NCBI GenBank assembly: GCA_963836075.1
Contig: CAWIIB010000001.1
Location: 352,001 to 416,000 of the forward strand
Direction: 5' to 3'
DNA: 64,000 bases
Source of the DNA: an uncultured Acidobacteriota bacterium
GTDB taxonomy: Bacteria; Acidobacteriota; JAQAZP01
The notes beneath the pieces were generated by a model that did no database searches, had not been told where the DNA came from, and saw only the letters and a list, made by a program, of their open reading frames with translations. Of the stretch, positions 1 to 64,000 are shown piece by piece. Position numbers and translations under genes: made by a program. Each line of letters starts with the position of its first letter. Positions within the stretch are counted from its first letter, which is position 1.

Positions 1-345
1 GCCGACCCGGCTTCCGGTGTCGTACCCTTCACCACCCAGTTCACGGCCATGCTGACCAACCTGCTGGCCGGCGAGCAGCGGCAGGTAGCCGGTCGGGTGG
101 ACGTGGTCACGGCCGGCGGGACGCCCTACACCAACTGGCGTGCCGGCTGGACCAACCTCAGCGGCGGCGAAGTCTTCAGCACGGTCTGGAACCAGAACAT
201 CCCGGCCCTCGGTTCTCTGCTGGGCGACAACGTCTTCACCTTCCACGGTTTTGACGTGACCCCCGCCCCGTTCAACCAGCCGCCCTACGCGCCGTCCGGC
301 GACACGGACAGCGAGAGCGCCACGGTGACCGCCACGGCTCCCTGA
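1..345 (+). CDS. 3' end of a probably secreted protein (beta-rich C-terminal domain), 5' truncated by window edge
   Basis: Frame is open from base 1 to TGA 343-345 with strong GC3 codon bias; it ends DVTPAPFNQPPYAPSGDTDSESATVTATAP and is followed by a terminator. Confidence 0.75.
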   Translation, partial: ADPASGVVPFTTQFTAMLTNLLAGEQRQVAGRVDVVTAGGTPYTNWRAGWTNLSGGEVFSTVWNQNIPALGSLLGDNVFTFHGFDVTPAPFNQPPYAPSGDTDSESATVTATAP

Positions 346-368
346 GCGGCCCCATAACATGGCAAACC

Positions 369-406
369 GCCCCTCCCGGCCTCCGTGCCCGGAGGGGCTT
401 TTTTTT
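369..406 (+). terminator. Intrinsic terminator
   Basis: GCCCCTCC...GGAGGGGC stem followed by a T8 run, between convergent genes. Confidence 0.85.
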
Positions 407-439
407 AGTGTTTTTCAGGGACAGTGACCATTTCGATGC

Positions 440-2680
440 TCAGAGCAGGTGGTAGGGGTCCACATCAATCTGCAGGGCGGAGGGGCTGTAGCGCGGCAGA
501 CGGGCAGCCTGGTCCAGGGCCCGGCGGAGAAAGGCGTGCAGCCGGCCGCGATGGGGGGAGCGGAGAATGATCTGGTGCCGGTACCAGGTCTTGATCTTCC
601 ACAGCGGGGCCGGCACCGGACCGAGGATGCGCACCCCTCCTGGCGGGTGGAGGCTGCGCAGCAGACGTCCCAGGTCACCGGCGAACTCGCCGGCCCTCAG
701 CGGGTCGCGGCCGCGAACCACGATAGAGCACATGCTGGATGCCGGCGGGTAGCCGATACTGCGCCGGCTGCGTATTTCCCGGCGATAGAAGGCCGGGTAG
801 TCCTGCTCGCTGGCGCAGCGGATGGAGAAGTGATCCGGGGTGAAGGTCTGGATCACCACCTCCCCCCGCCGGCGCCCGCGTCCGGCCCGGCCCGCCGCCT
901 GGGTCAGCAACTGGAAGGTGCGTTCGCCGGTGCGGAAGTCGGGAATACCGAGGCTGCTGTCGGCGTTGAGGATACCCACCAGGGTGACATTGGGAAAATC
1001 GTGACCCTTGGCAATCATCTGGGTTCCCACCAGCACCGAGGTGGCCCCGGCGGCAAAATCACCCAGAATGTTCCATGACCGGGTTCCCCGGGCCGTGTCC
1101 TGGTCCAGCCGGTCCACCCGCCGCTCGGGAAAAAGGAGCCGCAGCTCCTCCTCCACCTGCTCAGTCCCGCAGCCCATCTGCTGGAGAAAGGTACCGTTGC
1201 AGGCCTCGCAGGTGCCGCTGTATGGTTTCTGGTGACCGCAGTGGTGGCAGCGCAGCCGGTCGTCGCCCCGGTGCCAGGTCAGCTTGACGCTGCAATTGCT
1301 GCACCCGGCCACGGCGCCGCACTCGCGGCAGACCAGGAAGGCGGCGTAGCCCCGGCGGTTGAGCAGGATCATCGCCTGCTCCCCCCGGGAAACCGCACTC
1401 TCCAGTTTTTCGATCAGCCGTTCGGAGAGGATCACCTGCTTCCCGCGGCGACGGAACTCGTCGGCCATGTCCACCACCTCGATGGCGGCCAGCGGACGGC
1501 GGTGAATCCGGTGCTCCAGTTTCAGCAGGCTGTATTTCCCGCTCTCAGCGTTGAAATACGACTCCATGGAGGGTGTGGCCGATCCCAGAATGGCCACGGC
1601 CTTTTCCCGCTGGGCGCGGACCAGGGCCATGTCCCGGGCGTGGAACCTGGGGCTGTCACCGGCCTTGTAGGTGGTCTCGTGCTCCTCGTCCACCACCACC
1701 AGGCCGAGGTCGCGCAGCGGGGCGAACAGGGCCGACCGGACCCCCAGCACAACCCGCACCTTCCCCGCCCGCACCTGGCGCCACTGCTCCCGCCGCTGGG
1801 CCGTGGTCTGCCCGCTGTGGATCAGTCCGGCCAGGCTGCCGAAGCGGTTGTTGATCTCCCGGGCCAGCAGTGGCGTGAGTGCGATCTCGGGCACCAGGTA
1901 GAGGACGCTCTTTCCAGCTGCCAGCACGGCCTCCGCCGCCCGGAGGTAGACTTCGGTCTTGCCGCTGCCGGTGACCCCGTGGAGCAGAAATGCGGCGAAT
2001 CCACTCTGCCCCACGGCTGCGGACAACTGGTCCACAGCCGCCGACTGTTCGGGGGTAAGCTCCAGTGGCCCGGTGCCGGCTGGCGTTTCAACGTCCTGGT
2101 CCACGGCAACGGTGCGGATGTGGACCAGCCCTGCAGCGGCCATCTGCCTCAGCACCGCCAGGGGGACCCGGCAGGCCTCGCGCAGCTCTCCGGCCTCCGC
2201 TTCGGACCGCGGACGCTGCTCGAGATACTCCAGCACCCGGCGGCGTGCCTTCTGGTTCGCCGGCATGCTGTCCGCCGGCCGTGCGTCCGGCAGCCGGCGC
2301 ACCAGGGTGGTTTCCAGCGGTGGCGGCAGCTTGCCGCCGGGGGGCAGGGCCGCGGCCAGCAGTTCACCCCAGGCGCAGAGGTAGTAGTCGGCCATCCAGC
2401 GGGTCAGCGACATCATTCGCCGGTCCACCAGCGGTTCACCGTCGATCAGTTCCAGAATCGGCTTGACCCGCGAGGGATCGATGTCCGGCTCGTCGACGAG
2501 GCTGGTGACAAAACCCACTGCGGTGCCCGTGCCGCGGCCCAGGGGCACCCGTACCCGGGCCCCGGTTCTCACCTGGCTGGCGATGAGGGGTGGAACGCTG
2601 TAGGTGAAGAGCCGGGGGACCGGACGGACAAGAGCGATGCTGGCGTACCGCTCCGGTGGATCGCGCCGCTCACCCTTCAT
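440..2680 (-). CDS. priA: Primosomal protein N' (replication restart helicase)
   Basis: LHGVTGSGKTEVY, DEEHE, GSATPS, four CxxC zinc motifs, GTQMIAKGHDFPNV, QAAGRAGR. Confidence 0.97.
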   Translation of the reverse strand: MKGERRDPPERYASIALVRPVPRLFTYSVPPLIASQVRTGARVRVPLGRGTGTAVGFVTSLVDEPDIDPSRVKPILELIDGEPLVDRRMMSLTRWMADYYLCAWGELLAAALPPGGKLPPPLETTLVRRLPDARPADSMPANQKARRRVLEYLEQRPRSEAEAGELREACRVPLAVLRQMAAAGLVHIRTVAVDQDVETPAGTGPLELTPEQSAAVDQLSAAVGQSGFAAFLLHGVTGSGKTEVYLRAAEAVLAAGKSVLYLVPEIALTPLLAREINNRFGSLAGLIHSGQTTAQRREQWRQVRAGKVRVVLGVRSALFAPLRDLGLVVVDEEHETTYKAGDSPRFHARDMALVRAQREKAVAILGSATPSMESYFNAESGKYSLLKLEHRIHRRPLAAIEVVDMADEFRRRGKQVILSERLIEKLESAVSRGEQAMILLNRRGYAAFLVCRECGAVAGCSNCSVKLTWHRGDDRLRCHHCGHQKPYSGTCEACNGTFLQQMGCGTEQVEEELRLLFPERRVDRLDQDTARGTRSWNILGDFAAGATSVLVGTQMIAKGHDFPNVTLVGILNADSSLGIPDFRTGERTFQLLTQAAGRAGRGRRRGEVVIQTFTPDHFSIRCASEQDYPAFYRREIRSRRSIGYPPASSMCSIVVRGRDPLRAGEFAGDLGRLLRSLHPPGGVRILGPVPAPLWKIKTWYRHQIILRSPHRGRLHAFLRRALDQAARLPRYSPSALQIDVDPYHLL

Positions 2681-3407
2681 CGGCGCCTCGCGGCTGGTTG
2701 AGCAGGTCGCGCACCAGCTGCATGTCCTCCCAGACCGGCCGCTTGGCCTGCGGGTTGCGCAGCAGGTAGGCGGGGTGGTAGGTGGGCATCAGCAGTCTGC
2801 CGCGGTACTCGTGGAACCGCCCGCGCAGTTTGGAGATGGGACGTTCCGTATCAAGCAGTGTCCGGGCGGCGTAAGCGCCCAGGGCGACGATCACCCGGGG
2901 CTGTATCGATTCGATCTGGCGGAAGAGAAACGGCGAGCAGGTCGTCACCTCCTCCGCTTCAGGGTCCCGGTTGCCCGGCGGGCGGCATTTAAGAATATTG
3001 GCGATAAATACGTCCTCGCGGCTCAGGCCGATGGCTTCGATGATTTTGGTCAGCAACTGGCCGGCCCGGCCCACAAATGCCTGCCCCTGAAGGTCCTCGT
3101 CACGACCCGGGGCCTCGCCGACAAACATCAGGTCGGCAGCGGGGTTCCCCTGGCCGAACACCAGTTTTGTCCGGCCCTGGGCCAACTGGCAGCGCTGGCA
3201 GTCACCCAGGTCCACACGAATCATATCCAGGGTTTCCATGTCCGAATCCTGTTCCGCCGGCGTTTGCTCGACAGTGGGGTGTGGCGCAAGGGGAGCCAGG
3301 CCGGGACAACCGGTATGATCGAGAAACTCGAGCCAGCCCCTGACCTGGCCCAGCAGGTCTCCTGCCGCCGGATCACTCTTCTTTTCGACTTTCTTTTCGA
3401 CGGTCAT
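2670..3407 (-). CDS. Uracil-DNA glycosylase family 4 (4Fe-4S)
   Basis: CQRC, FVGEAPG, NILKCRPPGNRDP and YHPAY motifs. Confidence 0.95.
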   Translation of the reverse strand: MTVEKKVEKKSDPAAGDLLGQVRGWLEFLDHTGCPGLAPLAPHPTVEQTPAEQDSDMETLDMIRVDLGDCQRCQLAQGRTKLVFGQGNPAADLMFVGEAPGRDEDLQGQAFVGRAGQLLTKIIEAIGLSREDVFIANILKCRPPGNRDPEAEEVTTCSPFLFRQIESIQPRVIVALGAYAARTLLDTERPISKLRGRFHEYRGRLLMPTYHPAYLLRNPQAKRPVWEDMQLVRDLLNQPRGADEG

Positions 3408-4620
3408 GGAGTAGCGCTCCGGCCTGTCTGAGGATGACCAGGGCCATCCGGTCCTTGGTCATCCGCTCGATCTCCGTGCGGCTCCCGTCGCGGTCCAGCA
3501 GCACACCAGCGTTCTCGTCGGTCCCGAAGCCGGTACCCGGCTGCCCCACCCGGTTGGCCAGGATTAGATCCAGGCCCTTGCGGTGCAGCTTGTCCATGGC
3601 CGCCGGCTCAAACTCTTTCGCAGTCTCGGCGGCGAAACCCACCAGCACCTGGCTCCCGGTGCGGATGGCCCCGGCCTCGGCCAGGATGTCCCCTGTTCGC
3701 CTGAGGTCCAGGCGCATCGGCCCATCCCCCTTGCGGATCTTTTCCCCGGCCACGCACTCCGGCCGGTAATCGGCAGGAGCGGCGGCCATCAGCAGCAGGT
3801 CGGTGTCGGGGAAAACCCGCAGCACTTCGCGGTGCATCTCCTCGCAACTGACAACGCTGACCAGCTGGACACCGGTCGGCGGGGGCAGGGCCACCGGGCC
3901 GCTGACCAGGGTGACCCGGGCACCCAGGCGGGCCGCCTGCCGGGCCAGAGCGTAGCCCATTTTTCCGCTGGAATGGTTGGTCAGGAACCGAACCGGATCG
4001 ATGGCTTCTCGGGTGGGCCCGGCGGTGACCGTAACCCTGAACCCGGCGAGCAGGTTGCTCTCTCCTTCACCACCAAGCGCACCGAGCAGCAGCCGGACCA
4101 CCCGTTGAGGTTCGGCCAGACGGCCGGGGCCGATGTCGCCGCAAGCCAGAAACCCGCTCTCCGGTTCGATGATCTCAACGCCCCGCCGGCGGAGAACATC
4201 GAGATTGTGCCGCACCGCCGGGTGCTGATACATCACGGTGTTCATCGCCGGGGCGATGTAGACCGGGCCGTCGTAGGCCGTGTAGAAGGTGGAGAGGAAA
4301 TCGTCGGCGATCCCGCAGGCGAACTTGCCGATGATGTTTGCCGTGGCCGGCGCCACCAGCAGGCAGGAGGCCTGTTTGGCCAGCGAGACGTGCTCCACGT
4401 CCCACTCCCGGTTGACGCCGTCGAACTGCTCGAGGAGCACCCGGTTTCCGGAGAGGGTCTGCAGGGTCAGGGGGGTAATGAACTGCGTGGCGTTGGCGGT
4501 CATCAGCACGGTGACCGCCGCACCGCCGGTCCGCAGTCCCCGCACGATCCCCGCCGCTTTGTAGGCCCCGATACCACCGGAAACCCCCAGGGCCACGTGG
4601 ATGGTCGCCTCCTCAGTCAT
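3373..4620 (-). CDS. coaBC: Phosphopantothenoylcysteine decarboxylase/ligase
   Basis: GVSGGIGAYK, APATAN, PAMNTVMY, LACGDIGPGRL, TAGPTREAIDPVRFLTNHSSGKMG and VGFAAET; ATG 4620 chosen as start. Confidence 0.97.
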   Translation of the reverse strand: MTEEATIHVALGVSGGIGAYKAAGIVRGLRTGGAAVTVLMTANATQFITPLTLQTLSGNRVLLEQFDGVNREWDVEHVSLAKQASCLLVAPATANIIGKFACGIADDFLSTFYTAYDGPVYIAPAMNTVMYQHPAVRHNLDVLRRRGVEIIEPESGFLACGDIGPGRLAEPQRVVRLLLGALGGEGESNLLAGFRVTVTAGPTREAIDPVRFLTNHSSGKMGYALARQAARLGARVTLVSGPVALPPPTGVQLVSVVSCEEMHREVLRVFPDTDLLLMAAAPADYRPECVAGEKIRKGDGPMRLDLRRTGDILAEAGAIRTGSQVLVGFAAETAKEFEPAAMDKLHRKGLDLILANRVGQPGTGFGTDENAGVLLDRDGSRTEIERMTKDRMALVILRQAGALLHDRRKESRKEE

Positions 4621-4999
4621 CGTCTTCGTCGTTGTCCACCAGATCCAGGTCTTCCTCGTCGGACGACACCAGGGCTTTCGCCTTTTTGGCCTCCGGTACC
4701 GGGTTGTCATCCTCGTCGCTCTCGGTGATGATCACCAGCGGCGGATCGATGTCCAGTGGGGCGGCCATGTCACCTTCGAGGAATACGTCGCTGTCGTAAT
4801 TTTCAACCTGGGTATCCAGTGCCTCCTCGATGATCTCGAAATCGATCATTCCCCGCCGGACTTCCTCCAGCGCCACATAGGCCCACTTCTTCGAGGTGGT
4901 TTCAAACTTCGGCCGGGCGCCGCGATGCAGTTGCTCGCAACGCTTGGCCGCGATGGTAATCAGTCTAAACTTGCTGTCCATTTCATTCTGCGGCACCAT
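4613..4999 (-). CDS. rpoZ: RNA polymerase omega subunit with acidic C-terminal tail
   Basis: DSKFRLITIAAKRCEQL...ALEEV; lies between gmk and coaBC; GGAGGAGG Shine-Dalgarno (SD) upstream. Confidence 0.9.
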   Translation of the reverse strand: MVPQNEMDSKFRLITIAAKRCEQLHRGARPKFETTSKKWAYVALEEVRRGMIDFEIIEEALDTQVENYDSDVFLEGDMAAPLDIDPPLVIITESDEDDNPVPEAKKAKALVSSDEEDLDLVDNDEDDD

Positions 5000-5055
5000 G
5001 TTCACCCCTTTCCTCCTCCGGTATCCCGAAGCGGCGGCGGCTTCCCCGGGCACGG

Positions 5056-5694
5056 TCACCGTGCCGGAAACAACGCGCCGATCTCGCCCATCATCCTCCG
5101 CGACCGCGTCCGGGCGGCGCTGACGATGCAGGCGAACTGTTGATAGCAGACATCCAGGTCGTCGTTGATCAGTACGTGGTCAAACTCACCGGCGCGGGAG
5201 ATCTCGTCCAGCGAGTTCTCCAGCCGCGTCCGAATGTTTTCCTCCGAGTCGGTCTCGCGAAGCCTCAACCGTCGTTCCAGTTCCGCCAGGTCCGGCGGAG
5301 CGACAAAAATGCTGATCGCCTCCAGTCCCCCCCTGCGGTCCAGTTGCCGGCGAACCTGCTCGGCGCCCTGGACGTCGATGTCCAGCAGCACGTCGTCTCC
5401 GCGCCGCAGCAGCCGTTCCACCTCTTCACGGGAGGTGCCGTACAGATTCCCGTGGACCGTGGCATATTCCAGAAAGAGTCCCTGGTCCACCGCCTCCTGG
5501 AAACGCTCCCGGCTGACAAAACAGTAGTCCTTGCCCTCCGTTTCCCCGGCCCGCGGCGTTCTTGAGGTCCAGGAGACCGAAAAGGCCAGCGAGGGCAACC
5601 GTTCAAGGGCCCGGGTGACCAGGCTGGTTTTTCCCGACCCGGACGGGCCGGCCACCACCATCAGATTTCCCCGCCCCCCGTTGATCAGGCCCAT
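5056..5694 (-). CDS. gmk: Guanylate kinase
   Basis: GPSGSGKT, TSRTPRAGETEGKDY, GNLYGT, LDIDVQGA. Confidence 0.97.
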   Translation of the reverse strand: MGLINGGRGNLMVVAGPSGSGKTSLVTRALERLPSLAFSVSWTSRTPRAGETEGKDYCFVSRERFQEAVDQGLFLEYATVHGNLYGTSREEVERLLRRGDDVLLDIDVQGAEQVRRQLDRRGGLEAISIFVAPPDLAELERRLRLRETDSEENIRTRLENSLDEISRAGEFDHVLINDDLDVCYQQFACIVSAARTRSRRMMGEIGALFPAR

Positions 5695-5706
5695 GGGCCG
5701 CTTCCC

Positions 5707-6597
5707 TCACTCGAGGTTGAGCACCTGTTCCCGGACTTTCTCCAGGTCGGACTTCATTTCGATAACCATGGCCGAAAGCTCCGGCATACGGACCTTCGAC
5801 CCGGTGGTGTTGACTTCGCGGTGGATCTCCTGCAGCAGGAACTCCAGGCGTCGTCCGGCGGGGCTGCCCCCCTCCAGGGCCTGGCGGAAGGCCTGGAAAT
5901 GACTCTCCAGTCGCACCAGCTCCTCGGTGACGTCTCCACGGTCAGCGTAGAAGATCACCTCCTGCATCAACCGTTCCTGGTCCAGGTCCACCTCCGCGTC
6001 CAATTCGCTCAACCGCTGGCGCAGGCGCTCCAGCAGCAAGCGGGAGACATCGGCGGCCATCTCCTTCAGCCGGCCGAGACCCTGTTCCAGACTGTCCAGC
6101 CGCTGCAGCAGATCTGTGGCCAGAGCCTGGCCCTCCACGGCCTTGGAGTCCTCCAGCGATATCACGCCCTGGTCGAGGGCCTGGAATACCGCCGGCAGGT
6201 CGTCCGCCGAGAACTCGGCGGAACCGCTCTCCTGCTGGACGACTCCGGGCAACCTGAGCAGCGTGCCCATATCCAGTGTTCCCTCGAGGCCCAGTTCCGC
6301 TCCCAGATCGCCGGCCGCGGACAGCATCTTCAAGGCCTGCTCACGGTTGATCGACGGCAGGTCCGCCGTCCCGGTCTCCCGGACCAGACGCACCGAGACT
6401 TCGAGCTTTCCCCGTCGCGAGTCGCGACCCAGGTGCCGGCGGATCGCCGGCTCGTGCAGCGACAGGTCGGAGGGCAGCCGCAGCTGCACTTCGGAGTGCC
6501 GATGGTTGATCGATCGCATGATGACCCGCACTTCGAAAACGCCAGTTTTTTCGGCCCGGCCCTCGCCGAAACCGGTCATGCTCCGAATCACCGACAT
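5707..6597 (-). CDS. yicC: YicC/YloC family endoribonuclease
   Basis: IRSMTGFG N-terminus, RSINHR, GRRLEFLLQEIHREVNTTGSK, REQVLNLE C-terminus. Confidence 0.95.
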   Translation of the reverse strand: MSVIRSMTGFGEGRAEKTGVFEVRVIMRSINHRHSEVQLRLPSDLSLHEPAIRRHLGRDSRRGKLEVSVRLVRETGTADLPSINREQALKMLSAAGDLGAELGLEGTLDMGTLLRLPGVVQQESGSAEFSADDLPAVFQALDQGVISLEDSKAVEGQALATDLLQRLDSLEQGLGRLKEMAADVSRLLLERLRQRLSELDAEVDLDQERLMQEVIFYADRGDVTEELVRLESHFQAFRQALEGGSPAGRRLEFLLQEIHREVNTTGSKVRMPELSAMVIEMKSDLEKVREQVLNLE

Positions 6598-6654
6598 CGC
6601 TACCCCTCCGGCCGTTGTCCCACCCTGGACAGGACACATGGTTCAAAACGATGC

Positions 6655-6683
6655 AGTTTATGACAGTTTGGTTGAAAGGTCAA
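6655..6683 (-). promoter_or_regulatory. sigma70 promoter of the yicC-gmk-rpoZ-coaBC-udg-priA operon
   Basis: TTGACC-17 nt-TAAACT on the minus strand in an AT-rich intergenic segment. Confidence 0.6.
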
Positions 6684-6703
6684 ACAAAATAACGGCTTTT
6701 GGG

Positions 6704-7822
6704 TCATTCGCCGGAGCGCAGCAGCTGTCTGGCGATCAACCCCCGCTGAATCTCCGATGGGCCGCCGTAGATGGTGGTGACCCGGGCGTCCCGCCAGTAA
6801 CGGGAGGCCGGGTGCCGGTCCCGGCAGGCGCCGGTGCCGGCGTCGGCCAGGCTGGCCTCGGCGGCCCGTATTGCGGACTCTGAACAGAAGAGCTTGGCCA
6901 TGGAGGCTTCGCGCACCGGTGGGGGACCGCCCTGGTCCACCAGCCAGGCGGCCCGCAACATCATCAGGTTTGCCGCTTCCACCCCGGCGGCAGCGGCGGC
7001 CAGCGGCAGGCGGGCGTGCGGTTCGCCCGGTCGTTGCGCTGCATGCTCCAGGGCGCCGCGGCCGATTCCCACACTCTGTGCCGCCACCCCGATCCGTGAG
7101 GCCTGCAGCGCCTCCAGGGCCAGTTTCATCCCCGAGGTTTCGTCACCAAGCAGGCACGAACCGGGCACCGGGGTGTGTTGCAGGGTGAGCCCGGTGACCA
7201 TGGCGGAGCGGAGCCCAAGGGTGCGCTCCGCCGGACCGATGGACAGGCCGGGACTATCCGCGGCGACGATAAAGATCCCGGTGTCCGTGCCGCCCTCGCC
7301 GCGGTCAACCCGGGCCACCACCAGAAAAGAGGAGGCCAGCGTCCCGTTGGTCACCCAGGCCTTCTGCCCGGTCAGACGGTAGCCCGATCCCTCGGGACAG
7401 GCCGCGGCACTGATCCGTGAGGGGTCGGAACCGGCGTCGGGCTCGCTGAGAGCGAAGGCCCCCATCAGGCGGCCCGCCGCCGCCGGGGCGAGGAAGGTCC
7501 GTTTCTGCTCCTCGCTGCCGCAACGCTGCAGCGGCGCGCAGTAGACGAAATTGTTTACGTGCACGGTCACCGCGGTGGAGGGGCAGGCCCGGGCCAGCTC
7601 GCGGATGGCCAGGCAGGCGCTGACCGTGTCCAGCCCCCGGCCGCCGTATTCCCGGGGGACAGCGATACCCATCAGCCCCAGCCGGGCCAGCCGGGGCAGC
7701 AGGACGCGGGGAAAGCGGGACAGCGGCTCGCAGGCGTCGGCCGCCGGCCGGACCTCGCGCTGGGCAAACTCCCGGACCTCGTCGCGAAAGGCGGTCTGCT
7801 CGGCGGTGAGCTCCAGGTTCAA
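6704..7822 (-). CDS. Acyl-CoA dehydrogenase family protein (degenerate C-terminal half)
   Basis: NLELTAEQ, FALSEPDAGSD, GQKAWVTNG, LGLRS, ASMAKLFCSE, YWRDARVTTIYGG; TTG start inferred. Confidence 0.9.
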   Translation of the reverse strand: MNLELTAEQTAFRDEVREFAQREVRPAADACEPLSRFPRVLLPRLARLGLMGIAVPREYGGRGLDTVSACLAIRELARACPSTAVTVHVNNFVYCAPLQRCGSEEQKRTFLAPAAAGRLMGAFALSEPDAGSDPSRISAAACPEGSGYRLTGQKAWVTNGTLASSFLVVARVDRGEGGTDTGIFIVAADSPGLSIGPAERTLGLRSAMVTGLTLQHTPVPGSCLLGDETSGMKLALEALQASRIGVAAQSVGIGRGALEHAAQRPGEPHARLPLAAAAAGVEAANLMMLRAAWLVDQGGPPPVREASMAKLFCSESAIRAAEASLADAGTGACRDRHPASRYWRDARVTTIYGGPSEIQRGLIARQLLRSGE

Positions 7823-7830
7823 TCGCGGCC

Positions 7831-8475
7831 TCACTCCTTCTCCAGGTGATCGAGATACTCCTTGTCGATCAACTCCAGGAATTGCCGCAGCCGCTCCGGC
7901 CGCTCTTCCCCGCGGTACGCCTCGGCGATGATCACATGCTGCAGCTCGCCCACATCCACGTAGGTTTCGTGGGATTCCAGATCGCGGAAACAGCAGTGCC
8001 GGCTTTCTCCGCGGCGGCACCAGGTGATGTCCTTGAATCCGCAGGCCTCCAGTGCCCGGCCCAGCAGTTCCCGGTTCCAGAGGAAGCGGTGGCCCCAGCC
8101 GTGGAAGGCCCTGTTGATCCCCAGGGCCTTCATCCGCTTCTCCTCCTCGTCGAGATCCAGGCGGTAATGGGTGGCCCAGACCCACTCGAGGTTCGGGGTG
8201 GTGATGCGCAGCAGCCCGCGGGGACCGAGGACACGGCGCACCTCCACCAGAAAATGGACCGCCGGCTGCAGGGGCAAATGTTCGAGAAAATGCTCGGCGT
8301 AGACCGCGGCGGCGTCCCGGAAATGCAGGCCCCGGGTCACGTCGGCCACCAGGTCGATACCCGGCCCGTGGTTGCGGTCGATATTGACCCAGCCGGGCAG
8401 GGCCTTGTCCCCGGCGCCGATGTGCAGCAGCAGGCCCGGCCGGCGAAATTTTCTGCGCAGTCTGGAGATGAACAT
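7831..8475 (-). CDS. Class I SAM-dependent methyltransferase (COG4627-like)
   Basis: LHIGAG...GWVNID...DLVAD, HFLEHL, RVLGPRGLLRITTPN. Confidence 0.85.
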   Translation of the reverse strand: MFISRLRRKFRRPGLLLHIGAGDKALPGWVNIDRNHGPGIDLVADVTRGLHFRDAAAVYAEHFLEHLPLQPAVHFLVEVRRVLGPRGLLRITTPNLEWVWATHYRLDLDEEEKRMKALGINRAFHGWGHRFLWNRELLGRALEACGFKDITWCRRGESRHCCFRDLESHETYVDVGELQHVIIAEAYRGEERPERLRQFLELIDKEYLDHLEKE

Positions 8476-8688
8476 TGAGCCCCCGCCCCGCTGCCGATGA
8501 ACCGCTGTCAGAGGGTGGACCCTTTGTAGATGATTTCGGCTCAACTTTCAAATGGGTCCAACGTCCGGGTTCACTTGCCCGGGGCCGGTTCCAGCGGCCC
8601 GGACGATGTGCTACACTTCCCGGGCAGGGGCCGAGAAAACGGGCGACGATCACAAACTGCTCTATTCAGTAGACTTTTCAACACCACA

Positions 8689-9843
8689 ATGCGAATCGCC
8701 ATCGACATCAGGCCGTTCCTCAGCCAGAGCACCGGCGTCGGTGTGCTCTTTGAAAATCTGCTGACCCAGCTGGGCCGCCTGGACAGCATCACCGAGTACC
8801 TGCTCTTCTCCAGCTCATGGAGCCAGCGCCCCCCGCGCGGTCTGTTTGCCGGCTTTCCCAACTTTCTGGTGAGCGACCACCGCCTGCCGGTGCGCCTGCT
8901 CAACCGGTTGTGGCACAACCACCGCTTCCCGCCGCTGGAACTGCTGCTGGGCCGGGTGGATGTGGCCCACTCCCCCCACCCCCTGCTGCTCCCCAGCCGC
9001 CGTGCCCGCACGGTGGTGACGATCCACGACCTGCACTTCCTCGAGCACCCGGAGCAGGTCAGCGGTGAGATCCGCCGCGACTACCCCCGCCTGGTCCGCA
9101 GGAGCGCCGAGGAGGCCGACCTGATCCAGACCGTTTCGGGGTTCACCCGCGACGCCATCATCCGGCTGCTGGGGGTGGCGGAAAACAGGATCCGCATCGT
9201 CGGTCCCGGTGTCACCCCGCCGGAGAACTGTGCCGAACTGCGCCGCCGGCCGTTGCCCGGGCTTGCGGCCGGCGACTACCTGGCCTTTGTGGGCACCCTG
9301 GAACCGCGGAAGAACGTGCCTGCGCTGATCAGGGCCTACGCCAGGCTGGTGGAGGATCTGGGCGACGCCGCACCGGCCCGGTTGGCCCTGGCCGGCGGCG
9401 GCCGGCCGGAGTATGTGCGTACACTGCAGACGCTGGCCCGCGACCTGGGTGTGCTTCAGCGGACCTCCTTTCTCGGGTATTGTTCCCGGGACGACATCTG
9501 GCGCTTCTACGCCGGGGCCGCGGCCCTGGTGATCAGTTCGTCGGTGGAGGGCTTCTGCATCCCCCTGCTGGAAGCCATGGCCGCGGAGATCCCGGTGGTG
9601 GCCGTGGCCACGTCGGCGATCCCCGAGGTGGCCGGGGATGCGGCGCTGCTGGTGCCCGAGGGGGACGATGCGGCTCTTGCCGGGGCCCTGTCCACACTGC
9701 TCGACGACAGCTCGCTGCGCCGGCAGCTGGTTCGCCGCGGGCGGGACCGCTGCCGGCAGTTCACCTGGCAAGGATCCGCGGAAAAGCTGCTGGAACTCTA
9801 CCGGGAGCTGGGCGCAGCGGCAGAGGGAGGGACCGTCCGATGA
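8689..9843 (+). CDS. Glycosyltransferase family 4
   Basis: MRIAID...TGVG, VTIHDL, VGTLEPRKN, EGFCIPLLEAMA. Confidence 0.93.
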   Translation: MRIAIDIRPFLSQSTGVGVLFENLLTQLGRLDSITEYLLFSSSWSQRPPRGLFAGFPNFLVSDHRLPVRLLNRLWHNHRFPPLELLLGRVDVAHSPHPLLLPSRRARTVVTIHDLHFLEHPEQVSGEIRRDYPRLVRRSAEEADLIQTVSGFTRDAIIRLLGVAENRIRIVGPGVTPPENCAELRRRPLPGLAAGDYLAFVGTLEPRKNVPALIRAYARLVEDLGDAAPARLALAGGGRPEYVRTLQTLARDLGVLQRTSFLGYCSRDDIWRFYAGAAALVISSSVEGFCIPLLEAMAAEIPVVAVATSAIPEVAGDAALLVPEGDDAALAGALSTLLDDSSLRRQLVRRGRDRCRQFTWQGSAEKLLELYRELGAAAEGGTVR

Positions 9844-10998
9844 AGCTCGCCGTCGACGCCAGGGAAGCAGCCGGCGCACCCACCGGTGTTGGCCGTTACC
9901 TGGTGAACCTGCTGCGCTGCTGGAACCGACCCTCAGGCCCGGATCAGGGCCACCGGATTACACTGTACATGGACGACCGGACCGGCGTCGCCGGAGCTCT
10001 TCTTTCCGGTGAGCGCCATCCGCCGCTGGCCCGAATTCGTTCCCGGCCGCGACACGCTGTGGCAGCAGGTCATCCTTCTCGCGGCGGCTCTTCCGGGACC
10101 GGCCCGATGTGGTCTTCTCCCCGGCCTACAGCCTGCCCTACCGCCGGCCCTGCCCGGCGGTGGTCACGGTGCACGACATCTCCTTCGAGGCGCACCCCGA
10201 ATGGTTTCCCCGGCGTCAGGCGATGCGGCGGCGCCAGACCTGCCGCCGGGCCTGCCGCTCGGCCCGGCTGGTGCTCACCATCTCCGAGTTTTCCAGAAAC
10301 GAGCTGATCAGCCGCTACCACCTTCCCGACGGACCGGGTGGTGACCGTACCCCTGGCCGCCGACCGCCGTTTCCGTCCCCAGGAGCATCCGGCGGCGCCC
10401 GGTCGGCTGCGCCGGCAGTACGGCATCAAGGGCCGCATGGTTCTTCACGCCGGCACCATCCTCAACCGGCGGATGATTCCCCTGTTGCTGGAAGCCTTTG
10501 CCCAGGTCCTGAAAGCAGACCCCGACCTGACCCTGGTCTTTGCCGGTGAAAACAGGAGCTGGCCGCCCATCGACCTGTTCGGTCTGGCCGCGCACCACGG
10601 CATCGACGACCGCATCGCGGCCCCGGGGTATGTCGAGCGACGACGATCTGGCGGCGCTGTACAACGCCGCGGCCCTCACCGTCTACCTCTCCGAGTACGA
10701 GGGCTTCGGCCTCCCCCCGCTGGAAGCCCTGGCCTCCGGGTGCCCGGTGATCACCACCGATGGCCACGCACTGCAGGAGAATTTCAACGGCCTGGCCTGC
10801 CTCTACCCGGGTCGCGAACCGGGAGCGCTGGCCCAGTGCATGCTCGACCAGCTGGCCCGCTCGGCGTCCGAAACGTGGGCCTCGAGACTGGAACGGAGCC
10901 GCCTGGCCGGTGAGCGCTTTTCCTGGGAGCGCACCGCGGACCGGACCTTGGCCCTGATCGCCGGGGCGGCCGGGCCCACTGAGAAGGGAGCGTGCTGA
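9840..10998 (+). pseudogene. Glycosyltransferase family 4, split by about 4 frameshifts (probably sequencing indels)
   Basis: MKLAVDARE..TGVGRY, TLWQQVIL, VVTVHDISF, GTILNRR and YEGFGLPPLEALA lie in successive +1 frames; ATGA overlap with the upstream GT. Confidence 0.85.
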
Positions 10999-12152
10999 GG
11001 GTCATGGGCAGAATCGGCATCGACGTGCGCAAGGCGGCCGATTTCGGCATCGGCCGTTACATCGAACGGCTGGTCCACGGCCTGGCCGGGCAGCCGCAGA
11101 CCGAACACACCTTCTTCCTCTTCGGCGGCCCCCGGGCCCTGGAGGTCTGCCGCGGCGCCGCCGGGGGCGACCCCCGGTTCACCATGGTCCCGCAGACCAG
11201 CAGGTCCTACTCCCTGGCCGAGCACTTCTCCCTGCCCCTGTCCCTCCGCCGGGCGGGGATTGACCTCTATCACAGCACTCACTACGTCCTGCCCCACGGC
11301 CCGCTGCCCCGCCGGGTGGTGACCTCGGTACACGATCTGATCCACCTGATCCTCCCCCGTTACCTGCCATCCCGGGCGGCGCTGCTCTACGCCCGGCACT
11401 TCATCGGCCGCGCCGCCCGCCGATCGGACGCGGTGATCACCGGTTCCGCGGCCACCCGCGACGACCTGCTGCGCCACTTTCCGGGGACCGCCCCGCAGAA
11501 GATCAGCATCATCCCCTACGGGGTGGATCACCGCTTCCGTCCGGCGGTCTCCGGGGAGGATCGTGCCGCGGACAGCGCGGAACTCCGCCGGCTGGGCATC
11601 GAAGGGCCCTATCTCCTCTTTGTGGGCAATTTCAAACCACACAAGAATCTCGCCGGCGTGCTGGAGGCCTTTGGCCGTTGCCAGGCCGCGAGAGAAGGGT
11701 GGGACCGCTCCCTGGTGCTGGTGGGCCGGGACCTCTCCTTCCAGCAGGGGCTGGTCCAGCACGCCTCCGGCCTGCGGCGCCCCGAGAAACTGGTGGCCCT
11801 GGGCCATCAGCCGGACAGCCTGCTGCCCGTGCTCTACCGCGGCGCCGACCTCTTCCTCTTCCCTTCGCTCTACGAGGGTTTCGGCCTGCCTCCGCTGGAG
11901 GCCCTGGCCTGCGGCGCCCCGGTGCTGGCCTCCCGCAGCGGAGCCCTGGGCGAAGTGCTGGGGGACGCCGCCGACTATTGCGATCCCGGCGATCCGGAGG
12001 ATATGGCCCGGGCCATTCTCCGTCTCGGCGATGACCCGCACACGGCGGAGCGAGCGGCGCACCGCGGACCTCAAAGGTCTGCCCTCTACCCCTGGTCCGA
12101 AACCGCGCGCCTGACCCTGGCCCTCTATGACCGGCTCCTGGGCCAGGGGTGA
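10992..12152 (+). CDS. Glycosyltransferase family 4
   Basis: IGIDVRK..FGIGRY, TSVHDLIH, VGNFKPHKN, YEGFGLPPLEALACG. Confidence 0.93.
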   Translation: MLRVMGRIGIDVRKAADFGIGRYIERLVHGLAGQPQTEHTFFLFGGPRALEVCRGAAGGDPRFTMVPQTSRSYSLAEHFSLPLSLRRAGIDLYHSTHYVLPHGPLPRRVVTSVHDLIHLILPRYLPSRAALLYARHFIGRAARRSDAVITGSAATRDDLLRHFPGTAPQKISIIPYGVDHRFRPAVSGEDRAADSAELRRLGIEGPYLLFVGNFKPHKNLAGVLEAFGRCQAAREGWDRSLVLVGRDLSFQQGLVQHASGLRRPEKLVALGHQPDSLLPVLYRGADLFLFPSLYEGFGLPPLEALACGAPVLASRSGALGEVLGDAADYCDPGDPEDMARAILRLGDDPHTAERAAHRGPQRSALYPWSETARLTLALYDRLLGQG

Positions 12153-12212
12153 GCTGGCGCAGGCGGCCGCCCTTCGTTGATCGGTGCGGACCCGAACATA
12201 TAGAATGGCCGG

Positions 12213-13354
12213 ATGAAGATCGCCCTGGTCCACGACTGGCTCACCGGGTTTCGCGGCGGCGAGCGTGTGCTGCTCTCGCTCTGCCGCCTCTACCCCGAGC
12301 GCAGTGGTGCATCACCCTGGTGCACCGGCCGGGAAGCCAGCCGGAGGAGATCGAGCGGATGGAGATCCGCACCTCCTTTGTCCAGCGGTTGCCCCTGGCG
12401 CTCAGCAAATACCGCCACTACCTGCCGCTGATGCCCACGGCCATCGAGCGGTTCGACCTGCGGGGTTTCGACCTGGTGATCAGTTCCAGCCACTGTGTGG
12501 CCAAGGGGGTGCGGGTTCCGGACGGGGATACCCCACGTCTGCTACTGCCACACACCCATGCGCTACGTCTGGGACATGTACCAGGACTATTTCGGTCCGG
12601 GCCGCGCCGGCCCCCTGACCCGCCTGGTCATCCCCTTCGCCGCCCGCTACCTGCGGTCCTGGGACCGGTCCAGCAGCAGCCGGGTGGGCTGGTTCGTCGC
12701 CAACTCGGCTTACGTTGCCCGAGCGGATCCGCCGGCATTACGGCCGCAACGCCGAGGTGATCCACCCGCCGGCGGATGTGGAGACCTTCACTCCCGGCAA
12801 CAGCGCCCCCGGCAACTATTACCTGCTGGTCTCTGCCCTCTCGCCCTACAAACGCGTTGAACTGGCCATCGAGGCCTTCAACCGCTCCGGCGCCGAGCTG
12901 CGCATCATCGGCTTCGGCCCGGAGGAGCAGCACCTGCGCAGCCTGGCCGGCCCAACGGTGAAATTCCTCGGCACCCTGCCGCTGGACCAGCTGGTTGAGC
13001 AGTACCGCGGTTGCCGTGCCTTTGTCTACGCCGCGGTGGAGGATTTCGGCCTGGCCCTGGTGGAGGCCCAGGCCTGCGGCCGACCGGTGGTGGCCCTGGG
13101 CAAGGGAGGCGCCCTGGAAAGCGTGGTGGATGGAAAAACCGGCGTCCTCTTCCCCGAGCAAACCGCTGACGCTCTGCTGGCCGCTGTTGACAGGCTTGAG
13201 GGGTTGCAGTTAAATACCGACGAAATCAGGGAGAACGCCCTGCGCTTCTCACACCGCTCCTTCGAGCGGAAGATGGCTCAGTTCGTGGACCGGAGCCTGG
13301 ACAGCGGGGGGCAGGCGGAATCCGAAAGAGGGGAGCTGGACCAAGCGAAGATGA
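12213..13354 (+). pseudogene. Glycosyltransferase family 4 (WbaZ/mannosyltransferase-like), frameshifted (probably sequencing indels)
   Basis: MKIALVHDWLTGFRGGERV, DLVISSSHCVAKG, CYCHTPMRYVWD and EDFGLALVEAQACG occur across frames; the last piece runs in frame into the WcaJ-like gene; the end is inferred from an ATGA overlap. Confidence 0.8.
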
Positions 13355-14790
13355 TCAAGAGCAGAAACCGGCTCATCGCCCTGACCTATCTTGCCGGCGA
13401 CCTCGGGGCCACCCTGCTGGCCTATCTCTCTGCCTACGTCCTGCGGTTCTACCTCTTCCCGGTGCACAAGGGCGTTCCGGCCTTTTTGGAATACCTCAAG
13501 CTGGTCCCCTTTATCCTGCTCATCTGGCCGCTCTGTTTCTATCTCAACAGCCTCTACCGCCTGTCCCGGGGCCGGTCGCGGGTGGAAACCTTCCTGCTGA
13601 CCACGGTCAGTGTCGTGCTGGCCGGGGCGCTGCTGCTGCCCTTCGACCTCTTCTACCGCGTCTACTTCCTGCGGGTGGAAAACATCCAGTACCAGCACTC
13701 GCGGTTCGCCCTGGTGATCTTTCTGATCCTCGACGTGATCCTGGTCTTCGCCACCCGTCAGATTTTCCGTGGTTACCTGGAGTACATCCGCACCCGCGGG
13801 TACAACCTGATCCGGATCGTGGTGGCCGGGGCCGGCGTGGTGGGCCAGAACCTGGTGGACAAGATCTCCCAGCACAGCGAACTGGGCTACCGGGTGGAGG
13901 GCTTCATCGACGATGACCCGGAGAAGCAGTCGCTGGTCTACCACGGCGTTCCGGTGCTGGGCACCCTTGATCAGCTGGAGGATATCCTGCGCGAACGACA
14001 CGTGGACCAACACGTGGACCAGATCTACGTGGCCCTGCCCCTGACGGCCCACGACCGGATGCTGCAACTGTTCGGTGTGGCCCGGGAGCAGATGGTGGGG
14101 ATCAAGGTGGTCCCCGACCTGATGGAGTTCATCACCTTCCGGGCCGGCGTGGAGGACCTGGACGGCCTGCCCATCGTCGACCTCGACCGCTCGCCGCTGC
14201 ACGAGTTCCACTACCTGATCAAACGTTCGGTGGACGTGGTCTTCGCCCTGCTGGCCCTGGTGCTGCTCAGCCCGCTCTTCCTCCTGGCCGCCATCGGTAT
14301 ACGGCTCAGCTCCAAAGGGCCGGTTTTCTATTCCCAGGAACGGATGGGAATGGACGGCAAACCATTCGTGATGTACAAATTCCGAACCATGAACATCGAT
14401 GCCGAGTCGGCCACCGGCCCGGTGTGGGCCCGTGAGGACGACCCACGGCGCACCGCCATCGGCTCCTGGCTGCGACGCTTGAGTATCGATGAACTGCCCC
14501 AGTTTTACAACGTGCTCAAGGGCGACATGAGCGTGGTGGGGCCGCGTCCGGAGCGGCCCAATTTTGTCCAGGAATTCAAACGCAAGATCCCGCAGTACAT
14601 GCTGCGGCACAAGGTCAAGTCGGGCATCACCGGCTGGGCCCAGATCAACGGCTGGCGCGGCAACACGTCGGTGACCAAGCGTATCGAGTACGACCTCTAC
14701 TACATCGAGAACTGGTCGCTGGCCCTCGACTTCAAGATCATGTGGCTCACCATCTGGCGCGGCCTGTTCCCCCAGAAAAACGCCTACTGA
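13351..14790 (+). CDS. Undecaprenyl-phosphate glucose phosphotransferase (WcaJ-like priming transferase)
   Basis: N-terminal TM helices, KRSVDV, YKFRTM, SIDELPQFYNVLKGDMSVVGPRPE, KSGITGWAQING, DLYYIENWS. Confidence 0.93.
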   Translation: MIKSRNRLIALTYLAGDLGATLLAYLSAYVLRFYLFPVHKGVPAFLEYLKLVPFILLIWPLCFYLNSLYRLSRGRSRVETFLLTTVSVVLAGALLLPFDLFYRVYFLRVENIQYQHSRFALVIFLILDVILVFATRQIFRGYLEYIRTRGYNLIRIVVAGAGVVGQNLVDKISQHSELGYRVEGFIDDDPEKQSLVYHGVPVLGTLDQLEDILRERHVDQHVDQIYVALPLTAHDRMLQLFGVAREQMVGIKVVPDLMEFITFRAGVEDLDGLPIVDLDRSPLHEFHYLIKRSVDVVFALLALVLLSPLFLLAAIGIRLSSKGPVFYSQERMGMDGKPFVMYKFRTMNIDAESATGPVWAREDDPRRTAIGSWLRRLSIDELPQFYNVLKGDMSVVGPRPERPNFVQEFKRKIPQYMLRHKVKSGITGWAQINGWRGNTSVTKRIEYDLYYIENWSLALDFKIMWLTIWRGLFPQKNAY

Positions 14791-14804
14791 CTGTATATGC
14801 AGTA

Positions 14805-14882
14805 CGGGCCATTGGTCTGTTGCTTCCGAGCGGCGTTGGAGCGCTTCGCGCCCGGAGCGAGGAGTGACAGACCAATGGCCCG
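14805..14882. repeat. Intergenic inverted repeat (16-bp perfect arms)
   Basis: CGGGCCATTGGTCTGT (14805-14820) pairs with ACAGACCAATGGCCCG (14867-14882); extendable by 6 bp with G-U pairs. Confidence 0.85.
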
Positions 14883-14886
14883 ACAA

Positions 14887-14914
14887 TTGATCTTTACCGC
14901 GGTTGGTCTATAAT
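14887..14914 (+). promoter_or_regulatory. sigma70 promoter
   Basis: TTGATC-16 nt-TATAAT, 44 nt upstream of the ATG at 14959. Confidence 0.6.
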
Positions 14915-14958
14915 GTTTTTTTCGTCAAAACACCTTGGCTAACAGGGAGAGGAATCTG

Positions 14959-15915
14959 ATGCAGATCGAAGGTAAAAAAATACTTATCACTGGCGGTTCC
15001 GGTTTCATCGGGTCCCATCTTTCCGAATATCTCCTGGACAAGGGTTGCCAGGTGATCGTACTGGACAACCTGAGCACCGGTGACATCGACAATGTGGCGC
15101 ATCTGATGAAGAACGAGAATTTCCTCTTCATCAAACATGACATTACCAACTATATCCATGTCCCCGGGGAACTGGATTTCATCCTGCACTTCGCCAGCCC
15201 GGCCAGCCCCATCGACTACCTCGAAATGCCGATCCAGACGATGAAGGTGGGGTCCCTGGGCACGCACAAGGCCCTGGGCCTGGCCAAGGAAAAAAAGGCC
15301 ACTCTCCTGCTGGCTTCCACTTCCGAAATTTATGGCGACCCGCTGATCCACCCCCAGAAGGAAGACTACTGGGGAAACGTGAACCCCATCGGGCCCCGCG
15401 GGGTGTATGACGAGGCCAAACGTTTCTCGGAAGCGCTGACCATGGCCTACCACCGCTATCATGGCGTCAATACCCGTATCGTGCGGATCTTCAACACCTT
15501 CGGCCCGAGAATGCGGATCAACGACGGCCGGGCGGTGCCCACCTTTGCCGCCCAGGCCCTGCGTGACGAGGACGTCACCGTCTTCGGCAAGGGCGACCAG
15601 ACCCGCAGCTTCTGTTACATCAGTGACCTGGTGGAAGGGATCTGCCGGCTGCTGGTTTCCGACCGAGTGGAGCCGATGAATATCGGCAACCCGCGGGAGA
15701 TGACCGTACTGCAGATCGCCGAACAGATCATCGCCCAGACCAACAGCAAGAGCCGGATCATCTTCAAGGACCTGCCGGAGGACGACCCGAAGACCAGGCA
15801 GCCGGATATCACCGAAGCCAGGCGGGTTTTGAACTGGGAGCCGGTGGTGGGGCTGGAGGACGGCCTGCACCGGACCATCGAGTATTTCAAGGAAAAGCTG
15901 GGTGTGAAGGACTGA
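14959..15915 (+). CDS. UDP-glucuronate decarboxylase family (UDP-xylose synthase-like SDR)
   Basis: [59 protein letters not shown]. Confidence 0.93.
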
Positions 15916-15926
15916 CGGCCCGTCCC

Positions 15927-16424
15927 CTATTTCTCCGCCGCTGCCGCCTGCCGCGCCGCCAGGGCATCGGCCAGTTCGGGAAACTCGCCGTATTCCGCCT
16001 CCGGTGGAAGCAGCTCGAGGTCCACGGTCAGGCCGTCCAGGGAGCCGGGCACGAACCCCGGTACCTCGACAATGATTTCCGCCGAGCGGTTGGTGACGAT
16101 ATCGCTTACATCAAGGGTCAGACGCCGGGTCTCCAGCGCCTCCTCCTCGTTCCCCGGGCCGAAACGGCGCAGCCGCACTGTCAACTGCCCCAGGGTGACA
16201 TCGGAGTCATTGATCACAAAGATGGAGAGCAGCGTGCCCACCGTCTCGTCCCACTGCCCGCGCTTCTCGGTGAACCCCTTCAGCTCCACCGCGTAGTCGG
16301 CTCTGGCGGCCAGCACTTCCAGCACCGGGTCCTGCTCTCCCGAACAGTTTAACCCGGCGGCGGCCGCCGCCAGTACCAGCATCATCAACACCGACCGGCG
16401 GCACCTCGTCATACGGATTTTCAT
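15927..16424 (-). CDS. Hypothetical lipoprotein
   Basis: Basic N-terminus, hydrophobic stretch and GLN-C lipobox-like motif; GGAGGT SD; directly downstream of mlaD. Confidence 0.7.
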   Translation of the reverse strand: MKIRMTRCRRSVLMMLVLAAAAAGLNCSGEQDPVLEVLAARADYAVELKGFTEKRGQWDETVGTLLSIFVINDSDVTLGQLTVRLRRFGPGNEEEALETRRLTLDVSDIVTNRSAEIIVEVPGFVPGSLDGLTVDLELLPPEAEYGEFPELADALAARQAAAAEK

Positions 16425-16473
16425 CTGCAACCGAACCTCCTGGTGAAGCGGCGGGGCCGGCCCCGTCAGCGCA

Positions 16474-17616
16474 CTATCCGTTGTCGTCTCCAGCGGCCTG
16501 CGCCTTCTCGGCCCGGACCTCTGCGCCCTTTTTCGCTTTGCGGGCGATGAGCCAGCTGAGGAAACTGCTGTCGTTGACCCCGGCCACCACATCCCGCATG
16601 CCCTCGTAGACCGAGGGGTCTTCGATCAACAGCCCCAGGGTCCCCTCCCCGCGGTCGATTTTTTCCAGGATCGAGGCCAGCGACACGGTGATGGAGTCGA
16701 GGTTGGCCAGCACCCGGTCAGCGTATTCCTCGTCGTGGAGCAGCCGCGGAGCCAGACCCTGGCCCGACTCCAGTTGCCGCGCCGTGCGCTCCAGCGAGCG
16801 GGAAGCGGAGACCAGGTTGTCCACCAGCTCCGTCCCCTCGGGCCGGTCGGCCAGCAGCGCACCGGCCACCCCATCCCCGTCCTCCAGCCGCGACATCAGC
16901 CGGTTCAGACTGCTCACCGTCTGTTGGAGCTCCCGGGTGACCTGTTCACCGTACTCCCCGTCGTGAATCAGCCGCCCGGCCAGCCCGTCACCGCTTTCCA
17001 GCTGGGCCAGCAACAGTTCCAGCCGGCCGGTGAAATCGTCGAAGCGCTGCAGCAATCCCTGGGAGAACTGCTCGTCGGAGAGCAGCTTGCCCAGCAGGGT
17101 CTCGCCCTCGTTGATCCCCTGGAGCAGCACCACCGTCTCATTGAGGATGGTGGCCAGCTGCTCGGCCACCATCTCGCCAGTCCCGGCGATCTGCTCCAGG
17201 TTGACCCCCTCGCGCACCGGAATCTCGGCACCCGGCTGCAGTGCTTCGGTGTCCCGGCCCAGGGACAGTTCGATGTATTTCTCGCCGGAGAGGATGCTCA
17301 GGCTCCGCGCCGTGGCCACCGTGTCCCGCCGGATACGGTTGGCCAGCTCGCTGCGCACGCTGATGGTGACCATGATGTAGCTGGCCACCGGGTCGTCGGA
17401 GAAACGGATCGACCGTACCCGTCCTGCTTCCAGGCCGCCCAGCTTCACCGGCGCCTGCTCGTTGAGGTTGACGATGGTGGGGAAACGGAGCTCGTATTCC
17501 ACGGTCCGGGCGAAGAAGCCCTCCCGGCTGCCCAGCATCAGCACCGCGGCCATGAAGAGCACCACGATCACCGAGACCACGGCACCCACACGAAGATTTT
17601 GTTCCCTCTCACCCAT
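16474..17616 (-). CDS. mlaD: MCE/MlaD family protein with long helical repeat region
   Basis: N-terminal TM, NEQAPVKLGGLEAGRV, ILSGEKYIEL, repeated GxGxLGxLLxD units. Confidence 0.9.
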   Translation of the reverse strand: MGEREQNLRVGAVVSVIVVLFMAAVLMLGSREGFFARTVEYELRFPTIVNLNEQAPVKLGGLEAGRVRSIRFSDDPVASYIMVTISVRSELANRIRRDTVATARSLSILSGEKYIELSLGRDTEALQPGAEIPVREGVNLEQIAGTGEMVAEQLATILNETVVLLQGINEGETLLGKLLSDEQFSQGLLQRFDDFTGRLELLLAQLESGDGLAGRLIHDGEYGEQVTRELQQTVSSLNRLMSRLEDGDGVAGALLADRPEGTELVDNLVSASRSLERTARQLESGQGLAPRLLHDEEYADRVLANLDSITVSLASILEKIDRGEGTLGLLIEDPSVYEGMRDVVAGVNDSSFLSWLIARKAKKGAEVRAEKAQAAGDDNG

Positions 17617-17622
17617 GGTCGG

Positions 17623-18366
17623 TCACATCTCCCTGGCCTGCAGAAATTCATGCAGCGGCCCCGGCGGTTCCGCCCGGGCCTCGTCCATGGTCCCGACGAA
17701 ATCAATGACTCCCTCGTGGAGCCAGGCTATTCTATCACCCACCAGCGCCGCGCTGTCGATGTCGTGGGTCACCACCACCGAGGTGATTCCCAGCCGGCTC
17801 TGCAACCCGCGGATCAGCCGGTTGATCCAACCGGCCACAACCGGATCGAGACCGGCGGTGGGTTCGTCATAGAGGATAACTTCCGGCTCCAGGGCCACGG
17901 CCCGGGCCAGGGCCACCCGCTTCTTCATGCCACCGCTCAGCTGGGCCGGCAAGAGGTCCACGGCGCTTTCCAGGTTGACCATGGAGAGGCACTGGTCCAC
18001 CCGCCGGCCGATGGCCTCCTCGTCCATGGCGGTGTGCTCCCGCAGCGCGAAGGCCACATTATCGCTCACCGTCATGGAATCGAAGAGCGCCCCGCCCTGA
18101 AAGACCATGGACACCTTCCTGCGCACCTGGCGCAGTTTCTCCTCGGACAGTCCGCTGATCTCCTGCCCCACCGCCCGGATCATCCCCCGGTCGGGCCGCA
18201 GCAGTCCCACTGCCAGCTTGAGGATCACGCTCTTGCCCGAACCGCTTGGTCCCAGCACCACCAGGGTTTCACCGGCACGCACATCCAGGGAGAGGCCGCG
18301 CAGCACACGGTTTTCGCCAAAGGCCTTGTACACGTCCTCGAAGGCCAGGATCGGTTGTTCGGTCAT
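17623..18366 (-). CDS. mlaF: Mla/Mkl ABC transporter ATP-binding protein
   Basis: GPSGSGKS, FQGGALFDSMTV, LSGGMKKRV, YDEPTAGLDP. Confidence 0.93.
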   Translation of the reverse strand: MTEQPILAFEDVYKAFGENRVLRGLSLDVRAGETLVVLGPSGSGKSVILKLAVGLLRPDRGMIRAVGQEISGLSEEKLRQVRRKVSMVFQGGALFDSMTVSDNVAFALREHTAMDEEAIGRRVDQCLSMVNLESAVDLLPAQLSGGMKKRVALARAVALEPEVILYDEPTAGLDPVVAGWINRLIRGLQSRLGITSVVVTHDIDSAALVGDRIAWLHEGVIDFVGTMDEARAEPPGPLHEFLQAREM

Positions 18367-18382
18367 CCGCTGTACCCACAGG

Positions 18383-19168
18383 TCAGAACATGATGAACAG
18401 CTTGGTCAGGAAAAAATTGGCCACCAGTATTGAGATCGAGGCCGCCACCACGGTGTTGGTGGTCATGCGCCCCACCCCGTCGGCCCCACCGCTCACCGAC
18501 AGCCCGTTGTAACAGCCGATGAAAGAGATAAAAAAGGCGAAAAAAAGTGATTTCCCGATCCCGCTGAACACATCGTGAAGACTCACCGCCTCCAGCACGT
18601 GCTCGAAATAGAAATTGGCGCTGATCCCCATCTCGGTGACCGCGATGAACAGGCCGCCGAGAATTCCCAGCAGGTCGGCAAGGATGGTCAGCAAGGGCAG
18701 CATGATTATCGTCGCCACCACCCGGGGCAACACCAGCCGGTGCACCGGGCTGGCCCCGAGGGCGCGCAGGGCGTCGACCTGCTCGGTGACCTTCATCGTC
18801 CCGATTTCGGCAGTGATTCCAGCGCCCACCCGGCCGCCCACCATCAACGCCGTGAGCACCGGGCCCAGCTCGCGAACCAGGGAAAGAGCCACCGCCTCGC
18901 CGATGAAATACTTCACCCCCAGCCGCCCGAGGGTGTAGTAGGTCTGAACCGCCATCACCATCCCGGTAAAAATGGCGGTAATATTGACGATGGACAGCGA
19001 TTTGACCCCCAGCTGGTCCAGCTGCACCAGCAGGAGCCGCCAGGGGAAACGGCGGGTGAACAGTGTCCGCAGCGTCTCCTCCAGCAGGCTGGTGAACGCA
19101 CCGATGTGCCGAATCAGCCGCACCGGCCCTGTACCCTGAACATCCTGCTGCCGCACTCCGCTCCTCAC
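18383..19168 (-). CDS. mlaE: Mla ABC transporter permease
   Basis: RELGPVLTALMVGGRVGAGITAEIGTMKVTEQVDAL, GGADGVG. Confidence 0.93.
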   Translation of the reverse strand: MRSGVRQQDVQGTGPVRLIRHIGAFTSLLEETLRTLFTRRFPWRLLLVQLDQLGVKSLSIVNITAIFTGMVMAVQTYYTLGRLGVKYFIGEAVALSLVRELGPVLTALMVGGRVGAGITAEIGTMKVTEQVDALRALGASPVHRLVLPRVVATIIMLPLLTILADLLGILGGLFIAVTEMGISANFYFEHVLEAVSLHDVFSGIGKSLFFAFFISFIGCYNGLSVSGGADGVGRMTTNTVVAASISILVANFFLTKLFIMF

Positions 19169-19305
19169 TGATGCGCCGCGCCGGCGGTGGTGCGGCTGGT
19201 GCTCCCGTTGTTCGATGATATCGGTTCGCCGATCAGGAAATCAAACCGGTCGTTCCATTTCCGTGCGGTGCGTGATGGCCGGCGCCATGCCCTGACCCGA
19301 AAATC

Positions 19306-19335
19306 TTGACAAAAACCGGCCCCGATGCTAACAAT
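19306..19335 (+). promoter_or_regulatory. Putative sigma70 promoter of the ileS operon
   Basis: TTGACA at 19306 and a weaker -10 (TAACAAT) at 19329-19335. Confidence 0.45.
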
Positions 19336-19438
19336 ACCGCTTCCCCGGGGCCTTTCCGTCTCCAGTGATCCGGATCCCGTCCGTGCCCCGCACCGCTGGG
19401 TGACCGCGCCTCAAAATTCTGTCTCAAGGACGACGAAC

Positions 19439-22255
19439 ATGAGCAGCTCGAGCAAGAAGCTGAAAGAAACGCTGAATCTGCCCAACACCGCCTTCCCGAT
19501 GAAGGCCAACCTCCCCATGCGTGAGCCGGCGCTGATCGCCCGCTGGGAAGAGCAGGACCTCTACCGCGCCATCCGGGAGGCGCGCAGGGGTGAGCCCACC
19601 TTCGTGCTTCACGACGGCCCCCCCTACGCCAACGGCAACATCCACACCGGGACGGCGCTGAACAAGGTGCTCAAGGACATCGTGGTCAAATACAAGACCA
19701 TGAGCGGTTTCGATGCCGCCTACCGTCCCGGGTGGGACTGCCACGGCCTGCCCATCGAGCTGCAGGTGGACAAGCTGGTCAAGGACCGGGAGGAACCGCT
19801 GCCCCTGTACAAGTTTCGCCGAAAATGCCGCGACTACGCCGAGAAGCATGTCAAAATCCAGCGCAAGAGCTTCCGCCGGCTGGGCATCCTCGGTGAGTGG
19901 GACGATCCGTATCTGACCATGAGTTACGGGTACCAGGCTGAAATCGTCAGGCGCCTGGGCAAATTCTTCGAGAAGGGCGCGGTATATCGCGGCCTGAAGC
20001 CGGTCTACTGGTGCGCCGACTGCCGCACCGCCCTGGCCGAGGCGGAGGTGGAATACCACGACCACACATCGCACTCGATCTACGTCAAGTTCCCCCTGGA
20101 TGGCGATCCGGCCGATCTCGACCCGGCGCTGGCCGGCCGCTCGGTATCGGTGGTGATCTGGACCACCACCCCCTGGACCCTGCCGGCCAACCTGGCCATC
20201 GCCGTGCACCCTGATTTCGAGTACGTGGCGGTGGAAACCGGTGGCCACGTGCTGATCGTGGCCCGCGAGCGGCTCTCCGCCACCCTCGAAGCCTGCGGGC
20301 TCCCGGCAGCGGCTGAACTGGTGTCGTTCAAGGGTTCGCAGCTGGAGAACTTCCGCTGCCGCCACCCCTTTATCGACCGCGAATCGGTGATTCTCACCGC
20401 CAGGTATGTCACCCTGGACCAGGGCACCGGCTGCGTGCACACCGCGCCGGGGCACGGCCAGGACGACTACGTGCTCGGCTCGCAGCACGGCCTGGAGATC
20501 CTGGCCCCGGTTGACGATGCCGGCCGCTTCACCAGCCGGGTGCCCCAGTTCGAGGGCCTTCAGGTTTTCGAGGCCAACCCGGGAATCGTCGACTTGCTCC
20601 GCGAGAAGGGCATGCTCCTCTCCGTCGCCGATTTCGAGCACTCCTACCCGCACTGCTGGCGCTGCAAGGAGCCGATCGTCTTCCGCGCCACCGAACAGTG
20701 GTTTATCTCCATGTCCGATACCGGCCTGCGGCAGCGGGCCGAGGAGGCGGTGGAGAAGGTGACCTGGATTCCCGGCTGGGGACGGGACCGGATCCTGGGC
20801 ATGATCAGCAACCGGCCCGACTGGTGCATCTCCCGGCAGCGGCAGTGGGGCGTGCCGGTGGCCGTGATCTACTGCGAGGACTGCGACCACGTTTTCAGCG
20901 ACGAGGCGCACTTTGACCGGGTGTGCGACATCTTCAGCCGTGAGGGCGCCGACTCCTGGTTCAAGCTGGACGCCGCAGATTTCCTGCCCGAGGACGGCAA
21001 GCAGTGTCCGGGTTGCGGCGGCACCCGCTTGCGCAAGGAAAACGACATCCTCGATGTCTGGTTCGACTCCAGCTCGAGCCACGCGGCCGTCCTGGGCCAC
21101 CGGGAGGACCTCCCCTGGCCCTCCGACCTCTACCTCGAGGGAAGTGACCAGCACCGCGGGTGGTTCCAGCACTCGCTGCTGGTGGGCCTGGAAACCTGCG
21201 GCGCACCGCCCTTCCGCCAGGTGCTGACCCACGGCTTCGTGGTGGACGGCGAAGGGAAGAAACTCTCCAAGTCGCTGGGCAACGCGGTGGACCCGCAGGA
21301 AATCTTCGACAGCCGCGGGGCCGAGATCGTGCGGGTCTGGGTTTCCATGTCCAACTACCAGGAGGATGTGAAAATTTCCGGGGAGATCCTGCAAAGCGCC
21401 TCCGAGGCCTATGTCAAGGTGCGCAACACCTGCCGTTTCCTGCTGGGCAACCTCGCGGACTACCAGCCGGACGGGGCGCTGCCCGACCTGGAACAGGGGG
21501 CCCTGGAACCACTGGACCGCTGGATCCTGGGCCAGACCTCGAAGATGACCGAAAAGCTGCTCCAGGCCTACGAGCGCTATGAGCTGCACACGGTCTACCA
21601 CTCAATCTACCATTTCTGTGCGGTGGAACTTTCGGCGATCTATCTCGACATCATCAAGGACCGTCTCTACGTGGAATCCCCGCAGTCGGTATCCCGGCTG
21701 GCGGCCCAGCACACGCTGCACACGGTGCTCAACTGCCTGGTGCGGCTGATGGCCCCGATCTTCTGCTTCACCGCCGAAGAGATCTGGGAACACATGCCCC
21801 GGTGGGAGGGCAAGGAGCCGAGCGTCCACCTGGCCCGGTTCATCCTGTCCGGCGATCTGCCGCAGGACGCTGAACTGGAGGAACGCTTCCACGGCCTGCT
21901 GCAGGTGCGGGGGGAGGTGCTCTCCGTGCTGGAAACGGCAAGGCGGGACAAGGTGATCGGCAACTCCCTCCAGGCTCGCCTGGAACTGCATGCCGGCGGC
22001 CCGCTGTTGGAACTGCTGCAGCTGGAACAGGACCGCCTGGCAGATTTTTTCATCGTTTCCGCGGTGACCGTTTCCGGCACCCCGGGAGGGGCCGTGGTCT
22101 CGGAGAAAGTGGACGGCCTGGGCATCACCGTGCTGCCGGCCTCCGGTGACAAGTGTCCCCGCTGCTGGCACGTCACCGAAGACCTGGGGCAGTGCGCCGA
22201 CCAACCCGAGGTGTGTGGGCGCTGCGCCGGCATCCTCAGCTCTCTCGGTATCTGA
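19439..22255 (+). CDS. ileS: Isoleucine--tRNA ligase (type 1)
   Basis: [63 protein letters not shown] and C-terminal CPRCW/CGRC zinc finger. Confidence 0.98.
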
Positions 22256-22261
22256 GCGCAG

Positions 22262-22759
22262 ATGAACCTTCGACTCTACCAGGCCGGTCTGGTCCTGCTG
22301 GTGGTACTGGCCGACCAGCTGACAAAAATGCTGGCCGCGGCCTCGCTCAGCCTCCACCAGTCGAAAATGGTCATCCCCGGCCTGTTCAATCTCACCCTGG
22401 TGCACAACAACGGCATGGCCTTCGGAATCATGGCCGGAGCCCCCTCCGCTCTGCGCTCGGGGCTGCTCACCGCGCTCTCCGCTGCCGCCCTGCTGCTGAT
22501 CATCTACTACTGCGCCAGCATCCCGCGGTCCCGGCTCTGGCTGCAGTTCGGGTTGAGCCTGATCATGGGCGGCGCCCTGGGCAACATCATCGACCGGCTG
22601 CGGTTGCAACACGTGGTGGATTTCCTCGATTTCCACTGGCAGGGCCACAGCTGGCCGGCGTTCAACCTGGCGGACAGCTGTATCTCCATCGGCATGGCGA
22701 TGCTGGTTCTCGATTTCCTCCTCGGCTTCAGAAAGCGGGGTCAGGCCCTAACCGGTTAG
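22262..22759 (+). CDS. lspA: Lipoprotein signal peptidase II
   Basis: DQLTK, NNGMAFG, GGALGNIIDR, VVDFLD, AFNLADSCI. Confidence 0.97.
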   Translation: MNLRLYQAGLVLLVVLADQLTKMLAAASLSLHQSKMVIPGLFNLTLVHNNGMAFGIMAGAPSALRSGLLTALSAAALLLIIYYCASIPRSRLWLQFGLSLIMGGALGNIIDRLRLQHVVDFLDFHWQGHSWPAFNLADSCISIGMAMLVLDFLLGFRKRGQALTG

Positions 22760-22790
22760 CAACCGGTCCGGCCGGAGGGTTCACGTCCGG

Positions 22791-23567
22791 ATGCATCCCA
22801 TACTCGTCGACCTCGGCTTCGCCACCATCGGCACCTACGGATTTGCCCTGGTGCTGGCCTACCTCTCCGCCATCTGGCTCGGAGTGCACCGGGCCAAAAA
22901 GGAAGGTATACCCCCGGGGCAGATCCTGGACCTCTCGGTCTGGTTGCTGGTGGGAGCCATCATCGGGGCCAAACTGCTGCTGGTGATCGTCGACTGGCGG
23001 CAGTATGCAGCCCAGCCCCGGCTGCTGCTGGGCATCGTCCGCCTCGGTGGTGTCTTCTACGGCGGCCTCATTCTGTCCGTGATCACCGGCCTGTGGTATA
23101 TGAGGAGAAAGGGACTCGATACCTGGCAGGTATGCGACATCCTTGCCCCTTCCATCGCCCTGGGCCAGGCCGTGGGCCGGGTGGGCTGCTTCATGGCCGG
23201 CTGCTGCTACGGCAAGGTCTGCCATTTGCCCTGGGCGGTGACCTTCACCGACCCGGTGGCCCACGACAACGTGGGGGTGCCGCTGCACACACCGCTCCAC
23301 CCGACCCAGATCTACAGCTCGCTCAGCGCCCTGGCCATCTTCGCACTGCTGCTCTGGATCTCCCGGCACAAACGGTTCCCCGGCCAGGTCTTCTGGAGCT
23401 ACGTCGCCATCTATTCGGTTTCCCGGGCCCTGATTGAATTCCTGCGCGGCGACCACCGGGGCTCCCTCTTCAACGGGACTGTCTCCACCTCACAGTTTGT
23501 CAGCCTGCTGCTCTTCCTCACCGCGGTGACCGCATATACCCTGTTGAGGAAACGGGCGGATCGCTGA
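22791..23567 (+). CDS. lgt: Prolipoprotein diacylglyceryl transferase
   Basis: GGVFYGG, LGQAVGRVGCFMAGCCYG, HPTQIY, IEFLRGD. Confidence 0.95.
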   Translation: MHPILVDLGFATIGTYGFALVLAYLSAIWLGVHRAKKEGIPPGQILDLSVWLLVGAIIGAKLLLVIVDWRQYAAQPRLLLGIVRLGGVFYGGLILSVITGLWYMRRKGLDTWQVCDILAPSIALGQAVGRVGCFMAGCCYGKVCHLPWAVTFTDPVAHDNVGVPLHTPLHPTQIYSSLSALAIFALLLWISRHKRFPGQVFWSYVAIYSVSRALIEFLRGDHRGSLFNGTVSTSQFVSLLLFLTAVTAYTLLRKRADR

Positions 23568-24544
23568 TGCAGATCACCGCTTCCAGCGAGGAGATCACCC
23601 GCCTCTCCCCCGATGGTGAAGTGCGGCTGGACCGCTTCCTCAGCAACAGACCCGGAGAAGGCAGCCGGCAGCAGTATGCCCGGGCCATCAAGGATGGCCT
23701 GGTGCAGCTGAACGGCCGAAAATCCAAGCCCTCCAGTATGGTACGGCCGGGCGACCGGATTGATCTTCCGCGGGTCTGTTTTCACGCGGAGTCCCCGGAA
23801 GTTTCTCCCGGCGCCGAACCATTGCCCCTGGAGATAATCCATCGGGACAAGCAGTTGCTGGTGATCGACAAGGCGGCCGGGATGAGCGTTCATCCCGGCG
23901 CGGGTCGGTCCAGCGGCACCCTGGTCAATGCCCTGCTGCACCACTTCCCCGGTATCGAAGGCGTTGGCACCTCGGGCCGACCCGGTATAGTCCACCGGCT
24001 GGACAAGGACACCTCGGGCCTGATCCTGGTGGCCCTCGACCCGAAAACCCACCGGGCCCTGTCCAGGCTCTTCCTCACCAGGGAAATCTCCAAGGAGTAC
24101 CTGGCCCTGGTCTGGGGCTGCCCTACCCCGGAACAGGGTATCATCGAGGCTTCCATTGGCCGCAGCCCCTCGGACCGGAAGAAGATGTCGGTGCTCAGTG
24201 CGGGGGGACGAGAAGCCACCACCCGCTACCGCGTGATTGTGCGGGCGGGCGCCTTTGCCCTTCTCTCCTGCGAGCTGCTCACCGGCAGGACCCACCAGAT
24301 CCGGGTCCACCTGGCCCACCGGGGCCACCCCATCGTTGGCGATCCGCTCTATGGCGGCCGCCGCTGGAAGAACATCCCCGACCCGGCCTTCCGCGCCCTG
24401 CTGCGCGCCTTCCCCCGTCAGGCCCTCCACGCCCACCGGCTGGCCTTCGTCCACCCGGCCCACGGCGCCGCCGTGGAATACCGATCTCCTCTCCCCGACG
24501 ATATCCGGGAACTGCTGGACAGCATTTCGGGTGATGTGGACTGA
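23567..24544 (+). CDS. rluD: RluA/RluD family pseudouridine synthase
   Basis: S4-like RLDRFL N-terminus, RPGIVHRLDKDTSGL, TGRTHQIRVHL, RQALHA. Confidence 0.9.
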   Translation: MQITASSEEITRLSPDGEVRLDRFLSNRPGEGSRQQYARAIKDGLVQLNGRKSKPSSMVRPGDRIDLPRVCFHAESPEVSPGAEPLPLEIIHRDKQLLVIDKAAGMSVHPGAGRSSGTLVNALLHHFPGIEGVGTSGRPGIVHRLDKDTSGLILVALDPKTHRALSRLFLTREISKEYLALVWGCPTPEQGIIEASIGRSPSDRKKMSVLSAGGREATTRYRVIVRAGAFALLSCELLTGRTHQIRVHLAHRGHPIVGDPLYGGRRWKNIPDPAFRALLRAFPRQALHAHRLAFVHPAHGAAVEYRSPLPDDIRELLDSISGDVD

Positions 24545-24611
24545 TCACTCCCGCTCCGGCGTCCATATCCGGTCAAATATTAGTAATTCCGCTATCCTGA
24601 CGGTGCAAACA

Positions 24612-24658
24612 TTTACATTCCAATCCGCTTGTGATACATAGACTTTTATTGAAAAGTC
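24612..24658 (+). promoter_or_regulatory. Putative tol-pal promoter with palindromic operator
   Basis: TTTACA-17 nt-TACATA (TG-extended) followed directly by GACTTTT-N4-AAAAGTC. Confidence 0.45.
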
Positions 24659-24695
24659 CTTTTTCGACAGCACCGTTTACCGATTGGGAGGAGAT

Positions 24696-25403
24696 ATGCC
24701 TCAGGATTTCAGCGGGGATATCATCAGTCTGATTCTGCAGTCCGGCCCGATGGCAAAATTCGTCCTGCTCATCCTGCTGGTCTTTTCCGTGGTCTCCTGG
24801 GCCATTATGGTAGAAAAGCATTTCCTTATCAGGAAGGCCAGGCGGGAGTCGAGGGAATTCCTAACGGTTTTCCGTAAATCGAGCAAGTTTTCAGAGGTCA
24901 AGGCGATCTGCGACGACCTGAAGCACAGCCCGCTGGTGGGCCTCTTTCTCGCCGGATTCAATGAGCTGAATTTTCAGTTGCGGGCCAGCCTCAAGCACCA
25001 GGGCGGCGGCTCCGAAGACCCCCAGGGGCGGGCCACCATCCACAACATCGAAGGGATCAGCCGGGCCCTGCTGCGCGCCACGGCGGTGGAGATCAACAAG
25101 CTCGAGCGAACCCTCAACTTTCTGGCCACCACCGGGGCCATAACCCCTTTTATCGGGCTGTTCGGAACGGTCTGGGGCATCATGTCCTCGTTCCATATGA
25201 TCGGCCTCACCGGTTCGGCCAACCTGGCGGCGGTGGCCCCCGGCATCTCCGAGGCGCTGATCGCCACCGCCGCCGGGCTGGCCGCGGCCGTGCCGGCGGT
25301 TATCGGGTACAACTACTTCATCAACAAGATCCGGGTGGTGGATTCGGAAATGGAAGACTTCGCTTTGGAGTTCCTCAGTATTTCCGAACGGAACTTCACC
25401 TGA
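24696..25403 (+). CDS. tolQ: TolQ (MotA/TolQ/ExbB family)
   Basis: LATTGAITPFIGLFGTVWGIM, VAPGISEALIATAAGL; GGAGGAG SD. Confidence 0.95.
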   Translation: MPQDFSGDIISLILQSGPMAKFVLLILLVFSVVSWAIMVEKHFLIRKARRESREFLTVFRKSSKFSEVKAICDDLKHSPLVGLFLAGFNELNFQLRASLKHQGGGSEDPQGRATIHNIEGISRALLRATAVEINKLERTLNFLATTGAITPFIGLFGTVWGIMSSFHMIGLTGSANLAAVAPGISEALIATAAGLAAAVPAVIGYNYFINKIRVVDSEMEDFALEFLSISERNFT

Positions 25404-25428
25404 TCCGGCAGCAGGATTACCAGAGTCC

Positions 25429-25902
<474 letters not shown>

Positions 25903-25905
25903 CGG

Positions 25906-25938
25906 GAAAGGCCGCCCGTCCGCAGGCGGCGGCCTTTC
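25906..25938. other. Intercistronic stem-loop between tolR and tolA
   Basis: 11-bp perfect stem GAAAGGCCGCC / GGCGGCCTTTC. Confidence 0.6.
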
Positions 25939-25950
25939 GGGACCGGCACC

Positions 25951-26736
25951 ATGACCGATGAAATGAACAGCTTGCTGGAGAAACGGGCGGTGTCCAGCCG
26001 CGCCGGCCGTCCCCTTGCTCTCTTCTTCTCCGGCGCGGTTCACCTGGGTGCCGTTTTCTGGCTCTTCTTTCCCGCCCTTGGTGACGCTTCGGCCATCGAA
26101 GTGGTTTCCGCGCCGGGGTTCGTCCATGTGCGGATGGTCAGCGGCCCGCCGGAGGAGCAGGGGGAGACCCAGCCGGCGGTGGTGGTTGAGGCGCCCGTCC
26201 CGCCACCCGAGCCGGAGAGCGAACCCGCACCGCGCCTGGTGGAGACCATTCCGGAAAAGAAGCCGCCGGTGCAAAAACCGGTGGAAAAACCGAAGCCAAA
26301 ACCGCCGCCCGCCCGTCGCCCACCGGCGAAAACCGTGGAGACCGCAAAGGCGGCCACCAGGGCCGGCAGTGCCGCATCCTCGGGAAGCGTGGGCCTGGGC
26401 AGTGGCGCGGGGCAGGGCGGCCTGGTGGGGATGGACGGCCTGGATACCCGGTTCAGCTGGTATCTCGACCTGGTGGTCAAACGGATCAGCTCCGTCTGGC
26501 AGGAACCCTATCTCGACTCCAGGTTTGGCAAAACATACACGGTGACGGTATACTTCATCATCCACAGAAACGGATCGTTGAGCGATGTGCGAGTGGAGGA
26601 GACCAGCGGGGTCGATATGCTCGATCTCTCAGCGGTCCGTTCCATACGGGAAGCCGCTCCCCTCCCCCCACTGCCGCAGGATTTCAGAGGCGATCAACTT
26701 GGTGTCCATTTCTGGTTCGAATACAAGAGGGATTGA
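25951..26736 (+). CDS. tolA: TolA/TonB family energy transducer
   Basis: TM helix with SxxxH motif, Pro/Lys-rich linker and TonB-C domain ([14 protein letters not shown]); lies between tolR and tolB. Confidence 0.82.
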
Positions 26737-26737
26737 C

Positions 26738-28078
26738 GTGTTCTACTCTGCACCGGGAATCCGTCGCGGCCTGCTCCTGCCGCTGCTGCTGATCGCGGCG
26801 GCGCTGGTTTCGGGTTCTGCCGCGGGGCAGGACGAGGTGACCATCGGAACCTCGCGTCACGGGATCAGCCTGGTGGACCTGGCCCTGCCCAAACTCCTCA
26901 ACCCCGGCGCTGACCCGGCCCTCGGCCAGGTGATCGAGGAACTGCGCGAAGTGATCTGGAGCGACCTCGATTTCAGCGGGCTGTTCCAGATGGTGGACAA
27001 GCGGTTCTACGGCTACATCCCGCCATACAACCTGCAGCGGCCGGTGTACGAGGACTGGGAAGGAATCGGCGCCCAGGCCTTCCTGCTGGGTTCGCTTCGG
27101 TTGGCTGGCCGTGAACAGGGCCGGACGATCTACTCGGCCGACATCATTCTCTACGATGTGAAATCCCGGCAGCGGATGCTGGGGAAGAAATACGACAGCT
27201 CGCGGCCGCTGCTCCTGGCCCACACCATCGCCGACGAGATCATCCGCCACTACACCGGCACCGCCGGCATCGGGTCGAGCAAAATCGCCTTCATCTCCGA
27301 TCGTGACGGCAACAAGGAGCTGTACGTGATGGACTGGGACGGCCGGCGCCAGGTGCGGCTCACCGCCAATCGCAGCCTGGACCTCTCCCCGTCATGGGAA
27401 CCGGACGGCAAACGGATCGCCTACGTCTCGTACAAACGCGGCAGCCCGGAGATCTTTGTCATGGATGCCTATGCCGGTCAGGAGGTCGTCTTCGCCGGCG
27501 GCCGCGGGGCTTCCTTCTTCTCTCCGGAATGGACGCCGGACGGGCGGAGCATCGTCTTCAACTCCAGCCTCGACGGGGAGAGCGAGCTCTACATCCGCTC
27601 CGGGGCCGGTGAAGAGATGCGGCGTCTGACCTTCAGCCGGGGGATCGATACGTCGCCGTCCTTCTCTCCCGACGGCCGGCGGCTGGCCTTCAACTCCAGC
27701 CGCGCCGGAACGCCGCAGATTTACATCATGGACGCCGACGGCCTCAATGTCGAACGGGTGTCCTTCGGTGAGATGCTCGGCCGCTACAACAGCTGTCCGG
27801 CCTGGTCCCCGGACGGCTCGCGGGTGGCTTTCTGTTCCCGCAAAAATGGGTTTTTTCACGTGTTTACCATTGACGTGGCCGACGGCCGTCTCAGACGCCT
27901 GACCAGCGGCCCGTCAAACAACGAGGAACCAAGCTGGTCCCCTGACGGTCGGCACATCGCCTTCACCTCCGACCGTGGAGGGGCAAAGCAGATTTTCATT
28001 ATGAATGCCGATGGCGCCCGGCAGCGGGCGGTGACCTCCACGGGAACGAACGCGTCACCGTCATGGTCTGGTCGCTGA
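26738..28078 (+). CDS. tolB: Tol-Pal beta-propeller protein TolB
   Basis: Signal peptide, TolB N-domain (DLDFSGLF) and PD40 repeats (PSWSPDG). Confidence 0.95.
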
Positions 28079-28156
28079 GTGTCCTGCCGACGGCAGGTCA
28101 CTCGTCCGAGAACAAGGTCAACAATGTCCGTTTATTTTAAGGAGGTACGCGCAACC

Positions 28157-28741
28157 ATGAACAGATTCGAAGCACACCGCAACCCCGGCCTTTCCACTTT
28201 CCTTGTCCTGCTGATGGTCCTGGCCCTGGTCCTGGTCCCCTCGGGCTGTAAAAAGAAGGCGCCGGCAGATATGGATACCGCCGACGACGCCGCCGATCAG
28301 GCCGGAGGGCAGAGCGAAAGCCGCGAGGACCTCGATTCCGGCGACATCATCGGCCTCGGTTCCGAATCGCTCCTGGACAGCGAACTCGGCGCTCTGCTTA
28401 CCGATCTCGAGCTCAAGGACGTGCACTTCGCCTTTGACCGCTACGACCTGACCATCACCGCCCAGACCATGCTGCGGGAGAATGCGGAGTGGCTGCGCGC
28501 CAATCCAGGCATGCAGATCATCGTCGAAGGCCACTGCGATGAACGGGGGAGCAACGAGTACAACCTGGCGCTGGGCGAGCGGCGTGCCGAGACGGTAAAA
28601 AATTACCTGGTCTCCCTGGGGATCGACGAGTCGCGGATGAGAGCCATCAGCTACGGCGAGGAGATGCCCCTCGACCCGGCGAGCAACGAGGCGGCCTGGG
28701 CCAAGAACCGCCGGGGCCACCTGCTGGTGGTGTCCCAGTAA
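28157..28741 (+). CDS. pal: Peptidoglycan-associated lipoprotein
   Basis: Lipobox [41 protein letters not shown]. Confidence 0.97.
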
Positions 28742-28791
28742 GGGACTGCGGTCCCAGGACGGCGCCGCGCCGTTGAAGGAGGTTTCTGGCT

Positions 28792-29655
28792 TTGTGGCAT
28801 AACAACAAAAGAGGAAGCTGGTCGGTCACCGGAGCAGCGGCCCTGACGGCCGCGGTGCTGATGATCGGCCTCGGGCTGGCGCAGCTCACGGGCTGCGCCC
28901 CGAACGAACAGATGGTCAACCTGGAGTCGCAGATGGACCGTCTGACCACCGATGTGGAGCAGTTGCAGCAGTCGGGAGCCGCCAAGGACGGCGCGCAGGA
29001 CCGCGCGCTCAGGCTGCTGGAGGAACGGATCAACACCGTTCAGCAGGAAAACGCCACCCGGGAGGTCAACAGTGAATCGCTGATGAACCAGCTGTCGGCC
29101 CTCTACTCCAGGATGGACGACCTGGAATCACAACTGGCCCTCAGCCTCCAGAAGATGGAGGTGCTGGGCAATTCCATGCAGCGCATGGAACGGCCCGAAG
29201 CCGCGGTGCCGCTGATGGAAGGCACGGAGGAAGGGTCGCTTGAGGACTCCCCGGGCATCCAGGAAGCCGGCTCCCCGGAAGAGCTCTACCGCTCCGCTTT
29301 TGCCGATTACCGCCGGGGAAACTACGAACTGGCCGTGGTGGGGTTCAAGGCCTTCCTCGAGCAGTTCCCGGGGAACAGCGCCGCCGGTGACGCGTACTAC
29401 TGGCTCGGTGAATGCCACTACGCCAACGGAGAGTTCCAGCAGGCGATCAAGTCCTACGACCGGGTGATCCAGAACCACCCGCAGAATTCGCACGTCAGGG
29501 GCGCATATCTGAAAAAGGGCTACGCCTACATCGAATCGAACCAGGTGGCCCTGGGAGTGGTCCAGCTGTACCACATCATCGACAACTTCCCCGGAACCAG
29601 CGAAGCGAACCTCTCCCAGCAGCGGCTGGAGAAGATGGGGCTGCGCCGGCCTTGA
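28792..29655 (+). CDS. cpoB: Cell division coordinator CpoB/YbgF
   Basis: Lipobox LTG-C, coiled coil and C-terminal TPRs (AYYWLGE, AYLKKG); follows pal. Confidence 0.92.
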   Translation: MWHNNKRGSWSVTGAAALTAAVLMIGLGLAQLTGCAPNEQMVNLESQMDRLTTDVEQLQQSGAAKDGAQDRALRLLEERINTVQQENATREVNSESLMNQLSALYSRMDDLESQLALSLQKMEVLGNSMQRMERPEAAVPLMEGTEEGSLEDSPGIQEAGSPEELYRSAFADYRRGNYELAVVGFKAFLEQFPGNSAAGDAYYWLGECHYANGEFQQAIKSYDRVIQNHPQNSHVRGAYLKKGYAYIESNQVALGVVQLYHIIDNFPGTSEANLSQQRLEKMGLRRP

Positions 29656-29684
29656 GAACCGTTGTTCCGCGGGGGGGAATGTTG

Positions 29685-29713
29685 TTGACACGGTGGGATA
29701 GGCTCCCTATAAT
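29685..29713 (+). promoter_or_regulatory. Consensus sigma70 promoter of rpsT
   Basis: Perfect TTGACA-17 nt-TATAAT. Confidence 0.9.
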
Positions 29714-29784
29714 ACGCAACTTGCCGTGAAGTGTGCCCGAATAACGACACTGACCAGTGTTTTGCTGACGGAGTTTACGAGAGA

Positions 29785-30051
29785 ATGCCCAGTCATAAAT
29801 CATCAGAGAAGCGGATGAAGCAGGAGGTGGTGCGGCGCCAGCGCAACCGTTCCAACAGCTCGAGCCTGCGCACCCAGATCAAAAAGCTGCGCAGCGCGAT
29901 CAGCGAAGGCGATGCCGCGAAGTGCGGCGAACTGCTCACGCCCACCACGTCGCTGATCGACAAATCGGTGCAGAAGGGTGTGATCCACCGCAACGCCGCC
30001 GCCCGCTACAAATCGCGGCTGACGAAACAGGCGTCCAAGGTGGGTGACTGA
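29785..30051 (+). CDS. rpsT: 30S ribosomal protein S20
   Basis: MPSHKSSEKR...RN...LRTQIKK...IDKSVQKGVIHRNAAARYKSRL. Confidence 0.97.
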   Translation: MPSHKSSEKRMKQEVVRRQRNRSNSSSLRTQIKKLRSAISEGDAAKCGELLTPTTSLIDKSVQKGVIHRNAAARYKSRLTKQASKVGD

Positions 30052-30075
30052 TCGCGGATTCCACCGGGCCGGGAA

Positions 30076-31104
30076 TCATTTTTCCAGCGATTCCCGGCCT
30101 TGCTGTGTACGGCTGGTGATCAGCCTGGCGGCCAGGGCCACCAGCACCACCGGCGCGATGGCCTTGTCAGTACGCTTGAGATAGGCGTCGGCCCAGGCCA
30201 GGTTGGGAAAGCTCTCCGCCAGCCGGTGGTCGTCGAGGCTGCGCAGGTCATTCAGCAGTTTCCTGGCCAGCCATTGCGGGAGGTTCAGTGCCGCCGGCAA
30301 CCGTGATTCGCTGCCATCTTCCTCCAGAGCCGCCCGAACCGACAACAGCCGCCGGTAGTGCCCGGCGATCAATCCCAGCAGCGGTATCGGCTCTTCCCCG
30401 CTCTCCATCAGCCGGCCCAGGAGCTTCAGGGCCTCCTTCTTCTCCCCGCGGGCCAATAGCGGGGGCAGCGCGAACACCGACTCCTGTGCAGTCCGCCGGA
30501 GCAGTTCCTCCAACCGCTGGACGGTGATCGGGCCGTCACTGCCGGCGTGGAACAGTTCGATCTTCTGCAGTTCGGTCTTCAGACGGTGCAGGTCGGAGCC
30601 CAGATACTGCACGACGGTATGTGCCGCACCGGGCTGCAGAGCCATCCCGCGCTGCCGGAAGTAGTTCTCGACCCAGGAGACCAGCTTGCGGTCCTCGGTG
30701 GGCGTGAACGACCTGCACTGCCCGGCCTTTTTCTCCAGATTCTTGATATATTTCTTTTTTCTCTCCGGCTTGGCGCCGTAACAGAGGATCAGGCACGTGT
30801 CCGGTGAAGGGTCGGAGAGGTATCCGTCAGTCAGTTCAGTGATGCTGTTCCACTTCCACTTCTCCATCCGTTTGAGCACCACCACTCGTTTCTCGGACAT
30901 GACGGGGAGGCGGTTGGCCGAGGCGGCCACCTCTTCCGGCCCCACCTCGTCGGCATAGAGGACCTCCAGGTCGAAGGGGCGCGACTCCTCTTCGCAGAGG
31001 GCGTCAATGGCGTCCCGCACCTCCTTCTCCATCATGAAGCTGTCTTCGCCGTAGAGATAGGTTACCGGGGGATACCCTCCTGCGGCCTGTCCTGCACCAC
31101 TCAC
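30076..31104 (-). CDS. holA: DNA polymerase III delta subunit
   Basis: YLYGEDSF, LPVMSEKRVVVLK, DLHRLKTELQKI; lies between lptE and convergent rpsT. Confidence 0.92.
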   Translation of the reverse strand: MSGAGQAAGGYPPVTYLYGEDSFMMEKEVRDAIDALCEEESRPFDLEVLYADEVGPEEVAASANRLPVMSEKRVVVLKRMEKWKWNSITELTDGYLSDPSPDTCLILCYGAKPERKKKYIKNLEKKAGQCRSFTPTEDRKLVSWVENYFRQRGMALQPGAAHTVVQYLGSDLHRLKTELQKIELFHAGSDGPITVQRLEELLRRTAQESVFALPPLLARGEKKEALKLLGRLMESGEEPIPLLGLIAGHYRRLLSVRAALEEDGSESRLPAALNLPQWLARKLLNDLRSLDDHRLAESFPNLAWADAYLKRTDKAIAPVVLVALAARLITSRTQQGRESLEK

Positions 31105-31646
31105 TAGAAACCCTCCAGCACCGCGGTGACCAGACTTTCGGCAAAATCCTCGGCCAGTTCCTCGAGGGTTTCCCTCTCCCGGGGAGAAAACTGAAGGTTG
31201 GCGTCATCGGGGAAATTGTAGCTGTCGCTATACTCGAAATATTTGTTCTCGTACAGGATGCGGTTTTCCACCATGTCGGCCAGGGCCACCTTGACCCGGA
31301 CAAAGACTTCGTAGGAGGTGGCCTGCCCCGGTTCGCTGAACGAGGTGGGTATGGCGTAGTACGAGGTGATTTCCCCGATCAGCACGGCGTCGACGCCGTC
31401 CTCTTCGGGCAGCACCTCGAAATCCCCGCGGGTGATCAGGTTGTTGATCACGTGGGAGGTGAAGATCTGTTCCAGGCGGAACTTCCGTGTCTTGTTCTTG
31501 AACATCGGCACGCCGATGCTCTTGATATGGTCGGGGAGGAAAGATCCGTACCCCACCAGCGCATAGCCGCAACCCAGCGACTGGCTCAGCAGAAACAGGG
31601 ACGCCAGCAGCAGCACCGCCACCCGGGTAGTGGTCCGAATCTTCAT
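31104..31646 (-). CDS. lptE: LPS assembly lipoprotein LptE family
   Basis: Lipobox LG-CGY, LPDHIKSIGVPMFKN, DAVLIGEI; directly upstream of holA. Confidence 0.88.
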   Translation of the reverse strand: MKIRTTTRVAVLLLASLFLLSQSLGCGYALVGYGSFLPDHIKSIGVPMFKNKTRKFRLEQIFTSHVINNLITRGDFEVLPEEDGVDAVLIGEITSYYAIPTSFSEPGQATSYEVFVRVKVALADMVENRILYENKYFEYSDSYNFPDDANLQFSPRERETLEELAEDFAESLVTAVLEGF

Positions 31647-32899
31647 CGGCGGTTCACCTCATCCCCCAGCTCGAAACGAACCGTGGGGGCCCCGCGGGTG
31701 GGGCTTTGGACCCGTGTCCGGCGCTCCCCCATAAAGGAGCCGTCGTTGAAAAAGCACAGACGGTATTCACCCTCCTCCAGATCGGTGAAGGAGAAGACTC
31801 CCCGGCGCACGGCAGCCACCCTTGCGGGACAGACCCAGGTTGGATCCGCCGGGAGAAGGCGCACCTCGTCGGGCGCGGGAACCCCGCTGCCCGGGCGCAC
31901 GGAGACCTGTCCGATACAGCAGGGTTTGTACTGCACCGGTTCGTTCCGGCGCACCGCCATCCCCTGCCGAGCTTCCAACCCGGGCAGCACGTCGGTCTCC
32001 ACGATCTGACCTCCGTGATCCAGCAGGCGGATAAAGGTGCTTTCCGGGTTGTCCAGCTCCAGCCGCACCCGCTGGAAGCGTGCCGGATACGGCCGGGAAC
32101 CCGGGGTTGTTTCCAGGTCGAAGACCAGGTAGCGCTTGCTGACAAAATTCACCGAGCGGAAGGGATCGGAGAATATCCAGCCCACCCCGGGGTAAAAGAC
32201 CTCGATCCAGCGGTGCAGCCCCTCCTCACCCAGGCTCGATTCCCTGGCCGGCAGACCGGTGGACGGGAAATCCGCAGCACTGCCGGACGCCAGGTAGCCC
32301 CTGACGCTGCGGGCCGGTATCCCCGCTTCACGCAGCAGGGCCACAGCCAGTTCGGAGGTGCCCACACAGTTGGCCTTCCTCTGCCGGAGGACCTCCAGCG
32401 GGTGCACCTCAACGTCCGGGCCGCCGCAGTAGTCGATGGCGCCGGAGACCCAGCAGAGCACCCGGTTCACCGCCTGGTACTGGGTGCGGCAGGAGCTGGT
32501 CAGGCTGCTGGACAGCCGGGTCAGTTCCGGCCAGCCCCCGTGGGACCGGGCAAAGGCCGCAGCCTCCAGAGGCATGGAGCCGGCGGGGGGCGGGAACACG
32601 GCGCGGCACTCCAGATCAGCCGGACGGCTGTGGACCAGAACCCGGCGGGACACCGGGTCCACATCCCTGATTTCCAGTGAGTAGCCGCTGTTCTCATAGG
32701 GCAGGCAATACGGGGCGCCCTTTATCGAGGAGACGTCATAGAGCGCCCACTGCGCTCCCTGCACCACCACCGGAGAGGAGAGTGGAACGGCCGGATGAAC
32801 CGCCGGGGTAATAAGGAACAGCAGGCCCAGGACGGTCAACCAGACCGTCCACGGACCGGCCGCGGCCGGAAGTCCTGATTCGGTTTCAGTCGCTCTCAT
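31643..32899 (-). CDS. Exported transglutaminase-like domain protein
   Basis: ANCVG..LAVALLREAGIPARSVRG, HRWIEVF..GW..SDP (Cys-His-Asp triad) and an N-terminal hydrophobic segment. Confidence 0.85.
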   Translation of the reverse strand: MRATETESGLPAAAGPWTVWLTVLGLLFLITPAVHPAVPLSSPVVVQGAQWALYDVSSIKGAPYCLPYENSGYSLEIRDVDPVSRRVLVHSRPADLECRAVFPPPAGSMPLEAAAFARSHGGWPELTRLSSSLTSSCRTQYQAVNRVLCWVSGAIDYCGGPDVEVHPLEVLRQRKANCVGTSELAVALLREAGIPARSVRGYLASGSAADFPSTGLPARESSLGEEGLHRWIEVFYPGVGWIFSDPFRSVNFVSKRYLVFDLETTPGSRPYPARFQRVRLELDNPESTFIRLLDHGGQIVETDVLPGLEARQGMAVRRNEPVQYKPCCIGQVSVRPGSGVPAPDEVRLLPADPTWVCPARVAAVRRGVFSFTDLEEGEYRLCFFNDGSFMGERRTRVQSPTRGAPTVRFELGDEVNRR

Positions 32900-33416
32900 C
32901 TTCAGCGGAAGACTCCCTGGCCGAGATACCGAGGTGGTCGCGAAAAATGTGGTCCAGAATACCGTTGACGAAGCGTCCCGATTCCACGGTGCCATACCGC
33001 TTGGCCAGTTCCACGGCTTCGTCGATCACCACTGCCGGGGGCGTGGGATCGGTATAGAACTGCGATTCAAACACGGCCAGCCGGAGGATATTGCGGTCCA
33101 CGGCCGACATGCGGTCCAGGCGCCAGTTGTCGGCGCTGGCCGTGATCAACCGGTCCACCTCCACCAGATGGAACAGCGTGCCGCGCACCAACTCTTCGGC
33201 AAAGGCTCGCACGTCTTCCCGCGGCTTGTCGGGAAGCACGTTTTCCGGGCTCATCCCCGGCGTGGCAGCCAGCAGACCGCTCCCCTCCTCGTGCCGCCGC
33301 TGGAACATGGACCAGAAGTCGTCAAAGGCATGGTCGGCGTCGCCGGGCTCGTTCACTTCGCTGTGAAACAGAGCCTGCAGCGCGAACTCACGAGCCAGTC
33401 TTCGCTCAGTCTTCAT
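32886..33416 (-). CDS. nusB: Transcription antitermination factor NusB
   Basis: RRLAREFALQALF, NWRLDRMSAVDRNILRLA, VIDEAVELAKRYG, FVNGILD. Confidence 0.97.
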   Translation of the reverse strand: MKTERRLAREFALQALFHSEVNEPGDADHAFDDFWSMFQRRHEEGSGLLAATPGMSPENVLPDKPREDVRAFAEELVRGTLFHLVEVDRLITASADNWRLDRMSAVDRNILRLAVFESQFYTDPTPPAVVIDEAVELAKRYGTVESGRFVNGILDHIFRDHLGISARESSAEDESD

Positions 33417-33473
33417 CTGGCGGCCTGTGCGGAATACGGAGTGATTGACATGCGCGGCCTACCCCGGGCCGGG

Positions 33474-33953
33474 TCACTTGGCGGCGTCCGCCTCACGAAG
33501 CAGGTTCGCCATTTCTATGGCGGCCAGGGCCGCATCAAAACCCTTGTTCCCCGACTTCGAGCCCGCTCGCTCGATGGCCTGTTCCAGCGTATCGGTGGTG
33601 ATCACCCCGTAGGAGATGGGCAGGCCCGAGTCGAACATCGCCTGGGCGATCCCCTTGGTCATTTCCGCCGATATGTATTCGAAATGCGGAGTCGCTCCGC
33701 GGATCACGGCCCCGACACAGATGACCGCGTCGTAGGCCCCCCGGGCGGCCAGGTGCTTGGCCATCAACGGCACCTCGAAGGAGCCGGGCACGCGGAAAGC
33801 CTTGATATCCTTGTCCAGGGCGCCGTTCCGCTTCAGGCCGTCGAAGACCCCGGCGAGGAGGCGGTCGCTGATAAAGCTGTTGAACCGGCTCACCACCACC
33901 GCGAACCGCAGCCCCTTGGCGTTCAGCCCCCCTTCGATTACGTTAATTGGCAT
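33474..33953 (-). CDS. ribH: 6,7-dimethyl-8-ribityllumazine synthase
   Basis: [38 protein letters not shown]. Confidence 0.98.
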
Positions 33954-34001
33954 CGTTTCCTCCTCCATGCCGGCCGGAAAACGGGCCGGATCGCTTGCGG
34001 T

Positions 34002-34904
34002 TCAGATTCTCGTGGCCGAGAGATAGGCCTCGAATCGCTGGTCGATTTCTGCGGGCTCCAGCCTCTTCAGCCGGTCGAGACTGAAGTCCTCAACGGTGAA
34101 GGAGGCCATCACCGTGCCGTAGGCCACCGCCCGCCGAATGGCGGATTCATCAGCGTGACCGTCGCGGTCGAGACAGCCCACAAAGCCTCCGGCAAAGGTG
34201 TCCCCGGCACCGGTGGGGTCGATCACCGTCTCCAGCGGAAAGGCCGGTGCGCCGAAGAAGCCGTCAGGGCCGCAGACCAGCACACCGAACTCACCCCGCT
34301 TGACCACCACCCGCCGCGGTCCCATGGATTCGCGGATCACCCGGGCGGCCCGTACCGTGTTCGACTCCCCGGCCAGGCTCCGGGCCTCGGCCTCGTTGAG
34401 CAGCAGGATGTCGATCCGCGGGAGCAGTTCCAGCAGCGCGTCCCGCTTGCTGTCGATCCAGAAATTCATGGTGTCCAGGGCGGTGAGCGCCGGCCGCTCC
34501 ATCTGGTCCAGCACCTGCAGTTGCAGGACCGGGTCGATGTTGGCCAGAAAGAGGGTGGAGATGGAGCGGTAGGTGTCGGGCAGCCGCGGGGTGAACGTTT
34601 CAAAAACGTTGAGCCGGGTGTCCAGCGTCTCGGCCTCGTTCATGTCCCCCTGGTAGCGGCCGCTCCAGTGAAAGGTTTCCCCTTCCACTGTCTGCAGCCC
34701 CTCCAGGTCCACCCCCCGGCCCTCGAGGAACCGGCGGTCCTGCTCCGCGAAATCGTTTCCCACCACGGCCACCAGGCTGACCGGGGAGAAATGGCTGGCA
34801 CAGGTGGAAAAGTAGGTGGCCGACCCGCCGAGAACACGTTCCCGGAGGCCGAAGGGTGTTTCCACGGAATCGTAGGCGACGGAACCGACAACAAGGATGC
34901 TCAC
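34002..34904 (-). CDS. PfkB family carbohydrate/nucleoside kinase
   Basis: VVGSVAYD, LGGSATY, DTMNFWI, DPTGAGDTFAGG. Confidence 0.92.
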   Translation of the reverse strand: MSILVVGSVAYDSVETPFGLRERVLGGSATYFSTCASHFSPVSLVAVVGNDFAEQDRRFLEGRGVDLEGLQTVEGETFHWSGRYQGDMNEAETLDTRLNVFETFTPRLPDTYRSISTLFLANIDPVLQLQVLDQMERPALTALDTMNFWIDSKRDALLELLPRIDILLLNEAEARSLAGESNTVRAARVIRESMGPRRVVVKRGEFGVLVCGPDGFFGAPAFPLETVIDPTGAGDTFAGGFVGCLDRDGHADESAIRRAVAYGTVMASFTVEDFSLDRLKRLEPAEIDQRFEAYLSATRI

Positions 34905-34918
34905 AGCTCACTCCATTT

Positions 34919-35782
34919 TCAGTTCAGATAGCGGCCGATAATCGGGGCCAGACGTTCCCGTGCCTCGGCGGAGACCTCCCCGGGACTGGTGATGATGGCG
35001 TTGGCCAGGGCCTGGCCGCAGCCACAGGTAAACTCCGCTGGCAGCTCGGCCACCATGGCGGCAATCAGGTTGCGGGCGAATTCCGCGTTCTGCTTCAGGT
35101 AGCCGATCAGCGTTTCCACGGACACCGGCTCCTCCTCCACCCGCCAGCAGTCGTAATCGGTGACCATGGCCACCGTGACGTAACAGATTTCAGCCTCCCG
35201 GGCCAGCCGGGCCTCGGTGGAGTTGGTCATCCCGATCACATCCAGGCCCCAGCTGCGGTAGAGCAGCGATTCCGCCCTGGTTGAAAAATGGGGCCCCTCC
35301 ATGTTGAGATAGGTCCCCCCCAGGACGACCTTGCGGTCCAGCCCGCTGCTGCAGCGGTGGGCCAGCTGTTGCATCTGGGGGCAGACGGGGTCGGCCATTG
35401 AGACGTGGGCCACGATACCGTCACCAAAAAAGGTGCACACCCTCCGGGTGGTACGGTCGATGAACTGATCGGGCAGCACGATGGTTACCGGCGGCAGTTC
35501 TTCCCTGAGGCTGCCCACCGCCGAGGCGGAGATGATCCGTCGGACCCCCAGCTGTTTGAAGCCGAAGATGTTGGCCCGGTAGTTCAGCTCGGAAGGCATC
35601 AGCCGGTGACCACGGCCGTGACGGGAGAGAAATGCCACCCGCGTGCCGGAGAGGCGGCCCACGAAGTAGCTGTCCGAGGGGTCGCCATAGGGGGTGGAGA
35701 GCCGTATTTCCTCAACCTCTTCCAGCCCATCCATACCGTAGAGCCCGCTGCCGCCGATGACGCCCACACTGGCTTTTTCCAT
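34919..35782 (-). CDS. mtnP: S-methyl-5'-thioadenosine phosphorylase
   Basis: GVIGGSGLY, RHGRGH, NYRANI, SAVGSL, EGPHFSTRAES, GMT, VTDYDCW. Confidence 0.95.
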   Translation of the reverse strand: MEKASVGVIGGSGLYGMDGLEEVEEIRLSTPYGDPSDSYFVGRLSGTRVAFLSRHGRGHRLMPSELNYRANIFGFKQLGVRRIISASAVGSLREELPPVTIVLPDQFIDRTTRRVCTFFGDGIVAHVSMADPVCPQMQQLAHRCSSGLDRKVVLGGTYLNMEGPHFSTRAESLLYRSWGLDVIGMTNSTEARLAREAEICYVTVAMVTDYDCWRVEEEPVSVETLIGYLKQNAEFARNLIAAMVAELPAEFTCGCGQALANAIITSPGEVSAEARERLAPIIGRYLN

Positions 35783-35869
35783 CGAATTCACCTCCGTCCA
35801 ATGGTCTTGATCATAGCACTCATGTTATACTTTTTCCACTGACTTAGACACTCTCACGGGGGATGTAAC

Positions 35870-37081
35870 ATGACCACGGTGGCACTGAGCCATGACCAGG
35901 GTCTGGCCGCCCTGCCCTTTGACCTTGACGACTCGCAGGTGATCAGCCGGTTCACCGCAGCGGTGCGGAAATCGCTGGACCTGCTGAAGTGGGGGCCGCA
36001 GTGCCGCGGCCGCACCGTGCTGATCAAGCCGAACCTGGTCCGGACTTTTGAAGGCAAACCGGGCAACACCACCGACCCCCGGGTGCTGCTGGGGCTGGTG
36101 CTGGTGCTCCGTGACCACGGGCCGTCAAAGATCATGATCGGCGAAAACCCCGGCTGCGGCGTCTCTTCGGCCTCGGGGTTCCACGACTCGGGATGCAACC
36201 GGATCGCCGAGATCAGCGGCGTAGAGCTGGTTCCCTTTGACAGCGTGCCCTGCCGCAGAGTGGAGATCCCCGGCGGCCTGCTGCTCGGCCGGGCCGCCAT
36301 TCCCGAGCCCTGGCTGGACGCCGACATCGTGATCAACCTGCCCAAGATGAAGACTCACCTCCACGCCGGTGTCTCCCTGGGGATCAAGAACCTCCACGGC
36401 ATCCTGGTGGACGAGGACCGCTACTTCTTCCACCGGGTGGACGTGCACCAGAAGATGGTGGACCTGCTGAAGATCAGGACCCCGGACCTCACCCTGGTGG
36501 ACGCTGTGCTGGCCATGGAAGGCCAGTCGCCCTTTTTCGGCCGGGAGCGGGAGATGGACCTGCTGGCCGCCGGCACCGACCCGGTGGCGGTGGACGCGGT
36601 CTGCTGCAGCGCCATGGGCTTCGATCCCGATGAAATCAATATCATCCGCCTGGCCGGCAACCAGGGTCTGGGTCAGATGGACCTCCAGCGCATCGAGGTG
36701 CGGGGCCCGCGGCTGGAAGAGGTCAGCGCCCGCTTCCGCCGCGGGGTGATCAGCTCCGCCGGGGCCTACCCCGGGGTGACGGTGCTGGAGCTGGGGGCCT
36801 GCGACGGCTGCCTGTCCAGTGTCCGTCATTCCCTGGACCGCTTGCACTACGAGGGGAAGATCGAGGAACTTGCCCCGTTCACCGTGGTCACCGGCATGCC
36901 GTGCCGCAAACTCCCGGCCGCACTGGAGCAGGCTGGCGACAAGAGCGATATCTGGTTCATGGGCGACTGCACCGCCAGTATGATCTACCGGCAGTCCACC
37001 CGCACCGCCCGCGGCTGCTTCGTGCCGGGCTGCCCGCCGCACTCCTTCGACCTCTACAAGCGGATCACCGGCCACAGCTGA
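35870..37081 (+). CDS. DUF362 domain Fe-S protein
   Basis: VLIKPNL, TTDP, INLPKMKTH, SLGIKNL, DPVAVD, and C-terminal CxxC..GDC..GCPP. Confidence 0.88.
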   Translation: MTTVALSHDQGLAALPFDLDDSQVISRFTAAVRKSLDLLKWGPQCRGRTVLIKPNLVRTFEGKPGNTTDPRVLLGLVLVLRDHGPSKIMIGENPGCGVSSASGFHDSGCNRIAEISGVELVPFDSVPCRRVEIPGGLLLGRAAIPEPWLDADIVINLPKMKTHLHAGVSLGIKNLHGILVDEDRYFFHRVDVHQKMVDLLKIRTPDLTLVDAVLAMEGQSPFFGREREMDLLAAGTDPVAVDAVCCSAMGFDPDEINIIRLAGNQGLGQMDLQRIEVRGPRLEEVSARFRRGVISSAGAYPGVTVLELGACDGCLSSVRHSLDRLHYEGKIEELAPFTVVTGMPCRKLPAALEQAGDKSDIWFMGDCTASMIYRQSTRTARGCFVPGCPPHSFDLYKRITGHS

Positions 37082-38181
37082 TGAACATCCTGCTGGTGGA
37101 ACCCTTTTTCGAAGGCTCCCACGCGGCCTGGGCCGAAGGCTACCAGCGTCACAGCCGCCACCAGGTGGACCTGCTGACCCTCACCGGCCGCTTCTGGAAG
37201 TGGCGGATGCACGGCGGCGCCGTGACCCTGGCCCAGCGGTTTCTCGAATCGGCCCTCAGCCCCGACCTGATCCTGGCCAGTGACATGTGCGACCTGTCAG
37301 CCTTTCTGGCCCTGACCAGGAAACGGACTGCCGGGATTCCCGCCGCCGTCTATTTTCACGAGAACCAGCTGAGCTACCCCTGGTCACCGGAGGACAGGGA
37401 CCCGGCAGCGGGACGTGACCTGCACTACGGCTTCATCAACTACTCCAGCGCCCTGGCCGCCGACCGTCTCTGCTTCAACTCCGGATACCACATGGAGAGC
37501 TTCCTGGGAGAACTGCCCGGATTTCTCGCCGGTTTCCCCGACCACCGGGACCGTCACCGGGTGGATGAACTGCGGGAGAAGAGCCGGGTGCTGCACCTGG
37601 GTCTCGATCTTGCCGCGCTTGATCAGCACCGGCCTCAAGAGCCCATCGCCGAAATACCCCCGCTGGTACTCTGGAACCACCGCTGGGAGTATGACAAGAA
37701 CCCGGACGAGTTCTTTGCCGCGCTGGATAAGGTCTCCCAGCGGGGCCTCGACTTCCGCGTGGCCGTGCTGGGCCGCGGGTACGGCGAGGCACCGCCGGTT
37801 TTCGCCAGAGCCCGCAAGACTCTCGGCCACCGGCTGGTTCACTTCGGCCACGTCCGGACGAGAGAGGAATACGCCCGCTGGCTCTGGCGCGCCGACCTGC
37901 TGCCGGTCACCTCGAACCAGGATTTCTTCGGCGCCAGCGTGGTGGAGGCGATCCACTGCGGTGCCCGGCCCCTGCTGCCCCGCCGTCTGGCCTACCCGGA
38001 GCTACTTCCCGGTGATGAATGGATGTACGAGAATTTCGCCGAACTGGTGGAACGGCTGTCCCGGGCGCTCACCGAGCCCGCCCCACGCGGTCGGATCGAC
38101 AGGTTGTCAGGTGCCATGGCAAAGTTCGACTGGACGCAGCTGGCCCCGTTCTACGACCGGTCTCTGGCCGCGATGACCTGA
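37081..38181 (+). CDS. DUF3524/GTDC1-like glycosyltransferase (homolog of tRNA-queuosine mannosyltransferase)
   Basis: ILLVEPFFEGSH, WKWRM, YFHENQL.YP, FNS.YHMESFL, WNHRWEYDKNP, FFGASVVEA, LAYPE. Confidence 0.9.
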   Translation: MNILLVEPFFEGSHAAWAEGYQRHSRHQVDLLTLTGRFWKWRMHGGAVTLAQRFLESALSPDLILASDMCDLSAFLALTRKRTAGIPAAVYFHENQLSYPWSPEDRDPAAGRDLHYGFINYSSALAADRLCFNSGYHMESFLGELPGFLAGFPDHRDRHRVDELREKSRVLHLGLDLAALDQHRPQEPIAEIPPLVLWNHRWEYDKNPDEFFAALDKVSQRGLDFRVAVLGRGYGEAPPVFARARKTLGHRLVHFGHVRTREEYARWLWRADLLPVTSNQDFFGASVVEAIHCGARPLLPRRLAYPELLPGDEWMYENFAELVERLSRALTEPAPRGRIDRLSGAMAKFDWTQLAPFYDRSLAAMT

Positions 38182-38224
38182 AGATCAGTTGAGGACGATC
38201 ACCGGACCAGTGGGCCCATGACTG

Positions 38225-38253
38225 TTGCACGTGACCCGCCACGGCCATACAAT
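38225..38253 (+). promoter_or_regulatory. sigma70 promoter of icmF-thiI
   Basis: TTGCAC-17 nt-TACAAT, 40 nt upstream of ATG 38294. Confidence 0.6.
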
Positions 38254-38293
38254 AAGGCGTTTTCGTCATCAAACTGCCAGTGGAGTAAACCTC

Positions 38294-41200
38294 ATGTCAG
38301 CAGATCATATCAAGGAACCGTACCGCCCGGCCAACAAGATACGCTTCGTCACCGCCGCGTCGCTCTTTGACGGGCACGATGCCAGTATCAACATCATCCG
38401 CCGCATGCTGCAGGCCGGGGGCGCCGAGGTGATTCACCTGGGCCACAACCGCTCGGTGGCCGAGATCGTCGACGCCGCGGTGCAGGAGGACGTGCAGGGC
38501 ATCGCCGTCAGCTCCTACCAGGGCGGGCACCTGGAATTCTTCAAATACATGATCGACCTGCTCAAGGAACGGAGCTCGTCGCACATCCTGGTCTTCGGCG
38601 GCGGCGGCGGGGTGATCATCCCCGAGGAAATCGAGGAGCTGGAGTCCTACGGCGTGGCCCGGATCTTTTCACCGGACGACGGCCGGTCCCTGGGACTGCA
38701 GGGGATGATCAACCAGATGCTGGAGGCCTGTGACTTCCCCGTGGCCACCGAACCGGCCAAGTGGTTCGACAACGCCCTGGAACGGGATCCCCAGGCCGTG
38801 GCCCGGCTGCTCACCTGCCTCGAGGATTCCGAAGACCCCGACCGCCAGCTCTTCGGCGAGACGGTGCGGTCCTGGATCGAGGAGCAGCGCCCCGGCGTGG
38901 TTCCCGTGGTGGGCGTCACCGGCACCGGCGGCTCGGGCAAGAGCTCACTCACCGATGAGCTGGTTCGCCGCTTTCTCGCCGATTTCCCCAGGACCAGCGT
39001 GGCAATCCTTTCCGTCGACCCCTCCAAAAAGAGAACCGGCGGCGCGCTGCTGGGCGACCGCATCCGGATGAACTCGGTGAGCACATCAATGCCGCTGGGC
39101 AACCCCCGGCTCTACATGCGCAGCCTGGCCACCCGCACGGCAAACAGCTCCATCAGCCACTCGCTGGCCGATGCGGTGAAGGTGGTGCAGGCGGCGGGTT
39201 TCGACCTGGTGATCCTGGAAACCGCCGGCATCGGCCAGTCCGACGCCGAAGTTGTGGACCTGGTGGACGTGGCGGTCTACGTCATGACTTCGGAATACGG
39301 CGCCTCCACCCAGCTGGAAAAGATCCAGATGCTGGACTACGCCGACCTGGTGGTGCTGAACAAGTTCGAGAAGCGGGGATCCCAGGATGCGTTGCGCGAC
39401 ATCCGCAAGCAGTACCGCCGCAACCATTTGCTCTGGGAGACCCCGGACGGGCAGCTGCCGGTCTACCCCACCATCGCCAGCCAGTTCAATGACCCAGGGA
39501 CCAACCGCTTCTATTCCCACCTGGTGTCCGCCGTGGCGGAAAAGACCGGCGTCGACTGGTCCACCGCGCCGGTGGAGGACGAGACCGACCCGCAGAAAGT
39601 GACCATCATCCCCCCCGACCGCCAGCCCTACCTGTCGGAGATCACCGAAAACAGCCGTGAGCAGCGGCGCTGGATCGAGGAGCAGGCGGACATTGCCCGG
39701 CGCCTTTACCAGCTGGACGGGACGCGGCGCGTCCTGGCGGCCCACGAGGGGGAGAAGCAGCTGAAGATCTCCAGCGAAGACGGCCGGGGCAGTGTGGAGA
39801 TCCGCCGCCGCAAGGTCTCCCCCGACGTCCTCCAGGCCATTGAGGAGGAGATCGCCGAGCTGGAGAAACTGCTGGCTCCCCAGTGCCGGGAGACTGCTGG
39901 ACAACTGGCCCAAAGCCGTGGAGGCCTACCGCCAGGAGAAGATGGTGACCAGGGTCAGGGACAGGGAGATTGTCACCGAACTTTTCAGCACCTCGCTCTC
40001 CGGGCTGAAAATTCCCAAGGTGGCCCTGCCCCGCTACCGGGACTGGGGTGATATCCTCTCCTGGATCCTCACTGAAAACGTGCCCGGGGCCTATCCCTTC
40101 ACCGCCGGGGCCTTCCCCTTCCGCCGGGTGGGTGAGACCCCCACCCGGATGTTCGCCGGCGAGGGGACACCGGAACGGACCAACCACCGCTTCCACTACC
40201 TGGCCAGCGGCCAGCCGGCCACCCGGCTCTCCACCGCCTTCGATTCGGTGACCCTCTATGGCGAGGACCCGGACGAACAGCCCGATATTTACGGCAAGGT
40301 CGGCAACTCGGGCGTCTCCATCTGCACCCTGGACGACGCGAAGAAACTCTACTGCGGTTTCGACCTCTGCGCCCCCAACACGTCGGTGTCCATGACCATC
40401 AACGGCCCGGCGCCGATGATCCTGGCCATGTTCTTCAACACCGCCATCGACCAGCAGGTGGAACTGCACCTGCGCCGCACCGGCGGGTGGGAAGAGGCCG
40501 AAAAGAGCATCGAAAAGGAGTTCGCCGCGCTGGACCTCCCCCGCCCGGTCTACCGGGGCCAGGACCGGCCCGACGGCGACCGCGCCCTCGGCCTGGGCAC
40601 CCTGGGCATCAGTGGTGACCAACTGCTGGACCCCGAGACTTACAACCGGATCCGGGAAGCGACCCTCAAGGTGGTGCGGGGCACCGTACAGGCCGATATC
40701 CTCAAGGAAGACCAGGCCCAGAACACGTGCATTTTCTCCACCGAGTTCGCCCTGCGGATGATGGGCGACATCCAGCAATATTTCATCGACCAGGCGGTAC
40801 GCAACTACTACTCGGTCTCCATCAGCGGCTACCACATCGCCGAGGCCGGCGCCAACCCGATCTCCCAGCTGGCCTTCACCCTGTCCAACGGCTTCACCTA
40901 CGTGGAGTATTACCTCAGCCGGGGGATGGAGATCGACCAGTTCGCCCACAACCTCTCCTTCTTCTTCTCCAACGGCATCGATCCGGAATACTCGGTGATC
41001 GGCCGGGTGGCCCGGCGGATCTGGTCCACGGCGATGAAACACAAATACGGCGCCGGCGAACGGAGCCAGAAACTGAAGTACCACATCCAGACCTCGGGGC
41101 GCAGCCTGCACGCCCAGGAGATCGATTTCAACGACATCCGCACCACCCTCCAGGCGCTCTACGCCCACTACGACAACTGCAATTCGCTGCACACCAACTC

Positions 41201-41783
41201 CTACGACGAGGCGATCACCACCCCCACCGAGGAATCGGTGCGCCGGGCAGTGGCAATCCAGATGATCATCGACCAGGAGCTGGGTCTGGCCCGCAACCAG
41301 AACCCGATCCAGGGGGCCTTCATCATCGAGGAGTTGACCGACCTGGTGGAGCAGGCGGTGCTTGAGGAGTTCGACCGGATCAGCCGCCGCGGCGGAGTGC
41401 TGGGCGCCATGGAAACTCAGTACCAGCGGGGCAAGATCCAGGAAGAATCCATGTATTACGAGCACCTGAAACACTCCGGCGAACTGCCGATCATGGGTGT
41501 CAACACCTTCCTTCGTCCGGCGCACCTCGGCAAGGGCGAAACCCAACCCACCGAGCTGATCCGCTCCACCGCCGCGGAAAAGGAGCAGCAGCTGGACAAT
41601 GTGACGGCGTTCCGCAAACGCAATGCCGGCCACAGCGAGGGCGCCCTGGCCCGTCTGTGCGACACGGCACGGCAGAAGGGCAACATCTTCGCCGAGCTGA
41701 TGGAAACCACCAAGTACTGCTCGCTGGGTCAGATCTCCCACACCCTGTTCGGCGTGGGCGGCCGTTACCGGCGAAATATGTAA
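38294..41783 (+). CDS. icmF: Fused isobutyryl-CoA mutase/MeaB G-protein (IcmF), one +1 frameshift near 39878-39890
   Basis: B12-binding [10 protein letters not shown], GTPase [27 protein letters not shown], then the mutase domain [28 protein letters not shown] and GGRYRRNM in the next frame. Confidence 0.93.
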
Positions 41784-41797
41784 CCCCGGGAGCAGCG

Positions 41798-43024
41798 ATG
41801 AACGAATCCGTGGCCGGCCGCCGATCGGTCCTGATCCACTACAGTGAAATCGGTCTCAAGGGTGGGAACCGGAAATTCTTCGAAAGGGTTTTCCGGGAAA
41901 ACCTGTTGCGCACCCTCGCCGGAACCGGCCATGGCGGGCTGGAGTGGCGCCGCGGCCGATTCGTGCTGCAGCTGCAGGGCGAATCCCTGGAGCAGGAGAT
42001 CCTGAGCCGCCTGGCGCGGGTCCCCGGCGTGGCCTATTACGCCCTGGCGGTCCACGTGGAACTTGATCAGGACCTGGCTGCGGTGACCCGGGCCGCAGTC
42101 CAGCTCTGCGTCGGCGACGACGTGCGCTCCTTCCGCATCGCCACCCGGCGGTCGGTGAAAAGCTTTCCGCGGACCTCCGCCGAGGTGAACGCCCTGGTTG
42201 GATCGGCGGTGGTGGCGGCCACCGGCTGGACGGTGAACCTGGGCGGGCCGGACCTGACCTGCCACGTCGAGCTGTTCGACCGCTGGGCGCTGCTCTACAC
42301 CAGCCGGCAGGAAGGCGTCCGCGGGCTGCCTGTGGGAACCAGCGGCAAGGCGGTGGCGCTGATCAGCGCCGGCATCGATTCTCCGGTGGCGGCCTACCGC
42401 ATGATCTGCCGCGGCTGCCGTGTCTTTTTCGTCCACTTTCACAGCATGCCCTACACCGGCCAGGAAAGCGTGGAACAGGCGGCCGGGCTGGTGCGCTGTC
42501 TCACCGACCTGCAGAACGGCGCCCGGCTGCACCTGGTCCCCTTTGCCGAGGTCCAGCAGCTGATCATCGCCTCCACCCCACCGGACCTCCGGGTCATTCT
42601 CTACCGCCGATCCATGCTGCGCATCGCTGAACGGGTGGCCCGGCACCACCGGGCCAAATGCCTGGTCACCGGCGAAAGCCTGGGCCAGGTGGCGTCCCAG
42701 ACGCTGGAAAACATCGCGGCCATCCAGGATGCCGTGCAACTGCCCATTCTTCGACCGCTGATCGGCCACGACAAGGAATCGATCATTCGCGAGGCGCGGG
42801 AGATCGGCACCTACGACCTCTCGGTGGAGCCCCACGACGACTGCTGCAGCTACCTGCTGCCCAAACGGGTGGAAACCAGGGCCGATGCGGAACGCGTGCG
42901 GGAGGCCGAAACGACGATCACCGATCAACTGCAGGAACAGGAGCGGGGAGCCCTGAAATCCGAGCAGCGGCGCACCATCGCACCGTCGTGGATCAGGACC
43001 GCAGACGAAACCGTGTCGTCTTGA
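41798..43024 (+). CDS. thiI: tRNA 4-thiouridine(8) synthase ThiI (no rhodanese domain)
   Basis: HYSEIGLKGGNR, THUMP domain, GLPVGTSGK, SAGIDSPVA, TGESLGQVASQT, RPLIG, DDCC. Confidence 0.95.
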   Translation: MNESVAGRRSVLIHYSEIGLKGGNRKFFERVFRENLLRTLAGTGHGGLEWRRGRFVLQLQGESLEQEILSRLARVPGVAYYALAVHVELDQDLAAVTRAAVQLCVGDDVRSFRIATRRSVKSFPRTSAEVNALVGSAVVAATGWTVNLGGPDLTCHVELFDRWALLYTSRQEGVRGLPVGTSGKAVALISAGIDSPVAAYRMICRGCRVFFVHFHSMPYTGQESVEQAAGLVRCLTDLQNGARLHLVPFAEVQQLIIASTPPDLRVILYRRSMLRIAERVARHHRAKCLVTGESLGQVASQTLENIAAIQDAVQLPILRPLIGHDKESIIREAREIGTYDLSVEPHDDCCSYLLPKRVETRADAERVREAETTITDQLQEQERGALKSEQRRTIAPSWIRTADETVSS

Positions 43025-43050
43025 CGAACCCGCGGGCTGAGGGCTATAGT
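43021..43050 (+). promoter_or_regulatory. Putative sigma70 promoter of the fabH-like gene
   Basis: TTGACG-18 nt-TATAGT. Confidence 0.55.
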
Positions 43051-43184
43051 GTTGCCGTTTCGGATTTGTTGAGGCTGAATTCCGTTATCTCGCGAATAAA
43101 ACATGGTTTATCTTTCGTGACAATTTCCGGGCCTCGACCCGCGAACAGAACGAATCAGCGCTTTCCCTGGAGGTCTCCAGCGTT

Positions 43185-44399
43185 ATGAAGGGCGTAAAAA
43201 TAACTGGTCTTGGCGTGTCCCTCCCCACCAGGGTTGTGGACAACAACGAGCTTGCCCTGGACCTGGAACGCCGCGGCAGGGAGATCAGGAGCGAGCACGA
43301 GCGCAAGAAACGGGCCTGGTCCGAAGCACTTGCCCTTCTGGACGGAGAAGCCGCGGAGCTGGCTCGGGAACAGCTGCAGCGTTCGGAAAAGGTGCTGCGG
43401 CAGTTCGAGAAGAATGCCGCGCAGTTCGAAACCTCGGACAAGTGGATTCTCAAGCGCACCGGTATTCGCAACCGTCATGTGGCCGCTGAAGGCCAAAACC
43501 TCTCCGACCTGGCCGTGGAGGCCTCGCACAACGCCCTGAAGATGGCCGGACACAGTCCCCAGGACATCGATTTCATCGTCCTGGGAACGGTCAGTTCCGA
43601 GAACTGGACCTCGCCGCCAACCGCCTCCCGGATCCAGGAGAAACTGGGGATCGAGGTCCACCGTGACCCGGGGCTGAAACAGGTGATGGTCTTCGACGTG
43701 GAAGCGGCCTGCTCGACCTTTCCCACCATACTGTGCCTCGGCTACAGCCTGGTGAGCAGCGGGGTGGCCGGCAGGGGGCTGGTGATCGGGGCCGACATCA
43801 TGACCCGGACCATGGACAGGAACAGCCGCAACACCTGCATCCTCTTTGGCGATGCCGCCTGCTGCATGGTGCTGGAGGCCTGCCCCCCGGATCAGGGCGA
43901 CTTCCTCGGGTCCGAAGGATTTTTCTTTGGCTCGGACGGCGCGCACGCGGACAAGATCGTTGTCCCGGCGGGGGGCTCTGCGGAGGATGTGACGGAAGAA
44001 ATCATCTGGAACCCGTTTGAACCGCGGAACAAGGTATTGATGAACGGCAGGGCGGTCTATGAGGATATCGTGCCCCTGGTGGCTAACCGGGTGATTCCCG
44101 AGACCGTGGCCAAGGCCGGCTTCTCCAGCAGCGACATCGACTTCATCGTGCTGCACCAGGCGAACATGAAGATGAACCAGGCGATCGAGAAAAGGCTGCA
44201 AAAGGCGGGATACCAGTCGATCATCTACCACGACATCGCCGACTATGCCAACACCACGTCGGCCACCCAGGGCCTGGCTCTCTACGACGCTCACCGGGAA
44301 GGGGTGCTCAAACCGGGGATGCTGGTCCTCGATTGCGCCTTTGGCGGGGGCTACACCTGGGGCTCGGCCCTTTTCCGCTGGCCTGACCTGCCCCGCTGA
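43185..44399 (+). CDS. fabH: 3-oxoacyl-ACP synthase III family protein with N-terminal helical insertion
   Basis: ETSDKWI..RTGI..R, catalytic AACS, LFGDAA, LHQAN, YANT, AFGGGYTWG. Confidence 0.85.
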   Translation: MKGVKITGLGVSLPTRVVDNNELALDLERRGREIRSEHERKKRAWSEALALLDGEAAELAREQLQRSEKVLRQFEKNAAQFETSDKWILKRTGIRNRHVAAEGQNLSDLAVEASHNALKMAGHSPQDIDFIVLGTVSSENWTSPPTASRIQEKLGIEVHRDPGLKQVMVFDVEAACSTFPTILCLGYSLVSSGVAGRGLVIGADIMTRTMDRNSRNTCILFGDAACCMVLEACPPDQGDFLGSEGFFFGSDGAHADKIVVPAGGSAEDVTEEIIWNPFEPRNKVLMNGRAVYEDIVPLVANRVIPETVAKAGFSSSDIDFIVLHQANMKMNQAIEKRLQKAGYQSIIYHDIADYANTTSATQGLALYDAHREGVLKPGMLVLDCAFGGGYTWGSALFRWPDLPR

Positions 44400-44413
44400 C
44401 GGCTGGCGGGCCC

Positions 44414-45175
44414 CTACTCTTCCTCTTCCACTGCCGGCTCTTCGGTATCCTCTGCTTTCACACTGAAGAAGACCAGGGTGGTGTCTCCGTAGCGTCTGGT
44501 ATCGGTCACCCTGAAGGGGTGCGGCAGGTCGCCGGGATCAAAATCGATACGTCGGGTGGGTCGCTCCATGATCACCAGCAGGTCGGGGTTTTTCTTGTGC
44601 CAGCGGGCCCGGGCCACGCCCTTGACCAGGTCGAGGTGGTTCTCGATGGCATAGGGCGGGTCGAGATAGATGATGTCCGGGGGCTCCATCTTGGACGTTT
44701 TGGCCTGGTCGCAAAAGTCGACGAACGGACCGGTCCAGATATCGAACTGGCTGGCAAAACCGCAGCCGGTGACGTTGGAGCGGATCACCAGTTCCACCTT
44801 GCGCGACGACTCGACGAACAGGATCCGTTTGGCCCCGCGGCTCAACGCCTCGATACCCATGGCCCCGGTGCCGGCAAATATATCGTAGAACATGGCCCCT
44901 TCGATCTGCGGACCGATGATGTCGAAGACAGCTTCCCGGACCTTCTCCGACGTGGGCCGCACCCCGAGACCCACCGGGGTCCTGATCATCCGGCCCCGTT
45001 TTTCACCGCCACAGATCTTTAACAGGTTCTGGTTTCCGCCGGACTGCGGCTGCTGGCCCCGCTGCGGATTCCCGGGCTTGTTTCCCCGTTGCCCGTTACC
45101 CGCGGCGTGGCTTTTTCCCCGATCCGGGCGCGTTGAGCGCCGCCGGCTTCTGCCGTCGTTCCTTCTGTTGTTCAT
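44414..45175 (-). CDS. rsmD: 16S rRNA m2G966 methyltransferase RsmD family
   Basis: KICGGEKRGR, VRPTSEKVREAVF, DIFAGTGAMGIEALSRGA, YLDPPY, RRYGDT. Confidence 0.92.
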   Translation of the reverse strand: MNNRRNDGRSRRRSTRPDRGKSHAAGNGQRGNKPGNPQRGQQPQSGGNQNLLKICGGEKRGRMIRTPVGLGVRPTSEKVREAVFDIIGPQIEGAMFYDIFAGTGAMGIEALSRGAKRILFVESSRKVELVIRSNVTGCGFASQFDIWTGPFVDFCDQAKTSKMEPPDIIYLDPPYAIENHLDLVKGVARARWHKKNPDLLVIMERPTRRIDFDPGDLPHPFRVTDTRRYGDTTLVFFSVKAEDTEEPAVEEEE

Positions 45176-45229
45176 CGTCCTCCAGCCTTTACCCGTCACC
45201 AGGATGGCTTGTGGTTGGATACCCGCTGA

Positions 45230-47317
45230 TCAGTCTGCTTCAAGTCCTGACTGCCGGAAGGCCGCGGCCCGGGCCATGGCCAGCAGCCGCCCCTCGTCCA
45301 CCGCCCGGGTTGCGCGGAATCCCGGGGCGCCGGCCTGGCGCTGCCCGGTCAACTCTCCGCCGCCGCGGAGCCGGAAATCTTCATCGGCAATGTGAAAACC
45401 GTCATCTGACGAGACGAGAACGGCCAGCCTGCCGGCGGCCTCACTCTTCGTATCGTCCATCGAGCGCAGGAGGATGAACTGTCCCGGCCATTTTCCGCGG
45501 CCGATCCTTCCCCGCAGCTGGTGCAGTTGTGAGAGGCCGAAGCGCTCCGGTTCGAGGACAATCATCACCGTGGCCCGGGGTACATCCAGCCCCACTTCCA
45601 CCACGGTGGTGGTCACCAGCACCCCGATGTCACCCCGCTGGAATCCGTCCATCACCTCCCGTGCTGCGTCCAGCGTCAAGCCGCCATGGAGCAACCCGGC
45701 GGAATAGCGGGCCAGACGCCCTGAGCGAAAGTTGCGATACACGGTTTCGGCGGCGCGTTTCTCCTGCCCCCCGCGGCCCTGAACCTTGGGGCAGACCACG
45801 AAGCCCTGGCGCCCGGCGATGAGTTCTTTCTCCAGCAGGTCCAAGGCCAGTGCGGCCTGGTCTCTCCGGAGACAACGTGTACTGACATCCCGCCGGCCCA
45901 GGGGTAGATCGCTGATCCGGGACAATTCCATGTCCCCGCAAAGGCGCAATCCCATGGTTCGCGGAATAGGCGTGGCCGAAATAACCAGCAGGTCGGGATT
46001 GGAGCCCTTGGATCGGAGCTGTTCCCGCTGTCCGACACCAAAACGCTGCTGTTCGTCCACCACGGCCAGGGAGAGATCGCGGAACACCAGTGCTGAAGAG
46101 AGCAGCGCGTGGGTCCCGATGGCGATCAGCGGCCCGTCGCCGGACAGCCGGGTTTTCAACTCCCGTCGCTCTCCGGCGGCACTGCCGCCAGTGACCAAGA
46201 TAATCCGTTCGGCCAGCCGGCGCAAGGGCTGATTCGCCCCCGCCGTCACCAGCAGCTTCTCCAGGCGGTGGAAATGCTGCCAGGCCAGGGCTTCGGTGGG
46301 AGCCATCAGTGCTGCCTGCCGGCCACTCAGGGAAGCGTGAAAAAGTGCGGCGTAGGCCACCACGGTCTTTCCGCAGCCCACTTCCCCCTGCAGCAGACGG
46401 CGCATGGGGTGCGGACGGCCCATGTCGACGACGATGTCATCGATGGCCGTCCGCTGTTCACCGGTGAGCCGGAAGCCGGTGAGTGCTTCCACCGCCTCCC
46501 GCAGGCCGGCGCTGTCCCCCAGTGGATGACTCCCCCGGGCCATCCGTTTTTTCCGGATGGCCAGACGACGGCGTTTCTTCTCGGCCAGCTGGCGCTGCTG
46601 GAGGTAGAGTTCCTCAAAAGCCAGCCCACGGTGCCAGATGGAACATCCGCTGTGCAGCCGGTCCGGATCCGCCCCCACCGGGGGGCAGTGAACACACCGC
46701 AACAGTTCGTCCCGGGTGGGAAAGCCGTGACTGCGGAGAGCCGGGGCCGCGGCCGTATCCTCGGCCCGGAACCCGGTCCCGTGATACAGCTGGTACAGGG
46801 CGGACCTGATGACCCGTGAACCGATGCCGCCCACCCGGCGGTACACCGGAACAAATCGTCCGAGGTGCGGTCCGGCGGACAGGCTGTGGCCCGGTTCACG
46901 GTCCTCTTCCAGTTCGGGGTTGTCGATCAACAGTCCACCCGAATCCGGGATGACTTGGCCAAAACAGTAGTACCATTTCTGCGGTTCAATGGTCCTGGCA
47001 CGGAACCGCTGGTTGAGCCAGCGCAGGGAGACCCCGCTGCCCTGCTCGTCCTCGGCGATGGCCAGCAGCCGGTGCAGCCGGCCTCCGTGTCCGGTGCGCC
47101 CCTGGCGAACGGATGTCACCCGGACCCGGAACAGGCGCTTGCCGCCACCGGCGGCGATGGGTGCCGCCGCCCGCTTGTCCTCGTAGCGCAGGGGCAGGTG
47201 GAAGAGGAGATCCTCCACACTGCCCAGCCCCGCCTCCAGCAGCGCCGCGGCCCGTTTCGGGCCCACCCCCGGAAGGCAGTCCAGCGGACTGTCCGCTCTT
47301 GTTTCCCCCCTGATCAC
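45230..47317 (-). CDS. recG: ATP-dependent DNA helicase RecG (divergent)
   Basis: LPGVGPKR, LPLRYED, MRRLLQGEVGCGKT, MAPTEALA, DEQQRFGV, SATPIPRT, ERFGLSQLHQLRGRIGRG, DGFHIADEDFRLRG. Confidence 0.9.
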   Translation of the reverse strand: MIRGETRADSPLDCLPGVGPKRAAALLEAGLGSVEDLLFHLPLRYEDKRAAAPIAAGGGKRLFRVRVTSVRQGRTGHGGRLHRLLAIAEDEQGSGVSLRWLNQRFRARTIEPQKWYYCFGQVIPDSGGLLIDNPELEEDREPGHSLSAGPHLGRFVPVYRRVGGIGSRVIRSALYQLYHGTGFRAEDTAAAPALRSHGFPTRDELLRCVHCPPVGADPDRLHSGCSIWHRGLAFEELYLQQRQLAEKKRRRLAIRKKRMARGSHPLGDSAGLREAVEALTGFRLTGEQRTAIDDIVVDMGRPHPMRRLLQGEVGCGKTVVAYAALFHASLSGRQAALMAPTEALAWQHFHRLEKLLVTAGANQPLRRLAERIILVTGGSAAGERRELKTRLSGDGPLIAIGTHALLSSALVFRDLSLAVVDEQQRFGVGQREQLRSKGSNPDLLVISATPIPRTMGLRLCGDMELSRISDLPLGRRDVSTRCLRRDQAALALDLLEKELIAGRQGFVVCPKVQGRGGQEKRAAETVYRNFRSGRLARYSAGLLHGGLTLDAAREVMDGFQRGDIGVLVTTTVVEVGLDVPRATVMIVLEPERFGLSQLHQLRGRIGRGKWPGQFILLRSMDDTKSEAAGRLAVLVSSDDGFHIADEDFRLRGGGELTGQRQAGAPGFRATRAVDEGRLLAMARAAAFRQSGLEAD

Positions 47318-47359
47318 TGTGCTACTTTTTCCTTTCGCTGTCACCGGAAAGGCGCTGCC

Positions 47360-47791
47360 ATGGACAATCGGGGAAAACGTTTGCTGCTGGTCACCGCTCT
47401 GGCGTATTTCTGTCTGCTCGCCGGCCCCATGGCCGGTGCCCAAACGGCTTCCTCTGCGGACCCCCGGTTGGGGATTGCCGTCTTTCCCGGGGCCGAACTG
47501 CTCACCCTGCATGGCCCGGTTCCGGAACTGGTTGATCTCCAGAGGCCCGGTTGGGAGTTCGTGGTTGCCGAGGTCACCGTGGCCGACTTCCTGGTTGACC
47601 GCCCGATAACCGAACTACGCCGCTTCTACAGCGCAATCTGCACCCGCGACCGGACACTGCTGCTGGTCAAAAAGGAAAGCCCGGACGACGAAATCGTCGC
47701 GGTGCGCCACGCCGGCCGACACCCGCTGCACCCCCGGAAACGATGGCTGCGCATCACCACCTACCGCCGTCAACCCGGCGGCTCACCGTGA
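47360..47791 (+). CDS. Hypothetical secreted protein
   Basis: Signal peptide (RGKRLLLVTALA...AGA-Q) followed by LGIAVFPGA; fills the gap between recG and the VWA gene. Confidence 0.6.
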   Translation: MDNRGKRLLLVTALAYFCLLAGPMAGAQTASSADPRLGIAVFPGAELLTLHGPVPELVDLQRPGWEFVVAEVTVADFLVDRPITELRRFYSAICTRDRTLLLVKKESPDDEIVAVRHAGRHPLHPRKRWLRITTYRRQPGGSP

Positions 47792-48988
47792 GGGTGAATA
47801 GCCCTTCTTGTGCCTGACGATGAGCTCGCGGTCCGGCACCTCCACCCTGATCGACCGCCAGGGCGTTTGTTCAGCTGTCCGCTCCGCTGCCGCGGGACGA
47901 TAGCAGAGGGTGTACTGGCTGCCCAGTTCCTCGAAGATGCTGCTGTAGGCACCGGCCAGATCGCGGATCGCCTCCAGATAAAAATACGCTCCGCCGGAGG
48001 TGTCGGCAATCCTCTCCAGCATGGCGCCGTCCACGTCCCGGCCCAGCCCGATGGTGTAGACGGTGATGTTGGCCCGCGACGCCGCGGAGATGGCCCGTTC
48101 CAGGCGACGCCGGGCTTCGGCCGGGCGGCGGTATTTCTCGTCCTGCCCGTCGGTGAAGAGGATGATCACCCTCTTGCCCCCGCTCTCGCGGAAGGCTCGT
48201 GCCGCACCGTAGAGCGCGTCGAACATGGCGGTGCCGCCGCCGGGGCCGAGCCCCTTCAGCGCCGCCTCAAGCAGTTGCTTGTCGCGGGTGAACTCGCAGT
48301 GGCGGACCAGGTCGTGGTCAAAAGTCATCACCGTGGCCACGTCCTCGACGGACAGCCGCTCGATGAGGCCCCAGGCCGCCTTGCGAATGTCGCGCACCTT
48401 GCCCCTCATGCTCTTGCTGGTATCGATGAGCAGCGCCACGCGCAGCGGAACCATTTCGTTGCTGAAGCAGGTCAGCTCCTGACGCACGCCGTCCTCGTAG
48501 ACCCGGAAGGCGTCAAGGTCCAGCCCGGTTTCGAAGTAGCCTTCGGGATGCAGGACCGTCACCGGCACAACCACCAGTGAAACCCTGTCACTGTAGGAGA
48601 CGGCCAGCCCCAGGGTGCGGAATTCCCCCGACCAGACCTGGCCGGTGTCGTTGGAAAAGGCGGTGGCCCTGATGCGGTGCGGGAGGACGTCGGGACCCAG
48701 ATCGATGGTCACCTGGTAGGGCGGAACATTGGTCCGGTGGACCAGCCGCCCGTCCAGATACCAGCTGACGCACGATATTCCTCGCACATCAAAATCCCCC
48801 AGCTGGAGGCTGAACGGGTTCCGTCCGCTGAGGTAGGGGTTTTCCGGCCCGAGGATCCTCAACGCCGGAGGGTCCGCATCCTGCTGCCCGGTGGCCGCAA
48901 CGGCGCAGGCCAGCAGCAAAAGCATACCGACCCCGAGGAACAGGTTCCTCTTCCACCAGTGCCGGTCAGCTTTGCGGCCCTTGTCCAT
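47783..48988 (-). CDS. Exported Ig-like + VWA domain protein (acidobacterial VWFA-type)
   Basis: Signal peptide, LVVVPVTV..F.VYEDG..Q, MIDAS DTSKSM, GGTAMFDA, FTDGQD, TIGLG, QYTLCY, C-terminal KGY. Confidence 0.88.
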   Translation of the reverse strand: MDKGRKADRHWWKRNLFLGVGMLLLLACAVAATGQQDADPPALRILGPENPYLSGRNPFSLQLGDFDVRGISCVSWYLDGRLVHRTNVPPYQVTIDLGPDVLPHRIRATAFSNDTGQVWSGEFRTLGLAVSYSDRVSLVVVPVTVLHPEGYFETGLDLDAFRVYEDGVRQELTCFSNEMVPLRVALLIDTSKSMRGKVRDIRKAAWGLIERLSVEDVATVMTFDHDLVRHCEFTRDKQLLEAALKGLGPGGGTAMFDALYGAARAFRESGGKRVIILFTDGQDEKYRRPAEARRRLERAISAASRANITVYTIGLGRDVDGAMLERIADTSGGAYFYLEAIRDLAGAYSSIFEELGSQYTLCYRPAAAERTAEQTPWRSIRVEVPDRELIVRHKKGYSPSR

Positions 48989-49643
48989 GAATCACCAGCC
49001 TGTTTTCTTCCATCACCGCATCGGCGATACCGGCGGGCAGGTCGAACTGCTGGACCAGAACAGAGTCCCGGCCGCCGGCCGTGCCGGCCACCCGCTGCAC
49101 CATCTCCAGCGGCAGCGTCAGCCCCAGCAGGGTCACCTCTTCAATGGTGAAGCGACCCAGGCCCTGGCGGGTCTCCAACCGTCCCCGGAAGCTGAACGGG
49201 ATATCCTGTCCCGTCAGACCTCTGAGCGATGCCGGCTGTTCCATCCCCATTTCCTGGAGATAGCTCTGAAGGTCCACCACTCCCTCCACCACGGCCCTGC
49301 CGTCCAGCAGGTTGATGCGCCAGGCCCGCACGCTGCGGGGAACCCGGGAGCCATATCGACCGTCGATGAACCGGCTCAATCCCGGCCCGTCCAAAGAATA
49401 TTCTCCCCGTGCCCCGCCGGCCAGGTAGCGTTCAAAACCTGCAGCGGCCCTGCGGGCTTCCAGGGCAGTGGCGCCCTGATCGACGGTGATGCTGTTCTGC
49501 AGGCGCCGGGCCCGTGCCGCCACCACCAGGTTCAGCACAACCAGCACCGTCACCACCAGGCCGGCGGCCACCAGCAGGGCCACCAGGAAACGCCGGGTGC
49601 GGCTGCGGCCGGGACGGCCTTTCTCTGTGCGGATAGCGGTCAC
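48966..49643 (-). CDS. Hypothetical membrane-anchored protein
   Basis: Single N-terminal TM helix, beta-rich body, GGAGG SD; 3' end overlaps the start of the VWA gene. Confidence 0.7.
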   Translation of the reverse strand: MTAIRTEKGRPGRSRTRRFLVALLVAAGLVVTVLVVLNLVVAARARRLQNSITVDQGATALEARRAAAGFERYLAGGARGEYSLDGPGLSRFIDGRYGSRVPRSVRAWRINLLDGRAVVEGVVDLQSYLQEMGMEQPASLRGLTGQDIPFSFRGRLETRQGLGRFTIEEVTLLGLTLPLEMVQRVAGTAGGRDSVLVQQFDLPAGIADAVMEENRLVIHGQGPQS

Positions 49644-49763
49644 CTTGCCTCCCGCCGGCTCAGTGCGTCTCCAGTAAAAGCATACCACGGGGGCGCAGCC
49701 CCGGAGCGGGCAGGGGCCTGCCGTCTCCCGGGGCCGGGGTGGGGATCGTCAGCACCGCGCGCT

Positions 49764-50180
49764 TCAGACGATCTCCAGGGAATTGAAGAAGTAGCCGATT
49801 TCGAAACGGGCCGTTTCCGGGGCGTCGGAGCCGTGGGTGGCGTTGTGCTCGATGTTGACGCCGAAGTCCCGGCGGATGGTCCCTTCGTCGGCCTTGGCCG
49901 GGTCGGTGGCTCCCATCACCGTGCGCCAGCGGGCGATGGCGCCCTCCCCTTCCAGCACCATGACCACCACCGGGCCGGAGGTCATATACGACACCAGGCT
50001 GTCGAAGAAGGGTCTCTCGGCGTGCACCTGGTAGAACCCGGCGGCGGCATTCCTGTCCAGTGCGATCATCCTCATGGCCACGGGTTTAAGACCGGCGTCT
50101 TCCAGCCGGTGGATGATCTGGCCGATCAGGTTTCGTTCCACAGCATCGGGCTTGATGATAGCAAGCGTTCTTTCCAGCAC
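49764..50180 (-). CDS. ndk: Nucleoside diphosphate kinase
   Basis: [33 protein letters not shown]; GGAGGAGG SD with GTG start. Confidence 0.98.
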
Positions 50181-50304
50181 CGCAACCTCCTCCAGGTCTT
50201 CGACCCCGGCCGGACGCCGCGGAACGGGCACCGGCCATTGATGTGAGACAAAAAACGTGTATAGCACAGCCCCGGCGGCAGAGTCAAAAATATTACGGCC
50301 CGTC

Positions 50305-50335
50305 AAAAAAAATCCCCCGGATGGTTCCGGGGGAT
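50305..50335 (-). terminator. Intrinsic terminator after trxA
   Basis: 10-bp stem ATCCCCCGGA/TCCGGGGGAT with an adjacent A run (U run on the minus strand). Confidence 0.88.
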
Positions 50336-50377
50336 CTCTGTACCGGGTATGCCGGACGGCACCCCGAGCACCAGCGG

Positions 50378-50701
50378 TCAGAGCATGGCGTCGACTTTTT
50401 CCACGATGGACTTTTTCGGAACGGCGCCCACCAGGCGGTCCGCCACCTCCCCGCCCTTGAAGAAGAGCAGGGTGGGAATGCTGCGCACGGCGTAGTTGGC
50501 CGCCGACCCCTGGTTGTTGTCCACGTCGAGCTTGCCCACCTTGACCCGGCCTTCGTATTCGCCGGCCAGCTCTTCAATGATCGGGGCGATCATCCGGCAG
50601 GGCCCGCACCATGCGGCGGTGCAGTCCACCACCACGGGAATATCGGAGGAAATTACCTCATCCTGGAAGTTTCCGTCAGTAAATTCGATGGCCTTTCCCA
50701 T
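50378..50701 (-). CDS. trxA: Thioredoxin
   Basis: WCGPC, KLDVD, VRSIPTL; AAGGAG SD. Confidence 0.97.
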
Positions 50702-50789
50702 CTGCTTCTCCTTTCGGCGCATGTTACAAACCGGCTTGCAGAGCGCAAATCCTAGCATAGCCCCCGAGGCGGTTCAAGACCGCAGACGT

Positions 50790-52226
50790 TCAGTTGTCAT
50801 GGTCTATCGCGGCCCCCGGCAAAAATGGGTCGGCCACCACGTTGCCGTCCAGTTCAAAGGCCATGATATGGGCGTTTTCCAGATACTGGTAGGCGTGCCA
50901 GCGGTTTCCCGGAGGCAGACCGGGAATCTCCTCAGCCGCCTGGACGAAAAAGGCCGCCCCGGAGTCGAGACGCTTCCCGGTGAACTCGTCCCGAACGGTG
51001 ACGTAGCAGTCAGCCACTGCCCCGCCGACGTCACCCTTGAGCTGAGCCAGGGCGCAACCGGGGGAGCAGAAGAGCCTGGGGTCCTCCGTTCCACAGACCA
51101 CCTCCACCAGGTAGACCGTGTCGAAAAGGCGGCTGCCGCACCCGGGGCAACGGCCCAGTTCCCCTCCCCCTCGCGAGGCGGCCATTCCCGGCAGGACGAC
51201 ACCGAGAAAGAGCAGCAGGGAGAGCCCTCCGGCCACCAGCAGCGTCCCGGCCGGCCTCTGGTCACCATCCCCCCTGCCGGCGGCACAAAAGAGCAGCAGA
51301 CCGCCCCAGGCGGCGCAGAGCAGCCCCACGGCCAGGGTGACGGCCATCCACGGCCCCTGGGCGGTCTTGCCCAACAGGCAATAGAGGCAGTGGTGGTAGG
51401 GCAGCCCGGTGAGACGTGGAGTGATCACCTCCATGGCCACGATTCCGGCCAGCAGTACCAGCAGCGGCAGAAGCAGGAGCAGGGCCAGGGCAACCAGGCT
51501 GGCCAGGCGGGGCCTGTTTGCCACGTCCCACCAGCCTTTGATGACCGACAGCCCGGCGGCAAGGGAAAGAACCGCGCAGAGCATGACGCTGCCGGAAAGC
51601 AGGGGGAGAGCCAGCTGCGCGTGCTGCGCGCCGAAGATGCTGCCGGGGAGCAGGGCGGAAAAGCGACCGGGAAGATCATAGACCGAACCGCAGCAGTAGA
51701 CCGGCTGGTCCGGGCGGAGGGAGAGCAGCACGACGATTTCCAGCAGACAGTCGAGCAGCAGCAAAACCAGCGAGACGAAGAACAGGACCGGTTCCAGGGG
51801 TGATCGTTGCCGTGCCCGCCCGGGGTTCCGCCGCTCCAGGCCTGCGTGGCTCAGTCGCAGCACGATCCAGCCGCCGAGAAAGAGGACCAGCAATGGCCGT
51901 GCCGTCTGCAACAGGTTGGCCCACAACGGGCAGAGCCTGGTGACCCCGAAGATGCACATCGCCCCGGAAACGTGGGGCACGGCGCTGGACAGGGCAAGGT
52001 AGGAGAGCGGCCAGGCGATGGTGCGCAGGCCGAAGGCGGTGAGCAGCAGCAGGAAAACGAGGTAGGCCCCCTCCCCTTCCAGCCCCCGGCCGGAGGGCTC
52101 GCCGCCGGACGGTTCGGCCTCCCGGACCAGGGAACGGCGCAGCCACACCCCGGAGGCCGCCAGGCCCAGCAGCAGTCCGATGACGGCCACAAAGAAGGAG
52201 AGGATGATCGGGCCATTGAGAATCAT
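50790..52226 (-). CDS. Cys/His-rich polytopic membrane protein with C-terminal NosL-like domain
   Basis: About 9 hydrophobic segments; GAMC, YCCG, YHHCLYC; C-terminal RCPGCG...FCSPGC...RDEFTGKRLDSGAAFFV. Confidence 0.75.
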   Translation of the reverse strand: MILNGPIILSFFVAVIGLLLGLAASGVWLRRSLVREAEPSGGEPSGRGLEGEGAYLVFLLLLTAFGLRTIAWPLSYLALSSAVPHVSGAMCIFGVTRLCPLWANLLQTARPLLVLFLGGWIVLRLSHAGLERRNPGRARQRSPLEPVLFFVSLVLLLLDCLLEIVVLLSLRPDQPVYCCGSVYDLPGRFSALLPGSIFGAQHAQLALPLLSGSVMLCAVLSLAAGLSVIKGWWDVANRPRLASLVALALLLLLPLLVLLAGIVAMEVITPRLTGLPYHHCLYCLLGKTAQGPWMAVTLAVGLLCAAWGGLLLFCAAGRGDGDQRPAGTLLVAGGLSLLLFLGVVLPGMAASRGGGELGRCPGCGSRLFDTVYLVEVVCGTEDPRLFCSPGCALAQLKGDVGGAVADCYVTVRDEFTGKRLDSGAAFFVQAAEEIPGLPPGNRWHAYQYLENAHIMAFELDGNVVADPFLPGAAIDHDN

Positions 52227-52909
52227 GGGCAGAGTTCCATCCTCCGGTCGGCAATTTCACGAAAACGGGTGTCGTGGCTGGCCACCAGCAGCCCGGCACC
52301 ACGCTGCCGCGCCAGGCCCAGCAGCTGGAGGATCAGCTCAGCTGATCGGGGATCGGCGTTGGAGAGCGGCTCGTCGGCCAGCACCAGGTCCGGTTCGGCG
52401 GCCAGGGCCCGGGCCACGGCCACCCGCTGCTGTTCACCACCGCTCAACTGTTCGGTGCGGTGGTTTTCCCGGCCGGCCAGGCCCAGCGTGCCGATCAGCG
52501 TTCCGGCCCGCCGCCGGCACTGTGCGCCGGACAGGCCACGGATGCGCAGCGGCAGGGCAACGCTTTCCCAGGCCGGCATCCGCTCGAAGAGCTGGTAGTT
52601 TTGAAAGACGAACCCCACATGTCGGCGGCGCAAGCGGTTGCGCCAGGCCGCGGAATCATTTGAGACGTCCCGCTGGAGAAAAAGGACCCTGCCGGAGGTG
52701 GGCCGCCAGAGCAGTCCGGCCAGCCCCAGCAGCGTGGTTTTCCCCGAACCGGAACAGCCTTCCACCAGCACCAGCTCCCCCCGGGCCACCACCAGGTCAG
52801 CGCCATGGAGAACGGTGACCGGGTCCGCACCGGCGGTGGTGGGCGGAAAGGCCCTGGTCACCCGATCCAGCCGGACAAGTTCACTCCCCGCTCTGTGCGG
52901 CTCCGTCAT
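52223..52909 (-). CDS. LolD/MacB-type ABC ATP-binding protein
   Basis: GCSGSGKTT, VGFVFQNYQL, LSGGEQQRVAVARAL, LADEP. Confidence 0.93.
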   Translation of the reverse strand: MTEPHRAGSELVRLDRVTRAFPPTTAGADPVTVLHGADLVVARGELVLVEGCSGSGKTTLLGLAGLLWRPTSGRVLFLQRDVSNDSAAWRNRLRRRHVGFVFQNYQLFERMPAWESVALPLRIRGLSGAQCRRRAGTLIGTLGLAGRENHRTEQLSGGEQQRVAVARALAAEPDLVLADEPLSNADPRSAELILQLLGLARQRGAGLLVASHDTRFREIADRRMELCP

Positions 52910-54102
52910 CCTCCACCCCCCAGCAGCAATTTGCCCGGTTCCACCGACGCAGCCCGCCAGGCCGAGGCCACCGCCCCGCTGCAGGTCACCGAAATGCTGA
53001 AGACATAGACCAGCAGCACCGGCGTCCAGCCCATCAAGTAGGGCAGGCGAAAGAGGGGAAGTTCCTCGGCGCCGGGCATCAGGAAACCGTTGATCGGCCA
53101 GCCGGACCCCAATTTCAGCCAGAGCACTGCGGCAATCACAGCCATTGACGCCCCGGCCATGGCAATGATCAGTGATTCCATCATCTGCAGCAGCAGCACT
53201 TCCCAGGTCTCCCAGCCCATGCTCTTCAGCAGAGCCACCTCCCGCCGCCGCGCCGGGAGTCCCAGGCCCGAGGCCAGGGCCAGCACCGGGATGGTGATCG
53301 CCAGGGCGGCGAGAAAGTAGACCAGGAACGCCCCGACCCGGCGGTCGAAGCCGCCGTGGAAATACCCTTCCATCATCGCGCGGTCCTGGATCTTGGCCTC
53401 CGGGCCCAGTTCATCGGCCAGTCCGGAGGCCACCCGTTCAGCGTAGCCGCTGCGGCACCAGACCATCAGTTCTGTGGCCATCCCCGGGGCGTGGAAAATC
53501 TCCTGCAGGTCTTCGAAGTTGCCGAGGATCATTCCGGCGCTCCAGACCGGGCTTCGCGGAGAATCGAGAATCCCGGCCACCTCGAAGGTGCGGTAGCGGA
53601 AGCGCTCCGGGCCGTCCACCGGCAGGGCGATGCTAAGGCTGTTCCCCGCGGTGAGGCCGAAATGACGGGCGATGGCCGCCCCCGGGAGCAGCTCGCCCCG
53701 TCGGAGAACGGGCAGCTCCCCATCCGCGCGGTCCGCTGCCACACCGCTGGCCGGTCCAAAACCGGCCAGCACTGCCGGCAGGTCCTCGATCAACACCCGG
53801 CCCACCACCCGGGGCACCACCCGCACCACACCGGCGGCATGATCCACCTCTTCCCGCCAGGAAAGGGGCACCGAGCAGGGCCGGCCAAAATCATCGCCGG
53901 CCACCAGCAGGTCGGGCCCGGCTTCCAGCATGGCCAGGGCTTGCCTTTTCAGCCCCTCCTGCATGGCCAGAGCGGTGAGCAGGGGAACCGCCGCCGCCAG
54001 CAGGCAGAGCAGCACCACCGTGCTGCGCAGACGGAAGCGGAGCAGGTTGGCTGATGCCATGGCGAGGAACGAGGCCCATATTCGCCAGCGCCGTACAGCC
54101 AT
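52906..54102 (-). CDS. FtsX/MacB-like ABC permease
   Basis: NLLRFRLRS then a TM, a large periplasmic domain, RRREVALLKSMGW and C-terminal SAWRAASVEP; GGAGGT SD. Confidence 0.9.
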   Translation of the reverse strand: MAVRRWRIWASFLAMASANLLRFRLRSTVVLLCLLAAAVPLLTALAMQEGLKRQALAMLEAGPDLLVAGDDFGRPCSVPLSWREEVDHAAGVVRVVPRVVGRVLIEDLPAVLAGFGPASGVAADRADGELPVLRRGELLPGAAIARHFGLTAGNSLSIALPVDGPERFRYRTFEVAGILDSPRSPVWSAGMILGNFEDLQEIFHAPGMATELMVWCRSGYAERVASGLADELGPEAKIQDRAMMEGYFHGGFDRRVGAFLVYFLAALAITIPVLALASGLGLPARRREVALLKSMGWETWEVLLLQMMESLIIAMAGASMAVIAAVLWLKLGSGWPINGFLMPGAEELPLFRLPYLMGWTPVLLVYVFSISVTCSGAVASAWRAASVEPGKLLLGGGG

Positions 54103-54479
54103 CACCGGACCTCCACGGCATGGCGCTGGAGGACCAGACGGGGAATGGCGTCTCCCTGCCGGTTCCTGGGAAAGCTGGTCAGTGTGGTGCAGCGGTCGGG
54201 GGAATAGGAAATTCCGGCGGGAACAGGCCACTCATCCCCCCGGCCCGCACCCTCCAGCCGGGGGTCGAAATTGCCCAGCGTCCAGCGGGGCAGAATGGAG
54301 GCCCCCATCCCGGGCATCAAGGCCCAGCCGGTATCCGTCAATTTCGATGGGTCAGGTCCGGTTTCCAGGCCCTGGGAGCCGATGAGGCCCGTGCCGGCGA
54401 TTGCCAGCAGCGGAAGGAGAACAAGGCCGCAAAGCGGGAGCAGACCCGCTCCGCCGACCATGGGGCGAGTTCGGTTCAT
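54102..54479 (-). CDS. Small membrane-anchored hypothetical protein
   Basis: One N-terminal TM; its stop codon overlaps the permease start. Confidence 0.55.
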   Translation of the reverse strand: MNRTRPMVGGAGLLPLCGLVLLPLLAIAGTGLIGSQGLETGPDPSKLTDTGWALMPGMGASILPRWTLGNFDPRLEGAGRGDEWPVPAGISYSPDRCTTLTSFPRNRQGDAIPRLVLQRHAVEVR

Positions 54480-54517
54480 GCGGTCGCCACAAAAAGCTGT
54501 CCGGTGAACCGCCGGTG

Positions 54518-55996
54518 CTAGAAACGATACACCAGGGTCAGTTTTGCCCCCTTGAACGGGTCCTCGTAGCGGCACTGGCCGCCGGAACAGACCTGGCCGC
54601 CCTTGAGCGACCCGACAAAAAGCGTCCCCTGCAGGGAGTCGGTGATATTGGCCGTCAACTCGCCTCCCCAGAAATTGTTGTAGTCCCAGACAGGCACCTG
54701 GGCATACTGGTACAGGGCGCTGAGAATCCAACGTCCGGAAAAGGAATAACCGATGGAGGATTCGATTTCGGTGTTGCAGAAGAAGGGGTCCCGGGCATAC
54801 TTGATCAGGCCGTCGATGATGATGCTGTCCCGCTCAAAGACGTCGATGGTCGCGGCCAGCGATGCCTTGTCCTCGTTCTTGCCGTCCACCTCGGTCCGCT
54901 TGCCGGCCCAGACGTGGATATAGCCGATGCCGAAGAGGTCGTCCTGCTCGATCCCGCCGTAATAGTGCTCCACAATAGAGCCGTTGAGCAGGTTCTCGAA
55001 CCGGCTGTAGCTGACGTAGAGGTCTGAACCGGTCTTGTTGATGTAGTAGCTGGGTTTGACCCGGAACCCGCGCGTGTCGTCCGGAGCGAAGAACTCGTCC
55101 AGCCGGTCGGCATTGGGCGGGTTGTTGTGATTGTACTTGAACCGCTGGTAGTCCTTGTATTCGGCCAGCAGGGTGAACTCCCCCTGGTAGTAGGTGGCGG
55201 CCATGTAAAGGCCGTGGCCCTTTTCCCCGGAGGGTTCCAGCTCGCTGTCCTTGACCGCGTATTCCCCGTAAAAGTCGAGGTGATCGAAGATGCCGGGTAT
55301 GTCAACAAAGAAGCTGCCCAGGAGATGCTCACCCTCGATCCAGTCGTCGGTCTTGTCGTCGGAGTAGACACCGGTGACGCCCAGCCTGATATCGCGGGGC
55401 AGGAGAAAGGCCGCCCGCAGACCGCCGATCCAGTCCTGTTCGTCGGTGATCTTGTTGTCCACGAAGCCGCCCAGCAGATCGAATTCAAAATGCTTGAAGG
55501 TAAACGAGGTCCGTGCGCCGCGGATGGTGCTGTCGAGGAAGATCACCGGGTCGTAGAGGACACTGAGGGTCATGCCCCGCTCGAAGGAGGTGAAGAAGTC
55601 GCCGGCCACGCCGTAGAACTTGTCGCCGGAATAGTCGATGAACGCCCGGTCCACCTGGACGAAGTCATTGAACTCCCGGTACGGTTCGCGGGGGAAGAAA
55701 TTGGCGATGTTGAGGGTCAGGCCGATGGTCACCCGGCCCTTGTGCAGGTAGCCGTCGAAAATATTGCGATACTGGTTTTCTTCCCCGGCGTTGAACATCT
55801 CCTGGTTGTAGCGGTATTCAAAGGCGTTGCTGCCCGTGAAATTCCACCCGTCGTACCAGCTGTCGTCCGTGTCGTCCTCACCCTCGTCACCAAGGACAGG
55901 TCCGCTCACGGCAAGGAGGGGCAGAAGGAACAGGGCAATGATCATCAGGAAACGGCCGGGCCGGATCGCCCGTTTGAACAGATCAGCCACGATCAT
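54518..55996 (-). CDS. Outer-membrane beta-barrel protein (DUF6029-like)
   Basis: Signal peptide, amphipathic Tyr/Gly-rich strands, GDFFTSFERGMTL, EYKDY, C-terminal GGQVCSGGQCRYEDPFKG...YRF. Confidence 0.75.
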   Translation of the reverse strand: MIVADLFKRAIRPGRFLMIIALFLLPLLAVSGPVLGDEGEDDTDDSWYDGWNFTGSNAFEYRYNQEMFNAGEENQYRNIFDGYLHKGRVTIGLTLNIANFFPREPYREFNDFVQVDRAFIDYSGDKFYGVAGDFFTSFERGMTLSVLYDPVIFLDSTIRGARTSFTFKHFEFDLLGGFVDNKITDEQDWIGGLRAAFLLPRDIRLGVTGVYSDDKTDDWIEGEHLLGSFFVDIPGIFDHLDFYGEYAVKDSELEPSGEKGHGLYMAATYYQGEFTLLAEYKDYQRFKYNHNNPPNADRLDEFFAPDDTRGFRVKPSYYINKTGSDLYVSYSRFENLLNGSIVEHYYGGIEQDDLFGIGYIHVWAGKRTEVDGKNEDKASLAATIDVFERDSIIIDGLIKYARDPFFCNTEIESSIGYSFSGRWILSALYQYAQVPVWDYNNFWGGELTANITDSLQGTLFVGSLKGGQVCSGGQCRYEDPFKGAKLTLVYRF

Positions 55997-56582
55997 CTTC
56001 CCCCTCCGCACTGCTGCTGTCCGTGTCGGCTCCCTCGCCGGCGCCGGGAAGCAGTTCGAGAATCTTGTTCCTCAGTTCCACTTCGTCGCCGGTGTTGTAG
56101 CCGAGGTGGGTGTAGACCACCTTGCCATCCAGGTCGATCAGCGCCAGGTAGGGCAGAATGGCCCGGGGGTTGTAGAGCTTGACCACCTGCTGTTCCGAAT
56201 CGAGCAGCACGGGGTAGCTGTACCCCTTGCGCCGGACCAGCGGTTTTACCCCGGGGATGTCGCTGGGCCCGTCGGTATTGATGGCCAGGATCTCCAGCCC
56301 GCGGTCCTTCAACTCTTCATAGAGTTCCTGCAGCTTGGGCATCTCCTTGCGGCACGGTTTGCAGGCAATGTTCCAGAAGGAGATCACCACCACCTTTTCC
56401 CCGATGAGATCGCTGAGCCGGTGGGTAGTGCCGTCGGTGGCCTTGAGGCTGAAGTCGGCGGTCTTCTTCGAACCGCCGGCGGCCTGGGCCGGGGCGGCCG
56501 CAGCCAGCAGGACAACCAGCGCCAGGGCCAGCGTCAGACCGATGCCGACCAGGTTGGACTCGTGCTTCCTCCACAACTTCAT
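55983..56582 (-). CDS. Periplasmic TlpA/ResA-family disulfide reductase
   Basis: Signal peptide, DFSLK, FWNIACKPCRKEMP, YPVLLD, cis-Pro loop ILP. Confidence 0.92.
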   Translation of the reverse strand: MKLWRKHESNLVGIGLTLALALVVLLAAAAPAQAAGGSKKTADFSLKATDGTTHRLSDLIGEKVVVISFWNIACKPCRKEMPKLQELYEELKDRGLEILAINTDGPSDIPGVKPLVRRKGYSYPVLLDSEQQVVKLYNPRAILPYLALIDLDGKVVYTHLGYNTGDEVELRNKILELLPGAGEGADTDSSSAEGEDDRG

Positions 56583-56647
56583 TCCGGATGTTCCTTTCTC
56601 GCATGACCGCGTCGGGCATCGTCTCGAGCCCGTTCCGGTCTCAGGTA

Positions 56648-57217
56648 TCAGAGCAGTGACTCGACGGCCGCCCGGATTTCTTCCTCGTCGTAGCCGATGA
56701 AGATGTAGCGAACAACGAAGCCCCGGTCGATGACCACGTTCACCGGCAGGGCCCCCATGCCGTAAATCTGGTCCACGGTGCCCTGGGTGTCGGCCAGCAC
56801 CGGGAAGGTGATGCCGTATTCGTCGGCCCACTCGGCGGCCTGTTCCACGGTGGCCCGGTCCCCGCCGATGACATCGTCGTCCACCAGCACCTCAAGGGTG
56901 ATGAAGCCCTGGCCCACGTACTCCTGGTAGAACGCCTCGGCCTCTTCAGCCTCCTCCCGGCAGGGAACGCACCAGAGGGCCGAGAGGGTGAGCAGGATCA
57001 CCTGCCCCCGGTAGTCCGACATGGTGGTGGTGCCGCCGTACTGGTTGGGCAGGTTGAAGTCGATTGCCGGTTCGCCCACGCCTACAACGCCGCTCGGGCC
57101 CACCACCTCTTCCTTGCAGCCAGCGGTGAAGACCATCCCAACCAGCAGAAACAGGACGGCCATCCTCCGGATTCCGGAAGGACGGAACGGTATGAAAGTC
57201 AATTTTTCTCTGCGCAT
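56648..57217 (-). CDS. Lipoprotein TlpA/redoxin family protein
   Basis: Lipobox TAG-C, DFNLPNQ, WCVPC, FPVLAD, ALP. Confidence 0.9.
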   Translation of the reverse strand: MRREKLTFIPFRPSGIRRMAVLFLLVGMVFTAGCKEEVVGPSGVVGVGEPAIDFNLPNQYGGTTTMSDYRGQVILLTLSALWCVPCREEAEEAEAFYQEYVGQGFITLEVLVDDDVIGGDRATVEQAAEWADEYGITFPVLADTQGTVDQIYGMGALPVNVVIDRGFVVRYIFIGYDEEEIRAAVESLL

Positions 57218-57311
57218 ATCCTCTATTCCCCGCCTTTCAGGCTCCCCAAGGACCTGGTCATCAATCTGTATATAGATCTTCCGGCAAACGACAAAATCTC
57301 TCCACAAAAGC

Positions 57312-57353
57312 AACTCCTGTTGGAGTTTAGCCGGAATTCACGGGCCATGTCAA
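57312..57353 (-). promoter_or_regulatory. sigma70 promoter with overlapping palindrome, upstream of the TlpA operon
   Basis: TTGACA-18 nt-TAAACT on the minus strand; AACTCC-N4-GGAGTT overlaps the -10/+1 region. Confidence 0.6.
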
Positions 57354-57360
57354 TCAACAA

Positions 57361-58599
57361 TCAGTTTATTTTCAACATGGCGAAGTGAAGATATTCCGTT
57401 TCCGGCGCAGCGGGCAGAACAGGATGGTCCATGGCCTGTCCGCCCCAGGCCAGCAACCGGGCCTCCCGTCCCGATTTCCCGGCGGCCGCAGCCAGTATCT
57501 TGCGAAATGCTTCACGGCCAATGAGGTGTGAGCAGCTGGAGGTGAGCAGGTAGCCGCCACGGTCCACCAGCCGCAGCGACGCGGTATTCAGTTTGGCGTA
57601 TTTGCGTTCGGCATCCACCAGCCCCTTCCTCGATCTGGCCAGTGGCGGCGGGTCGAGCACCACCAGGTTGAACCGCCGGCCCGCCGCCAGCAGTTCCCGG
57701 GCCGTTTTCAGTGCGTCCCCCTTGACCCACTCAACCCTCTCCTCCACCCCGTTGAGCCGCGCGTTGGTTTCGGCGGTGGACAGAGCGGGCGCCGAACTGT
57801 CCACGCCCAGCACCTCCCCGGCTCCCAGCAGGGCCGACTTGATGGCCCAGGAGCCGCTGTAGCAGCAGATGTCGGCCACCGTATCTCCCGGCCGGACCAG
57901 TCGGGACAACTGTTCACGGTTCTCCCGCTGGTCAAAGAAAAATCCGGTTTTCTGGCCACCGAGGAGATCCACGGAAAATCGGCAGCCGTTCTGGCCGATT
58001 TCCACCATCAGGGAGTCGCCGTCAGCGCACCGGCCAACATCTCCTTCTCCGGACAACACTTCCCTGCCCTGATCCAGACCTTCCAGCGTGCGGTAGGGGC
58101 TGTCGCAGCAGAGGACAACCCCCTCGGGCTGCAGTTCCTCCCGCAGGGCCTGCAGCACACTATCCCGCTGCCGCTCCATTCCGGCGGTGAGCAGCTGGAC
58201 CGACAGCCACTGGCCGTAACGGTCCACCACCAGGCCGGGCAGATGGTCCGATTCGGAGAAAACAAGTCTCAAGGCGTCCAGACCGGGGTAAATCAGCTGC
58301 CGCAGACCGACCGCATCACGAATCCGGCGTCGGAAAAACTGGTGATCCACCGGTTCGGGACTCCTGGAGAGCAGCCGGCAGGCGATGAGTGTGGCGGGAT
58401 TGTGGTAGACCGTGGCCACAAATGCGCCACGGCTGGATACGAGGGCGGCCAGTCCCCCGGCTTCCACCGGATCGCTCCGCCCCAGGTCCAGTTCATTGGA
58501 AAAAACCCAGGGATGACCGGAGAGAACCCGCCGTTCCTGCCCCCGGCGCAGCCGCAGGACCGGGAGTTCCGGTGCGGGCATCTGGTTATTCCCATTCAT
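57361..58599 (-). CDS. rlmI: RlmI/RlmK-like SAM-dependent rRNA methyltransferase
   Basis: GHPWVFSNE (PUA), SESDHLPGLVVDRY, GQKTGFFFDQR, LDPP, SSCS, DHP. Confidence 0.88.
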   Translation of the reverse strand: MNGNNQMPAPELPVLRLRRGQERRVLSGHPWVFSNELDLGRSDPVEAGGLAALVSSRGAFVATVYHNPATLIACRLLSRSPEPVDHQFFRRRIRDAVGLRQLIYPGLDALRLVFSESDHLPGLVVDRYGQWLSVQLLTAGMERQRDSVLQALREELQPEGVVLCCDSPYRTLEGLDQGREVLSGEGDVGRCADGDSLMVEIGQNGCRFSVDLLGGQKTGFFFDQRENREQLSRLVRPGDTVADICCYSGSWAIKSALLGAGEVLGVDSSAPALSTAETNARLNGVEERVEWVKGDALKTARELLAAGRRFNLVVLDPPPLARSRKGLVDAERKYAKLNTASLRLVDRGGYLLTSSCSHLIGREAFRKILAAAAGKSGREARLLAWGGQAMDHPVLPAAPETEYLHFAMLKIN

Positions 58600-58629
58600 T
58601 GATTTTCATATCGGGGATGCCGTTGGGAT

Positions 58630-58659
58630 AAAAAAAAAGCGTCCGGTTTTGCCGGCCGC
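58630..58659 (-). terminator. Probable intrinsic terminator after carD
   Basis: Minus strand reads GCGGCCGG-CAAAA-CCGGACGC followed by T9. Confidence 0.65.
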
Positions 58660-58702
58660 CCCTTGCCTCACCGTCAGTTGACGGAAACCCTGTCGCAAGC
58701 AA

Positions 58703-59224
58703 TCAGCTTCGCGCCGTCCGCTGTTTGTAGGTGATCGCCTTGTCCACCCGCTCACTGGCGGCGTTTTCGCTCAGCTTTTCGGCTTCGGCCACTTCGGAGA
58801 TGATCATCTCCCGGGCCCGCTCCATCATTCGCTTTTCCCTGTAGGAGAGCGGTTTTTCAAGATTGAGGTGGTGCAGGTTTCTGAAGACTTCGGCCACGTC
58901 CTCGATCTTGCCGGTCTGCATCTTCTCGCTGTTTTCCTTGAACCGGCCCTTCCAGTTGCGGCTGGACTTCGGTGTTTTTTTCCGCAGCATTGTCAACAAC
59001 TTGGAGACTTTGTCCTTGCTGATCACGGAACGAAGACCCAATATGTCCGATTTCTCGATGGGGACAAGAACCGTTGTGTCGCTGCCCAGGATTCGGAGGC
59101 GGTAGAAGGAACAGGACTCGGCTGAGTCATCACTGAACGCAGCGGTTTTGCAGATTTCCTCCACAACACCGACGCCCTGGTTGGGATAAACGATCTTGTC
59201 GCCCACTTTGAACTTGCTGGCCAT
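58703..59224 (-). CDS. carD: CarD family transcriptional regulator
   Basis: FKVGDKIVYPNQGVG, VLVP..GLR, NWKGR, LSYREKRM. Confidence 0.93.
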   Translation of the reverse strand: MASKFKVGDKIVYPNQGVGVVEEICKTAAFSDDSAESCSFYRLRILGSDTTVLVPIEKSDILGLRSVISKDKVSKLLTMLRKKTPKSSRNWKGRFKENSEKMQTGKIEDVAEVFRNLHHLNLEKPLSYREKRMMERAREMIISEVAEAEKLSENAASERVDKAITYKQRTARS

Positions 59225-59320
59225 CAATTGCCTTCCATTTTTCCTAAAACGCCATATAATACCAAATTATTGAACCGATTACAAGTTTTGGCTTTCCCGG
59301 GGGCCTCAAATCTTGCCTCA

Positions 59321-59350
59321 TTGACCTTTTGTCCGCCCCTTTGCTACTAT
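59321..59350 (+). promoter_or_regulatory. sigma70 promoter of tRNA-Leu
   Basis: TTGACC-18 nt-TACTAT with an extended TG. Confidence 0.7.
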
Positions 59351-59378
59351 TTCACCTCGCTCTTGTGGCGACATGGGT

Positions 59379-59466
59379 GCCGGAGTGGCGGAATTGGCAG
59401 ACGCACGGGACTCAAAATCCCGCGGGCCCTAGGCTCGTGTCGGTTCGACCCCGACCTCCGGTACCA
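59379..59466 (+). tRNA. tRNA-Leu(CAA)
   Basis: Acceptor stem GCCGGAG/CTCCGGT, D-loop TGG, anticodon arm CGGGA-CTCAAAA-TCCCG, long variable arm, GGTTCGAC T-loop, encoded ACCA. Confidence 0.97.
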
Positions 59467-59523
59467 GTTTTTTCCCTTCTGCCGGCCGGGCCGCCTCCCG
59501 GAAAAACACGGAGCCCGTTGGAA

Positions 59524-60309
59524 TTGAAACAGGCAGCATTCTCCCGGTCCAGACGATCCGTCCAGCTTCTCACGATGCTCGTCCTCGTCCTGCTGCTCCT
59601 GCATCCCGGATGCGGTGAACCGGAGCCCGGCGGGCCGGGCCGCACCGCCGGCAGCCGGGCCGGCCTGGACGATGCCGGTGAGCTGCCGCCCCCCCGGATC
59701 GAGTTCGATTCCCTGGAGCACGATTTCGGTGACATCGAAGATGATCAGCCGGTGAGCCACCGCTTCACCTTCCACAACCGCGGCAACTCCCTGCTCTTCA
59801 TCCGCAACATCCAGCCCTCCTGAGGCTGCACGGCGGCCGTGGTCACGGCCCGCAGCCTCTCCCCCGGCGAGCAGGGTTCGCTGGAGATCACTTTCGACGG
59901 CAAAAAGAGGAGCGGCCGGCAGGAGAAGACCGTGCGGGTGAGCAGCAATGACCCGGGACAGGAAACCGTGGTGCTCACCATCAGGGCCTACATCCACCGG
60001 GCGCTGATCCTCAAGCCGGAAATTGCCCGGGTGGGGCCCCTGGGGCCCGATGAAGAACGGGTGGTCCGGCTGGAACTGCTGATCGAGGATCCGGCAAACG
60101 TAACGGTCAGCCGGATCAGTTCCAGCGCACCCTGGGTCGGCGGCCGCATCGTGGACGACCCGCAGAACGAGGGGGGCATGATCCTCGAGGTGAAAGTCGC
60201 TGCCGGGCGGCCGCCGGGGAAGTTTCAGGAGACCCTCACCCTGCACACCACCAGCCCGGAGATGCCGAAAATCGATATCCCGGTCACCGGCATGGTGCTG
60301 GACAAGTGA
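59524..60309 (+). CDS. DUF1573-domain lipoprotein, predicted selenoprotein (Sec at TGA 59821-59823)
   Basis: ORFs 59329-59823 and 59839-60309 are in the same frame; readthrough gives HDFG..FTFHNRGNSLLFIRNIQPS-U-GCTAA..LSPGEQGSLEITFD..KTVRVSSNDP; lipobox HPG-C; start uncertain (TTG 59518/59524 or ATG 59575). Confidence 0.88.
59822..59859 (+). promoter_or_regulatory. Bacterial SECIS element
   Basis: Upper stem GGCCGT/ACGGCC starts 11 nt after UGA with a GGUC apical loop; lower stem GAGGCTGC/GCAGCCTC. Confidence 0.8.
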
Positions 60310-60319
60310 TCTTCCCCGA

Positions 60320-60895
60320 TCAGTCGAAGTCAGTTTTGACGTACAGCGGGTAGAAGGGATACCGGGCGGCCAGCTTCTCACCGCCGCCGGCCTGGCGGTC
60401 GACGATGCAGATCACCCCCAGCACCTGGAGCCCGGCGCCCTCGATCTTCTCCAGGGCCCTGAAAATGGCCCCGCCGGTGGTGACCACGTCTTCCACGATG
60501 ACCACGCCGGCTCCCTCCGGGGGAGCGTTCTCGATGTCCAGGTTTGTGCCGTGTTTCTTCGGCTCCTTGCGGACGATGAAGGCCTGCACCGGGTCTCGCG
60601 GCAGTTGTTCGCTGCGCATGGCCGCGGTGGCCGCGATGGGATCGGCGCCCAGGGTGGGTCCGCCGATGGCCGCCACCGGCGTACCGGCGGACTCGATCTC
60701 CCCGAGGATATCCATGATGGCGTCGGCAATGAGCAGGCTGCCCCGCGGGTGGAGGGTGATGTTGCGGCAGTCAAAATAGTAGTCCGAGACCTGCCCCGAA
60801 CTGAGCACGAAACGGCCCTTGAGAAAGCAGCGTTCGGAGATGATCTGACGCAGTTCCCGCCACCCCTCTGTTTCGCGATACCGAGCTTCACTCAT
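60320..60895 (-). CDS. pyrE: Orotate phosphoribosyltransferase
   Basis: GRFVLSSGQVSDYYFD, GGPTLGADP, VRKEPKKHG, VEDVVTTG, VDRQ. Confidence 0.96.
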   Translation of the reverse strand: MSEARYRETEGWRELRQIISERCFLKGRFVLSSGQVSDYYFDCRNITLHPRGSLLIADAIMDILGEIESAGTPVAAIGGPTLGADPIAATAAMRSEQLPRDPVQAFIVRKEPKKHGTNLDIENAPPEGAGVVIVEDVVTTGGAIFRALEKIEGAGLQVLGVICIVDRQAGGGEKLAARYPFYPLYVKTDFD

Positions 60896-60946
60896 CCGAC
60901 GGACCTCCTTCCGCGCGGCGGGCCCTTCCGGGTAACCAGCCGCGAC

Positions 60947-61438
60947 TCAGCTGCAGGACAGATTGAAAAAAAAGAAGACGATGATAATCAGGACGATAAG
61001 CAGCTTGATGAATACCCCGCCAAGGAAGCCCACCAGGGTGCCCACTCCGGCCACCGTTGCCGGACCGGCTTCCCGCCCGCCGATCATCTCACCGGCCAGG
61101 GCCCCGATGAGCGGGCCGAAGATGATCCCCAGCGGACCGAAGAAGAACCCGGCCAGCAGGCCGGCCACCGCCCCCCAGATGCCCCATCTGGTGGCGCCGA
61201 ACTTCTTGGCCCCGTACACCCCGGCCAGGTTGTCCAGCAGCGAGCCGGCCACGGCCAGCACGCCCAGCAGCGCCACCGCCCAGGGGGAAAAGTGCTGGAA
61301 GCCGTCCACCGCGGCGTAGATCAACAGTCCGCAAAAGGCGATGATCAGCCCGGGGATCACCGGCAGAAAGACTCCGGCCAGTCCCACCAGGAACAGCAGG
61401 ATGGTAACCGCCAGCGTCGCCACTTCTACCCAGCCCAT
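60947..61438 (-). CDS. DUF456 (YqgC-like) membrane protein
   Basis: GLAGVFLPVIPG, GAKKFGATRWG, GIIFGPLIGALAGE. Confidence 0.88.
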   Translation of the reverse strand: MGWVEVATLAVTILLFLVGLAGVFLPVIPGLIIAFCGLLIYAAVDGFQHFSPWAVALLGVLAVAGSLLDNLAGVYGAKKFGATRWGIWGAVAGLLAGFFFGPLGIIFGPLIGALAGEMIGGREAGPATVAGVGTLVGFLGGVFIKLLIVLIIIVFFFFNLSCS

Positions 61439-61482
61439 GACCTGTCTCCCTCCGCAAAAAATTCGCCGGCATCATATCATGA

Positions 61483-63570
61483 TCAACGCCCGCCGTCCCC
61501 CACCGACGGCAGGGGCCGCCGCAGGAACTCCCTGATGGCCTCGATCTCGGGGTTCGGCGGCTCCCCTGATTCGCCCCACCCGGCAAGGTAGGCCGTGAAG
61601 TCGTCCCGGGCGCCAGACGGGTCGCCCAGCAGCTGCAGCCGCAGCAGGCCCCGGTTGCGGTGGATGCCGTAATTTTCCGGGTCGTGGCGCAGGGCCCGGT
61701 TGAAAGCGCTAAGCGCCTCGTTGACCCGTCCCCCGGAGGCCAGGATCACCCCCAGGCGGTTGGCCGCGTCGGAGAATTTGTGGGCCGCCGCCAGCTGGTA
61801 GGGATGCGGCGTCAGGGACCGCTGACCCGCAGCCCGGTAAAAGAAAGGGTATTCCGCAGCGTAAGGCTTTTGCACGGCGGGCCGGCCGGCGGTGGCCACC
61901 CGGTAGGAGAGGCCCCGGTATTCCAGGGGGTATATCCCGGCCCAGCTTTCCTTCATGGTGGTGTCGTCCCGCATGTGCAGGTAGACCGGCCGCCGGGGCA
62001 GGTTGGCCTCGATGATCAGCCGCTTGACCTCGATCAGCACCTGTTCCTTCTGCAGGCCGTGATCGAGGCCCCGCACACGGCCGCCCTCCCTCTGCCAGTC
62101 CCGCCGGGCCGCCTCCAGGGCCGCCCGGGGCACCACCACTCCCGGCGAAACCCGCGGGAGCTGTTCCAGATACCAGGGAAAGGGAAAGAGGTAGTCGAGC
62201 ACCACGTCATACTGCTGGTATTCGTCCCGCACCAGCGACCCGTAGAGATAGGCCGAATAGACGTTGAAATCGCCGACGATGACCAGCGCCCCCGGCTCGG
62301 CGGAGCGAAGCACCGCCGCGGTGTACTGCTCCAGGGAGCGGTCGGTGCGGCGGTCCGCACTGTTGAAGGAAGCCGTCCCCTGGATGATCAGCAGCAGCGC
62401 CAGTAGTGTGCCGGCCACAGCGGCCGCCACCCGCGATATCCGGCCGCCCCGCCCCGAGGCCAGCCGCCGCACACCGCGGAGCAGCCAGCCGCTGCCCAAT
62501 CCGATCCAGAGTGCCAGGATGACGTAGACCGGCAGGAAGTAGGCCTCCTTGTCCTCGATGCGGTAGTTCACCGCATGGACGGTCACCAGCACCACGTAGA
62601 GGGTACTGGCGGCGGCCCAGACCCGCTGCCGCGCACTGCCCCAGCTCCAGACCAACCCGGGCACGGCCAGGGCCAGCAGCCAGGGGGAGAACTGCCCCGG
62701 CAACCGGCCCAGCAGCAGACGCAGCTCACCCGCCGCATACCCCGAACCGGATGAAAACATCAGGTAGCGGAACTGCGAGCCGGAGACCAGCCAGCGGAAC
62801 CCTTCCCAAGTCTCGGGGTTGCCGTAATCGGGCCACGGGTCGGCCAGCGAACGCAGCGGCAGGTAGAGATAGGGCAACAGGCCCAGGGCCAGGCATCCCG
62901 CGGCTTTGAGCCAGGCCGATGCTCCCGGGCTGCCCTGGCTGCGGAGTCCGGCCAGCAGCAGCAGGGCCGCCGGCGGGATGAGCAGCACCGATGTCATGTG
63001 GTTGCAGAGGGCCAGTCCAATGAGCAGGGCCAGCAGGCAGAGCGTCCGGGTCCCCGGCTGCTGTTGGAAGCGCACCGCGGTTAGCAGGACAAGGGTGAGC
63101 AGCAGTACGTGGAGGGTGTAGACCTCGGCGATGGAACTCTGCAGCCACATCTCGCCGGCCAGCCCCAGGGCCAGCGCGCCGATGAGGGCCGCCGGGCGGC
63201 CGGAACCGAGACGGCGCTGCAGGAAATAGAGGGCCAGGCAGGCAGCCGCCCCGAACAGCGCGGAGAGCAGGTTGGCGGCCAGGGCAGGCTCCCAGCCGGG
63301 CAACGGCAGGCCGGCGAAGAGAGATGCCGCCATGGACCAGAGCGGGTAGCCGGTGGGATGCGCCACCCCGGCCGACCGGGCCACCAGGGCCAGCTCGGTG
63401 GAGTCCCCCCAGTAGGGCCAGCGGCAGAACGTGACGGCATAGAGCGCCAGCGGCAGCAGCAGGGCGCCGGCCGGCCAGAACAGCACGGCGCCGTACCACG
63501 ACTGCCGCTGTGTGGCATCCGCCGGCTTCACATCGTTCAGCGGTTCCTTTTTTCTCTTCCTGGCAGGCAT
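61483..63570 (-). CDS. DUF2723/TMEM260-like GT-C glycosyltransferase with C-terminal TPR
   Basis: WGDSTEL, GVAHPTGYPLW, AEVYTL, NH, YLYLPLRS, GNPETW; many TM segments; terminal TPR. Confidence 0.88.
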   Translation of the reverse strand: MPARKRKKEPLNDVKPADATQRQSWYGAVLFWPAGALLLPLALYAVTFCRWPYWGDSTELALVARSAGVAHPTGYPLWSMAASLFAGLPLPGWEPALAANLLSALFGAAACLALYFLQRRLGSGRPAALIGALALGLAGEMWLQSSIAEVYTLHVLLLTLVLLTAVRFQQQPGTRTLCLLALLIGLALCNHMTSVLLIPPAALLLLAGLRSQGSPGASAWLKAAGCLALGLLPYLYLPLRSLADPWPDYGNPETWEGFRWLVSGSQFRYLMFSSGSGYAAGELRLLLGRLPGQFSPWLLALAVPGLVWSWGSARQRVWAAASTLYVVLVTVHAVNYRIEDKEAYFLPVYVILALWIGLGSGWLLRGVRRLASGRGGRISRVAAAVAGTLLALLLIIQGTASFNSADRRTDRSLEQYTAAVLRSAEPGALVIVGDFNVYSAYLYGSLVRDEYQQYDVVLDYLFPFPWYLEQLPRVSPGVVVPRAALEAARRDWQREGGRVRGLDHGLQKEQVLIEVKRLIIEANLPRRPVYLHMRDDTTMKESWAGIYPLEYRGLSYRVATAGRPAVQKPYAAEYPFFYRAAGQRSLTPHPYQLAAAHKFSDAANRLGVILASGGRVNEALSAFNRALRHDPENYGIHRNRGLLRLQLLGDPSGARDDFTAYLAGWGESGEPPNPEIEAIREFLRRPLPSVGDGGR

Positions 63571-63697
63571 GGGCCAAAATACCCGGTTTATCGGGTGAAA
63601 TCAACAAACCGGCCCTCGCGGGCCATTGAGCCGCAAGCGGACCCCCGTTATACTCTCCGCAGGGTGGTTTCCCGCCGTCTGATTCCGCGAGGCATTG

Positions 63698-64000
63698 ATG
63701 ATCAGCACGATCAGGAAAACAGAACGGGACGGCGCAGGTTGGCTCAGTCTGCTGTTCTCTTTGCTGGTCACAGGCTCCCTGCTCTGCGCCGGCTGCTCTG
63801 CTCCCGCCCCGGTGCCCCCGGCGGATGATGTGGACCAGGCGATAACCGCGGACAGCACGGCCGGGCAGCCGGTGAGTGAGGTGGCGGCCGCCACCACCCC
63901 CCGCCTGACCCTGCCCGACGATTTTCCCGCCGAGGTGCCGCTGCTGCCCCGCCGCCGGATCCACTGCTTCAACCGCCGGGACAACGGTTCCCTCTCCCTG
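63698..64000 (+). CDS. Hypothetical lipoprotein, 3' truncated by window edge
   Basis: Open frame MISTIRK...LLCAG-C, Pro/Ala linker, LPDDFPAEVP; not present in the ORF track. Confidence 0.65.
   Translation, partial: MISTIRKTERDGAGWLSLLFSLLVTGSLLCAGCSAPAPVPPADDVDQAITADSTAGQPVSEVAAATTPRLTLPDDFPAEVPLLPRRRIHCFNRRDNGSLSL

Follow-up and report, generated by a model that had tools for sequence, protein, structure and literature searches.

The window analyzed here is a stretch of 64,000 nucleotides from the genome of an uncultured Acidobacteriota bacterium (genome G000; 6.23 Mb, 10 contigs, 94.7% complete). On its forward strand, we identified a single gene at positions 59524–60309, which consists of 261 codons followed by a TGA stop codon at 60307–60309. 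This frame contains one in-frame TGA (59821–59823), which is codon 100 counted from a TTG at 59524. It stands in the context S-U-G-C-T, in the middle of an intact DUF1573 domain, and is the predicted selenocysteine (Sec, U) codon. A standard ORF listing breaks the gene at this position into 59329–59823 and 59839–60309. The public predicted proteins of close relatives (P0002, P0003, P0004, P0007, and P0009) begin directly 3' of the TGA, with N-termini of the form M/VVTA(R/S)SLSPGE, which agrees with the claim of a first-pass annotation of this DNA that gene callers split the gene. That annotation also placed the gene just after a tRNA gene, and this was confirmed: tRNA-Leu (CAA) occupies 59379–59466 on the forward strand, outside the gene and directly 5' of it. 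A tRNA-Leu (CAA) was also found upstream of the orthologous gene in two genomes of the same genus (G001 and G002).

The start codon was assigned to 59524 on three grounds. A GGAG sequence at 59510–59513 lies 10 nt 5' of the TTG, and both genus orthologues have an ATG at the codon aligned with it. In addition, the strain variant recovered from sequencing run X5 has gained an ATG at the start and lost an internal one: the TTG at 59524 has become ATG (T>A), and the internal ATG at 59575 has become CTG (A>C).

The read-through protein begins with a predicted signal peptide (59524–59613) that ends in HPG-C30 (TGC at 59611–59613), and a Pro/Gly-rich linker after it extends to about residue 55. The lipobox of bacterial lipoproteins follows the pattern [LVI][ASTVI][GAS]C. 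When ...LLLLHPG-C30 was compared with this pattern, the Gly at −1 fitted, but the Pro at −2 and the His at −3 did not. The protein had earlier been taken as a lipoprotein without reservation; because the Pro at −2 of Cys30 departs from the lipobox, this was too firm, and with a possible but non-canonical lipobox the protein is rated a possible lipoprotein. The context of C30 is HPG-C-GEPEPGG in the window genome and APG-C-GEPEPGG in G001, in which the Cys is conserved. The G002 orthologue (L026, minus strand) has a second in-frame TGA at the codon aligned with 59611–59613 (AAG-TGA-GEPEPGG), which could encode Sec at the lipidation site or could be a TGC>TGA error in this 280-contig assembly. 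The fold after this extra TGA (−22.0 kcal/mol, compared with −31.5 and −27.4 kcal/mol in the TGC orthologues) is not distinctive.

Two Ig-like domains follow the linker. The first, a DUF1573/HYDIN-like Ig domain at 59698–59991 on the forward strand (residues 59–156), bears the U100-G101-C102-T103 turn. Residues 59–156 of the read-through protein matched the Pfam model of DUF1573 (PF07610) with an E-value of 4.4e-29 and a score of 100.8 bits (cut-off, 26.1). Because this match covers positions 1–97 of the 98 in the profile, the domain continues across the TGA, as had been claimed together with the location of the TGA at the first Cys of an SCGCT motif. The same residues also matched the HYDIN/VesB-like Ig domain (PF22544), with 67.2 bits. 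The second domain, at 60004–60297 on the forward strand (residues 161–258), had no match in Pfam and was recognized as an Ig-like beta-sandwich from strands modeled by AlphaFold2 with pLDDT >90, from its fold resemblance to HYDIN/ASH-type Ig repeats and 2qsv, and from a profile match to the first domain of 2qsv. The G001 orthologue (L025) and several database relatives (P0003, P0004, and P0009) have a third Ig-like domain, which begins past the point at which the window's protein ends (TGA at 60307–60309); the window gene and the G002 orthologue are shorter, two-domain versions.

The AlphaFold2 model of the read-through protein was computed from a 25-row alignment (A1), one row of which came from an unpublished genome (G025), and it had a mean pLDDT of 88.4 and a pTM of 0.69. 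It consists of two beta-sandwiches, with strands within residues 59–158 and 161–258 (pLDDT >90), preceded by a low-confidence signal and linker region in which residues 11–25 form a helix and residues 1–50 have pLDDT values of 50–68. In this model, U100-G101-C102 forms a tight turn that joins strands 91–98 and 103–107. The nearly invariant residues of the alignment are G69, N85, C100, G101, C102, T103, P114, G115, K135, and P165. The best Foldseek matches were the HYDIN/ASH Ig repeats of ciliary central-pair proteins, the SPD-2 domain of CEP192, and 2qsv. A single-protein sequence search of the PDB found nothing, and a profile search of the PDB sequences found only HYDIN and 2qsv, the latter via its first domain (E-value, 1.2e-7). 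A CGC at the position aligned with U100-G101-C102 is absent from 2qsv in the profile alignment and from the HYDIN match. Because the solved relative 2qsv lacks the CGC motif, no solved structure displays the Sec-Gly-Cys site.

Immediately after the TGA, RNA folding predicted a bacterial SECIS (bSECIS)-like hairpin at 59822–59859 on the forward strand (−19.9 kcal/mol for the single hairpin). Its upper stem, GGCCGU/ACGGCC (59835–59840/59845–59850), is a perfect helix of 6 bp, and its apical loop is the 4-nt GGUC (59841–59844); the spacing after the TGA is 11 nt to the upper stem and 17 nt to the loop. In the bSECIS model given in the Fig. 2 legend of PMC13188914, the loop has 3–9 nt with a G in its first two positions, the upper stem has 4–16 bp, the distance from the UGA to the loop is 16–37 nt, and the minimum free energy is ≤ −7.5 kcal/mol. 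The window hairpin satisfies all the constraints in that legend (4 nt, GG, 6 bp, 17 nt, and −19.9 kcal/mol). For genes as rich in G+C as these, it is a permissive model: Cys-form homologues form hairpins too, and 16 of 18 Cys forms also satisfied its spacing rule. When the 81-nt segment was folded, the z-score was −2.28 and 4 of 200 shuffled sequences folded at least as well; the fold alone is only modestly better than chance, and it is the comparison between genes, rather than the hairpin, that supports an excess over chance. An Rfam scan of 59300–60400 found no family at the hairpin, and the sole match above the gathering score was the tRNA.

The hairpin, with its GGUC loop and an upper stem 11 nt after the TGA, had been likened to that of Escherichia coli fdhF. 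Having found no printed statement of an 11-nt rule for fdhF in the texts consulted, we folded the E. coli K-12 fdhF segment after the codon-140 UGA in the same way as the window segment, and the likeness was upheld. Both have a GGUC apical loop and an upper helix that begins 11 nt after the UGA, and the UGA-to-loop spacing is 18 nt in fdhF and 17 nt in the window. The predicted upper helix of fdhF differs in having an unpaired U at +17, whereas the window helix is perfect over its 6 bp, and the lower stem of the window hairpin is longer and richer in G+C.

We then compared the hairpins of Sec forms (n = 20) and Cys forms (n = 18) of the domain. The mean best-hairpin energy was −14.6 kcal/mol in the Sec forms and −12.0 kcal/mol in the Cys forms, a marginal difference (one-sided p = 0.059) between related sequences that are not independent. 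The loop-G rule was non-discriminating, since by hand count 13 of the 20 Sec forms and 10 of the 18 Cys forms satisfied it. The position of the hairpin discriminated the two forms better than its energy, because the apical loop started at +20 to +24 in 19 of the 20 Sec forms, compared with +10 to +37 in the Cys forms. At the nucleotide level, codons 102–109 are identical across the three genus orthologues. Within codons 100–112, 10 of the 12 codons with identical amino acids are also identical in nucleotides, compared with 59 of 123 elsewhere (Fisher p = 0.019, for a region picked post hoc and three related sequences). This constraint on synonymous sites lends the SECIS reading some support.

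The in-frame TGA was then examined across genomes. In a six-frame search, the read-through protein had matches in 23 of 41 genomes, and the two genus orthologues, which are 68–69% identical to the window protein, both keep the TGA. A single-protein search for related loci returned nine, of which eight were of Bacteroidota type (among them Flavobacteriaceae, Saprospiraceae, and Alistipes) and one was from Candidatus Delongbacteria. To compare the motif column, 38 DUF1573 domains were extracted from 33 loci. The TGA of each of the 20 Sec forms stood first in the x-G-C motif (UGCT in 16, UGCA in 2, and UGCS in 2). The same column was Cys in the 18 Cys forms, as CGCT in 15 and as CSCI in 3, all of the latter being tandem partners.

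When 151 genomes from the phylum were surveyed with the Pfam model, 149 DUF1573 matches were found in 78 of them. Exactly one in-frame TGA was present in 37 of these matches, from 28 genomes (hand count), and no TAA or TAG occurred within any of the 149. The homologues with TGA at the same column that had been called for earlier as a test were thus found, both as the 20 Sec forms and as the 37 phylum matches. The selA gene was found in 120 of the 151 genomes and in all 28 genomes with a TGA-form DUF1573, although in one of these (G137) the match was only a contig-end fragment (224 bits). The 15 DUF1573-positive genomes without selA had 21 matches, none of which was a TGA form. TGA forms therefore occurred in 28 of 63 genomes with selA and in none of 15 without it (Fisher p = 5e-4, which is overstated because related genomes are not independent). 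One unpublished genome (G025, with a Cys form) is counted in these tallies, and another (G048) enters the denominators only.

Contigs assembled from sequencing runs were also compared at this position. Those of X1, X2, and X5, runs of three separate studies, cover 59821–59823 without any difference; X1 is possibly the source sample itself, and X5 represents a distinct strain, which differs at 13 other sites over 377 bases. Because the contigs of three studies and the two orthologues keep the TGA, a base error is excluded, and no contig had the TGC that would have pointed to one. The orthologues, the contigs, and the lack of TAA and TAG in the family matches together speak, as the first-pass annotation did, against a nonsense mutation or a base error.

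The window genome contains two further DUF1573 genes with a TGA at the same column, L055 (G000:C9:2363854-2366093) and L056 (G000:C1:848506-848850). One of these two is in tandem with a Sec-less partner with the motif H-C-S-C, and both G001 and G002 likewise have a tandem of Sec and HCSC DUF1573. Further pairs of DUF1573 in tandem were observed in G005, G018, G035, G050, G089, G101, G113, G125, and G137. The Sec + HCSC tandem pairs may form heterodimers.

The machinery for Sec insertion, which had been named as a test of the reading, was all found in the window genome. It comprises selA (562.8 bits; cut-off, 268), selB (365.7 bits; cut-off, 242), two selD genes (348.5 and 345.8 bits), and a tRNA-Sec, which scored 74.7 bits with Rfam RF01852 (gathering score, 47) and was also called tRNA-SeC, anticodon TCA, by ARAGORN. 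The selD copies are at G000:C4:17381-18301 and G000:C9:892330-893256. Because each has one in-frame TGA, selenophosphate synthetase is itself a selenoprotein in this genome, and is duplicated.

Based on these results, we predict that the TGA at 59821–59823 is very probably decoded as selenocysteine. ORF 59524–60309 would be a single gene whose product is exported and has two Ig-like domains, and the UGA at codon 100 would be recoded to Sec by SelB and tRNA-Sec under the direction of the hairpin at 59822–59859. For the tryptic peptide that contains Sec, the QPSUGCTAAVVTAR given in the first-pass annotation is corrected to NIQPSUGCTAAVVTAR, which follows R94.

Two other readings of the TGA were considered. 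If it were a true stop, the gene would either be decaying through a nonsense mutation or an assembly error, or be two separate genes, one for a 99-residue N-terminal product and the other for a product from the GTG at 59839. This is exactly the split that gene callers give, and because termination competes with UGA recoding, a certain amount of truncated product is to be expected under either reading. Nevertheless, we consider a true stop very improbable: the TGA is kept in two orthologues with 68–69% identity and in contigs from three studies, 37 of the 149 family matches have one TGA and none has a TAA or TAG, TGA forms occur only alongside selA, and the fragment from GTG 59839 would be without a signal peptide and half of a beta-sandwich. 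Alternatively, a near-cognate tRNA (Trp or Cys) might read the UGA and place W or C at position 100. Low-level read-through of UGA does exist in bacteria, but nothing specific favors it at this locus, and we rate its chance as slighter still. The genome has the full Sec machinery, the geometry of the hairpin is that of a SECIS, the homologues align a Cys and in no case a Trp with this position, and no TGA forms were found in genomes without selA. Selenocysteine thus remains the preferred reading of codon 100.

We also examined the gene neighborhood, since a TlpA operon near the gene had been suggested as its source of reductant. Two adjacent AhpC/TSA-Redoxin (TlpA-like) ORFs lie on the minus strand, at 55983–56831 and 56648–57313. 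Their listed frames overlap by 184 nt, so the downstream ORF probably starts later, and they are followed on the same strand by a DUF6029 protein and an ABC/FtsX pair. Three genes, a methyltransferase, carD, and tRNA-Leu, lie between the TlpA-like ORFs and the selenoprotein gene. At six other DUF1573 loci, none of the 34 neighboring ORFs scanned was thioredoxin-like, and no recurring partner was found; the neighbors there included glycosyltransferases, a sulfatase, an M64 peptidase, MgtE, and a sigma factor. The suggestion of an operon partner was not supported, because the TlpA-like genes are neither co-oriented with nor adjacent to the selenoprotein gene and no such linkage was seen at the six other loci.

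As to what the Sec-Gly-Cys pair does, whether as a redox or a metal site, we can only infer; the redox or metal-binding function put forward in the first-pass annotation was unsupported. The protein would be tethered to the envelope by its N-terminus, either through a lipid on Cys30 or with a signal peptide that is uncleaved or cleaved, and the Sec-Gly-Cys turn between strands 91–98 and 103–107 would be its working site. Sec100 would act as the nucleophile and Cys102 as its partner, and the pair would cycle between selenol/thiol and selenenylsulfide on an Ig scaffold. Sec at the first position only is the usual pattern of a nucleophile with a resolving partner. Sec/Cys pairs reportedly mark catalytic redox cysteines, a point that Fomenko et al. 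are said to have made in 2007. Because Sec replaces only the first position in 20 of 20 Sec forms and C102 stays Cys, Sec100 is the probable reactive residue. Three observations speak against a redox enzyme: the fold is not that of thioredoxin, its best matches are Ig/ASH repeats, which are non-catalytic, and the DUF1573 loci examined have no redox partner in common among their neighbors. On balance, an extracytoplasmic redox site at Sec100/Cys102 is suggested by the sequences at slightly short of an even chance. Taken as a whole, the explanation that combines an OS_HP2-type Sec gene, hairpin-directed recoding, and an envelope-tethered redox site appears probable to us as the best account of the locus.

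The same residues might instead bind a soft metal or metalloid (e.g., Cu(I), Hg, Zn, or As), possibly across a dimer, and serve in sensing, sequestration, or hand-over at the envelope rather than in redox cycling. The catalogue that includes DUF1573 also has, among its tabulated entries, metal-related selenoproteins from similar organisms (MerT-like, YHS, mercuric-reductase-like, CobW-like, and cation ATPase); Ig-like domains are usually binding modules; and the lack of a recurrent redox partner nearby would also suit such a role. Nonetheless, no metal transporter or regulator recurs beside the loci examined, there is no further invariant His, Cys, or Met that could complete a site, and Sec at the first position only is the usual signature of a nucleophile. 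Metal binding is the main rival to the redox site, but a tentative and rather unlikely one. Returning to the redox site, a bolder form of that reading would make the Sec-Gly-Cys turn the catalytic centre of uncharacterised envelope-anchored oxidoreductases without a thioredoxin fold, expanded in this sediment lineage. The expansion has figures to it, namely three Sec paralogues in one genome and Sec forms making up about a quarter of the DUF1573 domains in the phylum sample; we regard this extended form as speculative and rather unlikely. A further proposal, much less likely, is that selenocysteine itself serves as the lipid-attachment residue, if the lipobox TGA of G002 is real.

The family to which this gene belongs has already been described. 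Zhang and Gladyshev named OS_HP2 as a new selenoprotein family with two Sec sequences in Olavius symbionts (2007, Table 2 of PMC1976440), and their table of 2008 gives the entry "OS_HP2, pfam07610, UxC, 2, 2, 354" (PMC2398784), that is, 2 Sec sequences against 354 Cys homologues in the GOS data. OS_HP2/DUF1573 is also listed in tables of reviews of 2022 (PMC9312934) and 2026 (PMC13188914). The description of the gene as a hidden selenoprotein is not supported as a new insight, because OS_HP2, as pfam07610 with a UxC/UGC motif, has been published since 2007–2008. NCBIfam has a model for this family (NF041425, "OS_HP2 family (seleno)protein"), on which the window protein scored 77.7 bits, under the cut-off of 100; from this score, we assigned it to a divergent branch of the family. 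Of eight relatives scored, only two Cys homologues passed (P0012, 101.3 bits; P0013, 108.4 bits), and the other six, five of which are Sec forms (79–99.7 bits), scored 47.4–99.7 bits, all under the cut-off. The window gene is thus an unannotated, rather divergent member of an already catalogued selenoprotein family.

The gene is of value chiefly for repairing annotation and for drawing attention to a family that occurs frequently in this lineage, and a selenoprotein specialist would find none of it surprising. The gene and its close relatives are public only as post-TGA fragments, which have lost the N-terminal signal and half the domain, and NF041425 at its present cut-off would miss this branch. 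The DUF1573/OS_HP2 family has been on paper for nearly twenty years, and a full-text literature search on "DUF1573" found no function assigned to it. With its frequent Sec forms and the strict first position of Sec, it is a practical choice for an initial study of its biochemistry.

Among known systems, the closest in fold are the HYDIN/ASH-type Ig domains, to which the window protein is linked by its PF22544 match (67.2 bits), and 2qsv of Porphyromonas gingivalis; these share the tandem beta-sandwich fold. They differ in that 2qsv and the ciliary proteins are without a CGC/UGC turn and serve as modules for structure or binding. A close chalcogen pair able to form a small-ring disulfide or selenenylsulfide is also shared with CXC-motif redox sites and with vicinal Cys-Sec sites, for example the GCUG end of mammalian thioredoxin reductase; the fold and the position in the chain are different in the window protein, and this likeness is a lead only. 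OS_HP2 itself shares pfam07610, a single Sec within a UxC/UGC motif, homologues with Cys in that column, a stem-loop immediately 3' of the UGA, and the lack of an assigned function. The window protein differs from it in having a second Ig domain and a possible lipobox. Furthermore, in contrast to the ratio of 2 Sec to 354 Cys sequences in the GOS data, the Sec form is common in the phylum of the window, at 37 of 149 matches.
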